Positions 1-64,000 of a DNA stretch of 64,000 bases are shown piece after piece. Source of the stretch: Octopus vulgaris (lineage: Eukaryota). The stretch's first letter is position 1. Each line of letters starts with the position of its first letter. The notes under the pieces were generated by a model that was given only the letters and a program-made list of their open reading frames with translations, was not told where the DNA came from and searched no databases. The position numbers and the translations under genes were made by a program. The stretch lies in the NCBI GenBank assembly GCA_951406725.2, contig OX597814.1, forward strand, positions 14,508,001 through 14,572,000. The letters are read 5' to 3'.

Positions 1-708
1 GCAACAAACGAGCCAGCAACAGAAAAAAAAGAATGTTTAAAAATACGATATTGTTTCTCAGCAGGAATTTACAATAAATTTTCCTCTGAACGAGAATATA
101 GTTAAAATCTCGATCCTACGTGGGGGCAGGGTGCAACAATAAAGCTACTACGGCTTATTAAAGTTCAATTTTTAAAACAAGGAAAAAGTATTTTTAACAA
201 AAAACATCGTTACCTTCCCTGCACCGGGAAGTGTCTTGTAGCGAAGCAAACACACGATTGAAAGTACTCTACAACCCGGAAGTGGAAGATAAGCAAGCTA
301 CTTGCCACGCAGCCATTCCTGCGCCAATATATGTGTATTAATTGTTATATTAGTAAAAGAAAAAATAAGTCGTAAATATATATTCACAAATATATTTTCT
401 CGTAAAATATTTGTGAATTTCTAGCTATTAGCGCTTTTGAGTTTGCCAGAGCTCATGATATTCCAGAAATTGGTCCTATAAAGCAAACGATTCGCTTCTC
501 TTTTTTTTTTTTTTACGAATAGATTCCCATTTTCTATTTCCTTATATTTCTAATTATCGTTAAAGAATTATAATTTATTGGACATTTAATAGAATTAAAA
601 GTAATAGAATAATGTTGTCCTAGATTAAAACACAAACATTTGTATATAAAATTCGAAAAAATTCCGAAAAAATTGGTAACAAAATTTCTTGACTACTTAA
701 ACATAATA

Positions 709-869
709 CAGTTCTATATTGAAGAGATGAGAAATTATGTACATTATTTACATTATTTACATTATTTAAATTCGACGGATATTTGTCCTCATCTTGTTTG
801 TTGTTAACACAGCCGAACACAGTGTTAACAGAAAATGTTCGTCGAATGTAAATAATGTAAATAATGTAC
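709..869. repeat. Small fold-back made of two inverted tail fragments of the HHR-SINE family
   Basis: 709-811 is the reverse complement of the tail seen at 27647-27730 (gtgttaacaac..aagatgaggacaaatatccgtc..tatagaactg). 810-869 is a degenerate + copy starting cagccgaa..gtgttaaca. Confidence 0.7.
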
Positions 870-1292
870 TTAAACATATTCCCATCTAATAGCGTTGTCT
901 AAAAATACTTTTGGTTTTGAGTATGATATCACAACTTCATTGCTAGATCGCACAAGCTTCGATCTAAGTCAATAAAATATAGTCAAAAGTAAGGATTCAG
1001 CTCGAGTTTTCACGCTAAAAAACATTTTCAGAATTATCGATTTCAGTCTATTTTAGAAAAAAGTTACGTGAATTGACTCTTTAGAGTATCTGACAAAATT
1101 CACTGCAGTTTTAGCTTGGACTCTCTGAATATAGTTACCACCGAGATCAATATAAATTACCAGCCATGTGTTAAAGACTTAATCGATTAACCACTTCACC
1201 AAATTTCCAGACTTATTATTACTATTATTATTATTATTATTATTGTTGTTGTTGTTGTTGTTGTTATTATTATTATCATTAATATCGTTATT

Positions 1293-1782
1293 GAGTGAGA
1301 GAGCAGTGCATGCCATCAAAGTGACACTGGGGTAAAATGTACACCAGGCACATGCATCACAACCATACGTGGGCGACATAGTGAGCTCATATCAAGATAA
1401 ATAGCGCATGACATTGCAGGTGGGGCCCAATTAGAATATTCTTAAGGTCCAGTTGTTGATCCCGCTCAAAAGGTCGCTTAATTTGGGTCGTTTAAGGATG
1501 TTGAACAAAACACCCATGTTTCCAAAGGTGAATTATCCAAACCACAAACAATTCCTCTCAATACATGGTTATGGTGATTCCCCACTATCCTTGCTTGTAA
1601 TCAGAGAGGCACATGCTCAAGTGGTTAAGGTGAAACAACAGACAAGCAAATCTGTGGTATTGAGCAGAATATTTGCTGTAGCCCATCTTTTATGCCAAGA
1701 CAAAACAGTGTACATGATAACACTTCCAGTCAGCTAACTATCAGAATCCAGGAGAGCCACTGACTGTTACTTCAACTTGACA
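1293..1782 (-). mobile_element. ~555-bp (AAT)n-associated interspersed repeat, diverged copy
   Basis: Reverse complement of 9570-10125 (gagtgagagagcagtgcatgccatcaaagtgacactgggg...), flanked by (TTA)n. Confidence 0.85.
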
Positions 1783-1802
1783 TTTATTATTATTATTATT
1801 AT

Positions 1803-1870
<68 letters not shown>

Positions 1871-1880
1871 ATAGTAATAT

Positions 1881-2075
1881 GGTGGCGAGCTGGCAGAATC
1901 GTTAGCACGCCGAGCGAAATGCTTAGCGGTAGTTTGACTGCCGTTAGGTTCTGAGTTCAAATTCCGCATAGGTCGACTTTACCTTTCATCCTTTCGAGAA
2001 GATAAATTAAGTGCCAGTTGTAATCGACACATCTCCTTACCTAAAATGGCTGCTCTTGTCATAAAATTTGAAACC
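1881..2075 (+). mobile_element. tRNA-derived SINE family B
   Basis: A-box-like tggcagaatcg, B-box gagttcaaattc and central gtcgactttacctttcatcctttcg, shared with several other copies in the window. Confidence 0.85.
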
Positions 2076-2269
2076 ATTATTCTCTTTGTTATTATCATTA
2101 TTTTTATTCATGTACACTTAACGGTTTAGAATGTTGAAAAGATAAGAATCCTAACATCGGGCTACAACAAGTAGCCGTAGATGTCAAGAACTCTCCTTTT
2201 GGGTAACAGCAAGTAACCTTAGATGCCAAGAAATTATCATTATTATTATTATTGTTGTTGTTGTCGTTG

Positions 2270-2477
2270 TTTATTGTCTTTGCACAGCTTCTATCGCTGG
2301 AGAGGTACTACGGTGCCAGCAGTTCACTAGCACCTAACTAAGGTAATGCCCCTCATTTTCGAGTACCATCCGGATTATTCGAGCGGTTCCAGGCAGTACT
2401 GTTTTCTGCGAGTGCTCCACCCTTATTGTACCCCCTATTCGTTCCATGTACTTCTCAGGAATTTTATTCACTGTTCC

Positions 2478-2478
<1 letters not shown>
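2270..2478 (-). mobile_element. 3' end of an R4/Dong-like (RLE) non-LTR retrotransposon
   Basis: ORF 2334..2585(-) contains IGTVNKIPEKYMERIG..EHSQKTVLPGTARIIRMVLE, resembling the RLE C-terminal motif (GALG..LQK.ALLGTARILR). Short 3' UTR, embedded in (AAT)n. Confidence 0.7.
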
Positions 2479-2519
<41 letters not shown>

Positions 2520-2536
2520 CATTATCATCATCATCA

Positions 2537-2578
<42 letters not shown>

Positions 2579-2579
<1 letters not shown>

Positions 2580-2790
2580 AGGCACTTGCTGGCAGAATCG
2601 TTAGCAGACAGGTTAGAAAGCTTACTAGCATCTCATCGGATTATTCTTTCTGAATTCAAAATTTGCCGAAGTCGATTTGAACTTTCATGCCATCGGGACC
2701 GATGAAATAGGTACCAGTTGGTCACTGGAGTCAATGTAATCGACCTACACCTCTCCCGAAACTATTGCCCTTCAGCCAAAATGTTAAACT
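2579..2790 (+). mobile_element. SINE family B, degenerate
   Basis: ctggcagaatcgttagca..ttctgaattcaaaatttgccgaagtcga..gtaccagtt. Confidence 0.7.
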
Positions 2791-3405
2791 ATTATTATTG
2801 TCTCCAACAACATGAGCATTACATTTTCGAACGACAGTAAGCGTACACATTTATGCTCCGGCAGTTTAATGCTGTTGTTTTAAGTTTGTTGCCGTCAGGA
2901 TTGCACATTCTGGTTTTATGAATTGCAACTCCACCACTACTCTCTGTCCCCAATACGATAACAGGACACATTTTTTATGTTATATACTTTTCACGCGATT
3001 ATTACATTAATGAGAGATGTCGTCAGAATGAGTTTTAATGCCTTTGTCCAAATCACACGGAAGTCAACTTTGCCTTTCTTATTTTCAGTGTCGTAAACAA
3101 CAAATTATCAATCCAAATCGTTAAACTTGCCATAAGGACTTCGGAACAAATAGCTAGCCGTCTTTGTCCCGGTTTTATGCATTCTGAGTTCAAATCCTGG
3201 CATGGCCTATTCGGGTGACAGACATTAATTTTAATAACCACCACTTACGCTCTTCAGTACATGTAGTGAAGCACATTGTTTTGTAAACATTCGAAATGGG
3301 TTTCCAGTTGAGAAAACTCTCCCCACCCCTTCTTTCGCCAGTTATGGGGGTTTTATTTCATGTTCTCGGCAGTGCCTTCCCACTTGAGTAAAAGAGAAAT
3401 AATAC

Positions 3406-3822
3406 ATATTTCTTTACAACCCACAAGGGGCTAAACACAGAGAGGGCAAACAAGGACAGACAAACGGATTAAGTCGATTATATCGACCCCAGTGCGTAAC
3501 TGGTACTTATTTAATCGACCCCGAAAGGATGAAAGGCAAAGTCGACCTCGGCGGAATTTGAACTCAGAAAGTAGCGGCAGACGAAATACCTATTTCTTTA
3601 CTAACCAGAAGGGATTAAACGCAGAGAGGACAAACAGGGACAGAGAAACGGATTAAGTCGATTACATCGACCCCAGTGATAACTGGTACTTAATTTATCG
3701 ACCCCGAAAGGATGAAAGGCAAAGTCGACCTCGGCGAAATTTGAACTCAGAACGTAACGGCAGACGAAATACCGCCAAGCATTTCGCCCGGTGTCCTAAC
3801 GTTTCTGCCAGCTCGCCGCCTT
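3406..3822 (-). mobile_element. SINE family B, internally duplicated (about 1.7-mer) subfamily with 17-bp TSD
   Basis: Two tandem units. taaaagagaaataatac occurs at 3389-3405 and 3823-3839. Confidence 0.9.
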
Positions 3823-4623
3823 TAAAAGAGAAATAATACCCTTAGGTCGTTCTGGCAGTGTTGATGCTGCTTTTCTTTCTGTCAACTTTTCTTACACCAT
3901 TGTTGTCGCACTTGGTTTCACTGTTGTATATACGCTATCTCTGCTGCTCTAATTGTTGTTGTTATTGTTTCTATTCTGCTGCTACATTTGCTGATATCGT
4001 TATTGGGAAAATTTCAGATTAAAGTATCATTGCTATCGTTTCAAGCAACTTCACCGTTAGTAAACTCGTTATCAGAAGAGCTCTTATCTTCAGTACTTTA
4101 TTACTGATGTTCTCGTTGTTGGTGGTGGTGGTGGTGGATATGGTGGTGGGGTGGAGCTGGTGTTGATGATTAGGTAGTTGTTAATGTTAATAACGTAGCG
4201 GTTGTATTTCATTCTTCAACGATGTGGGCATCTCTGTTTTATTTTAACAGCAGTGTCGTTGATAATTTGTTTCCTTGAATAAGTTTGATGTTAGTGGACT
4301 GTCTACCATTGCTACCTTAAACGCTTTCACCCAACAACGTCTGCGGTAAAAGTGGCAAAGAAAGCAATCATCTATGTTATCACGCTTAGCCATGCGAAGA
4401 GAGAGAAAAGAAAGACATTTAATTTCCCATGCTTAGAGATTTCTATATCCCGAAAATCAAATTAGAATTTCTCACCTTCTTATCCCTGAGAGGTTCAATT
4501 ATAATCAATGGTACTCTTGCTGCTCTGATAGTCTAAATTCACAGAAGATCAAAACTATGGAGACATAATTATAAGTACAGTAACAACAGTTACAAAAACA
4601 ACAGCAACAACGACAACAACATG

Positions 4624-4691
<68 letters not shown>

Positions 4692-5228
4692 CATCATCAT
4701 CACCATCGTCATCATCAATCAATTGGACGTTAAGAGAATTAACAATATGAGAGAAGAAGACAAGAAGTACAATAATTGGATTTAGAGAATACATATAAAA
4801 TCTAACACTGAGTTTATATTTCTCATAAATAAAAGGACGTCGAGGGCTTTTATAACAGGAATATCATTACAAAATATATAGTGTATATATACCAGGAAAA
4901 ATACTAGAAAAGTAATACAAACAGATGCAAAACTCCAACAAAAAATCAAAACAGCGTTCTTTGCCTTCAAGTAATCTATCAAGTATAAGACAAGGACAGT
5001 GGTAACAGATAGTTGAAAGCAGAATTGAGGAGTAAAGACACGAACAAAAAAAAATGATAAATAGATTAAAAAAATCCAGCTAAAAATTCATTCAGGGATA
5101 ATAAGATAAATGATGGTAGGAAAATCTCATTTCTGGCCATTATCAGCACTTACACGCCCCACCCAACCCACAAATAAACTAATAACAATAATAATAATAA
5201 TAATGACAATAATAACAATCATGAAATT

Positions 5229-5760
5229 CCCTGTTGCAGTACAAGGCTGTATTTCTCTTGGCTTCTGATTTTAACTGATTGGAAGTGTTATCAAGTACAT
5301 TACTTTGTCTTGGCATAAAAGATTGGCTACAGCAAATATTCTGCTCAATACCACAGATTTGCTTGTCAGTTGTTTGACTTTAACCAGTCGACCATGCTCC
5401 TTAGTGGCTGACGATATGTGCATCTCTGATCACGAGATAGACGTAATGTGGTGGTGGGGGGGGGCATCATAGCTATATGTTGAAATGAATTGTTTGGTGT
5501 TTGGATAATTCACTTTGGGAACACAGGTGTTTCCTTCAATAACCTTTTGAGCAGGATGGGCTTCTAGACATGAGGAAAATTCTAACTGGGCCATACCTGC
5601 AAAGTCATGTACTATTTATCTTGATATGAGATCACTATGTCGCGCACATATGCTCCTGATACATGTGTCTGGTGTACTCTTATTAGAACAGTAGTCATGA
5701 TGGTTATACTGGACCTCATATATTTTCCCCAGCGTCACTGATGGCAGGCACTGATCTCTG
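5229..5760 (+). mobile_element. ~555-bp (AAT)n-associated repeat, diverged
   Basis: Colinear with 9570-10125. A further 5' fragment lies at ~5840-5915. Confidence 0.85.
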
Positions 5761-5783
5761 ATTTATATTATTAATAATAATAA

Positions 5784-5842
<59 letters not shown>

Positions 5843-5919
5843 CCATTATACAGTACCAGACAGTGGCTCTCGTGGATTCTGATTTTATCTAATTGGAAGT
5901 ATTATCATATATTAGTTTT

Positions 5920-8610
5920 GCAGAGTTCAAAATGAAATACGATATGTAGAAATTTCAAATTAAAGAAATTCAGAATCAAAATTTGAACGAGAGAAACCAG
6001 CGTCCCCACGTTGAATTTTCAAGTTTACAACTAGATAAAAGTAAAGGAAAAGGAAGAATCTACTTAATCAAACGGTTTTGTTTAAATACGGTGAAATTCC
6101 ACTGTTATCTTGTTCATCCTTTCAGGGCGTGATGTTAATAACTCACAAACATATTTTCTCTGCGTGTATTTTGAGATGTGAAAGTGTAGCAGGTTCAGAA
6201 TAATTTCTGAGAATATGCACGTTCAAGTCTTTTTCAAAATTGCAGCCGTTTGGTGTAAAATGCTCTGCAAGTTCTGTCGAACTAGTGTTATTGTGCGTGA
6301 CGTTATATGTGTGCCCATTGAATCTTTTGTTTAGTCGTTCAACCAACATAAATCAAGTTGTGTTTGCTGTGTTCACCAACTGGGAATCTCTGTACGTCTC
6401 ACCTTCCGTGTAAAATCGTAGCATTTGTTATAATTCCGGATGGAATTGATTTGATTCATGCTGTTTCTCAATGAACAGAGATTACCTTTCTTGCAGCTAT
6501 TTTTCAAGCTTACAGAGACTCCATTGTTAGTTCTTTTGGAGTCAGAAGTAGAGGTTAATAGTTCTCATATTTTTATTCCATCTCAAGTCCATAATAGGCG
6601 GCTGAGGAAATTTGTTTTTGAAACGAGCATGCTTCTCAGTAATAAGCTGGTAACTTTCAAGTAATAATTTTGGGATGTCATCGAAATTTCGGAGCCAATT
6701 AATCACTAAAGGAATTTTGTCACATATTGTATTTTGTTTGCTAAATAATGCGCGAAAGTTTGGCTTTCCTTGCTAATCTTAGCTATGCCATTTGCAATTT
6801 CCTTTTAATCGTGATTCGCTATAACCGCGTTTGACGTAATGGTGTACATAAGTATTTGCATGTTTCCAGTAATCCCCTATATCAGTACAAATCCGTTTAA
6901 TCCTCAAAAATTGGGATTTCGAATTTGACCGAATTACACGATGTGGATGGTGGAGTTAAATGCAGGATGACGTGGGCTTGCAAAATAACCCTGTGGCTAT
7001 TTTGCTTCCAGAAAACTTAACTTTAATATTCGGACTGATAATTACATTGCAATGTCACTTATCGCTGCTTAGCGCTCCCACTTCGTGACTTAACTTTTGT
7101 GTCAAAAACTTCAACGCTAGTTATTGATAACGTGGACATAAATTTTAGGTTGGACAGTCACAGAAATGCAAGAGGTCAATTAAACTATCTTATGAACCCT
7201 CCCAAACAAAAAAGACAGCATCAATGAACCATAACAAGAGTATTCGTTCATGACTATGTAAGGATTTGAGTGCCTGCAATAACTGTGTCTCGAATTTCGT
7301 CATGAAGACATTAGCGAAATTAACTGCCGTGAGGGTACCGATGCCGCAACCCTTCGTCTGGTGGTAAAAAGGTTTGTCCAAAATTCATTGTATTACATTG
7401 TAACACAACCTCAATAGCCTACAGAGAGAATTCGGTGGAATACTTTTGTTTGACTGCTTCGCGTAGACATTCATGCATGCTTATACCCCTTCGTTGTGGT
7501 CAGTATTGGGATATAAAGAGGAAGCATACACGGTTACCCAAAAAACAGTTTTGGACATTGCTTCGTTGCTCAAAAATGTTGATTTAAGGCACAAATCAAA
7601 AGTATTCCGAATATACAAACTTGATATTTTGGCGACAGAAAGTAGAAAGCCATCCAACCACTCCAAAATTCTGGCTGTACAACATTCATATCCACTGAAA
7701 GTTGGACAGCATTGGATGAAATCTTTTGAACTTTCTGTGTATTCTGTGGAGAACATAAAATACAGGTATTCTTTCTGACCGTAAAATCCTAGATTCAGCT
7801 TTATTAAAGAAAGTGTTTTCCTTCATTTCCAGGATTATTTTGTCAGGTTCCTCTCTATAATTAGGGTTTGAATCGACAGTTAATTCTTGATATGGACTTT
7901 TGTCACTTAAAACTTCTTCACAAGTCAGAATATACTCACTTTTGATCATAATTACAATGGCACCTCCTTTTAATAACAATAGAAACATTATTAGCTAGAC
8001 GAAGGATTGCGTAATGCTGGGAATATGTGAGGTTATTCCAGGAGTTCTTTCCACTTGTTTTAAGGCTTTTCCTGATGCCTGTCCGACAAGATTCGAGAAA
8101 TTCCTGTAGTGCTTGCAAACGTACATCTCGAACTTTATTCGATTACTAATTGGGATTATTTCCAATAGATTTATGCTAGATTCGATCATCATCATTTTTA
8201 TTTTCAGTAAGCATAGGGTTTTCTGATTCCTCGTTACCATATTTTTCAAAAACATATTTCTTCACCTTGTGAAGGGAGAGAAACTTAAATAGCCCTTGAG
8301 CTAGTTTATTCTTGTCGAAATTCTCAGTGCTTCGGCAGAAACTCAGTCCAAGCTCTGAAACAGAGATATCGTCTCGTGAAAGTTTTACTTTCGATAAATT
8401 TATGACCGTCTTATTCTCGAGTGTGATGGATCTTCTTGGTCAAGTATTTTTCAGAGTTTTACTTTCATTAGATTCCGTTTTGGGCGTTGCTGGAAGTCTT
8501 CACTTAAAACATGGAAGCTATCATGTGATCAATATTGTTCTGAATTTTCATGTGAGGAGTCATAACTTTCAGTCGTCTTTCTAGGAGTAATCCACTTCTG
8601 CGTGGGTGAC
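5920..8610 (-). pseudogene. Decayed Penelope-like retroelement (RT + GIY-YIG endonuclease)
   Basis: Minus-strand fragments in PLE order: TVINLSKVKLSRDDISVSELGLSFC (~8410-8335), KGGAIVIMIKSEY, YHQTKGCGIGTLTAVNFANVFM..WFIDAVF (RT Q..G..MG and YIDD-like), LNKRFNGH..LAEHF (GIY-YIG C-terminus). Many stops and frameshifts; boundaries approximate. Confidence 0.85.
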
Positions 8611-8639
8611 AGAAAGAGAGTGACCGGAAATTGAAGTAT

Positions 8640-8826
8640 TAAAGATGGGTAACATAAAGGTGCAAACAATACTAAAAATAATTGGAGCATTGAGAATGAT
8701 CAAAAGAAAAACATATGTGAAAAACGTAGAAGGTATACCTGGATTATCAGCGTTACACATTAACCAAAAAAAATAGCTCTACTAGGAAAAGCCCACATCC
8801 TTCTCAATACTCTATCACTTCAATAA
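8640..8826 (+). mobile_element. RLE C-terminal fragment of an R4/Dong-like element
   Basis: Translates IIGALRMIKR ... KIALLGKAHILLNTLSLQ*. Confidence 0.65.
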
Positions 8827-9151
8827 TGCAAACCACACAAATCAATCCACAAACACAAGACGCACTCTATATAGCAAATATTCAATAAAATAAGCAACCA
8901 CCAGCAGGCCGATTATCCAACGCATTACACATACAGCAAACAAAACAAATACTAATACAAAAAACTGTACCAGACACCATTAAAAAGAAACTAGCGCAAT
9001 ACAATACCTTGAAGAATTTGCAGTCTCGCAACAACAAAATAGAACACACACTTCTGCACAAACCCCAGCAACAAGGTGGTGTAGCAGGTGATGCAGTAAA
9101 GATTTGCCTGGAACTTTTGGTAAATGCTTAATAATAATAATAATAATGATG

Positions 9152-9213
<62 letters not shown>

Positions 9214-9214
9214 C

Positions 9215-9410
9215 CTTTCTGTTATAGGCATAAGGCTTGAATTTGTAGGGGATGGGTGGTAGTGGAACGTGTTGGAGAAAGTGTTAGTGCACAACTGATA
9301 TTTATTCTATCGACCCTGAAAGCATTAAAACTAAAGGCCACCTCAGCGGAATTTGAACTTAGAACGCAAAGACGAACGAAACGCGCTAACGATTCTGCTA
9401 GCTCAACGCC
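9215..9410 (-). mobile_element. SINE family B
   Basis: Matches other minus copies: atcgaccctgaaag..gcggaatttgaact..cgctaacgattctgc. Confidence 0.75.
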
Positions 9411-9480
9411 TAATACAACAAAAACAACTATTAGAACAACAACTACTACTACTACCACGACTACTGATAATAATGATAAT

Positions 9481-9569
<89 letters not shown>

Positions 9570-9571
<2 letters not shown>

Positions 9572-10125
9572 GCCCTGATGCAGTACCAGACAGTGGCTCT
9601 CATGGCTTCTGATCTTAACTGATTGGAAGTGTTATCATGTACATTGTTTTGTCTTGGTATAAAAGATGGGCTACAGCAAATATTCTGCTCAATACCACAG
9701 ATTTGCTTGTCAGTTGTTTGACCTTAACCAGTTGAGCATGTCCCTTAGTGGCTGACGATATGTGCATCTCTGATCACGAGCAGAAGTAGTGGGGGAGCAT
9801 CATAGCCATGTGTTGAGATGGATTCTTTGGGGTTTGAATAGTTCACCTCTGGAAACATGGGTGGTTCTTTCAACATCCTTAAGCAACCCTTATTCAGGGA
9901 CCGTTTGAGCGGGATGGGCTACTCAACCTGAAGAAAATTCTAACTGGGCCCCACCTGCAAGGTCATGTGCTGTTTATCTTGATATGAGATCACCATGTCG
10001 CGCACATATGGTTGTGATGCATGTGCCTGGTGTACCTTTATCAGACGGGTAGTCATGATGGGTATATTGGGCTTCGTATATTTTACCCCAGTGTCACTTT
10101 GAAGGCATGAACTGCTCTCTCACTC
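9570..10125 (+). mobile_element. ~555-bp (AAT)n-associated repeat, best-preserved copy
   Basis: Runs from atgccctgatgcagtacc to ctgctctctcactc with (AAT)n on both sides. Highly similar to 18471-19026. Confidence 0.9.
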
Positions 10126-10159
<34 letters not shown>

Positions 10160-10377
10160 CTTCCAAATTTTGCCACGAGGGCAATGATTTGGTGGGGAGA
10201 GTATAAGTCGATTACATCGGCCCCAGTGTTTCACGGGTACTTAATTTATCAACCCCGGCCCGAAACGAATGAAAGGCAAAGCAGACCTCGACGAAATTTG
10301 AAATCAGAACGTAGCGACAGACGAAATACTGCTAATCATTTCGCCCGGCGTGCTAACGATTCTGCCAGTTTTCCGCC
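10160..10377 (-). mobile_element. SINE family B
   Basis: gaaaggcaaagcagacctcgacgaaatttgaaatcagaacgtagcgacagacgaaatac..cgtgctaacgattctgccag. Confidence 0.85.
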
Positions 10378-10443
10378 TGATGATGGTGATGATGATGATG
10401 ATGATGATGATGATAATGATGATGATGATAGTACTACTACTAC

Positions 10444-10487
<44 letters not shown>

Positions 10488-10493
10488 TTAATA

Positions 10494-10528
<35 letters not shown>

Positions 10529-10874
10529 AATAATAATAATGTGTGGAACATATACATTCAAGAGTCACAACTAAAACTGGATATCGTTTTTTTTACTGTT
10601 TTTGTTTCTTTTTTGATTTTCGCAAAAATAATTAAATCCTTCCAACGAGAAACACCTAAGTTTTGCAATGAAGCATAATATTAATAGAAACAACTGGACC
10701 GACTTTTCCCATGTGTAAATATATGTAGAGTCGATGGAAACTATGCCAGCGTCACGAAATGTCAACTGGAAAGCAAAAGCGATAAACAAACACCAGACTG
10801 TTCCAGAAACTACATTGAGCAAATAGTGCAGTATTTCTATGATCCAGTCTGTCTATGTTTAACTGTTAGTATAT

Positions 10875-11710
10875 ACTCTTTACTCTTTTACTCTTTTACA
10901 TGTTTCAGTCATTTGACTGCGGTCATGTTGGAGCACTGCCTTTAGTCGAGCAAATCGACCCCAGGACTTATTCTTTTTTAAGCCCAGTACTTATTCTATC
11001 GGTCTCTTTTGCCGAACCGCTAGGTGACGGGGACGCAAACACACCAGCATCGGTTGTCAAGCAATGCTAGGGGGACAAACACAGACACACAAACATATAC
11101 ACACACACTGATATATATATACATATATACGACAGGCTTCTTTCAGTTTCCGTCTACCAAATCCACTCACAAGGCATTGGTCGGCCCGGGGCTATAGCAG
11201 AAGACACTTGCCCAAGATGCCACGCAGTGGGACTGAATCCGGAACCATGTGATTGGTTAGCAAGCTACTTACCACACAGTCACTCCTGCGCCTATACTCT
11301 TTACTCTTTTACTCTTTTACATGTTTCAGTCATTTGACTGCGGTCATGCTGGAGCACCGCCTATAGTCGAGCAAATCGACCCCAGGACTTATTCTTTGTA
11401 AGCCCAGTACTTATTCTATCGGTCTCTTTTGCCGAACCGCTAAGTGACGGGGACGTAAACACACCAGCATCGGTTGTCAAGCAATGCTAGGGGGACAAAC
11501 ATAGACACACAATCACATACACATACATACATATACATACATATATATACATATATACGACAGGCTTCTTTCAGTTTCCGTCTACCAAATCCACTCACAA
11601 GGCATTGGTCGCCCCGGGGCTATAGCAGAAGACACTTGCCCAAGATGCCACGCAGTGGGACTGAACCCGGAACCATGTGGTTGGTTAGCAAGCTACTTAC
11701 CACACAGCCA
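10875..11710 (-). mobile_element. Two head-to-tail copies of tRNA-derived SINE family C (CORE-like centre)
   Basis: Near-identical units at 10875-11293 and 11295-11710. Head tggctgtgtggtaagtagc..ggttcagtccc, CORE-like cttgggcaagtgtcttc, internal (TA/CA)n, tail (AAAGAGTA)n. Confidence 0.9.
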
Positions 11711-12129
11711 CTTTTTGTTGTTAAAACCAAATCTGGTAATGAACGCTGAGCTTCACGATCAAAATAATCAATCTATGCTTATTTTATCTCTGTCTTCAAT
11801 ACTCAGTCCAGGAATATATATGGCCTTCCTTAAGACAGTACGATAATTTTAGAACGATTTGGTTGCTATTTCTTTCATAGACAAACCATAGATTAAAAGC
11901 GGATTGAAGACATGCATATGCCATGATGGATTGTTTATGAGTAAACAACTAGTTTCTTTGTATTGACGACGTCAAGTGCGTGTTTGTGCTTTCAAATATA
12001 GTTCTGCACCATTTTACTTTCTTGTTTTTATTTTATTGCGTTGGAATTGATAGATGTGTTGTATATAATTCTTAGACGCATTAACTTTTCTGTTTATGCA
12101 GTGTTTAAGTTGCGGATGTGTGGGTTTCG

Positions 12130-12560
12130 TTGTACTTGATGTTGGTCGACTTTCGTAGGTGTTACTAGAATTCAGGGTTGCGCCATCTCACAGAATAGTA
12201 TATGTATTTACCGTGTTGGGTTGTAATATCGATCTCATGCAGGATGAAGTTTTCTCTTTTCATAAGTCTGATATTTGGCCTCAATATTATAATGTATCTA
12301 CATTTTTGTATTTTGTTTCTGTAATGTGCTTATATTTTATATATGGATGCAATGTTTTAATGTTGATATTTGGTCCAGGACCATAAATATCAGAAGATAT
12401 GTTATAGTGATATTTTTGTTGCTTTGTAACATGGCGTTTCTTTAAGTGAGTTTTCCATGTTGTGTGTTGTCAGAGTGCGTGGCGTTTGGATGACTTTACA
12501 TTTCTGCACATTTGGACTTCCATTTCATGAATAGCTGTCACTTTCAAATTGTTACCATTC
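12130..12560 (-). mobile_element. Possible highly decayed Penelope-like endonuclease region
   Basis: Minus strand reads WKTHLKKRHVTKQQKYHYN.., weakly resembling GIY-YIG C-terminal segments of PLEs. Boundaries approximate. Confidence 0.3.
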
Positions 12561-14007
12561 TCGATGTTTAACAAAGCCGGTTGATGAACCGTATTTATTC
12601 GTCTCTATTAAAATCTCCCCTAGCTAGTATATCAGGTATACAGAGAAAAGTTTATGAACCGAGGTGCACTAGTGAAATATGAACACAGAGTTTAAATACA
12701 ATTATCCGCCTGAAGACATACCTACAGCTGATTGTACGCTCGAAGATTTGGAATCGAACATGACAGACAGTATAATCAGAGAATTTTAACACATGTGGTA
12801 CATATTACCAGCTAGGTAGTTAGGGAAAGTTTGTGCTAAGTGTGTTTACAATTTCAATAGTACAACGCCTTTCACTGCACAGACAGATTCAGTGACAAAT
12901 GGAAGTATCGTTATTAGACTACCAATTAAGGAACTACAAGTTTTATCTTGGTATTTGGGACTACTTTATAGCAGTACTAGGCAAATGTCTAGTTCTTATT
13001 TCTTGCTGTATCCCTGGTGTTGTGTTGGATCTATAAAAATTCATTTCTTAATGGAAAAGCAATTTCGAACGTATAAGTTTACAAGTCTGGTACATTCGCA
13101 TGTATCTATTAAGGAGGCACGTATTATAAATTTATTGTCAATTTCCTATACAGAATTCCTGTAGTAGATTCTATGTAAATAATAGTAAAACGCATTATCT
13201 ATACAGCTGATTATCTTGTAAAAAAAAACACAATTAATATTCAATTCTCATTGTAGTGAACGTCGCACAGAGGATTATAAAATCTTAGGTGAAATTCTTT
13301 CCAACCAACAATAAACATTACTTAAATATTATTATTTCCCATTCCTCCTACACAGAAATAATTTTATTCATGACCATAATATTCTTTGAGATTTAATACC
13401 AATTTTATGAACTTTAAAAATATCAAAACGAATCTCAGGTTTATACCATTAAACTTGTTATTAGTTTCCATGCTCATATTTTTCTAAGAGTCCTGTAAGA
13501 GAGAGCTTTTCATCTGTCCGTATCATTAAGATCACTTCGAACATATTTTTCAGCGAATATAGCAAATAGCAGAACTGTCAATAGTTCATAAGTAATTCAT
13601 TATTTACTGCAAATATATTTGAATAATACACGTACTAAAATTCAATGAGTTATCAACCTATATTTATCGAGCTGTAATTCATGCTGAAGTATACATTTCT
13701 TTTTTCCAACACGATGAATAAAGCAAAAAGGTTATAAAACTGATGCTAATATATATTCTCTCATTATAACCATCGTAAAGCGACAGCTTAATGTCACCCA
13801 TGAGAATTCCAGCATCTAAAATTTTCCTGTTTCTATTTTGATAACATAACTTTATAGATCATAACACTATTATATTATGTTCAATGTTTCGATTATGTCA
13901 TCGATTTTATCCTAAAATAATTATGGAATGCAATTAAAAGAATAAACAACTGATTTCATTTACTTAGTGTTATTGATTAACACTCAAAGATACGTCGTAA
14001 CAGACAG

Positions 14008-14066
<59 letters not shown>

Positions 14067-14212
14067 TTATTGCATGACAAAAGACACGAGTTACATAATG
14101 ACTTTTAATAGCTTGGGGTTATTTCTGATATAAGTAAACGTGCAGCCAACGCTGGTGTGCTGATGTCTGCAAGATATTTTATAATTTCCTCCGGGTCATT
14201 TCCATGAAATTA

Positions 14213-14740
14213 ATTGGTTGGTTAAAAAGTTCGCTCGCTCTTTGTCGGCACTCAATGTCAAGAACCTTAATAAGTAACTAACCCCAGTCTGTCTGTCCGT
14301 TGCGCGTGCACACTCGTTAGATACTTGTTATTTCAGCGTGACTTGACGTGAACTTGCGACGTGAGTGGTTTTATCATGTATGCGCTAAAGGAAGAAAGAA
14401 AATTAACATTATCAACACCTTATGTTTTTTTATGTTTAGAAAAGTCGTGTGAGTGTGGTGGAAACTTGTTGGAAAGTATGCGTTATGTACAGAGAGAGGT
14501 TGCTGTTACGAAATGTATGTAACTGAAGGGATATAAAATATTTCTATCAAGAAAGAAGTTTTTCGGTTGGGTTCAAGAAGTAGGTCGTTTTCGCCAGCCA
14601 ACAAGGATTAACAGCAACAACATGAAGTAGCTTATCGACTCCAGCCACTTTATACAGTAAGGATGATCGTGGATATTCTCTAAATGTCCAAATCGAGTGT
14701 TGAAAGCCATCGGCATCAACTTGGATATTTCAAAAGTTAA
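14213..14740 (+). mobile_element. Mariner transposon 5' remnant
   Basis: TIR-like attggttggttaaaaagttcg, and a second-HTH-like translation YTVRMIVDIL*MSKSSVESHRHQLGYFK. Confidence 0.7.
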
Positions 14741-16189
14741 TGAAAACAATATCCTTCTTGGTCACATTCTTTGCCCCCTTTATCAAAATGCACTTATATC
14801 TAACTTCTCTATTACAAACGACACTAGGAAAATAAGACATTGATAAAGTTTCTGCATGTTGTTGTAATCGATAATGAAGTTAATTTTATTGTTACATTTC
14901 TTTATGTCAATATTTTATTAGTGTGTTATTGTGACAGAGAAATATCTATTCTATTCATTTCATTGTAAATGGTTCATTCTGGAGTTTTTTTTTTCTTTTT
15001 CCTATTTTGTATGCTTTGAGGGCGTATCTATTTTTGTGTTCACGGCCATTGTTTACATATTCTCCGTAGAGAAAGAAAACAACAATGCCGGACACAAAGT
15101 ATCTTTCTTTTTATATTTTGGCAAGAAAAATACACCCCAACCTGTTCAGAATATTCTTATTTCTATTAATCCGAATAAAATTTGTTTTTCTTCCGCTTTG
15201 AATAGTAAAACTTGTCAGAAATTAAATATGTAAGGACTAATAAGAAAATCCTCCTTAGTGAAAGATGAGCGGCTAATATATAGATAAACTACACTGCAAT
15301 ACATTTTTCTAGCTCCTCACATTCCTAGTTCAAACCGGACAGAGATGAACGTCACATTTCATACCTCATGGATCAAAAGATTTGCTACCAGTCATGTATT
15401 TGGCTTGAGTCGATGGCTTTGATTGGCCTTCTTTCTCAACATACCTTCTGCCTATATTAGAGACAATAATGCACACATACATGGATCCTTAAATTCATAC
15501 ATACTAGATGTAGACACATTATAATGCATATTTGTTTAAATCTGTTGTACGATATTCAGTTTCTCTCTTTTCATCTACAAATACATGTATGGGTGTGATA
15601 ATCTAAATGATGATTGCGCAAATTTTTCGTCAACATATGACAGAGTGTACTGTATGCACTCCTATTACTATTTTCCTCAGAAGGTCAGTAGTTATGGAGA
15701 AAAGGATTTGTTGACACTAACAACTTTTCTTCTACGCTGGTACTTTATCGACCACCAGCGATGAAAGGGAACGTTTACCTCGACCATTTTGGCACTCAAG
15801 GCGTGAACAGATGATATAAATAACGCAAGGAATATTTTTCGAATCTTTTCCTTTTGATGGGCAACTCGATTAATTAATTTTCTTTAACCAAACATTTTGA
15901 AACTTCGGATACTGGTAGAATGTGTCATATAGAACATCTTTTACTCTTAGCGTTGTTGAGAAAATTTTCCATTTTCGAAGTTATTTCGTGTTAAAGTTGT
16001 CGTGTTTCGGTAATTTCAACCAATCAATGACGTCTATTCAGCTGAATAAAATTACCGCTGTTTTTGTCAACAACTTCCGACGGTGTATATTTCGTTTGTC
16101 ACTGTTATCTATGATATATTTCATCTCAGTTACGTTCGTATTAATAAACAACTGTATCAGAAGCACGATTACTTCATGACACCACCATA

Positions 16190-16619
16190 ATCGTTCGTGC
16201 ATTTCTACTGCTTTTAGATCTTTTCCTGTTTTTCAGCTACTATTTTCGGAAGACTTCCTCCCCACCTCCATTTTCTCGCAAATTATTGTTTTTGTTTCAA
16301 TTTTTTGCCAAACAATCAGCTCTCCGCATACGGAGATTCCGGAAAATTGCCAAAATTCGGAATTTTGAATTTTTTTTTGTCCCCTTCACCCTCCCCTCTC
16401 CAATTTCTTCATTTTTCACTTTTCCCTAACCCTAACCCTAAAACTCCAACCCTAACCGCTTAACCCTAACCCCAACCCTAATCCTAATTCTAAAACCCTA
16501 ATCCTAAAAACCATAACTCTAACTCTAAAACCATAACCCTAAAACTCTAACCCTAACTCTAAGTAGAACAATTGTTGCAATTTTTTTAAAGCTAAAACCA
16601 GTACAAACGCACGAACGAT
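16190..16619. mobile_element. MITE-like element with 28-bp inverted repeats and internal degenerate (CCCTAA)n
   Basis: atcgttcgtgcatttctactgcttttag (16190-16217) versus ctaaaaccagtacaaacgcacgaacgat (16592-16619), 3 mismatches. Telomere-like hexamers at ~16424-16562. Confidence 0.7.
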
Positions 16620-16990
16620 GTTCATCAGTGAACTTATTATTAATTGAACATTAGCATTCTCGACCAGTAATTATTTTGACTCTAATGAGAAAAGACTTCA
16701 TGTTGGATGGAATTAATTATAATACCTAGAGTTTAATCAGCGGATTGTATGTTATGTTTGACGAAGTAAAATATATAATTTACCGGACAAATGGTTTTTG
16801 CCAGAGAAATATAAAATGCATAAGTAACTTGGGAGATAAGGAAGAAAGATTGAATGATGAAAATAGGAGTTGATGGGAGGGAGTCACTCAGAGTGTTAAG
16901 AAAATAAGAGAAAGGTCTCAAGATTTGAAAAAAATATGAGAATGGAATACGTATTCACAAGGGGTCACAATACAGATATATAAACACACA

Positions 16991-17381
16991 AGTGGAGGCG
17001 CAATGGCCCAGTGGTTAGGGCAGCGGACTCGCGGTCATAGGATCGCGGTTTCGATTCCCATACCGGGCGTTGTGGGTGTTTATTGAGCGAAAACACCTTA
17101 AAGCTCCACGAGGCTCCGGCAGGGGGTGGTGATGATCCCTGCTGTATTCTTTCACCACAACTTTCTCTCACTCTTACTTCCTGTTTCTGTTGTACCTGTA
17201 TTTCAAGGGGCCGGCCTTGTTACTCTCTGTGTCACGCTGAATATCCCCGAGAACTACGTTAAGGGTGCACGTGTCTGTGGAGTGCTCAGCCACTTACACG
17301 TTAATTTCACGAGCAGGCTGTTCCGTTGATTCAGATCAACCGGAACCCTCATCGTCGTAACTGACGGAGTGCTTCCACTAA
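16991..17381 (+). mobile_element. tRNA-derived SINE family D (tail type 1) with TSD
   Basis: A box tggcccagtgg, B box gtttcgattcc. TSD atataaacacaca at 16978-16990 and 17382-17394. Near-identical to 37496-37886. Confidence 0.9.
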
Positions 17382-17942
17382 ATATAAACACACAGCACGC
17401 AGGAACATACTCACGCATGAACAGAAAAACAATATATATGTAAATGTAAGTAGACATAAAGAATATATGTAAACTTTTATTTACATAAATGTTTATAAAT
17501 GTTCATGTGTATATGTATAAGTTTCTTGGCTTTTTTTATAGTGTTTCCATTTCCTAGCTTTTTACCATATGCGCAGCATTTATTTTACATTCCTAAGTCG
17601 TTTTCTAACTGCTACCACACTATAACAATACTAGTTTATTTAGAATCTACCGGTTTATTCTTCAATATATGGAAATTGTTGTTGCAGAATTATTGACATT
17701 TAGAATATTTTATATGTTTTACTGTATATGTGAGTGGGAGAGACAAAATTGAATTTATATACATCAAGCATAATCTTTACTCCTAAATAAGCAGAAAAAA
17801 GTCCAATACATTTATTTTCTGCGTATTGATAATGCAGACGTTATAGAGTCAATGCATATTACCTTACATTATTGACATGTAAATTTTAGAGAAACTTTGG
17901 CACTAATTCAGTTTACAGAACTCTTAATTGATTTTTTGTCGT

Positions 17943-18149
17943 CTAGTCGAAATACGTGTTAAGCAGACTTGGAATTCTTTTGTGTAGATATCGGTCTTCC
18001 GGTACTTTGGAACGGGACGTTGTTAATATGATTATGCTATGGTCTGAGAAACTTGTAGGTTTCGCTTTTACGTTGTATAGAAGTTTGATAATGTTTAAGA
18101 CGGAAAGATCTAGATAATTCTTATTTATGGTTTTCTTAGTGTACATCAT
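17943..18149 (-). mobile_element. Possible APE-endonuclease remnant of a LINE
   Basis: ORF has YT....YLD... and TSFSDHSIIIL, matching the APE C-terminal LD..SDH pattern. Confidence 0.4.
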
Positions 18150-18377
18150 TTTTACATGAAAAGTGTGTTTGTGAGATTCTCTTTTTACTGAAGCCGTAAG
18201 AAGTGATAAGTAATTCTGACTCTGACATCTGGAAGAACGTACCTACACGAAAGTTCTTGATTGATTTTCCCATAGTGAGAAATACATGATTCACTATTTG
18301 GAAACTTAACTCATAAAGTGACAGATTAACAATTAATAATAATAATAATAATAACAACAACAATAATAATAATAATA

Positions 18378-18422
<45 letters not shown>

Positions 18423-18470
18423 GTTAGTTTTATTGTTATTGTTATTATTATTAATAATATTATTATCATT

Positions 18471-19026
18471 ATGCCCTGATGCAGTACCAGGCAGTGGCTC
18501 TCATCGCTTCTGATCTTAACTGATTGGAAGTGTTATCATGTACATTGTTTTCTCTTGGTATTAAAGATGGGTTAGAGCAAATATTTGGCTCAATACCAAA
18601 AATTGGCTTGCCAGTTGCTTGACCTTAACCAGTTGAGCATGTCCCTTAGTGGCTAACGATATGTGCATCTCTGATCACAAGTAGAAGTAGTGGTGGAGCA
18701 TCAGAGCCATGTATTGAGAGGGATTCTTTGGGGTTTGAATAATTCACCTCTGGAAACATGGGTGTTTCGTTCAACATCCTTAAATAACCCTTATTCAGGG
18801 ACCTTTTGAGCGGCATGGGTTACTCGACCAGAAGAAAATTCTAATTGGGCCCCACCTACAAGGTCATGTGCTGGTTATCTTGATATGAGATCACCATGTC
18901 GCGCACATATGGTTGTGAAGCATGTGCCTGGTGTACCCTTATCAGACGGGGAGTCATGATGGATATACTGGGCTTCGTATATTTTACTCTAGTGTCACTT
19001 TGATGGCATGCACTGCTCTCTCACTC
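18471..19026 (+). mobile_element. ~555-bp (AAT)n-associated repeat
   Basis: Colinear with 9570-10125. An internally deleted copy follows at 19081-19268. Confidence 0.9.
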
Positions 19027-19081
<55 letters not shown>

Positions 19082-19286
19082 TGCAGTACCACACACTGGC
19101 TCTCATGGCTTCTGAACTTAACTGATTGGAAGTGTTATCATGCACATTGTTTTGTCTTGGCATAAAAGATGGGCTACAGCAAATATTCTACTCAATACCA
19201 CAGATTTGCCTGTCAGTCGTTTCACCTTAACCAGTGTCACTTTGATGGCTTGCACTGCTCTCTCACTCAATAATGATAATAAGAGT

Positions 19287-19652
19287 GGTTCCAAATTTTG
19301 CCACAAGGGCAGCAATTTCGAGGTAGGGAAAAATTCGATTACATCGACCCCAGTCTTCAACTGATAATTATTTTATCTAACCCGGAAGGATGAAAGGTAA
19401 AGTCGACAATGGCGGAAGTTGAACATAGAACACACCAGCATCGGTTGTCAAGCGATGGAGGGGGGCAAACACAGTGGCACACATATATACATATATATAT
19501 ATACGACGGGCTTCTTTCAGTTTCCGTCTACCTAATCCACTCCCAATGCATTGGTCAGCCCGTGGCTATAGTAGAAGACACTCGCCCAAGTTGCCACGCA
19601 GTGGGACTGAACCCAGAACCATGTGGTTGGTAAGCAAGATACCACACTGCGC
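19287..19652 (-). mobile_element. Fused SINE fragments (family B 3' part and family C 5' part)
   Basis: 19287-19430 matches family B and 19430-19652 matches family C. Confidence 0.75.
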
Positions 19653-19716
<64 letters not shown>

Positions 19717-19989
19717 CAACAACCACAATAACAGCAGCGATATTAACAGCAACAACAACAATAAAGAATAAACCAATACCAACAGCAATTGCTCACCAGA
19801 AATAATGACATGAAATTTTACCAGCAACTGAGCAATAAAAATAAAAAAACAGGAGAATAAAGTGTGTCGAATGCAGAAGCAGCTAGGAACATTTGGTTTA
19901 TATTTGAAGAAATTCATCATAAGAGGGTGAAAGGAAGGCAGACTGGTAATAGAAATTTAAAAATGAATCGTAAAACAGATTAAAACATG

Positions 19990-21140
19990 AGAACATAACT
20001 TTTAGAGATGACAAATTGAATGTGATGCCTAAGAAGAGAATTGGAAAGGTCATGGTGCCAGATGGTGTTCAAGGATTTTCACTAAAATCTATGTGCAACT
20101 ACATGCAACTGTTTTTTTATTGCCTATAGATAATGGACTATCAGCATTGATGACAAACGTAAAGACAGTCCTAATGGAGAAAGACCAAAAACAGGGATAG
20201 GCAATCAATATTTAATGACGTATTACGCGTTTCTTATTACTCTATAACTTACTAGCAGTATCGCCCGGCGTTGCTCGGGTTTGTAAGGGAAATAACTATA
20301 TAAGCATTTTTAGAGATGTAAAGTATAATAGCCATCTCAATATGGCTAACCACAAAGGGGGGGGGTGTTACTGTAGCTTTTTACGTTCTGAGATTTAATA
20401 ATAAATTTTTAGAGAGTTACTTCCCTTATATATGCCAAAAATGCATTAAACAATGGGAAAATTGATGGTAATTTTTTTTTAAATCGTAAACTCATCGTAG
20501 ACGCGCGCTAATACCGAGAAGGGCTCGATATGAATCACGACTATAAGATACTCGGTTTTGGTTAAACTGCACCGCAAAATGTGGGAGTAGTTAGGAATCT
20601 AAATCGTAGGAGACAGACAGCACACAACCTCTCTTTTATATATAAAGATTAACTGTCTTCATAGCGATACATGAAGTATCATATATGGTTTCCTGGGGGT
20701 AAAAGAAACTATCTATTAATTGAGGAACAAAAGGGACGCAGGTCTGCTGTCTATTGACACCATGATATCAAGTGACGTTCGAATATGGAAGATGAGGCTA
20801 AGCTGTTGACAGACTGCAAGATAGCTTGCGATGATATTCCATACTGCTGGCTCTTGAAGAACCCGAAGTTGCATGGAGTTAATAAGAAAATGAAATTTTT
20901 TAATTTTGTTTTTGTTTTGTTTTGTTTTTAAGAAAAATCAATGAAATCATAGAAAATAGAATTAACATACTCAAACTAAACGTTATGAAATGTTAAAATA
21001 TACAAGTGGATATTCCAAGTAGACCCGCTCTTTCTATTACTGCGTTAATCACTCTGACAAGTATACTCAGAAAATACAGACCTGTTTGGTTGTCACAACT
21101 ATCATATATAAATGAACTTTAACAGTATACAAAGAGCAAA
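19990..21140 (+). pseudogene. Decayed R4/Dong-like reverse transcriptase interrupted by a Helitron
   Basis: Fragments KTVLMEKDQK, EEQKG, DCKIACDDIPYCWLLKNPKLHGV (DYKKAYD.VPH.W), IFQVDPLFL (GIFQGD.LSP) and LSYINEL*QYTKS (LLYMDDLKLY). Confidence 0.75.
20252..20648 (-). mobile_element. Non-autonomous Helitron
   Basis: On the minus strand it begins TC and ends with hairpin cccgagcaacgccggg plus CTAG, inserted between A and T. Homologous to 46070-46465. Confidence 0.85.
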
Positions 21141-23257
21141 AAATGCCTACATTCTCTAATAAAAAAAGTAGGGGTATCGAGCAAAGATATTTTTGCAGTT
21201 AAGGGTAACTATGTATGCAATATTGATAAAGAAAAATGGTCGAAAGAAAAATTCTGTCGGTATAATATTAGCACAGGATGCTATCATAACACTGCTCGAA
21301 AACAATGAGGAATATCTGCGGGGGTGGGGTTCTGTACGATAGGAGAATGCAAACAGAAATGACAGAACGTTGGCCATAATAGATCGCTGGAATAATTGAT
21401 GAATTCCTTTGTTCACTTCGCGGAGGCGGACACTGGGCATAACGCTATGTGTTAGAAAATTCTGCGAACCTTCATCTCAGTTTTTATTTGAAATGATGCT
21501 GAATAGTTAACTACAAATGGCTTTGTTGATTAGAAACATGAATGAATTATTAATGTGTTGCATTAACGTCAATGAATGTCAAACATAGAATAATTTTAAA
21601 TTTCAAAATTGCAGTAAATTCGTTAAAATACAATAATTATTAATATCAAAACTGTCTTCGAGTAATTTATGGCTGTTTTTTCATTCAGTGATTGTATTTT
21701 TATTTCTTTATATATTTAAAAATATGAAACATTTGTCACGACTTAAATGCTAAAACTCATTAAATATATTCAAACTAGCGATTATATACAAAACACATTT
21801 AAGCTTTGAAAGGTTGATTCAACTCCGTCTTATTTCATTCGATAAGGATTAACAGCTGTCAATTTGAAATTACTTTATCTTTCAAATACTTTGTTCTGTG
21901 ATTAGAGACCTGCAATTTTCGATGTCTTGAAATTTCAGCTGCATTAAAAATATTCCATAATGATTTTTAACCCAGTCACAAGAACAGCTATGTTCTCTAT
22001 AATTAAATCATTTTTATCACCTAACTTCACCACAAGTTTCAACCACCGTTAAGAAATGATAAAGTTTCAATAGGCCATCCTTGTGACATGCGATCGGTTT
22101 CTAGTTGAGAGATTTTTATTTTGTCCTTTTTTCACAATGGCAAGGCAGAAAGTTGAGTGTTCCTTGTCTACACCAGGATCATATTTCCTTGGAAAATTTA
22201 CACAAGATTGAAATCATCAGTGGATACCAAAAGACGAATTAAACATTTTCTTATTCGCATTCAAATACATAAATAGTCATGAAAATTTTTAGTAAAACTG
22301 GATATAGAAAACCGCATTATATTCTACTTGTTATCCGTTAAAAAGAACTCCATCTACCATGACTGTTTGATAGAGTTTAAAAGCTCAATATAGTATGAAA
22401 TTGACTCATGGGACACATGATAATCAAACAAGAGAGTTTGCCTATGCGAAGAACCTCTACATAATTTTTGTTTACCAAATTTCAATCAGCACTAGAAGGC
22501 ACTTATAAAAGGTGTCACGCTGCAGGACCAATTCTGGCACAAAATACATCTACTCAACAAATTTTAAATATGACATAATTCAAACTGACACTTGAGAACT
22601 GGTGAAATATTCCTTAATGATTTTTAACCCAGACACCAGAACAGCTATGTCTTTTATGATTAAATCATTTTATCGCTTAATTTCACCATAACTTTCAACC
22701 ACTGCTTGAACCCATTATGCGACCACCACCTGAAGGGCACAAAACGATCGAAAAATAAATATAAACAGTAAGAGAGAAGACCTACGACAACAAAAACAAA
22801 ATACAACCAAATTTCAGCGCCTACAACCAAACAGTGAAGGCAGAACCATAGCACCAAATAGCATAAACGTGAACTAAGTATTATCTGACCAAGTGTCAAA
22901 CCAAACAGGCAATTCTTTTTTACTAATTTATTTAGAAAATATGGAGGCCGACCTAAGCCAGGAGATCCAATGAGATATCAGCAACCATTTATGTAAAAGA
23001 CAAAGAACACACACCTACCACCAACTAAATACTCGCACACACACACACACACACAGCTCTATACATAAACTACCCTCATTACTACATAAAACATAACACT
23101 GAGCTCTTAGAACGATGCAAACATCAAACTACCCTTACCTCGACATTCCTGTTAAATGCACGTGGCATCAACCCAACCTGACCCCCCGCCCCGAAAAAAT
23201 GGAAGATCCCATACATAGAGAGTTGGCTTGCGTTGTTGTTTTTCTCTTTGTTCATGT

Positions 23258-23725
<468 letters not shown>

Positions 23726-24884
23726 TCTGTGTGTCTGTGTATGTGTGTTTGTGTGTCTGTGACATTTTGATAGATACAGTGATATGAAAACTTAGCAGAC
23801 ATAATCAGACACTTGACCAAGTTCATGATTGTTTCCAATTTCCGCTTGAAAGCAAATCTCTTCGTTTATTTCATTATCTCTCTAGACAAAATATGAATGT
23901 CACAACAAACTATTTCCTTCAAGGGTGGTTGTAGATTTATGAAAACTATGCTCTGTTTGTTGTAAAATTACAGCGGACCTCAATGTTCCCTGCGGGCTAC
24001 GTCTGAGAACTTGCTACACCTGCTGAAATCTCTTACGTTTCTTATGATATTCATACTCTGAACCACGTTATGGAGGCAAACCTTCCACATTCGTAACTCT
24101 CAACATAAAGCATCACTTTGTTAAGTAAGAGTATTGAGTGGTATTGATTTTCATAACATTGGAGTAAAGCCACTTATTTTTGAGGAATGGGATTATATAG
24201 TCAATTAAATCGAATCATTACCTGACTACACATTATTTTTTTAGATTCCATCTGAAAAGAAAATTTTAAGTTCAAAATTCACTTAGGTCAATTTTGCCTC
24301 CTGTTGTTCCCGGATCGTTTTCATTTTTCCAAAATTAAATTGCCGGTCGAGTTACTAGATGTAATAGATTATATCTCTCCTCAAAGTATGTGGCCTTGTA
24401 CGTAAGTTTGAAATCAATATAATTGTTGAGAAGGACGATGATTTGGAAGAATCGTTCGAAAGACAGACGAAATAGAATACAGCATTTCAAACGTCGCTTT
24501 AGGTTCTCACATTCTAATTTGATTATTTAAAGTACCTCCTTCCCCACAGAAAGCTCTAACTTATTTCATTTCGGACTCGAAACAGTGACATTATTCCGAG
24601 AAGAACATGTTGACGCATTTTTTTATTAAAATTGTATAAAATTAGAAATATTACATTTCTAAATATCTCAGAGAGATATAAGCAGTGGTGAACGATAAAA
24701 CAGTTGTATACTGTCAATTTAACGTGACAGTCCCATAAAGGGAATAACACCACCGCTATTTAGCCCTAGGAAGCATCAACGCTTCCTGTCGGCCTTTTTG
24801 TGATCAGTGAATTTACTTCACTGAAATTATATATGTTTGCAAAGTCTAGACAGGTATCTTCAACCTGCTAGTAAGCCATGCTAC

Positions 24885-24926
24885 TCCAGACTGATGACGA
24901 GCAAGACTCAGAAACACGTCTTTGGA
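24885..24926 (+). ncRNA. Type I hammerhead ribozyme
   Basis: tccaga-CTGATGA-c gag caaga ctc a-GAAA-cacg-TC-tttgga. 6-bp stem I (one G-U), canonical core, GUC site. Confidence 0.75.
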
Positions 24927-25700
24927 TGCAGGCTTAGCTGGATGGGGGTGCTTGTCTCCCCTTTGTAAACATGAGGACACAGGAAATGTGTCAAGGCCGA
25001 CAGAAAGTGTATAAAATTATATAATAGGAAATATAGAATTTCTAATTTTATTAGTAACAATAAGACCAATACCTTTCAAGTTTAAATATAAACCTGATTT
25101 ACTCGCTAACGATTCCATTCAAACAATCAATGTTATTAAGTTTGTCCAGTTTAAGTAACAAACCTCTCCATGAGAAATTTATATTGCTCAATCAGCATAA
25201 TATACGTTTGCTTTTCAAAATATTGCGATACTATTCAAAGAACAGAGCACTCGATAGAGCAAGTCCATTTCAAGAACTCGAACAGAGCAAGTCCATTTCT
25301 CTAATCTCAAGTCCATGTCTCTATTTAAACCAGCAAGTGTTTCGAGAGCTTGTAGTGCTAATCTTATGTCCAGCATTAAAGCGATAATTCTAACATCATA
25401 AGGCTGAAGTGTACTTTATATTCATAACAATCTAATTCGAAGGAGTTATTTGGTACTAACAGGGATTGCAAAGTTATGAAATATTTTTGTTTTATTTGGA
25501 AGATAAGAATTTTTCCGTATATCTTTACAACGGTATATTTGTTTAATACATATAAGGAGAAATCATCTCCAAGCATAATTTTGACTCACAAAAGTCACTT
25601 TATTCTAAAGTATTTTGAAATTTATAAACAAGCAATCATTCTTCATGAGCAAATACACACTAATAAATGATTATCAGTTCGAGCATTATAAGTTCGTGTG

Positions 25701-25783
<83 letters not shown>

Positions 25784-25786
25784 GCA

Positions 25787-26170
25787 CAGGCGTGGCTGTG
25801 TGGTAAGAAGTGGTAAGAAGTGGTAAGAAGTGGTTCCGGGTTCAGTCTCTTTGCGTGGAACCTTAGGCAAGTGTCTCCTACTAATCTCTGGGGGCGACCA
25901 AATCCTGGATGTGGCAGACGAAAACTAAAGGAAAGCCATATATATATATATGTATGTATGTATATGTTTCTGTGTTTGTCCTCCAACACTGCGCTTAGCA
26001 ACCGATATTAATGTGTTAACATCCCCGTAACTTAGCTATTTGACAGGAGAGAACTGAATAAGGGCCTGGCTTGAAATAATATTTTCTGTGGTCTATGCGT
26101 TCGACTAAATTTCTCTTAGGTGGTGACACACCATGACCGCAGTTTAAAGACCAAAACAAGTAACAGATAC
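25787..26170 (+). mobile_element. SINE family C, diverged
   Basis: caggcgtggctgtgtggtaagaag (triplicated tggtaagaag)..ttaggcaagtgtctcc..ttcgactaa. Confidence 0.8.
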
Positions 26171-27359
26171 AAGGTATATGCCCGGTTTGTCTGATGCTGC
26201 CCCTGGCAATTTGATGGTAATAGCGATGTGGCATGGCTTTAAACCAATATTTGTATATTTTAAAGAATATATTGTAACAACAGAAAAACAAATAAGTGTT
26301 TTTGAGAGTCTTGTTTCCATTGCTAAAGTCTGTAATCCGTATGAAGTAAACAGAAACTTTTGTTTCCATTAAGCAATTAAATAAAAATCTTTCTTGTTAG
26401 CAATTTTCCAAGTGGAAGTGGAATTTTCAGTAGTTTTAACTTAACAATTCGGATGAAAATTATTTTTGTACACTGAAGGCTGCCAGTTATAAAGCATGTA
26501 TCGAAGGAAGGAAAATAAATTGAGAAGTTAATGGTTGAAATAAACACATAGAATATAGTTGAAAACGAAAATAGAAAGCTTAAAAATAAAGAACGGAAAT
26601 GAAAGAGTTAACAGAAGAAATACGGGAATTAAAGGTGAACACAATGAGAATTACAATACAAATAGCGAAAACAAAACTTTAACGAAGTCGTATAAAAAGA
26701 AAGAAGTGTATCTAAAATTAAGAAGCCAAATAAATAACAAAAGAAGTAAAGAAACAGAACTTGAACTACTCTATTTGTTCAATCACACAACTCCGGTGAA
26801 CACTAATTTCGATGTTAATTAAATTGAAATTATTTCTTTATTTCTATGTATATTAGCTTAATTTCATGTAATACGGCATAATACCATTGTTGCTAAAATT
26901 TATTTTTTCATGCCGTATCTTATTAATGTAGTAATCTTTGTAAGCAAGGGGTAATTTAAACATCTGTTCAAATATAATAAAATTAAAAATAATACTGATA
27001 GTGCTTCTACGAAGGTTGTATATCATACAATGATCTGTATATTTTCCTCTTAAAATATAGGTTCAATTATGAAGATATGCATTATGGTAAGAGCCACAGG
27101 TGGCTGAGCCAACGGTGTTCAATGTCACCAATGAAAGACTACAATTTATATTATTATCGACCTTGCCGATAACTGTGCCAAAGACCATATTACTCAATTT
27201 AAATATTTCTGTCCACAACTTTGATGCCATAGTACTGGAAAGAGGAATACTGTAGAGATGGCAAGTTCTTTCTTAAATTTTTAGAAGGGAGTTCAAGTTA
27301 TTCTGGATTGTTGAAGAACTGATTGAAAATCACTCTGATGACTACCAACATTATTTCTT

Positions 27360-27486
27360 ATTTACATTGTTTACATTTGACGCATATTTGTCCTTGTCTT
27401 GTTTGTTAACACAAATTTTCGGATGATATACTCTCCAACCTCCATCAGGTGTCTTGGCGATGAATAATTGTAATGATAATAATAAC

Positions 27487-27556
<70 letters not shown>

Positions 27557-27730
27557 TCGAAAAAATACATTAGGAATGAGAACCCAAGTTCGAAATTTCC
27601 CCCAAGACACCTAATGAAGGCTGGAGGGTATATCAGCCGAAAGGTTGTGTTAACAACGAACAAGATGAGGACAAATATCCGTCAAATGTAAATAATGTGC
27701 ATAATTCTTCATCTCTTAAATATAGAACTG
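27360..27730. mobile_element. Two divergent copies of the HHR-SINE body around (AAT)n
   Basis: Minus HHR 27408-27453: gacac-ctgatgg-a-ggttg..catcc-gaaa-at-tt-gtgtt. Plus HHR 27606-27651: gacac-ctaatga-a-ggctg..cagcc-gaaa-gg-tt-gtgtt. Confidence 0.8.
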
Positions 27731-29909
27731 AGCCTTATTCCTTCCTTAAATATCTATTGGTCTATAATAATAGGTATCACCGAGTAAATATGATATCAGC
27801 CAACAAGTGAAAAGTTTCGACCCAAATCATGTGATAGGGAATAAACACTACACGGCTCTGTTCTTTACCCGACATACCAACTTCTGTTTCAGAAATGTTT
27901 AGTGTTGGATCAAAAAATTGTTTCTTAGTTTTCATAGCACACGTAAATTTTAGCGCCCAAGGAAATCGCCAATTTTTTCCTATTTATTGGCACTGGACCC
28001 GGACTAGATGTATTTCAGTGCCCATTGCGATGATGTATAGGTACACCAACGTATTCGTCTACTTGTGTATTGTTTTAGAGGAAGTATAATTCTTGGTAAC
28101 AACTGTTGTGATACTGCATATGTCTCTAGTCATGTGTTTCCGAGAAGACTGTGTATGTGTTTGTAAATGTGCGTGTGTCTTTGTGTTTGAGCGCGCGTGC
28201 ACGTCTTTGCGTGTATGTGTGAGTGTGTATGTGTGTGTGATCACGTGTTTGTGTAGTGTAATTTGTGACAGACATATTTTTCTGTGAATATGCATTCAGT
28301 TATTATTTAGCCAGTGTGACAGAAATATTTTTAGGATGGTACTGCACGTTGTTTCAGGTGTCCAGTGGGTTGATATCGATGCAGTACAAGTCAAAGCAAC
28401 TTTTCGGCAACATGCTGTGCTGCTCTTTGCGCCTCCAAGTCCGTCAGTTTTCGAACATTTTTGCTTCGATGTGTGAGTTGGTTACTGTAAAACATGGAAT
28501 GACGTGACGCCACTATTTTATCTATTTACTTTTGATTTTTGTAGTGTGTTAGATTTATTATGCAGACATTATATGACGGTAGCTATGCTGAACAGGCATT
28601 ATAGCATAATGAATGTATTTTCTGATTAATATGCTGTTTGTTTCAAGCATGTTAACTCAATTCTCTGAATGTGTTTCTGTGCTCTTTTCTTTTGTCTATT
28701 GTGCATTCAATGTGTGCGCGTTAACAGCATCGGAGAATAATATACGTTATTCCTAATAGAAGTCTTTTTTGTGTAGTGATGTGTTTATGATATCGCTGCT
28801 GTTTTTGTATTGCCCCGAGTCAAAAGAGTGTCAAAAGCGTTAAATCAGTGACCATCCTGCATTAGTTTTAGACAGTATATCTAAAACTACATCATTTATG
28901 TGATTTCTTTCAATCAACAATAATAGTGGTTTAACGATGTCTTTGCAACTGTTTCTAGTAGAATTCTTCATAACGTAGATACACTCGTCTCATTGTGTGC
29001 ATGGTGTTGCCGCTGGTGCTTCGGTATGTTCAATGCATCTACTACTGCATATTCCTAGGTACAAGAGTAGAGCTGAGAAACATTAGCCTAACATATCTAA
29101 CATTGTAATGATTTTCTTATTAGCTTACGATGCTTCTATGATGTTCAATACATGTAAGAAAGGAGATTGCATACTGGCCAAGGGCTACATTAAGATAAGA
29201 ATAGGTGTTATGTGGATACAACGTGAAGATGTGGCTCAAAATCGCATTTGTAGTTGTATAAAGGCAGTATTTAGCATTTGTAAATGTATAAACGCACTAT
29301 TAAAGAGAATTGTTGAAAATTGAAAATATTTGTTGAAAGTATGAAAGTATTTGTTTTAAATATAGTGAACACTGTACTTGACATATGAGTAGTAACATGA
29401 AAAATGGTTTCGATAGACATTAATGTACGTTAATTCTTAATAAGATCTTGAAGTATTATGTTGTTTTACTCTCTTAGTAAGGAATGGGGCTATAAAGAAT
29501 ATTGTGAACAGAGTTAAGTTGATTCCAACATACTGTACTTGTGTATCATATTTTAAATATTAATGTCTGAATACTTGTTGCTAATTGGAAGAAGGAATGT
29601 GCGTGTTGGGGATGTTAAGGTTGAGTATATCTAAATAAAATTTTTAAAAACTAGATAAATACGCTTCGGAGGTGACGTATCTGTCAGATGCTGCTTCAGT
29701 TTCGTGTTAGAATTATGTCATAGTATTATGATAATTTTCAAACTTCGAGAACTTCTCTGTGTTAATAGCCATAGTTAAGGATGCTAATGTGCTCGATATT
29801 CCTTATTAGAACCTTTAATGTGTTTGTAATTTTGTGGAGTACCGCGGTTTATGTTTTGCATTTTAATTTCGTGATATCTTTTCCTGTTATCTGACAGGAT
29901 AAATGTATC

Positions 29910-30325
29910 AAGGCGGTGAGCTGGCAGAATCGTTTGCACGCTGGACGAAATGGTTAGCAGTATTTCGTCTGCCGCTACGTTCTGAGTTCAAATTCCGCCG
30001 AGGTTGACTTTACCTTTCATCCTCTCGGGGTCGATTAAATAAGTACCAGTTACGCCCTGCGGTTGATATAATCGACTTAATCCGTTTGTCTGTCCTTGTT
30101 TGTCCTCTCTGTGTTTAGCCCCTTGTGGGCAGTAAAGAAATAGGTATTTCGTCTGCCGCTACCTTCTGAGTTCAAATTCCGCCGAGGTCGACTTTGCCTT
30201 TCATCCTTTCGGGGTCGATAAATTAAGTACCAGTTACGCACTGGGGTCGATATAATCGACTTAATCCGTTTGTCTGTCCTTGTTTGTCCTCTCTGTGTTT
30301 AGCCCCTTGTGGGTAGTAAAGAAAT
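29910..30325 (+). mobile_element. SINE family B, 1.7-mer subfamily
   Basis: Same internal junction (aaagaaataggtatttcgtctgccgctac) as 3406-3822. Flanking duplication atgtatcaaggc. Confidence 0.9.
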
Positions 30326-33300
30326 ATGTATCAAGGCCTTGATTATTTGAAAAGAGTGCTTCTTTTTTAAATATTTGATCCACTAGCTTGTCCTTGCGAT
30401 ATGAGTGTACTTTTTGAAGTTATCATTGTAACGTTTCAAGTGTAGTTACCCTGCTAATTATTATATATAATATCATACTACTTGTTTGTGATTTAAATCG
30501 CTTGCAAATACACTTCAGTTTTCACTTTTTAAAATAAAGTCTTTGTTTTGCTACTTAATGCTCAATTTTAATTCTGGCAATTGTGTTGGTAGCTGTAATG
30601 TTTGAGGCTGCTTTTCATTTTATTATATTGACCGTTTCAGTACTGAAATTTGATTACACAATACTTCCTCGGGTTATACTACATTAGATCTACTTTATTT
30701 ATTTATTCATTTATTTAGTTATCTAGTTATCTATTTGTTTATTTATTTTTTGCAGTATCTATGTTAAAACCGTGCTGCTATTAAATTTAGCAAATTGATA
30801 TTCTGTCTCTTTCTGTAAATTGCCCCGGTCGGATTCTTTTACGTTTCTCAAATAGCATTTTATTTTGTTCATTGATCTGTATTTATGATGATGATGATGA
30901 TGATGATATAAATGATCATAACGTACACACGGTCATAATGTACAAATGATAAGAAGAGACTTGGGATAAAAAACGTCTGCCGTAATAGATACATGGTGCA
31001 CATAGGGCTGTCGTTACAGAAGTTTTGGCATTTGGCTTGGTATTATGTGTAAGGTTCAGTGAGGGTTGTTTTGGATGTCATCCGTTTAGTACTAAGATGA
31101 CTGCATCAAATTCAACTCCAATGAATGTTGAAATATCATTGCCTTATTTCTCACTCTGGTGCGACTGTTGGTGAGATTTGTGACGCCATGAATGGTGGAG
31201 AAGCAAAACTGGTGGCTGGGTCATCTGCTTTTTCGTTATTCTCTCCCTGTCTGTTTTAAACCACTACGTTGCCAGTATTGCGTCATTATTTTTTACTATT
31301 ACATCATATTTGAGAGTAAAATTGGTCTGCGTAGTTGTTGATGATCTTGAGAGAGTTTGAAACATAGGTGACAGGTACTTTTTTTTAAGAAATTTTCGTC
31401 AACTTTGATCTGATTGTAATTTAGGTAGCTAATAAAATATCTAGATAATTTTTGTATTTATAAATTGATATTCTATTTTCTCTTGGATTCCAAGTCAATT
31501 TTTCTCCAACACTATTGTTTAATTTGGTAATTATCAGTTTTCAAAATGTGATGTCTAAACTGAGACAAAATTAATAATTTCTATAATATAGTTTCTTTAA
31601 CAGCATGGTGTGTAAAATATATCAGGAAGAGATACACTCCAGCACATCGTGAAGCAGCTATAAAGAATGTTTTACGTTAAGATTTAAATTTAGTCAAGTT
31701 GCGATAATTTCATATTGTGTGCCACTTTTCCATGATTCTCTTTCATTTGACCCAGATATTAAAAATGTTTGTTGCATTTCTGATCTTTGTGATGTATAAG
31801 GAGAGATTCCGATGTGTATGAGTCTGCTTTCAGATTTAATTCTGGAGAACTGAAGAATTTACCTTATATTGTCTTACTCATTTTGCCCCTGCTAAATAGT
31901 CAATTATATGCACAAAGAGACCGGTTGTAATTTTCTGAAACAGTGTTCTGAATATGTTATAGAGTCTTTAATTTATTTAGAAAAGGTAGTTTGCTTAGGT
32001 GATTTAGTATTTACAAGGTAGTGACATTTGTAAGAAATATATTTTACCTCAAAACCACAAAGGCTGTAAATATTATTCATTCTGCCCATAACCCCTATGC
32101 TGGTATGCATTCATATTGTTGTTTTATATTTTGACTTCTTATAAACATAGAACATACAATAATCATAAGTGTCCGAGTGGTAGTTTATGAAACATGCAAC
32201 AGTTGGTCGAGATTAGATTATCCTGACTTGAGCAGATTTTATAGGACACGTCATTCCTGACCGTATTAAAGTAGCTTTGATGACGTTTACAGATGATATA
32301 ATTACAGTTGCGTAAAGCGATATGTTATGTAGCATGGAATTCTATTATAATAATGATTAATTGTTGACAAATATACCAGTTTTTCACGCTGTCACATCGT
32401 TAATATCGCGAACAAGCTATAGACTAAGATAAAACCTTTTCAAATTATGACGAGACAGGGATTCAGACAACGTAAAACGGGTGAAAAAAAGAAACACTGA
32501 ATTACCTCTAGGCAGACTGATCATGTTTCGTTATTCTTTCCATTCATAATGGAAGCAAAGCCTAAGAATTCAAATGAGGGAGTTCGCAATTTTATAATGA
32601 TCCACATTTAGTCATATAATTTGCAGAAAACAATATTAAAGTGAAGATGAAATAGTGGCTGTCTGACATCCACAGAAAGTTACAAATTATTCATGGAGTT
32701 AGTGGAATTAACAAGGGTAATGTGCAGGATAGATCAAGTTTAAAGTAAGGATTGTGCACCTGTTTTATGTAAGGTTTACTAATGTGTTATGTAGTAAAGT
32801 GCACTATTAATAGCCGTTCCATATTTTTAATAAATTAGCTGTTGCTCAAACTCAAGTTGATCGCTTAGACGTATAATTAAAGGTGTTCCTACTGTGAAGA
32901 TCAATACCACAGTCTGCAATTTATCGTTACATTATTATTTAAAACGTCATGGTGGGAAATTTGGTAACCGTTTTGAAAACTTTGAGTGGTTACTTTGAGC
33001 TTTTCTCGTTAGCTCACAGTCTTTAAGTATAAGGTGTTCTTAATATGTTACTGAAACATGTATCTGTGGTGCAATTCTCACGCATTTACCATTCCTCTTA
33101 TTTTCGTTTAGACATTCTATTAGGTTTGAACTGAGAAACTAGTTAGAGATGTCACTAATTTAATAGTAAAGGAGATGTCATCAAGTCATTTCCCTCACAA
33201 CTATAATAGACTATAGAGATATATATTGTGTCTAAATGAATAGTCTCAAATTAGGCTGGAAAATATAACTTTGAAACTGAAATCCGCAACAATTTTTTTC

Positions 33301-34572
33301 TTATGTTTGATTTTTAATGTTCAAACTTCAAAGATAAACTATTTCACCGCCTTCTTTCATGAATTAATTTCGACGCTATTTACTAAATTTGTAATCTCAA
33401 TTTATCTTAGAGCATTTTTCGAGATTTTTTTTATTATCTTCATTTCATGCTTTGTTATAAATTTGTACAACGCAATTGTAAAGAAAATTTCCTCTCTATT
33501 CTTTTAAATATTGTAGGCAATATTTTCTCGTGATATTTATCCTCTTCCAGCACGATTTTTCAAATAATTACATTCTCAACTACCGTTAGTAAACTTTTTC
33601 TTGCCACAATCCTTCTATGTATCATTCATTCTCGTTAGTTATCAAAAATATATTTGTTGTAATTGCAACATCGTCATAGTTACCAGCATCGTACTTGTCT
33701 TCTTATGCCTCTGCTTCCAACTGCTCATTATTATTCCAATCAAAGTCATCAACATTATCACCATAACTGACGCCACTTTGAAGATTATGACTGAGCTCAA
33801 ATAATAACTAAATAATTCACAGAGGCACGATCATAACGAATCAATATTCGAGCGAAAGTGGAAACCACAAAATGCAATACTTAGCTGCAAATCCACATAA
33901 CACAGCAACATGAGAGTCGATATAAGTGCAATGCAATCACTATTTACTCAACGTTTTTTTAGAATATACAAAAGCAACATAGCAATCAGTAATATATTGA
34001 TAACATTATACTCAGTGCAGCACCGTGAATACTATTGACTTCACATTCCAGTGTCAACAGAATTAGCGATGGCCCATCACTATAAAATAACATATAGCGT
34101 AGAAACAATACATGAAGAACAGTATTGGAAATACCTGTAAAATAAATAATACGATTATCGCCTCACAGTGTAAAATCTAAAGCACATATTTCAACGCAAA
34201 CCAAGAAGACGTCACTCAACAGAATCGAAAATCGCGCAAGTTAATATAAACCTAGATCATAATCGTCTCCACAGAAGCTTAGACTACATAGTTCTATACA
34301 TCCCTCCAGCACGAGCATAGAATATATATATATATATATCAACACAATCCTAGAATAAATACCTGCGCAAAGTCCAGAGCGCATAAAATGGTTTCGGTTA
34401 AATCTATCTCGAACTTTACAATACCATTTATAAAACGGAACAATACATTTAACTGCAGGGTCAAATGAAAAGTGTGCCTAAACGCTTTGGCGCTGTCGCG
34501 ACTGGAATGCCTCTGAACGAAGACTTCTTCAGAAGCAAAGAGATTTTTAGTTCGATTTAGTTCGACCTGCTA

Positions 34573-35391
34573 TTGGATTGGCAACTAAGTTCCCACCTCT
34601 TTTTTAAATTTTGGAATTTATTGTTTTCGAGAATTCTAATTTTGAATCATTTCGGAATCTATTTTTTTCTAGTTAATTTTAGTTAATTTTTGTTTATTGT
34701 CAGATCATTAAAATGAAATGTCAAGTTAAGAAAAACGAGCATTTTCGACACTGCTTTCTCTTTGATTTTAATCAAGGTTCTAAAGCCGCAAAAGCTGCTC
34801 GCGACATATGTGCTGTGTATGGAGAGAGTGCATATCTGAAAGAACCGCTCGTTATTGGTATGCCAAGTTCAAAAATGAAAAATTTTACCTCAAAGACGCA
34901 CCTCGACGCACGGAACCAAACGGTCAACGCGGAAGTCTATGTTCAACAGATGGAACGACTCAACACGGCTATTCAAGAGAAAATACCTAATTGTCAGCAT
35001 GGAGTTCTTCTGCTGCACGACACTACCCACCCTCATATCGCCAATATGACCAAGGAAGCCATTCAAACGTATAGCTGGGAAGTGCAGCCAAACCCGCCGT
35101 ACTTTTCTGATTTGGCACCAACGGATTTTCATCTCTTTCGATGTTTTTTAAATGCCATGCGCGGAGTTTCGTTCAATACTGGTGCAGAACTGAGAGCTTA
35201 TGTGAATCAATTTATCGAGTCGAAATCGGGTGATTTCTACCAACGAGGTATTGAAAATATTGTTGAACGTTGGCAAGAAGTTGTAAACAACAAGGGTGAA
35301 TACATTATTGATTAATTAGTTGTTAGTTTTTATTAAACCTTTAAACAAAATTAATTTTAAAAAAACGCCGGGAAATTAGTTGCAAACTCAA
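34573..35391 (+). mobile_element. Internally deleted mariner (DD34D) transposon
   Basis: TA-flanked TIRs ttggattggcaactaagttccc / gggaaattagttgcaaactcaa. ORF 34713-35315 has an N-terminal HTH, LLLHDTTHPH and PPYFSDLAPTDFHLF. The central part (WVPHEL, first D) is missing and there is a frameshift. Confidence 0.92.
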
Positions 35392-36484
35392 TAGAAATAT
35401 AAGCCAAATTTTCAACGGTCATTCCCATCCTCTTTGCGATAATTTAAGACTAATTAATGTAAAAACACACTGAATAATGCAGACCTAAGTATGTTACGCC
35501 TGAGGAAAACACAAGACAGTCATGGATGAATTACTTTTATTCATAGATATGCTTATCTAAGTCATATTCGAGCTAAACAACAACTTTAAAAGAAAGCCGG
35601 AAAGCTATTATCATAAATCACCAAATAAAACTGTCAAACAGCAATTAATACAGGTAAGCAGTTATGACAAAGCTAAAAGATTCTCTGTTAATTTAAATAT
35701 CCCATTTAGTTACAAAAAGGAAAACAAAATCCTAGTGTTAATTGCTGATGGCATTCCAATTTAACAGAATTTATATACATGCTTATTGAACATTTTTATT
35801 AGGCAAAGGGTTATATATGACATTACTGCGCCTCGTTAGCGAAGTATGGTTAATACGCTAGAAAAATCGACAGATCCTTTACGTGCAAAGAGTTATGTAG
35901 ACTTTTGACCAGTAGTAATTTGCATAATGAGGTAGTCGAAATAACAAAAGTCGGTTAATAGCAGGTATTTAAATTAATCAGATAAGGGACGACGAAAGCG
36001 AAATATCTCAATCAATTGAAGTTAGCCTCTTGGTATGAAAGATGGGAATCACCAACCGCTAATTGCTCACGTCTCCCAAAGTAAAGGGGGAAATAATTCC
36101 AAGAAATGAAAAACTACAGTAATAGTTCTAACATTAAAATAATTTTGCCGTCTTATATAGCTTGATTTGCATTTTTACATGATACATGTTATCTTATTCC
36201 TGATTATGTTTCATCTCTAATTGGAGCTTAACGTTTTCATGTGATTCTTATCGTAAACGGCGTCCTGTCTGTTTTGTAAATACTATCACAAGTGAATGAG
36301 TTGTTATGAATGCAATTGTTGAATGCTTCATCTCTTAATTCTAGTGAGACGTCCGCAGACTGTAGTATTACTCTAAAACACTGTCCTTGATTTATATTGA
36401 TTACAGATAAGCTATATCTTCTTAGATAGTCTTTTACGATAAGGAGGATTTACTATCTATTCTACTTTATTTCTAAGTTATTCT

Positions 36485-36534
<50 letters not shown>

Positions 36535-37495
36535 ATCCTTTTGAATGGATGCAGGTATCATGTATGTTATGTGTGAGAGGGAGAAAGTTGAGAAAGAGAT
36601 AGGATGTGTGTGCTTTGTAATGCACATTCAGGATTAAATATTTCTAGCTTATGGACACAGTTATTAAAGCAGATGGTTGTATTCTCATTCATTAGGTATC
36701 TTACGTATCTTTCATGGCACTGAATGGAAGCTGGAGCTCGTAATTTGGATGGACACCCATGGGTATGGGTTTTCGATAAACATGTGTTGTGTTTTGACAC
36801 TCTTCGGAATGTCACATCATGATATACATTTTATCGCAGTTAATTAGTGTTTAATATTTTCAGTATATATTTCATCGATTTGCATATTGCTTCCATACTA
36901 TTCAGTAAGATTTTATGATCTCTGTGGGTGTGAGCTTTATGTTCAGATATACCATGTTTTATTGTACACATAAAACATCACATGTGATAATGATGAAACG
37001 CAAGACTAACTATTCAAATTTGTAATATATTTCCAGTAAGACATTTTTCTGTACTTTTGTTTAGATTTTTAGCTTTCACTGGTTTCGGTATTTAGTCTGT
37101 GGCTATGAAGTGGCCCGCTTTCAAAGGCTTCATTCAATTTTATTGATCTCAGTTCGCTATCAGGTAATTTTATGTCGATATCGTAGGAGTTTGGAAGACA
37201 AGGTTGACGGAACATCAACGAATGTAACTGAGATGAAGCAAAGTATCACAAGACTATTTTCAGTTCGACGTAACATTTTAGTATATAAAGCAAATACACA
37301 CACACACGCAAACACACAAACACACACACATATACATACAAGCACACACACACACACAAACTATATATGTTTATATGACTATGATTGTGAACACGCCCAC
37401 GCGTGTGTGTAGGGAGATATGCACACGTATATAACCCTAATTTCCTATGTACACACGCATTCACATATATTTCTATGCACATATTCATAAGTGTA

Positions 37496-37886
37496 GTGGA
37501 GGCGCAATGGCCCAGTGGTTAGGGCAGCGGACTCGCGGTCATAGGATCGCGGTTTCGATTCCCAGACCGGGCGTTGTGAGTGTTTATTGAGCGAAAACAC
37601 CTAAAGCTCCACGAGGCTCCGGCAGGGGATGGTGGTGATCCCTGCTGTACTCTTTCACCACAACTTTCTCTCACTCTTACTTCCTGTTTCTGTTGTACCT
37701 GCATTTCAAAGGGCCGGCCTTGTCACTCTCTGTGTCACGCTGAATATCCCCGAGAACTACGTTAAGGGTACACGTGTCTGTGGAGTGCTCAGCCACTTAC
37801 ACGTTAATTTCACGAGCAGGCTGTTCCGTTGATTCGGATCAACCGGAACCCTCGTCGTCGTAACCGACGGAGTGCTTCCTATTCCA
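37496..37886 (+). mobile_element. SINE family D (tail type 1) with 13-bp TSD
   Basis: TSD attcataagtgta at 37483-37495 and 37887-37899; A and B boxes present. Confidence 0.9.
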
Positions 37887-38673
37887 ATTCATAAGTGTAT
37901 ATACATATAGATGAACATATATTTATGTTCATATGTATATGCACACATCAGTCTAGGGAACTCTGTTATCACTTCAATGAATGAGGAATCAGCAAGACAC
38001 ATACGCACAATCTTAGTTTAATGATTTGTCTTTTATTTAGTAGGTTTACTAAATCCATATCTTTCCCAAATCCGTTGAAAATTACTATTCCTCAATAGTA
38101 GCCTGTGTGCGATGTCAAAACAGTAGAATTCCAAGAGCATGCTCCTCCTATCTCTGTTGCCTCAGCCACTTTTCCTAGCGACACTGAATTAATGAAGGGC
38201 GATCGTCTTTGTGTTGCTGTAATGGCTTCATAACCTGTACAATGAATATTATTTTATTGGCCTTGGTGTCTGGTGAAAATAGTATTACGTATCGAGTAGC
38301 TTTCAGAATGCAGGATTCATATGGAGCTAACTATTCTTAGATCAGCAGCTAAAGTGTTAAGGAGTTTCGTCTACAATGGGTCCATAGGGACATGTTAATT
38401 CACTCATAAATCGGACCATGCGGTTCTGAATGAATCTGTGAATTATTGGAGCTACGAGGGATTTCTACACGCCTTCAGATACTTAGAATACTTATATATA
38501 TGTATATATATATATATCAGTGAATTATTGTATTATCGTTTGTTTCCAGTTAACACGAAAAATTCAATAAACAGTTACCAGTATAACAAAATTTACGCAA
38601 GTAACAAGGATGTAGCGACCTATTCAAAGGTAGAAGCACCGGGTTAATGTGCAGTAATTTGTATAGTGTAAGT

Positions 38674-38890
38674 AAATAAATGGAGTTGAACGCAGGTGTT
38701 ATTCAAATTGTTTTACTTTCGACGTATGTTTCGAAGACAACATTGGTTTTATTCCAAAGTAATAAGCGGTGTAAGATAATGTAATATTCTCATCAGGAAA
38801 GAGAGAGCACCCATCTCAACAACAAGACATTATAACGTATGTCGAAAGTAAAAGAACTTGAATAACACCTGCGTTCAACTCCATTTATTT
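38674..38890. repeat. Fold-back element, 57-bp inverted arms
   Basis: 38674-38730 versus 38834-38890. The right arm lies within 3 nt of (TA)n. Confidence 0.9.
38716..38801 (-). ncRNA. Type I hammerhead ribozyme
   Basis: Minus strand ctttc-CTGATGA-gaa..(long stem II)..ttc-GAAA-catacg-TC-gaaag; canonical core, GUC site. Confidence 0.8.
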
Positions 38891-38892
38891 TC

Positions 38893-38964
<72 letters not shown>

Positions 38965-39087
38965 GTATGTATGTATATACATATATATTTATATATGTGT
39001 GTGTGTGGATGTATATATATATATATATATATATACATAGATAAATATTGGTGCCTTGTTGTACCACTACTCTCTCTCTCTCTCTCT

Positions 39088-39131
<44 letters not shown>

Positions 39132-39233
39132 TCGGGGTGAGTACTTGATAATTATAAGCACCTGTGTATACCGTTTGGTGGTGTAGGTGGTGGAGTAAAT
39201 TGATCAAAAGAAAAACATGATGCCAAGGAATCA

Positions 39234-39311
39234 GCGGTACATATGTTTCGGGCCTTTATTAGACAGATTTATAACAATGCATAATGTATGTCTGTGGCCT
39301 TCTTCAGCCGC
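39234..39311 (-). ncRNA. Type I hammerhead ribozyme (mirror copy)
   Basis: Reverse complement of 39582-39659. Confidence 0.75.
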
Positions 39312-39581
39312 GCACAACAGCTTCCACAAGGACATGTGTTACATCAAAAATTCTTGGTTGGGGATGCAAATCCTCTCATTCGCGTACGACATAATGCGGC
39401 AACAGCATAGAATTGAAGCGTCCATATCTTTCTTCTCTCAATGATTCTACATTGAGATAAGAAAGAGATGGACGCTTCAATTCTATGCTGTTGCCGCATT
39501 ATGTCGTACGCGAATGAGAGGATTTGCATCCCCAACCAAGAATTTTTGATGTAACACATGTCCTTGTGGAAGCTGTTGTGC

Positions 39582-39659
39582 GCGGCTGAAGAAGGCCACA
39601 GACATACATTATGCATTGTTATAAATCTGTCTAATAAAGGCCCGAAACATATGTACCGC
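39582..39659 (+). ncRNA. Type I hammerhead ribozyme
   Basis: gcgg-CTGAAGA-a ggcc..ggcc c-GAAA-catatg-TA-ccgc; palindromic stem III (acatatgt), GUA site. Confidence 0.75.
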
Positions 39660-39716
39660 TGAATCCTTGGCATCATGTTTTTATTTTGATCAATATATAT
39701 ATATATATATATAAAT

Positions 39717-39745
<29 letters not shown>

Positions 39746-39754
<9 letters not shown>

Positions 39755-39870
39755 GAAGGAGCTTCTACGGGACTAGAACTGTTTCATTCAAGAGAAATCT
39801 TCAGGAGCTTCCTGAAGATTTCTCTTGAATGAAACAGTTCTAGTCCTGTAGAAGCTCCTTCTATATAATA
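39746..39870. repeat. Hairpin with 61-bp arms and a 3-nt loop
   Basis: 39746-39806 versus 39810-39870, 1 mismatch. Unique tail continues to ~39942, then (TA)n. Confidence 0.95.
39803..39859 (+). ncRNA. Type I hammerhead ribozyme
   Basis: aggagcttc-CTGAAGA-t ttc tctt gaa t-GAAA-cag ttctagtc ctg-TA-gaagctcct; 9-bp stem I, GUA site. Confidence 0.8.
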
Positions 39871-39939
39871 AATTAATTTTACTCTGCTATGTATTGAGTA
39901 CCTTATTTACTGTGGTTAACCCCGAATCAACCCGGGACC

Positions 39940-39989
<50 letters not shown>

Positions 39990-40045
39990 TATATGTATAT
40001 AAAACAATAAATGGTGGGGCTGTGTTGACCGCACGTGGAGAAATG

Positions 40046-40243
40046 ATAGGAGAGGAAAAATTATAAAAAAACAGAAAACTAAATTGAAGGTAAATTTTAA
40101 TAAAAAATGGGTGAATGGAAAATTTTAAAAATAATAATAATAGCCGGTTTGAGTTATTATTTTTTAATTTTCCTTATACCCATTTTTATTAAAATTTACC
40201 TTCAATTTAGTTTTCTGTTTTTTTATAATTTTTCCTCTCCTAT
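40046..40243. repeat. Fold-back element (~90-bp arms) without a recognisable HHR
   Basis: ataggagaggaaaaattat... versus ...ataatttttcctctcctat. The right arm runs into (TA)n. Confidence 0.9.
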
Positions 40244-40977
40244 ATATATATATATATATATATATTTATTTTTATTAGTGGAATAACCCGTCGTCGCAGA
40301 GCAATTTATATAATAAGATATCTTATATAATTTTTTGTTTATTCCATATCATAACATGCCTTCCCTGACAGATCGGCCTCTTGATCAGGACAGATCTGTG
40401 CAATTTTTCTCCAAAAGACGCCATTGACGATTTTTTCCTTCTTAAATTATTTCCATGTTTATTTAATCGTTTCACATATTTTATTCATTAAAACTTATTT
40501 AAACTTCAGACGATCTTACAGCTTTGATCGTAGTAATGCTTTGCTTTCATTTGTTTAATACAAATTACTCCCCCTAATGATTTTGCTTTCATTTTGTGAT
40601 AGACAGCTATCATGCCAGCTACCAAAATCTGTTTTCTTATTTGGTAAAAATGATCAAAATTTAAACCTAAGTAACATCACTCTGCAATTGTTATGGAACA
40701 AATATAAAGCAAAATCGGATTTTACGCGGAAAATCCCAAATTTGAAAATGTTGACGTAATTTCAATCTCGCAATATGTGAAAGTAACAGGAAAGACTGAC
40801 AGAGAGACTGCTAGTTATAGGACGTGACACACACACCCAGACACACTCACAGAAACACACAGACACACACATTGACATACGTACACACAGATAATCACGA
40901 GTTTAAAATGGTGTATAGAGGGCATATGTATGTACGTATATATGTATTTATACACACACACACACACACACAATATA

Positions 40978-41013
<36 letters not shown>

Positions 41014-41499
41014 TGTATGTATGTATGTATGTATGTGAGTCTGTGTCTGTATGCGAGTGTTTCTTTGCGATGGCTAGCAGAAAAGCCACCTACCCCTCTC
41101 TCCTTACACCCACCTTTTCATCTTCCCGGGCGTTTTAAAAGTTACCTATGTGCCTCTGTGTGTGTGTGTACGCATGTATCTATGTATTTACGAAAGTATG
41201 TATGCAGCGTCACGTGTATATGACAGCTCTATTAACGTTGTATCCCGTTGCTAATCCATATCTGTCGCTTAGACAACGATGATTGCCCTTATATGATACC
41301 AGTGGCCCTCGTTCTGTTACCATATTGCTTCGCATTACTACTCTTTACACCCTTCTTATTTTATCGTATAATTAGCCCAACCTCACTATGGGGCATATTG
41401 TAGTCTTTTATTGAAATGTAATCAGCCTATAATTGGACTGGGTGTTAGTTAAACATGTAGGCAAAGTTTGCTGACAGACATATATATATATATATATAC

Positions 41500-41800
41500 T
41501 ACAGGGTCGGGCTCAAAATCATGAGGTAGTGAGTTAGATTCCCGCACGAGGCTGTCTGTTGTATTCTTTAGCTAGACTGTTTTTTCGCATCGCTTTAGTT
41601 CAAATGTGTAGCAATAAGTTGCTACGTCACTGGTATCAAGCTGTAACAGCCCTTGCTTTTCCCTTCGATAACATCGGTGCCGTGGAGGGAGTACAATGAT
41701 ATGATTAGTCGACAACTTGTCTTCCAGAAACAATTTTGCCCAGATTTATGTCCCGGAAGGGAACTTTCAAGGTGCATCTCATGGTCATTCATGACTGAAG
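41500..41800 (+). mobile_element. Degenerate tRNA-derived SINE of another family
   Basis: tRNA-like segment gggctcaaaatcatgaggtagtgagttagattccc; inserted in (TA)n. Confidence 0.45.
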
Positions 41801-41808
41801 AGATATAA

Positions 41809-41881
<73 letters not shown>

Positions 41882-43560
41882 TACATATATAAATATCTAC
41901 ATATATTAATATAAATATACATATATATATATATTTCTATGTATAAATATATATATTTATACATATATATATATATATATATATACACATACAAACATAC
42001 ATTCGTACATACAGTACATATACACACAGTGGATAAAAAATACTTGGGTTTATTCGTTGGACTAAAACCCTTCAGTTCAATGACTAATACAAGTAAAAGC
42101 TAAAAATCATAACACACACGTGTCTGTGTTTATACATATACATACATACATACATACCAATGTACAGACTTTGTTATTATAATTGAATGAAGTTGCAAAT
42201 GATTCGGTTACAGTGCATCTTTTGCCGATAAAAATAGTAAAATATTTAGGTATATAGTTCTACAATACCTTCACAATTTAATATAAATATTAATAGCTTC
42301 TGCACAGTTTCCAGCAGCAGAACATCATTCATATAAAATTATCTATTTCCAAGGTTAATACAGCATTCTCTGATTAGCCATCGGAGTCGTGGAGAGAGGA
42401 CATCTGAACAGGGAAAGAATCTGTAGGCTTTTCTTTCTCTAGTTCGTTCTTTCTTTTTACTGTTGCTATAAATAACAGCTACCCGAATCCTTCAAAACGT
42501 TAGACAACTTAATTGAAGGCCTTGCAGGGTCGCCTCTTCCAAGTTGCGCAGAATTCATACTATAACCGATTCCAAAAGGCTTGAGATTTTCATATGAAGC
42601 ACACACAATAACTACAACACAGGCAGTCTTCAGAGACGCAACATCTGCCAATAAAACTTTTTATGCACCTTAACACTAGAGAACTGAATAAGTTTGTACA
42701 ATCGATGGACGAATCTTTATTCTTTTCATAGCTGGGTTTTGTTTTCTGATTTTCATTATGGATTATATATTAAACATTACATTGCTTTGTATTTGAATGA
42801 ACACCGTGTTTTAGCCAACATAATTTAATTCTCCAATCATCGAGTTATCGATCTCTGTATGCTTACACAAGACATACTGAATAGAAAAACTGTCCTGAAT
42901 AAAACTGAAAGGTACGTCTAGAAGTCTTGGAATAATCAATCAATATCATGACAAAATAAATTCCACTCATTGTTCTTTCATTTGTATTAACCGTTGTATA
43001 ATTTAGATTTAACAACTAATCAATGAGATAGAGAATTAACCATGTTCAATATAATGATTTCTTCTATTGGTAGAAAGCGACAAATTTATGTGTTTTGGGA
43101 TGCATAGACAATTGAATTAACTGTACAGTATCGGAACATATTTTATGGATTTATGGGAGATGAACAGTATTTTCTCTCCCAAGGGATCTGAATTCGTGGT
43201 GTTATTACATGTAACTTATAAGAAGCTTACTACAAAACCGATTGTCCTACCATTCCATTTATCCTGTATCCCATAGTTTATTTATTGGATAAATGGACGT
43301 AAACACACCACCAAACCACAAATGACGTCGTCAGTCAATAGAGTGCATTCTCTTCTGCGTAGTTTCTCTTTATCAGCTACATATATCGAACAGTAATAGT
43401 GTGTTTACACCCGTATTGCTTATAAAGTTCTTTCGAAAAAATTTCTGCAGCGTATTGTATTCCAATATCCGACTGTAATTGAGCATGTTAAATATGTATG
43501 TACGTAACTATATCTCATTCAACGTTACATAGTGCAAACCCCAGATATGAATGTATGTCT

Positions 43561-43595
<35 letters not shown>

Positions 43596-43660
43596 AACAG
43601 TCATACATCAAAAGAAAATGAGAGACAGAATAGATAGATGATTACTCTGCAAAGTTTATC

Positions 43661-43892
43661 TCTTTCTTTACTACCCACAAGGGGCTCAACACAGAGAGGA
43701 GAAACAATGACAGACAAACAGATTAAGTCGATTATATCGACCCCAGTACGTAACTGGTACTTATTTAATCGACCCCGAAAGGATGAAAGGCAGAGTCGAC
43801 CTCGGCGGAATTTGAACTCAGAACGTAGCGACAGACGAAATACCGATAAGCATTTCGCCCGGCGTGCTAACGATTCTGCCAGCTCGCCGCCT
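43661..43892 (-). mobile_element. SINE family B monomer with 13-bp TSD
   Basis: TSD tgcaaagtttatc at 43648-43660 and 43893-43905. Confidence 0.9.
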
Positions 43893-44867
43893 TGCAAAGT
43901 TTATCACGCAGCGCTACCGCTTGTACCCGTTTACAAGTAAATAGAATGCAGAGACTCTGAGACAATGTACCTTTCTCAAGGCTACAACGAATTTACGTTG
44001 CATTTCCGCTTGCACAATCCACGATGAGTTGCTTGATGGTATTTTGTAACCATATTGGTCAGAGGAACGTTTACTTGAGAGAGTCGTTTCAGGTAGTGAC
44101 TTTAAACAAAGCCCTATAAAGCCCTATGATTATAAGGTTTGCACTCACAGAATATTGGTGTTGGAGATGATTTTACCACGTGCTACAACGCGTACATATT
44201 CATCCTATCTAATTAGAAAAGTTCACCATCAATGCATCGAGCTCGTCGAATCCAGTTGGCCACATCCTCCACTTTCTTCTTTATTGCTTCAGCCCATCAT
44301 ATTATATTCAATAACGCATGTATCAGTGACATATATCGACACACTACATAGGAAGAACCAATTGTAGACATTCTTTATAACTATACAATCTGCCAAAGTT
44401 CAATTGATAGACAACAAAGCCAAATCTAGATTAACTTCCAGATCCTACTTACTATACTATTCTTCACCTTAAAAACAATAGCTCCCAGATATAGAGACAA
44501 TTTTAACATAATCATTTAAGGGCAATCACGAGATAATTACATAATCTCCTAATTTATTTCAGGCATTCCGGAGGACTAAAATTAAGTTCTCATGCAAAGA
44601 TTATATACAGCCAAAATAATTTCTGACACCCCAATTTATGTAGCTAAGATTAATGTAAATCAAAATTAACTCAATGTTATACGTACTCACAATTGAAACG
44701 TTTTCTCTTTTCTCGAGATATCTCATGAACTACAAGCAGCCATGTTTGCTATTTCCTATACAATTTGTTCAATTGATAAAGCGATTAACCTTCATTTTCC
44801 AAAAAGAAAAACACCCTTGTATATACAATTTAATATATTATAATATGGCATAATACAATGCAACATA

Positions 44868-45073
44868 CAGATCTATATTTAAGAGATGAGGAACTATGTA
44901 CATTAATTACATTATTTAAAATTGACGGATATTTTTCCTGATCTTGTTTGTTGTTAACACAATGTTTCGGCTGATATATCCTCCAGCCTTCATTAGGTTT
45001 CTTCGGGAAATTTCTAACCTGGGTCCTCATTCCTAAGGTATTTTTCCGAAGTTGTTACTATTGCTATTATAAT

Positions 45074-45143
<70 letters not shown>

Positions 45144-45224
45144 CAGATCACTGCCTGCAATCGAACTCGGAATCTTGGAGATAGTAGCCCGCGCTCACAA
45201 CCGTTACGCCATATGCCCACGGGC

Positions 45225-45226
<2 letters not shown>
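44868..45226 (-). mobile_element. Composite SINE: tRNA-like head + microsatellite + HHR-containing tail
   Basis: Head 45226-45144 (A box tggcgtaacgg, B-box-like gagttcgattgc), then (ACT)n. HHR 45001-44956: gaaac-ctaatga-a-ggctg..cagcc-gaaa-ca-tt-gtgtt. Tail to 44868. Confidence 0.75.
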
Positions 45227-45291
<65 letters not shown>

Positions 45292-46069
45292 GATAATAAC
45301 GATAATAATATGTTCTCACTTGATTCATATATAATATATATGTATATATATTATATATGATTGAATGAAGAAAAAAAAACATGATTAAATGAAGAAAAGA
45401 AAATATCGTCAGAGTAAAGAAAACAATATGGTTTGGGTAGCATACACATTGCGCTCATACCTAATGTGTTTTTACCAAAGTCGCTGATATAACACTGATG
45501 CAATATTAAATTTAATATATTTCATAAATTGTATAATGATAATTTCGCAAGTATCTGCAGGTTAATTGAAGATGTGCCAATTGTATTATTATGCAATAAA
45601 GCATGTATGCTCAAACCAGTTTCTCTTGTTTATACTTTTGTAAATAGCCCACGGATATTCAGGGAATTCCGGATGTATTTAGAATAATGCGCACGGTTTG
45701 TGCTGTAAAAGCGTTAGTAGTTAATATCTGTACATCTACAAGGTTCATAGCCAAATTGAATTTATGTATGAATATAATGTGTCCGTGTATGTATGTGTAT
45801 GAGTGTGTTTGTGTCTATCTGTGTGTGTGTGTGTGTATGTGTGTGAATGTGATGTGATACATATGTATGTGGGTGTGTTTTTGCGTATGATTTTGCGTGT
45901 GTGAAATTTGAAGACTCAGTCAACTTTACAATATATTTGGCAGTATTCTCATTATTGAGTCCTATGAGTAAATGTACCGTTTTTATTCATAAACTTGCCT
46001 GAATATAACAATACTTTATTAATTGCCATTTATGAATACGTAGAGTAACGCAAACACACACACATTATA

Positions 46070-46465
46070 TCTTTATATATAAAAGTGAAGTTGTGTGTCT
46101 GTCTCCTACGATTTAGATTCCTAACTACTCCCACATTTTGCGCTGCAGTGTAACCAAAAGTGGGTATCTTATAGTCGTGATTCATATCGAGCCCTTCTGG
46201 GTATTAGCGCGCGTCTACGATGCGTCTACGATTTAAAAAAAAAATTACCATCATTTTTTCCCATTTTTAATGCATTCTTTTGCTATTATATAAGGGAAGT
46301 AACTCTCTAAAACTGTATTATTAAATCTCAGAACGTAAAAAGCTACAGTAACACCCCCCCTTTGTGGTTAGCCATATTGAGATGGCTATTATACTTTACA
46401 TCTCTAAAAATGCTTATATAGTTATTTCCCTTACAAACCCGAGCAACGCCGGGCGATACTGCTAG
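46070..46465 (+). mobile_element. Non-autonomous Helitron
   Basis: A|TCttt... start, 3' hairpin at 46438-46453, CTAG|T end. Confidence 0.85.
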
Positions 46466-46577
46466 TTATATATAAGTGACTTTACTGCATGGCACATATC
46501 GAAGCGGCATACACGGAATATAAAACGCTTTCATACTTCTAACAGTCAAATATATAAGTATATATATACATGTATAG

Positions 46578-46733
46578 GGACAGGCATGGATGGATCGTAA
46601 GAAGCTTGCTTCCTAATCACATGGTTCCGGGTTCAATCCCACTGACTGGCATCTTTGGCAAGTGTCTTCTACTGGGCCGATGATAGCTTTGTGAGTGGAT
46701 TTGGAAGACGGAAACTAAAAATAACTCGTCGTA

Positions 46734-46768
<35 letters not shown>

Positions 46769-46995
46769 CTCCGTGTCTTCATTTGTTCCACCGCCACTGC
46801 TTGACAACCGGTGTCGATGTATTTTCGTCCCCCTAACGTAGCGGTTCGGCAAAAAGCACCGAGAGAATAAGTTCCAGGCTTAAAAAGAGATAAATCTCGG
46901 GGGTCAATTTATTCGACTAAAACACTTCAAAGTGGTGCCCCAGCATTGCCGCAGTCAGTCAGTTAAGTGAGTGAAACAAGTAAAAGGTAAAAAGA
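46578..46995 (+). mobile_element. SINE family C, diverged
   Basis: catggttccgggttcaatcccactg..ggcaagtgtcttctact..ggtgccccagcattgccgcagtc. Confidence 0.8.
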
Positions 46996-47045
46996 TGATA
47001 GAGACGTGTTTTGTGTTCTATTTATCTTTTCATACTACCATACTA

Positions 47046-47085
<40 letters not shown>

Positions 47086-47087
<2 letters not shown>

Positions 47088-47308
47088 TTTAAGAAACACA
47101 CAAAAGCCGTTCGATTCACTTCAACATTTAAGTTTAATTTGTCAAAATATTTTCGTCACTAAAATCCGCGACCTGTTCACTGACAAAAATCCGTGCTGCA
47201 TCTCTTTTTGTCAGTGAACAGGTCGCGGATTTTAGCGACGAAAATATTTTGACAAATTAAACTTAAATGTTGAAGTGAATCGAACGGCTTTTGTGTGTTT
47301 CTTAAATG
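47086..47308. repeat. Fold-back element, 104-bp arms, 15-nt spacer, between (TA)n tracts
   Basis: 47086-47189 versus 47205-47308, one difference. Unique tail to ~47393. Confidence 0.95.
47207..47256 (+). ncRNA. Variant type I hammerhead (G3-C8 core)
   Basis: tttgtca-GTGAACA-g-gtcgc ggatttta gcgac-GAAA-atat-TT-tgacaaa. Confidence 0.65.
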
Positions 47309-47391
47309 GCTTATAAACACCTTCCACGCTGCAATTGTTTTCGTTTCAGCACACGATCTCAGATCAAATTACTTGCTATGCGAGTACATCT

Positions 47392-47441
<50 letters not shown>

Positions 47442-48029
47442 ATCTCCCCCCTCTCTCTGTCTCCCTCCTTCTACATTGTTCTGTGTGTGCGTGTGCGAGG
47501 TGTAATGAAGTATGGATATATATCTGTACACAAATATGCATCCTGAATTGATAAAGCATACCCAAATAGGACACAATGTAATTTGTGCACAAATAATTTC
47601 AGAATATATATTTATAACGTGTTGACATGTCAACCCATTATGACAGTATAGAAATAGTATGTTATAAAGCTTGATTTTCGTCAGATATTTTCTCGTTCAT
47701 TTTTTTCTTTTTCTGCTCCCTCTCGATCAATTTTTGTTTGTATCATGATCTTTACCTAGATATTTTGTATATATTTTTTTCATTTCGTTTCAATATTTAC
47801 GCCTGTAATATGATATTAATATTTGTCATTCTCAATATGTTTACATTATTATTTCTTTAAAAAAATAAAAATCTATATATATTCAAATATGATGAAAATG
47901 AATTCAGAGTCAAAAAATATTTTGGTACATTCTTATATGTTTGTGTGTATGCGTATTTACGTGTATGTGAGGAGTAAATATATATACGCACACACATTCA
48001 TATATATGTACGCATATATGTGTGTGCAT

Positions 48030-48090
<61 letters not shown>

Positions 48091-48122
48091 CGTGTGAGTT
48101 AGTATAAATATGTGTGTGTATG

Positions 48123-48426
48123 TGTGGAGGTGCAATGGCCCAGTGGTTAGGGCAGCGGACTCGTGGTCGTAGGATCGCAGTTTCGATTCCCAGACCGGGC
48201 GTTTTGAGTCTTTATTGAGCGAAAACACTAAACGCTCCACGAGGCTCCGGCAGGGGGTAGTGGTGATCCCTACTGTACTCTTTCGTCACTACTTTCTCTC
48301 ACTCTTTCTTCTGCATGCCTGCTCTGTTAGCCAGCAGAGTGGCGTCATTTGTAGACTAAAACAATGGGAAGCGCATTGTGACCAGCGATGTGTAGCAACA
48401 TCTGATAGCCAGGTTGGTCACGTGAT

Positions 48427-48433
<7 letters not shown>
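48123..48433 (+). mobile_element. SINE family D, tail type 2
   Basis: Same head as 37496 up to ctttctctcactct, then a different tail (gcctgctctgttagccagc...gtcacgtgatcacgtga). Confidence 0.85.
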
Positions 48434-48472
<39 letters not shown>

Positions 48473-48934
48473 ATTCTAAGCTTATTCAATTCTAAGCTCG
48501 TATGTTCGATTTCCAGGCGGCGGAGTGTGTTGCAAATGTGAACAATGAACGTCATTTTCCAATGTTCCACTTCACTCATCTGAATACTGAGCGCAGTTGT
48601 AGACATATTGCAATCCTCTCCTTTTTCAACTGTCACCTTCCTAATACTCCATATCTGATTTCGCTTACGATTACATGGGCACCTTTTGCGAAAATTTAGT
48701 TCCAAATCATCTTTGATGTCGAAGTCCCAAACATATTACCAACTCATCTTGAGTATCGAGTAACTGCTGTAAGCGTTACCTATGTAACATTAAACATATT
48801 TCTACACAAAAATATAGAGGAAACTTTTATGTTTCACAGCTTTCTAACATGTAATATTTCCTTTAGTTTTCTGTGTCCGAAAAGAATACATATATGTATA
48901 GTATATATTTCTTTTTTTCTTTTTTCTTTTTCCT

Positions 48935-49321
48935 TGTTTCAGTCATTTTGACTGCGGCCATGCTGGAGCACCGCCTTTAGTCGAGCAACTCGACTCCGGG
49001 ACTTATTCTTTGTAAGCCCAGTATTTATTCTATCGGTCTCTTTTGCCGAACCGCTAAGTGACGGGGACATAAACACACCAGCATCGGTTGTCAAACAATG
49101 CTGCAGGGACAAACACAGACGCACAAACATACACACATACATATATATACATATATATGACGGGCTTCCTTCAGTTTCCGTCTACCAAATCCACTCACAA
49201 GGCTTTGGTCGGCCCGAGGCTATAGTAGAAGACACTTGCCCAAGGTGCAACGCAGTGGGACTGAACCCGGAACCATGTGGTTGGTAAGCAAGCTACTTAC
49301 CACACGGCCACTCCTGCGCCT
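48935..49321 (-). mobile_element. SINE family C, full length
   Basis: Near-identical to the 10875-11710 units. Confidence 0.9.
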
Positions 49322-49760
49322 ATATATATATATTTATTAAAAAGGCTGACGGTAAATTCCTCCCAGCATTTAAGAGTTTCATTTCCCACCAACCCTCCTA
49401 TACTGCCTACTCTCCACATTTAAACATTCAACTTTTAACCTTCTCTGCATCATGATCTAATATGTAAGTTTTTTTCCACCCTGATGATGTAGGTTCTATC
49501 CATCCAACGATTATTTGTTCCAATACAGCCGACATATTGTGGGGAACTACATCTACCAACAACATGGTGGATCTCCGAGGCCTCAGAAATAGCTGTTGAA
49601 CTAATAATACCTTACCACTTCCCCTTTAATTTTCTCTGTCTTTGCACTCTGTGTAAGTTTGATCTATTAATATAAACAGTTGTATATCTATACTTAGATA
49701 TTCATCGTCTGAAAATGTTCAGTCTTTGCTTTGTTTCTGTTTGCATTTATACACACACGT

Positions 49761-49818
<58 letters not shown>

Positions 49819-50997
49819 ATATTTTATACCAAACCCAAGCTTCAATATTTAAATTGCTTATCCGCATAGATACATGCATTTAATTTGTTTCCCTCTCTAT
49901 ATATATGTATGTAAATATATACACCTATATATATATATGTGTGTGTGTGAGTGTATGTGGGGGGGGGGGGATTCGATTTAGGTATTGCTCTTAAGTATCT
50001 AACCTATGAAACGTTATACTCAAATAAATCATGATATCATAATGCTGTTGCAGTTGTCGTACTATCTGATATTTTCTGGTTTTAATTAATAACTCTTAAA
50101 AACAGAAACATATTTAATATCCCTTAACCTTAAAATAAGGATCAATATTGCTAACGATCGCCATTTCATTAGAAAATGTTGACCAATTTTCTATAATTTC
50201 GAAAAACAAATTTTGTTTGCATATTTTTATCTTTTAAACGCGCATTTTCCTTTTGTGTATTCCGGACCCTCTTATTCGTTTTCATATGTAAAACAATGGG
50301 CAATAAACGAGCTATTTTTACAATATTTCCTGACGTTAAGTTTCTATTACTTTACTAATCGAAATTTGATAAAACTACAGAAACTTGCAACAAAATATTA
50401 TTCTTTTGTAGTGTATCAACAGCACTTACATTGTTTGATGAATGTAGATATGCTAATGTAATCACATATCAAACAAGACTTGTATTGGCAATGGTGGCTT
50501 TTGATATCTCCCTCGGGGTTTTATAATCATGCCGTTACTATGATTACTTAGTGGAATAGATTACAACATTAGCACCACAATTGGGATTTAGTGCCCCTAA
50601 ACATAAACCATAACTTTTACTTGAGAGGTTTGAAACCGATAGAAAGTTCCGGCAAAAAAAAATAAATAAATGCCAGCGTTTTCAGTGTCTTACAACTTTT
50701 GTACATTGTGGTAATCTCACTGCTGCCTGCGGATCCGAAATGTGAAGTTAGGTCTCAAATGGAAATTTGGAAGTTTCCGCTTCAAATTAAATATACATGT
50801 GTGTGTGTCTGTGTGCCTGTGTCTGTGTGTTTGTGTGTGTGTGAGTGTTTGACATGTATGAATGTATTTATCTATCCGTAGAGATAGACAGACTGTCAGG
50901 TTACATTTTGTACAGATCTTCTAAATTTGTCTATATGTATGTATCGATAGATTGATTGATTGATAGATAGATAGATATACTTTTACTAGTTTATATA

Positions 50998-51046
<49 letters not shown>

Positions 51047-51084
51047 GTATATATAGTGTGTGTGTGTGTGTGTGTGTATTATTT

Positions 51085-51565
51085 TACAAGTTTCAGCTCA
51101 TGAGTTGCAGACATGCCGGTGTACTGCCGTTAGTTTTACTACACTTTCACTACTTCAGGCCTGCTTTGCTATGTGGCATTTTCTAAATGAGAGAATTTGA
51201 TGTTGTGACCCTCATCTGCGTTCCGTGCCGCGAGATACGTTCATGTGGATTTCTTGACAGGAGGGGATCCAGTTTTGTTCTAAATACACTTACCCAATGT
51301 ACGTCTTACAATTACCCCATGTAGGACTTACAGTCTCTTTAGAAGGATATCGAAAGATCGTGGGCTCTTGAAATCCAAGCTATTGCGATATCTGATCCTC
51401 TATCTTGTTAGTGATGTTCGGATCTTTGACAGCATGCAGTGGCACCTCGTTGCTGGTCGAGTAAATTTCAATGCCAAAATGTGCTACAGTAATTACAAGG
51501 AATTTTCCCAATACATTCTAGAGAGTACAGTCTTATCTTTTTCAACCTTCCCTAGCAGCTGACAT
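51085..51565 (-). mobile_element. 3' end of a CR1-like LINE
   Basis: Minus-strand fragments RLKKIRLYSLE, YRNSLDFKSPRSFDILLK, FRTKLDPLLSR and MRVTTSNSLI, then a short 3' UTR. Confidence 0.75.
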
Positions 51566-52007
51566 CGCACAGAGATTATCTTCCTTATGTATTTTAAATC
51601 TTTATTGAAGGACCACGCAATATATTTGAGTGCGTCATTTATTTGACAGTAAGTCCAGGTTTCACCGCTTATTGTATGGGAATATGTATGTACAGTCTTA
51701 CTAATATATATATATTTATATATATGTTTTTGCTACTCTAAAATTTATTAACATATATATATATATGTTAATAAATTTCAGAGTAGCAAAAACATTTAGA
51801 AAAATTATTTGCTACCAGTGGTCTAGCGAGAAGAAAAAACTAGTCAATAGACTATATATTATGCATATAAAAATGCATTGTATATTTAAAGACATACCAG
51901 ATGGCCATAGCAGGACATCTGACTCGCTTAAAAGAGTAGTTAAAACTCCAAACCACTATTAGGAGTAATTTCGAAAGGGAATGAAAAATAAAAACATTAC
52001 CCCTCTA

Positions 52008-52087
52008 TTTCTTGTACCATGCATGGTTTCAAGCAATATTTAGTAATTTAAAATAATTTACACTGGCAAAGCTATCATCAGCAGAAA
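52008..52087 (-). ncRNA. Type I hammerhead ribozyme within a (TA)n-bounded element (51767-52194)
   Basis: Minus strand tttctg-CTGATGA-t agc..gct t-GAAA-ccatgcatgg-TA-caagaaa. Palindromic stem III, GUA site, one bulge in stem I. Confidence 0.75.
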
Positions 52088-52189
52088 AGATTAACATATG
52101 AAACGAGGCGATAAAGAACACGCTTCGTATTTACATGTTAAAATTTTTTCAAAATCCACCGTGCACGCGCGTTTTTATAGAGGGTAAAT

Positions 52190-52260
<71 letters not shown>

Positions 52261-52263
<3 letters not shown>

Positions 52264-52434
52264 ATGATCCTAGGATGGAATTTATAAATTTTCAAATGCC
52301 TCACTACGCGCGTTTCCAATCGCGTGACTTTTGGGGTTCACAGTTCGTATTCCTGGGATGATTACAGTCATGCTATCTGTGGAAATGCGCATAGCGATGC
52401 ATTAAATGTTTATAAATTCCATCCAAGGATTATT
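52261..52434. repeat. Diverged fold-back element (~57-bp arms) with HHR 3'-half remnants
   Basis: 52261-52318 versus 52380-52434. gaaa-tgcgca-ta on + and gaaa-cgcgcg-ta on -; the CUGANGA half is degenerate or absent. Confidence 0.75.
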
Positions 52435-52617
52435 GTTATTATTGTTATATTCATCCTGCATTACATTGGTAATACTTGATGTAACGATGTAACCTCCAGA
52501 AATTGGCTCGCTAGTCAGTATCATTGGACGGTCCCCAGCATAATGGAATAAGACCTTTATTTGCGTATACAAAACGTTTCCCCTAAACAAATTATATATA
52601 TATATATATATATTTCG

Positions 52618-53193
52618 GGGGGCACTCTGTCAATTCTTACCCTAGCGACGCGTTTGCCATAGTACGTCGGCAGAAGTACTCATTCCGGTGTTCTTATCGG
52701 CAGTGGAGTGGCTTATAGCGTCTTCTTCGTTGCCAAACCTTACCTCGACTGTACCGTACTCCCTTCCACCTGTATAAAAAGTGGTCAGCCTCTTTAGGTT
52801 TTCGAGGCACTCTTCTATTGCCTCTATTGGTGCAACCTCTATCTTCTTAGAGGACGTGGACAACGTTCTGTACACCGCCGTCCTCTTTGCCACATTGCTT
52901 ATCAATTCTTCTGGAGGAGTCAGCCTTAAACGGATCCTTTCCTTTTCTAACAATTTGGTTCCTTACTTCCATTTCTTTGGCTCTATCTTTATCTCGTGTA
53001 CTCCAAGGGTGTTGGTATTTATACCTTGTGTTGTTGCGGATGCATAAATTTCGGCAAGCTCCATTTCACCTCTCTTCTCCACTTCTCCCATAAATGGGGA
53101 AGAAACAATTTTATAAAAACAGGCAAAAACGGCGACGAAAATTCAACAATTTAACAATTTAAGAAATCGTGGTTCACCTACACGGGAAGACAT
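52618..53193 (-). pseudogene. Putative 5' UTR and N-terminal ORF1 fragment of an L1/Tx1-like LINE
   Basis: ORF ..KRTAVYRTLS..GREYGTVEVRFGNEEDA.. continues after a frameshift as LLPTYYGKRVARVRIDRVPPE, an RRM-like ORF1 pattern. Truncated at (TA)n. Confidence 0.55.
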
Positions 53194-53196
53194 ATA

Positions 53197-53421
53197 GCTG
53201 CGTTCGCATTGTTTTAGCCTTCGAATGACGCCACCCCGCTGGCTAAGCGAGCAGGCTAACTGAAGAAAGACTGAGAGAAAGAGTGGTGAAGGAGTACAGC
53301 AGGGATCACCACCCCCTGCCGGAGCCTCGTGGAGCTTTTAGGTGTTTTCGCTCAATAAACACACACAACGCGATCCTACGACCGCAAGTCCGCTGCCCTA
53401 ACCACTAGGCCATTGCGCCTC

Positions 53422-53422
<1 letters not shown>
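53197..53422 (-). mobile_element. SINE family D, tail type 2, 3'-truncated
   Basis: Reverse complement of the 48123 copy as far as aaaacaatgcgaacgc. Confidence 0.85.
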
Positions 53423-53488
<66 letters not shown>

Positions 53489-53940
53489 ACACACACACAC
53501 ATACATATATCTATATATATATATATATACATAAACATACGCACACACACATACATATATCTATATATATATATATATCATCTTCTGCGTGCCCTATTAA
53601 AGTAAGAACCACTAATATTTTCTTGACGTTGAGACACGTGGTTAATTAGATGCTTATAATGCGACTTGTGTCTCCCAGCACGTATTCCCAGCATATAATC
53701 TCTGGGTATATAGTTGGTTGTATTCAAAATTCAGCATGCTGGATAAGCCACGTTATAAAAGTCAGGCCAACAACGTGTAACAATAGCAAGATACTATCAG
53801 CCGTTTTTCTAAGACAGCCTACATTAGATGCTGTTTATCTCTCACTGAGTAGCGTACGTCTCAACAGAACAGTTAACTATATATGTATGTGTGTGTGTAT
53901 GTATGTATGTTTGTATGTATGTGTGTAGTATGTATGTATA

Positions 53941-53972
<32 letters not shown>

Positions 53973-56112
53973 AATATATATATATAATATATGTGGTATG
54001 TATTATGTATGTATGTGTATGTGTGTGCGTGCCGCGTTTACATAGACATAAAGTCTAGCGTGATTTAAATTATATATATTGTATGTAAGCTTCCGTTGAC
54101 GTAGATGAGATATTATGTCACAGAATACAACAACTATTATATACTTGAATGTTTCACTGGTTTTTCCGAAACAAAAACCAAAATAGCATATCAACAAAGT
54201 TATTGATCGCAATTTTTGAAGTAACATGTGAATCAATTTATATAATTTTCAAGAGCTAATTTGTTTGCCTATTTCTTTCTTTATGCCATGAAAATAGTGT
54301 TTGATATCAGATTCAAAAATATGGACAAAATGGATCTCTTTATGCCATATTTTCCATAGAGTTTACTAATTATTTTTAAATAACTACATGGTTTTGAAAT
54401 AAACAAATGATGTATCTCGCAAGGAATCAAAAAAAAAGTTATATTGCATGCATTTTTTTATTTGTACATTTGGTTAAATTATAAGTTTTGAACTTGTTTT
54501 GAAAATTCTCTTACTGTTTTTGAACGATTTCGTTTGTTACTATTACCAATGATTATGCTAAGTTTCTTAGAATTAGTAAGACGTTGAGATGTCTTGTATG
54601 TTGACTGTGTTAAAGTTGATTCTCAACTTGTTACGAGTGAATATATTCAGGAACCTGTTGCTTAATGGATGTTTTATGTGAACTCGAGGTAAAATCGTTG
54701 CATTGCTTTTAAAATGTACATGTAAAAAGGATTTAAATTCTAGATTGAATACACAGTTATATTTACATGTACTATTTATTACATTTTAAGTTGAGAATTC
54801 TACATAGTTTCATTCTTTCGTAAAGTAAGATGTCTGTGTTATATGAAGGATGTTATCATGGTGGTTATTATAAATTTCCGATCAGTAAAATAAGTGAAGC
54901 AGCGTGCTCGTAGACTTCTTTACACATTGAACAAAATACTTAGCGGCATTTCTTCCGCCTCTTTATGATCGAGATTCAAATTTTGCCGAGGTCGGCTTTC
55001 ATTTCAACATTTTGAGGTCGACTAAATAGGTACTGGCTGAGAACGATGTGATCGACTTACACCATTTCTTACAACTAGTGGTTTTGTGCCAAGTCTTGAA
55101 ACTATTATTACGACAAAAAGCGAAAAGCAGTGATGTTGCAGAGGCATTAAATCCTCCGAATAAATACCTTGTGATATTTTGTTTGGCTCTTAACATTCTG
55201 ATTGAGTTCAAATCCTGCCGATATCAACCCGACATGTTACTTTCCCGGCTTTGATAAAACAATTACTGACGCCATTTTAAGCCGCTGGTTTGTACCTAAA
55301 TCAGAAACAGTTATCATAGCAACAATTCTTTTCCAGACTTATTGCAGGTCACAGTAAATGATTTTTGCTTAGTTTAATTCTTTGATAATTAACTTTAGAA
55401 AATTACCATTTCGAATATTATTTACCACCTGATTGTTTTTCAGTCGCTAACAACATTGTTATTATTAGCAAAGAAGACAACACAGTTTATCCTATTCATT
55501 TATTGGTCGGACTAAACATTTTGCTAATCAAAATAACAATTAAACATTGTCGCATTTAAAAAGTTTTTTAAAGCACACTAATTCTTCAGGCACATCCTAC
55601 ATTTCTTCCAAAACTAACCGACTTAACAAATTCTGCAGACAAGAAAATCAGGCTAGATATTGTATAATCATTGATTTATTTAAACGGTGTTACAGTATAT
55701 CCACACATCCTACACAATAACCTTAAAAGCTAAAATTTTCATTTTTGTCCGTATTACTACGCAAAAATAATGCTCTTTCACTTTCAGGGTGAATCTCTAC
55801 AAACTTTCGCCTTCAATATTAATCAAATTACTAGATAGATAGATAGATTGATAGATAGATACATACATACATATATACATATATAGACGGACAAACAGAC
55901 AGACTCATATATGCATATATATACATAGATACGTACATAGAAACACACACTCATATAGGTAAATATATATATATATATATATACATAAATATATACATAC
56001 ATATATATGTACATACATACATATATGCATACATACATACATACAAATACACGTGTATCACATATACTACATATTTATCTACATTTGTATATATGCGTGT
56101 GCGTATGCGTGT

Positions 56113-56153
<41 letters not shown>

Positions 56154-56231
56154 TGTGTGTTGTGTACATACGTATATTTGTATACTGAACAGAATATGGC
56201 GAGTTGTCCACGGGCTGATTTTTTTTTTATT

Positions 56232-56384
56232 TGAGAGATGAGGAATTATGTGCATTTACATTTGACGGATATTTGACCGCGCTCTTAGCCACTAACAACA
56301 ACGCTTCGGCTGAACAATCAGGCCTCCTGGGGAATTCGAACCTGGGTTCTCATTCCTAGGTATTTCTGATGTTGTTGTTATTAC

Positions 56385-56456
<72 letters not shown>

Positions 56457-56722
56457 AGTCACTGCCTGGAATCGAACTCGGAATCTTGGGGCTAGTAGCC
56501 CGCGCTCTTAACCACTACCAATAATAATAATAATAATAATAGTAATAATAATAATAATATTAATAATAATAATAATAATAATAATGATAATAATAATCAG
56601 GTTCGTAAATTTCACTAGGACACCTGATGAGGGATGGAGAGTACATCAGGCGAAACGTTTTGTTATCAACAAAGAAGATGAGGACAAATATCCGTCAAAT
56701 GTATATAACCTAAATAATGCAA
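56232..56722. mobile_element. HHR-SINE: minus copy (head 56520-56455, (AAT)n, body) plus divergent + body copy
   Basis: Head B box gagttcgattcc. Plus HHR 56619-56664: gacac-CTGATGA-g-ggatg..caggc-GAAA-cg-TT-ttgtt. Confidence 0.75.
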
Positions 56723-57579
56723 CAAATCTTCTGCTACTAATTCTTGCGTCCCTACTTCCTTTCTATCTTTTCTAAAATAACATTAACCACTATATTTAGG
56801 TTACATATGTGCTCAGGTATCTCATTTAACTCTATTTTATAAAACACATTTGATTAAAAGTTTGCCTGAAGTGCGAGGCATGCTGACTCAGTAGAGGCTA
56901 ACTATTTAGGTGTTCAGGTGGTACGTGGGATTAAACGTCTGATGATTAAATGATGCTATGCCGTTCGTTTACAATTAGATCGACTCTAATTTTCGTTTTC
57001 ACGTTTTACGTACGATATTGATATTGGACGTTTTAGCTTTTAGCTATTTTAATATAATCGTGTATCATTTATGTTTTTCGATAAAATATCCATTTAAATT
57101 CATTTTCTACGATTTAGATTTATAATTAATTGATACTGATCTTAGCTGGTTTATTCTCACGTCGCTCAATATTAGGACGATTCCAGATTGATAGTTAAAG
57201 CAATATATGGGTTCCGCCACTTCATGTTCTGTTCGTTTTAATTATGATTTCATTTTGTAAATATATGATATAGATTTTGATGTAGCAATGATTATTTTCT
57301 TGCATTACTTAATTAATCTATATGTTTGTAGTTTTATTCTGGTTATTTCATAAGTTATTATTATTATTGTCTTCTGTGTTATGTAGAGGGAAAAAGTGTT
57401 CAACTACTTTTCAGTAAATAATGCGCTCAGTTCACTTGTGCGATATAATACTGTAATTTTTAATGTCGCAATAACTTTTTTCCAGATATTTCTGTCTTAT
57501 ATGTAGTATTTTGGAAATCCTAAGCTTTGTAGTTATAAGTATAGAACTATTTATGATGGAGATATAATGCTTGTAGTTT

Positions 57580-57785
57580 GAAATAAGGCTAGTAATTTCG
57601 GTTGGGGAGAAGGAAGTAACTCGATTGCATCGACATCAAGATTCAGTTGGTACTTGTTTTATCGACTCCTGGAGGGTGAAGGATATAATCGACCTCAGCG
57701 AAATTTGAACTCAGAGCATAAAGACGGACGAAGTACCGCTCATCGTTCTGCCCGGCATGATGATTATTCTACCAGCTTGCTGCCT
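57580..57785 (-). mobile_element. SINE family B, degenerate
   Basis: tcgacctcagcgaaatttgaactcagagc..agacggacgaagtaccgct. Confidence 0.7.
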
Positions 57786-58222
57786 GGCTGTATTTGTAAT
57801 ATTAAGTAGGTATACACGTAATGGACATATTACGCTGTTTCTCTGTTGTATGTTATTTGTATATTGATGTTTTAACGCTGCTTAAACAGACAAATCGAAT
57901 GGCATTGCTCGGGTGTCAAACTAAAGAATAATATCCAATGTTAATAAGGGCTGGTGATGACAGAGTGTGTTTGATATGCTTAATGTCTATCAATCTTTTA
58001 TATCTTGTGATGTCGTTGTTCTAAGTTATCTTGCCAATCGTAAGGATTAACCTGTTAAGCGTTTCTTTAAACGGATCATGATGTGTTTTGCTATTTTTAT
58101 ATATCATACATTGATATTGTATGATTGATCTTTGTGATTTAATTATGGCTACAATAATACATATGCAAAGGTTTCTAGTTAAGAGAGATTTTTTGGCATA
58201 TATGTATGCATACATCCATATG

Positions 58223-58255
<33 letters not shown>

Positions 58256-60811
58256 TGGTGCACTCGCACACACATAAATATGTACATATCTTTTTGTAGT
58301 TTATGTATGTGAACATTTGAAGTGAAATGAGTTAAGAGAAATAGATGAAAGTTGTCGGTATCATATATTTGATTAACAACTATAAACAGGTTGTTCGACA
58401 TTACTTTTCGAACATTTCTCCATTGTTTACAACATGGACATAATTTCTGATTATGGATCAATCTCTTGTTTTTGTGTTTTTAACATGATATTATGTTAGT
58501 TGTTTTCTTTTGGAAAACGCATATATTTTATCATATCTGTTTAGAACTGGAGCATTCGCCTGAAAGTACACCATTTCCCGGATGTAAATTTCAAAATTTA
58601 CAAACAAGATTTTGCTAGGAATCTAGTTTGCAATACGCCATTATGATTGTCGTTGTATTTTTGTATTTTCTTTTGCACTTATCATATGAGAGAGATTGTT
58701 GATTGATGATTTATTGCAATTATTTCTGTTTGCAGGTATGTTTGAACAATAGCTTTGACATAACTGGTACCAACTTCAAATGAGTGCTAGATAATCTCAA
58801 GACTGAAGAGTTTCCAGAACGGACATGCCAATAAGGAAAATGAAAGTCTGATTGTCTGGAGACAAGAGGATAGCTGAGAGTAAGTTATTCTGCATCAATA
58901 GGCGTCATCAGCTCAATTACCCTTATCTTATTTTCAGAAGAATGGGCACTTAGAAATGTGTAGAAATAATAGAACTCATTCATGGATTGGACAATAACCA
59001 TAAATAAAAAGAACATTAGCTAACAGAAATAACTAAGCGCGGGCAGTTGCATACATCCGTACAGTACGGACGATAAAGGGATCTACTCCTGTTATCTTGT
59101 AGCGCAGAAGACAGAATCTAATGTATTGAAATTTCTTAACTTCAAGGAATAGTAAAAAAAAATGGCTCATTAACAAACATGACCTAACTTCAAATAAGAA
59201 GGATTGATAAACTCAAGAATCAAGAATTATTTTAAATTGGTACTTCATTATGAAAAACCAAAAAACAATTCAATTGTCTGGGGACAAGAGAATAGCTATG
59301 GACACATATTATTGTATCAATACGCGTCAATATAGAGGGATTTCAGAGATCACATATACATTTGTGTGCGTGCGTATGTTTGAGTGTGTGTGTATGTGTA
59401 AGTATGTATGTATGTATGTGTGGAAGAATTATGTATTACATTAAAATTTACAGCCAGTAGGAGTGTTCTTGTGCTAAGTTGTAAATAACATACTTTTATA
59501 TCGAATGTTGCATAATGAAGGTGGGGAAGTGAACATACAGAAAATAAAACATCCTTAAAAATATCCAATAAAGTGTATAGAAATTTACAGTAATAATCCA
59601 TTTTCTCATTTACTCTAGTAGCTTTCATTATATATTATTGTATTTTAAATTTTGCTTTACTTAATTTACTGCGTATAATGTTTTCAAGAAGATAAATTTA
59701 TTCTATCAAATTTCTATATATTAAATGCTTTAAATTGTTTATATTTTTATCCTTTTAAAATATTTTAAGTGCGTTTAATTCATTTTAACATTTTATTGAT
59801 TATGCTCTAATATATTTTTTTAATTATCTGTTATTCTTTCAATTTAATTTAGTACAAAAGTATTTCAAAGAAATACTTTCTCCTTAATGCTTTGGTATCT
59901 CACGCATCGTGTTGTTTATTTTCCCTTGAATTTCCTGACGACATATTTGTAGCATACGAAATTAATACCAATTCAATAAAATACTGTTACATTGCAAACA
60001 ACACGTTTGGTGGCCAAGATAGCAGCCTCAACATACCAATCGACTCAGACAGGTTCCAATATTTTTTTCTGTCTAGGTAAACTTTGCAATCGCATGATAA
60101 GTGCAAAAGAAAATACAAAGCCAATCATAATCTTACTTTTAAATTTTGCAATTTACATACAAGAAGAGGCGTACTTTCATACGAATGCCTCTGTTCTAAA
60201 CAGATAAGACTAAATATGTGCGTTTTTCAAAAAAAAATCAACTAACAAATCATCATGTTAAAAGCCCAAAAACAAGTGACTGACCCATAATCAGAAATTA
60301 TGCCATGTTGTAAACAATGGGGAAATGTTCGAAAACAAGTGTTGAACAACCTAAACAATATTTTGGATGCCGAATATCAAAACGGTCGTTAAAATACAAA
60401 AGAGTAAATATTGCAGGCTGAAAAAAAAAATTGTTGAGAGACTGAATTCATAAAAGAATAATAGTCAAATTTTTTAAAGCCAGTTCGTGAAACAAACGGA
60501 AAGAAAGCAAAAACATAGTAAATGCATACAAATGTGATAGATATAATTCAATATTGGAAAAAGTATTTCAAGCAACCTCTAACGGATCTCGGATAAAAAT
60601 ATTAGAAATTTCTTGCAGACATATGTAAGTGCGTGCATGTATACGTGTGCGCTTGTATATGTGTCTTTGTATGTAAGCATATGTGCATAGAAATTCTTAC
60701 ATATACATACAAAAATAAGTACATAAAAACATACCTACCTACATACATACAGACATACATAAATACATATATATATACGCACATATATATATAGATACAT
60801 ATATGTATACA

Positions 60812-60912
<101 letters not shown>

Positions 60913-60934
60913 GTCATATACGTATATTTATATA

Positions 60935-62212
60935 TTGGGTGTCATATAAGTTCGTTCGTTTCTTTCCAATGTTATTTGAAATAACAAAAAAAATTTCATT
61001 GTAGTGTTTTATTTTTTTATGTTTTGCTACTTTACTTATTTTCCTTCATTTTTGTAGCTATATTCTTCCTCTAAAAATCTTGTTTATCGTTTTAGTTTTT
61101 CAAATTTGATTAAATTTTTCCTCTTTTCAGACATGCGAGGATAGACTGCCAAGTAAAAATAATAGCGTTTTCGACCTACTTGAATCGACGTTTCAAAAGC
61201 TGACAAAGTTGCTTGAGATATTTTTGTTGTGTGCGGAGAAGCACTATCAATGAAAGAACAGTGCAGAAATGGTTTTCTGCTAAAAGGAAAGGAAATTCAA
61301 CGTCACACATTTTCTGCGTTCCATCCTTCAATGAGGACCGACTGTGCAGCTCATTCACGAGGATGCGCCAATTCACTAGGGACTTGGCCTAACAGATGTG
61401 ACACTCTCATGATACCGTCATCCCTTACCGTCACTCAATGGGTAAGCTCGAAAAACTCGATGCACAGGTGTCACATGCTCTGAATGAAAGAGACGAACTC
61501 CATCGCTCATGTATCATCGGTACTTTTCTCACTCTACATCGGTAGTTTTTCTCCCATCAGGCTACCCGTGACACACCGATTTCTTTACTGCATAGTCACC
61601 GGCTAGGAAGTATGCTGTTTTTACGTCAATATGAAACGGAAGAATGTATTAACTGTGTCCTGACAAGTAAGCAACTGATCGGGAAAAGCCAGAGTTACCT
61701 ACGCGAGAAAATGTTTTACGATTGGCGGGATTCGGAAGGGCTCATCTTGTACGAAATGATTGAAAACAACCATTCAGTCAGTACGAAGCGTTAAGCTCTG
61801 TAAATGCACTGGCTCAACAAGGCAATGCTGTTGAAATGACCTACCGGTGACACGCCTTGCTTCTTCAATGCGAAAACACTCGCCAGGATGTCATTATTTA
61901 AGACCGACCGTAGCCACCGTATTCCACTCATATAATGCCTTCGTATTGAAGCACTTTTCTGTCCTGCACCAAGATTCTGCAGTGTTTCGTGCAGCAGAGC
62001 AAATGAAGCATAAGTCATACTTCAACGTATTATTTGAATTAAGACCCGATGATTCCTGCAACTAAATCAAGAATAACTAACGGAACATTGGCAGGGTGTT
62101 GTTAACAGCGAAGATAAATATAAAATTGTCTGACTTGCTAATGTTGTTGATGGAACGTAACAATAATTTTTTTAAACTGGAAAAAAGCGAACGAATTCAT
62201 TTGACAACCCAA
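60935..62212 (+). mobile_element. Full-length but decayed mariner transposon (~1.28 kb)
   Basis: TA-flanked TIRs ttgggtgtcatataagttcgttcgttt / aagcgaacgaattcatttgacaacccaa. Fragments VCGEALS, KLDAQVSHALNE (WVPHEL), IVTG*E and WRDSEGLILYEMI. Confidence 0.85.
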
Positions 62213-62570
62213 TATATATATAGAGAGAGATACCTCTATGAATATGTATATATTTGTGGGTATGCGTGCCAGTGTGTGTGATTGGTCGTGTATGTGTGTG
62301 CATGTGTGTTTATATTCGTATGTACGAGCACAAACATTTGCGTGAATATTCATATATATAACTTTGATAACTTTGATAGGTTTCCGTCAGAATAGGCCCA
62401 GGGCATGCCTAACTTAATAGCACCGCCTGGTGAAGTATTTTAATCATATATGGGGCAACAAGGCCCATTCTAGCAAAGTTATTATTGTTGAAGACATATG
62501 CGGGTGAAGGCGGTTGGTCCGGTATTTTTTGAAGAAATTTGTAATGAGCAAAATATATATATGTATATGA

Positions 62571-62601
<31 letters not shown>

Positions 62602-62615
62602 TATATATATATATG

Positions 62616-62679
<64 letters not shown>

Positions 62680-62729
62680 AGAATATATATATATATATGA
62701 AAAAATATTTTTTCATATAAATTAGACAT

Positions 62730-62766
62730 TGTATCATGAATAGCGATTGAGAAACCGGTCGATACA
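62730..62766 (+). ncRNA. Variant minimal hammerhead (A3-U8 core)
   Basis: tgtatc-ATGAATA-gcgattga-GAAA-ccgg-TC-gataca. Perfect 6-bp stem I, palindromic stem III, GUC site, weak stem II. The host segment is bounded by (TA)n. Confidence 0.55.
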
Positions 62767-63169
62767 TTAAAAATTATACTATAACCATGTAAGTGTGCGT
62801 ATTTTCCGTTTTTATTTTTCTTATATACATTACAATCCACCACGTGGGGACAACCGAAATTCCTCTTTTCTGTTACTACTACTATATATATATATATATA
62901 TATGTTTATATAGATTTATAGGCGTGTAAGTGAATGTGTGTGTGCGTGTATAAATATATGTATATGTACATCTATATATTTATATATACAGGTATGGGGA
63001 TGAAACAGAAATATAAAATACAAAATGAGAATCTGTATATTCTTATTAATATTTAGCAGAAGTAACAGAGTAACTAGTTTGACAAGTGCCAACACGCAAG
63101 AAACTGTCGGACCTTGAGTTACTCTGTTATTTCTGTTATTTATATATTCTTTTTATTTATATATGTTCG

Positions 63170-63740
<571 letters not shown>

Positions 63741-63868
63741 GATCTCCGTGGAAACAGAACACGGTTAACTAAATTGCCCAGATATAGTACAGCAATCTGC
63801 ATATGTTGTTATTTTACTTTTCTTTGGTGACATGTATAATTTGTAGGTCCTAGATGGAACGCCAGTAT

Positions 63869-64000
63869 ACAGGGTGCCTCGAAATTAAGGCAACCGAAGT
63901 TTCGGGGTTTAATAACTATCAATAAATGTGATAAGATATGAAATTTATATATCATAAAAGCTTAGTAAGCCTCCTTTTTGTTTCAGACTAAATGAATTCA
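63869..64000 (+). mobile_element. Possible left end of a Tc1/mariner-type element
   Basis: TA-CAGGGTG start is typical of Tc1-mariner TIRs. The partner TIR is not in the window. Confidence 0.3.

Follow-up and report, generated by a model that had tools for sequence, protein, structure and literature searches.

The four fold-back elements clustered at positions 38520 to 40265 of the window, which is the whole 64,000-nucleotide stretch of Octopus vulgaris DNA that was analysed, are almost certainly 3'-end pieces, that is pieces of the pseudo-LTR (pLTR), of endonuclease-bearing Penelope-like element (PLE) families, as judged from sequence. We consider it fairly probable, taking the mechanism as a whole and not the PLE identity alone, that they are 3'-end insertions of four such families, the fold-backs having arisen through two-start priming at a cut within (TA)n. 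The architecture itself has already been published (PMC8557442, PMC3846280 and PMC11167929, cited here and below from the parts available). What the elements add is the near-strict pairing of one long arm with one short arm and the pile-up of arm ends at predicted transcription starts, and these two features likely record how PLEs copy themselves. By their motifs, the parents are new families within known PLE clades, families 1 to 3 being of Hydra type and family 4 of Neptune/Nematis type, where Neptune and Nematis are not separated.

All four inverted repeats of the sequence-only reading were recovered, and each full extent is flanked by (TA)n. Element 1 (38520-38893; inverted repeat 38674-38890, 57-nt arms, 4 mismatches) consists of a long, tailed minus-strand arm at 38520-38830, assigned to the 3' end of the Hydra-like family 1 with its hammerhead and a 144-nt tail, and a short, tailless plus-strand arm at 38834-38893 that stops at (TA)n. 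The spacer to the next element (38894-39126) is made up of (TA)n, (TG)n and (CT)n. Element 2 (39127-39692; inverted repeat 39196-39697, 245-nt arms, 4 mismatches) has its long minus-strand arm at 39127-39443, comprising the pLTR and a 73-nt tail of the young Hydra-type family 2, and its short plus-strand arm at 39450-39692, the junction lying at an initiator-like TCATTC of the parent. After a (TA)n spacer (39693-39748), element 3 (39749-39942; inverted repeat 39743-39873, 57-nt arms, 1 mismatch) shows the reverse order, with a short minus-strand arm of family 3 at 39749-39806 and a long plus-strand arm at 39807-39942 that begins at hammerhead stem I, the predicted transcription start, and carries a 71-nt tail. 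A further (TA)n spacer (39943-40001) leads to element 4 (40002-40240; inverted repeat 40046-40243, 73-nt arms, 7 mismatches), whose long minus-strand arm at 40002-40140 is assigned to the 3' end of the Neptune/Nematis-type family 4 with a 47-nt tail and whose short plus-strand arm at 40168-40240 stops at the (TA)n of 40241-40265.

The arm geometry proposed earlier stood, as in all four elements a gap of 0-4 nt separates the end of the short arm from (TA)n and the long arm continues for 47-144 nt before the next (TA)n. The description of the spacers as short and (TA)n-rich was right in general and failed for the spacer between elements 1 and 2, which measures 233 nt and is not pure TA. Similarly, the claim that other sites in the window follow the same rule held for the long/short geometry of the fold-backs at 47086 and 52261 and broke down at 51767-52194, where the arrangement is tail-to-tail. 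The fold-back at 47086-47394 was without a hammerhead by the type I descriptor. The sequence at 51714-52192 is a solo minus-strand copy of a fifth, hammerhead-like family (2474 candidates), in which the long and short ends lie 85 nt apart and a TATA-like motif is found upstream of the core. Here a 39-nt tail piece (51714-51752) abuts the copy at 51767-52194 tail-to-tail with (TA)6 between them, and tail-only pieces of this family adjoin other copies too.

Hammerhead ribozymes were sought with our own type I descriptor (core CUGANGA/GAAA/UH with stems I-III); ribozyme activity is a prediction throughout. Outward-reading cores were found in the window at 38796(-), 39307(-), 39586(+) and 39812(+), spanning 38721-38796 in element 1, 39307-39238 and 39586-39655 in the long and short arms of element 2, and 39812-39850 in the long arm of element 3. 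The claim of three hammerhead-bearing elements was thus borne out for elements 1 to 3, against a mean of 0.05 cores per shuffled window (40 shuffles). In the minimum free energy structure, element 3 adopts a complete hammerhead whose stem I has 9 bp, and element 2 a minimal one; element 1 does not take this shape, and its stem II is partly damaged compared with the commonest family-1 form. The folding z-scores are weak (-1.65 for element 3, +1.09 for element 2 and -0.46 for element 1), and the Rfam scan at E<=1 returned no hammerhead family, only spurious miRNA hairpin matches. In the families with a canonical hammerhead, the core style matches that of supplement S2 of PMC8557442, as far as the available part goes. 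Element 4 has no core by the type I descriptor; CUGANGA was present in 0/25 family-4 copies (last 600 nt), and by eye only GAAA and half of a palindrome are discernible in this family. A solo minimal type I hammerhead motif lying outside any fold-back was also noted at 24884-24926 (+).

The Penelope-like origin suggested by the sequence-only reading was supported by the parent families, where the arms lead into reverse transcriptase (RT) and GIY-YIG endonuclease (EN) frames and grade without break into ORF-bearing copies of up to 3.3-4.7 kb. Its further description of a non-coding retroelement population has to be abandoned, since all four elements are ends of coding, endonuclease-bearing PLE families. 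These families are abundant: the first look gave 2088 candidates for family 1 (copies about 90% identical), 1621 for family 2 (copies 99-100% identical, 752 exact 34-mer matches) and 1499 for family 4, and family 3 gave 5637 exact 34-mer matches. Partial tandem copies (loci L036, L251, L252, L253) and inverted copies (L031, L032, L174, L175 and others) were both found, that is, pLTRs formed by a partial tandem or inverted 5'-truncated copy with an optional tail, as is characteristic of EN+ PLEs.

Coding capacity is best preserved in family 2, whose long copies carry a 2-kb UTR and, upstream of it, a single ORF with RT and GIY-YIG (motifs YRDD and VIY..YIG); open frames reach 835 aa in locus L174, and several of 842-850 aa occur among 150 scored matches. 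This protein has DKT instead of DKG (ADKT/GDKT; the equivalent region was not recovered for families 1 and 3), the linker CNCICASEC (CxCX5C), CQLC and CIH, and is without CCHH. At its N-terminus RWA or RWT stands in the column where 8/9 relatives have RWK or RWR, and two Asn/Thr-rich inserts missing from most relatives were noticed in the copy at L174:1651-4155. Family 3 shows the linker CNCPDKTTC with CDRC and CMH in broken RT and EN frames lying 3.2 kb upstream in the same orientation, a link seen at a single locus, L172, where the intervening 3.2-kb UTR is of low complexity. A homologous endonuclease frame lies directly upstream of family 1 in the same orientation in 5/30 loci (broken frames), with CNIC and CKH and with the linker cysteines missing in 3/3 translated copies. 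The family-1 EN frames at L059, L047 and L049 are without the cysteine linker, a proposed determinant of (TA)n targeting, yet their 3' ends lie at (TA)n. Upstream of family 4 lie broken frames of RT-thumb-like and EN type that bear the motifs CX4CxxC and CxxC..H..H; its CX2-5CxxC linker and CCHH were pieced together from loci L201, L202 and L209, each degenerate at some cysteine, and no intact ORF was seen in this family. As local Pfam and PDB sequence searches gave no match to these PLE proteins, the clade calls were made from motifs and by-eye comparison with published alignments, the Hydra assignment being made against the available supplement alignment of PMC8557442 and not by placement in an RT tree. 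Among named proteins, the best relatives are those of Argonauta and Octopus.

The (TA)n targeting and divergent orientation that had been proposed were both upheld beyond the window. In a 120-locus set, composed of the first 30 loci per family retrieved by patterns common to both arm types (6 without usable alignment dropped, repeat views of one event merged, elements 1 and 2 of the window included), 133/142 3' ends were no more than 12 nt away from (TA)3+. Among the first 100 family-3 matches, all 25 neighbours less than 500 bp apart were divergent (25/25). An independent view came from a 400-kb sample of 40 arbitrary 10-kb stretches of the genome, in which one end was no more than 10 nt away from (TA)4+ at 19/33 fold-back loci (9% expected) and the hammerhead cores numbered 12, as against 0-3 in shuffles. 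Two of these 19 TA-anchored fold-backs had another within 150 nt and therefore clustering at TA tracts is general, in agreement with the view of (TA)n tracts as repeated hotspots; four TA-anchored fold-backs within 1.75 kb would be rare if placement were random.

Each family has two fixed 3' ends, long and short, and the fold-backs nearly always combine one of each. Of 46 fold-backs in the 120-locus set, 41 were tailed plus tailless, none was long+long or short+short, and 5 were untypable or intermediate. A further family-3 set of 29 events gave 24 long+short, 3 untyped and 2 short+short by a crude regex (L371 and L377, the flank of L371 showing tail bases). Among 15 long family-2 loci there were 5 long+short, one untypable and one long+long, the last (L262) having duplicated flanks as well. 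Solo copies, defined as having no partner within 1.5 kb, were about half short, with 10 long and 10 short in family 4 and 6 long and 9 short in family 2, where 3 of the 9 short represent one duplicated event; the short end therefore needs no partner and can be a primary start. When 5' reach was compared in 30 typed pairs, the short arm extended further in 10, the long arm in 4, and the two were equal in 16; central deletion after insertion may blur which arm reached further.

In the long insertions of family 2 the arms are sister sequences in 6/7 cases, four pairs having private shared bases. The near-strict pairing and the sister arms suggest one RNA with two sites, a reading to be taken together with the fact that gene conversion or snap-back synthesis also yields sister arms. 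Junction positions and inserted bases are highly variable within every family, and this copy-to-copy variation fits fold-back formation at each insertion. Iterative microhomology joining is expected to give short repeated inserts copied from the junction, and such inserts were observed at the family-3 junctions of L366, L370 and L355. At loci L354-L383, family-3 arms have lost one G 4 bases past the predicted cut site (132 exact matches vs 5637 intact); the loss occurs in several subfamilies and, in almost all cases that could be typed, spares the partner arm. It could stem from slippage of the RT close to the cut or from errors of long reads within hairpins.

The 5' ends of the arms are not spread evenly in two of the families. 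In family 3, 17/23 at-risk arms stop inside a 4-nt window at the first bases of stem I, giving a P of about 1e-17 for a window picked after the data were seen, and 9/9 native contexts, which are homologous to each other and not independent, have a TATA box 29 nt upstream of this stop, although the spacer between has diverged. In family 2, 9/19 arms stop in a 22-nt window, also post hoc, around the initiator-like TCATTC. Family 1 showed no significant 5' pile-up (P 0.13) and none was seen in family 4. The junctions of elements 2 and 3 of the window fall at these predicted start sites. The simplest reading of the pile-ups is run-off on RNA that starts in the pLTR at the predicted starts. Besides, the tandem copies of family 2 (L036, L251, L252, L253) carry a near-identical 15-16 nt motif after both RT start sites, from which we infer a candidate positioning signal.

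These observations can be accommodated in a mechanism in which the enzyme, probably a dimer, would nick both strands in (TA)n. Priming by one DNA end at the distal site of the RNA would yield the tailed arm; the second DNA end would use the proximal site, probably of the same RNA, and yield the tailless arm. Both cDNAs would end at the 5' end of the RNA or before it and be joined via short microhomologies. The shortest stubs, in families 3 and 2, would not be random truncations; they would result from run-off copying and cover the RNA between its transcription start in the pLTR and the tail. Since insertion would leave (TA)n on either side, later elements could land beside earlier ones. A fuller version, coordinated twin priming with leader run-off, is more tentative and we place it somewhat short of even: an RT-EN dimer would hold one RNA at the two repeated motifs, each end of the (TA)n break would be primed at a different site, and displacement of the first cDNA would leave two overlapping copies, the tiny fold-backs representing run-off copying of the 5' leader of the mRNA, between transcription start and tail. 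If true, twin priming would account at once for the tail, the inverted pLTR and the large number of solo pLTRs.

Priming from both DNA ends, as the sequence-only reading had it, is probably correct, and it has to be weighed against a route that we hold unlikely, in which the same PLE families form the second arm by self-priming, a cDNA or an antisense template folding back at a short palindrome and being copied, and the short end results from endonuclease resolution of the intermediate. Self-priming at palindromic junctions is the view given in the discussion of PMC3846280, and a tail arising via EN-mediated resolution is proposed in PMC8557442, both in their available text. Family-3 junctions, often centred on an AGCT palindrome with a 4-nt overlap, suit self-priming, and sister arms and strict long+short pairing would follow from it directly. 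However, if a tailed cDNA had snapped back, the short arm should be contained within the span of the long arm, whereas it reached further 5' in 10/30 typed pairs, and by about 440 nt in locus L032. Solo short copies are frequent and the two ends act as RT start sites in vitro in another PLE (PMC11167929), and because of these three points both-end priming is favoured over snap-back.

Priming at both DNA ends also accounts better for the variety of the fold-backs than their movement as whole, non-autonomous hairpin units, whether a non-coding retroelement or MITE-like, which we regard as improbable. Family 3 does consist nearly entirely of short fold-backs, one of its junctions (-137/-137) is exact in 5/17 events, and one junction is common to three family-1 events. 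But the recurrent family-3 junction is found in at least three subfamilies and sits at the predicted transcription start, junctions and inserted bases vary in every family, the arms are continuous with ORF-bearing copies, and the fold-back termini are asymmetric. MITE terminal repeats are symmetric, and a MITE or fold-back DNA transposon was rejected on the asymmetric ends, variable centres and common solo single-arm copies; for element 4, a single-arm query likewise revealed centres that vary, copies standing alone and a parent with coding capacity. A non-LTR retrozyme was rejected as there is no tandem unit in the region and the arms are continuous with coding parents. That the inversions are assembly or amplification chimeras is very improbable indeed. 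Long palindromes are a known source of long-read artefacts, and the 1-nt loss in one family-3 arm could be a read error of this kind, but between 1 and 7 substitutions separate the two arms of an element, and the ends fall at fixed sites characteristic of each family. Moreover, a short-read contig of run X5 (39398-39488, 91 nt, 1 mismatch) spans the centre of element 2, its unique flank differing from the window, and the joins of the short end of element 3 to (TA)n occur in short-read runs X1, X2 and X3; no short-read contig was listed across the centres of elements 1, 3 and 4.

How PLEs acquire inverted pLTRs and tails is treated as an open question in the available text of PMC8557442 and PMC11167929, and a twin-start or run-off reading was not found in the literature as judged by titles and abstract openings, subscription papers being mostly outside that scope. 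The genome holds thousands of young footprints for testing twin priming, and young families with ORFs provide a test bed in which the pairing, the solo ends, the TATA/Inr pile-ups and the repeated motif give sharp in vitro predictions. TA-anchored fold-backs occur roughly once every 20 kb, which means that PLE debris makes up many of the hairpins and hammerheads of this genome, a point of importance when microRNAs and ribozymes are annotated.

Comparison with known systems places the elements within a described framework: the literature on PLEs already reports insertion at (TA)n, truncated copies inverted head-to-head, tails confined to one end and reverse transcription from two start sites (available parts of PMC8557442, PMC3846280 and PMC11167929). 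The Hydra clade of C-terminal EN+ PLEs is described by DKT, a CxCX5C linker, absence of CCHH, and CxxC and CxH near the end; hammerheads, (TA)n targets and a representative from octopus, Hydra-1_Obim, appear in the supplement, and a 5'-truncated inverted copy is noted for Penelope-13_HM (Craig et al. 2021, PMC8557442, parts available). The Hydra-type families found here resemble this clade in the RT with C-terminal GIY-YIG, DKT, the linker, the absence of CCHH, the CxxC and CxH, the type I hammerhead in the pLTR and the (TA)n targets. Family 2 is by eye a separate family from Hydra-1_Obim, differing in protein and hammerhead; it is about 4.8 kb long with its 2-kb 3' UTR and 73-nt tail, whereas Hydra elements are generally <3 kb, and it has RW[AT] where Hydra has RWK. 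Family-1 copies, in contrast to Hydra, seem to be without the Cys linker. Family 4 resembles Neptune/Nematis in the CX4CxxC linker, the CxxC in the GIY-YIG core with two later His, and the microsatellite target, and is unlike them in having neither a CUGANGA core (25/25 copies, last 600 nt) nor an intact ORF among those seen (PMC8557442, in the part available).

With PAc, the Poseidon element of Anolis, for which cutting and extension of both strands and two RT start sites were reported in vitro (Frangieh et al. 2024, PMC11167929, available text), the elements share two starts that bound the tail, an AT-rich target, AC-rich RNA at the starts (the family-2 tail is AC-rich) and a predicted dimer. 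In the same text the two sites are not tied to opposite arms nor the stubs to the transcription start, and the PAc tails measure 30-40 nt as against 47-144 nt here. The Penelope elements of Adineta vaga and Drosophila virilis resemble the present ones in the head-to-head inverted pLTR with a tail on one, in junction palindromes or overlap and in the pLTR promoter (TATA plus Inr in Pen2a_Av); they differ in the self-priming explanation given, in low copy numbers and in visible target duplications, which are hidden by (TA)n here (PMC3846280 and PMC2377424, as far as available). The Asn/Thr-rich inserts of the family-2 protein also recall the N-rich inserts described for Adineta Penelopes (PMC3846280). 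Metazoan non-LTR retrozymes are likewise non-coding, with a type I hammerhead and a link to PLE pLTRs, but they are tandem arrays, unlike these four elements, which are inverted pairs continuous with coding parents (bioRxiv 10.64898/2026.07.22.740005, available part).
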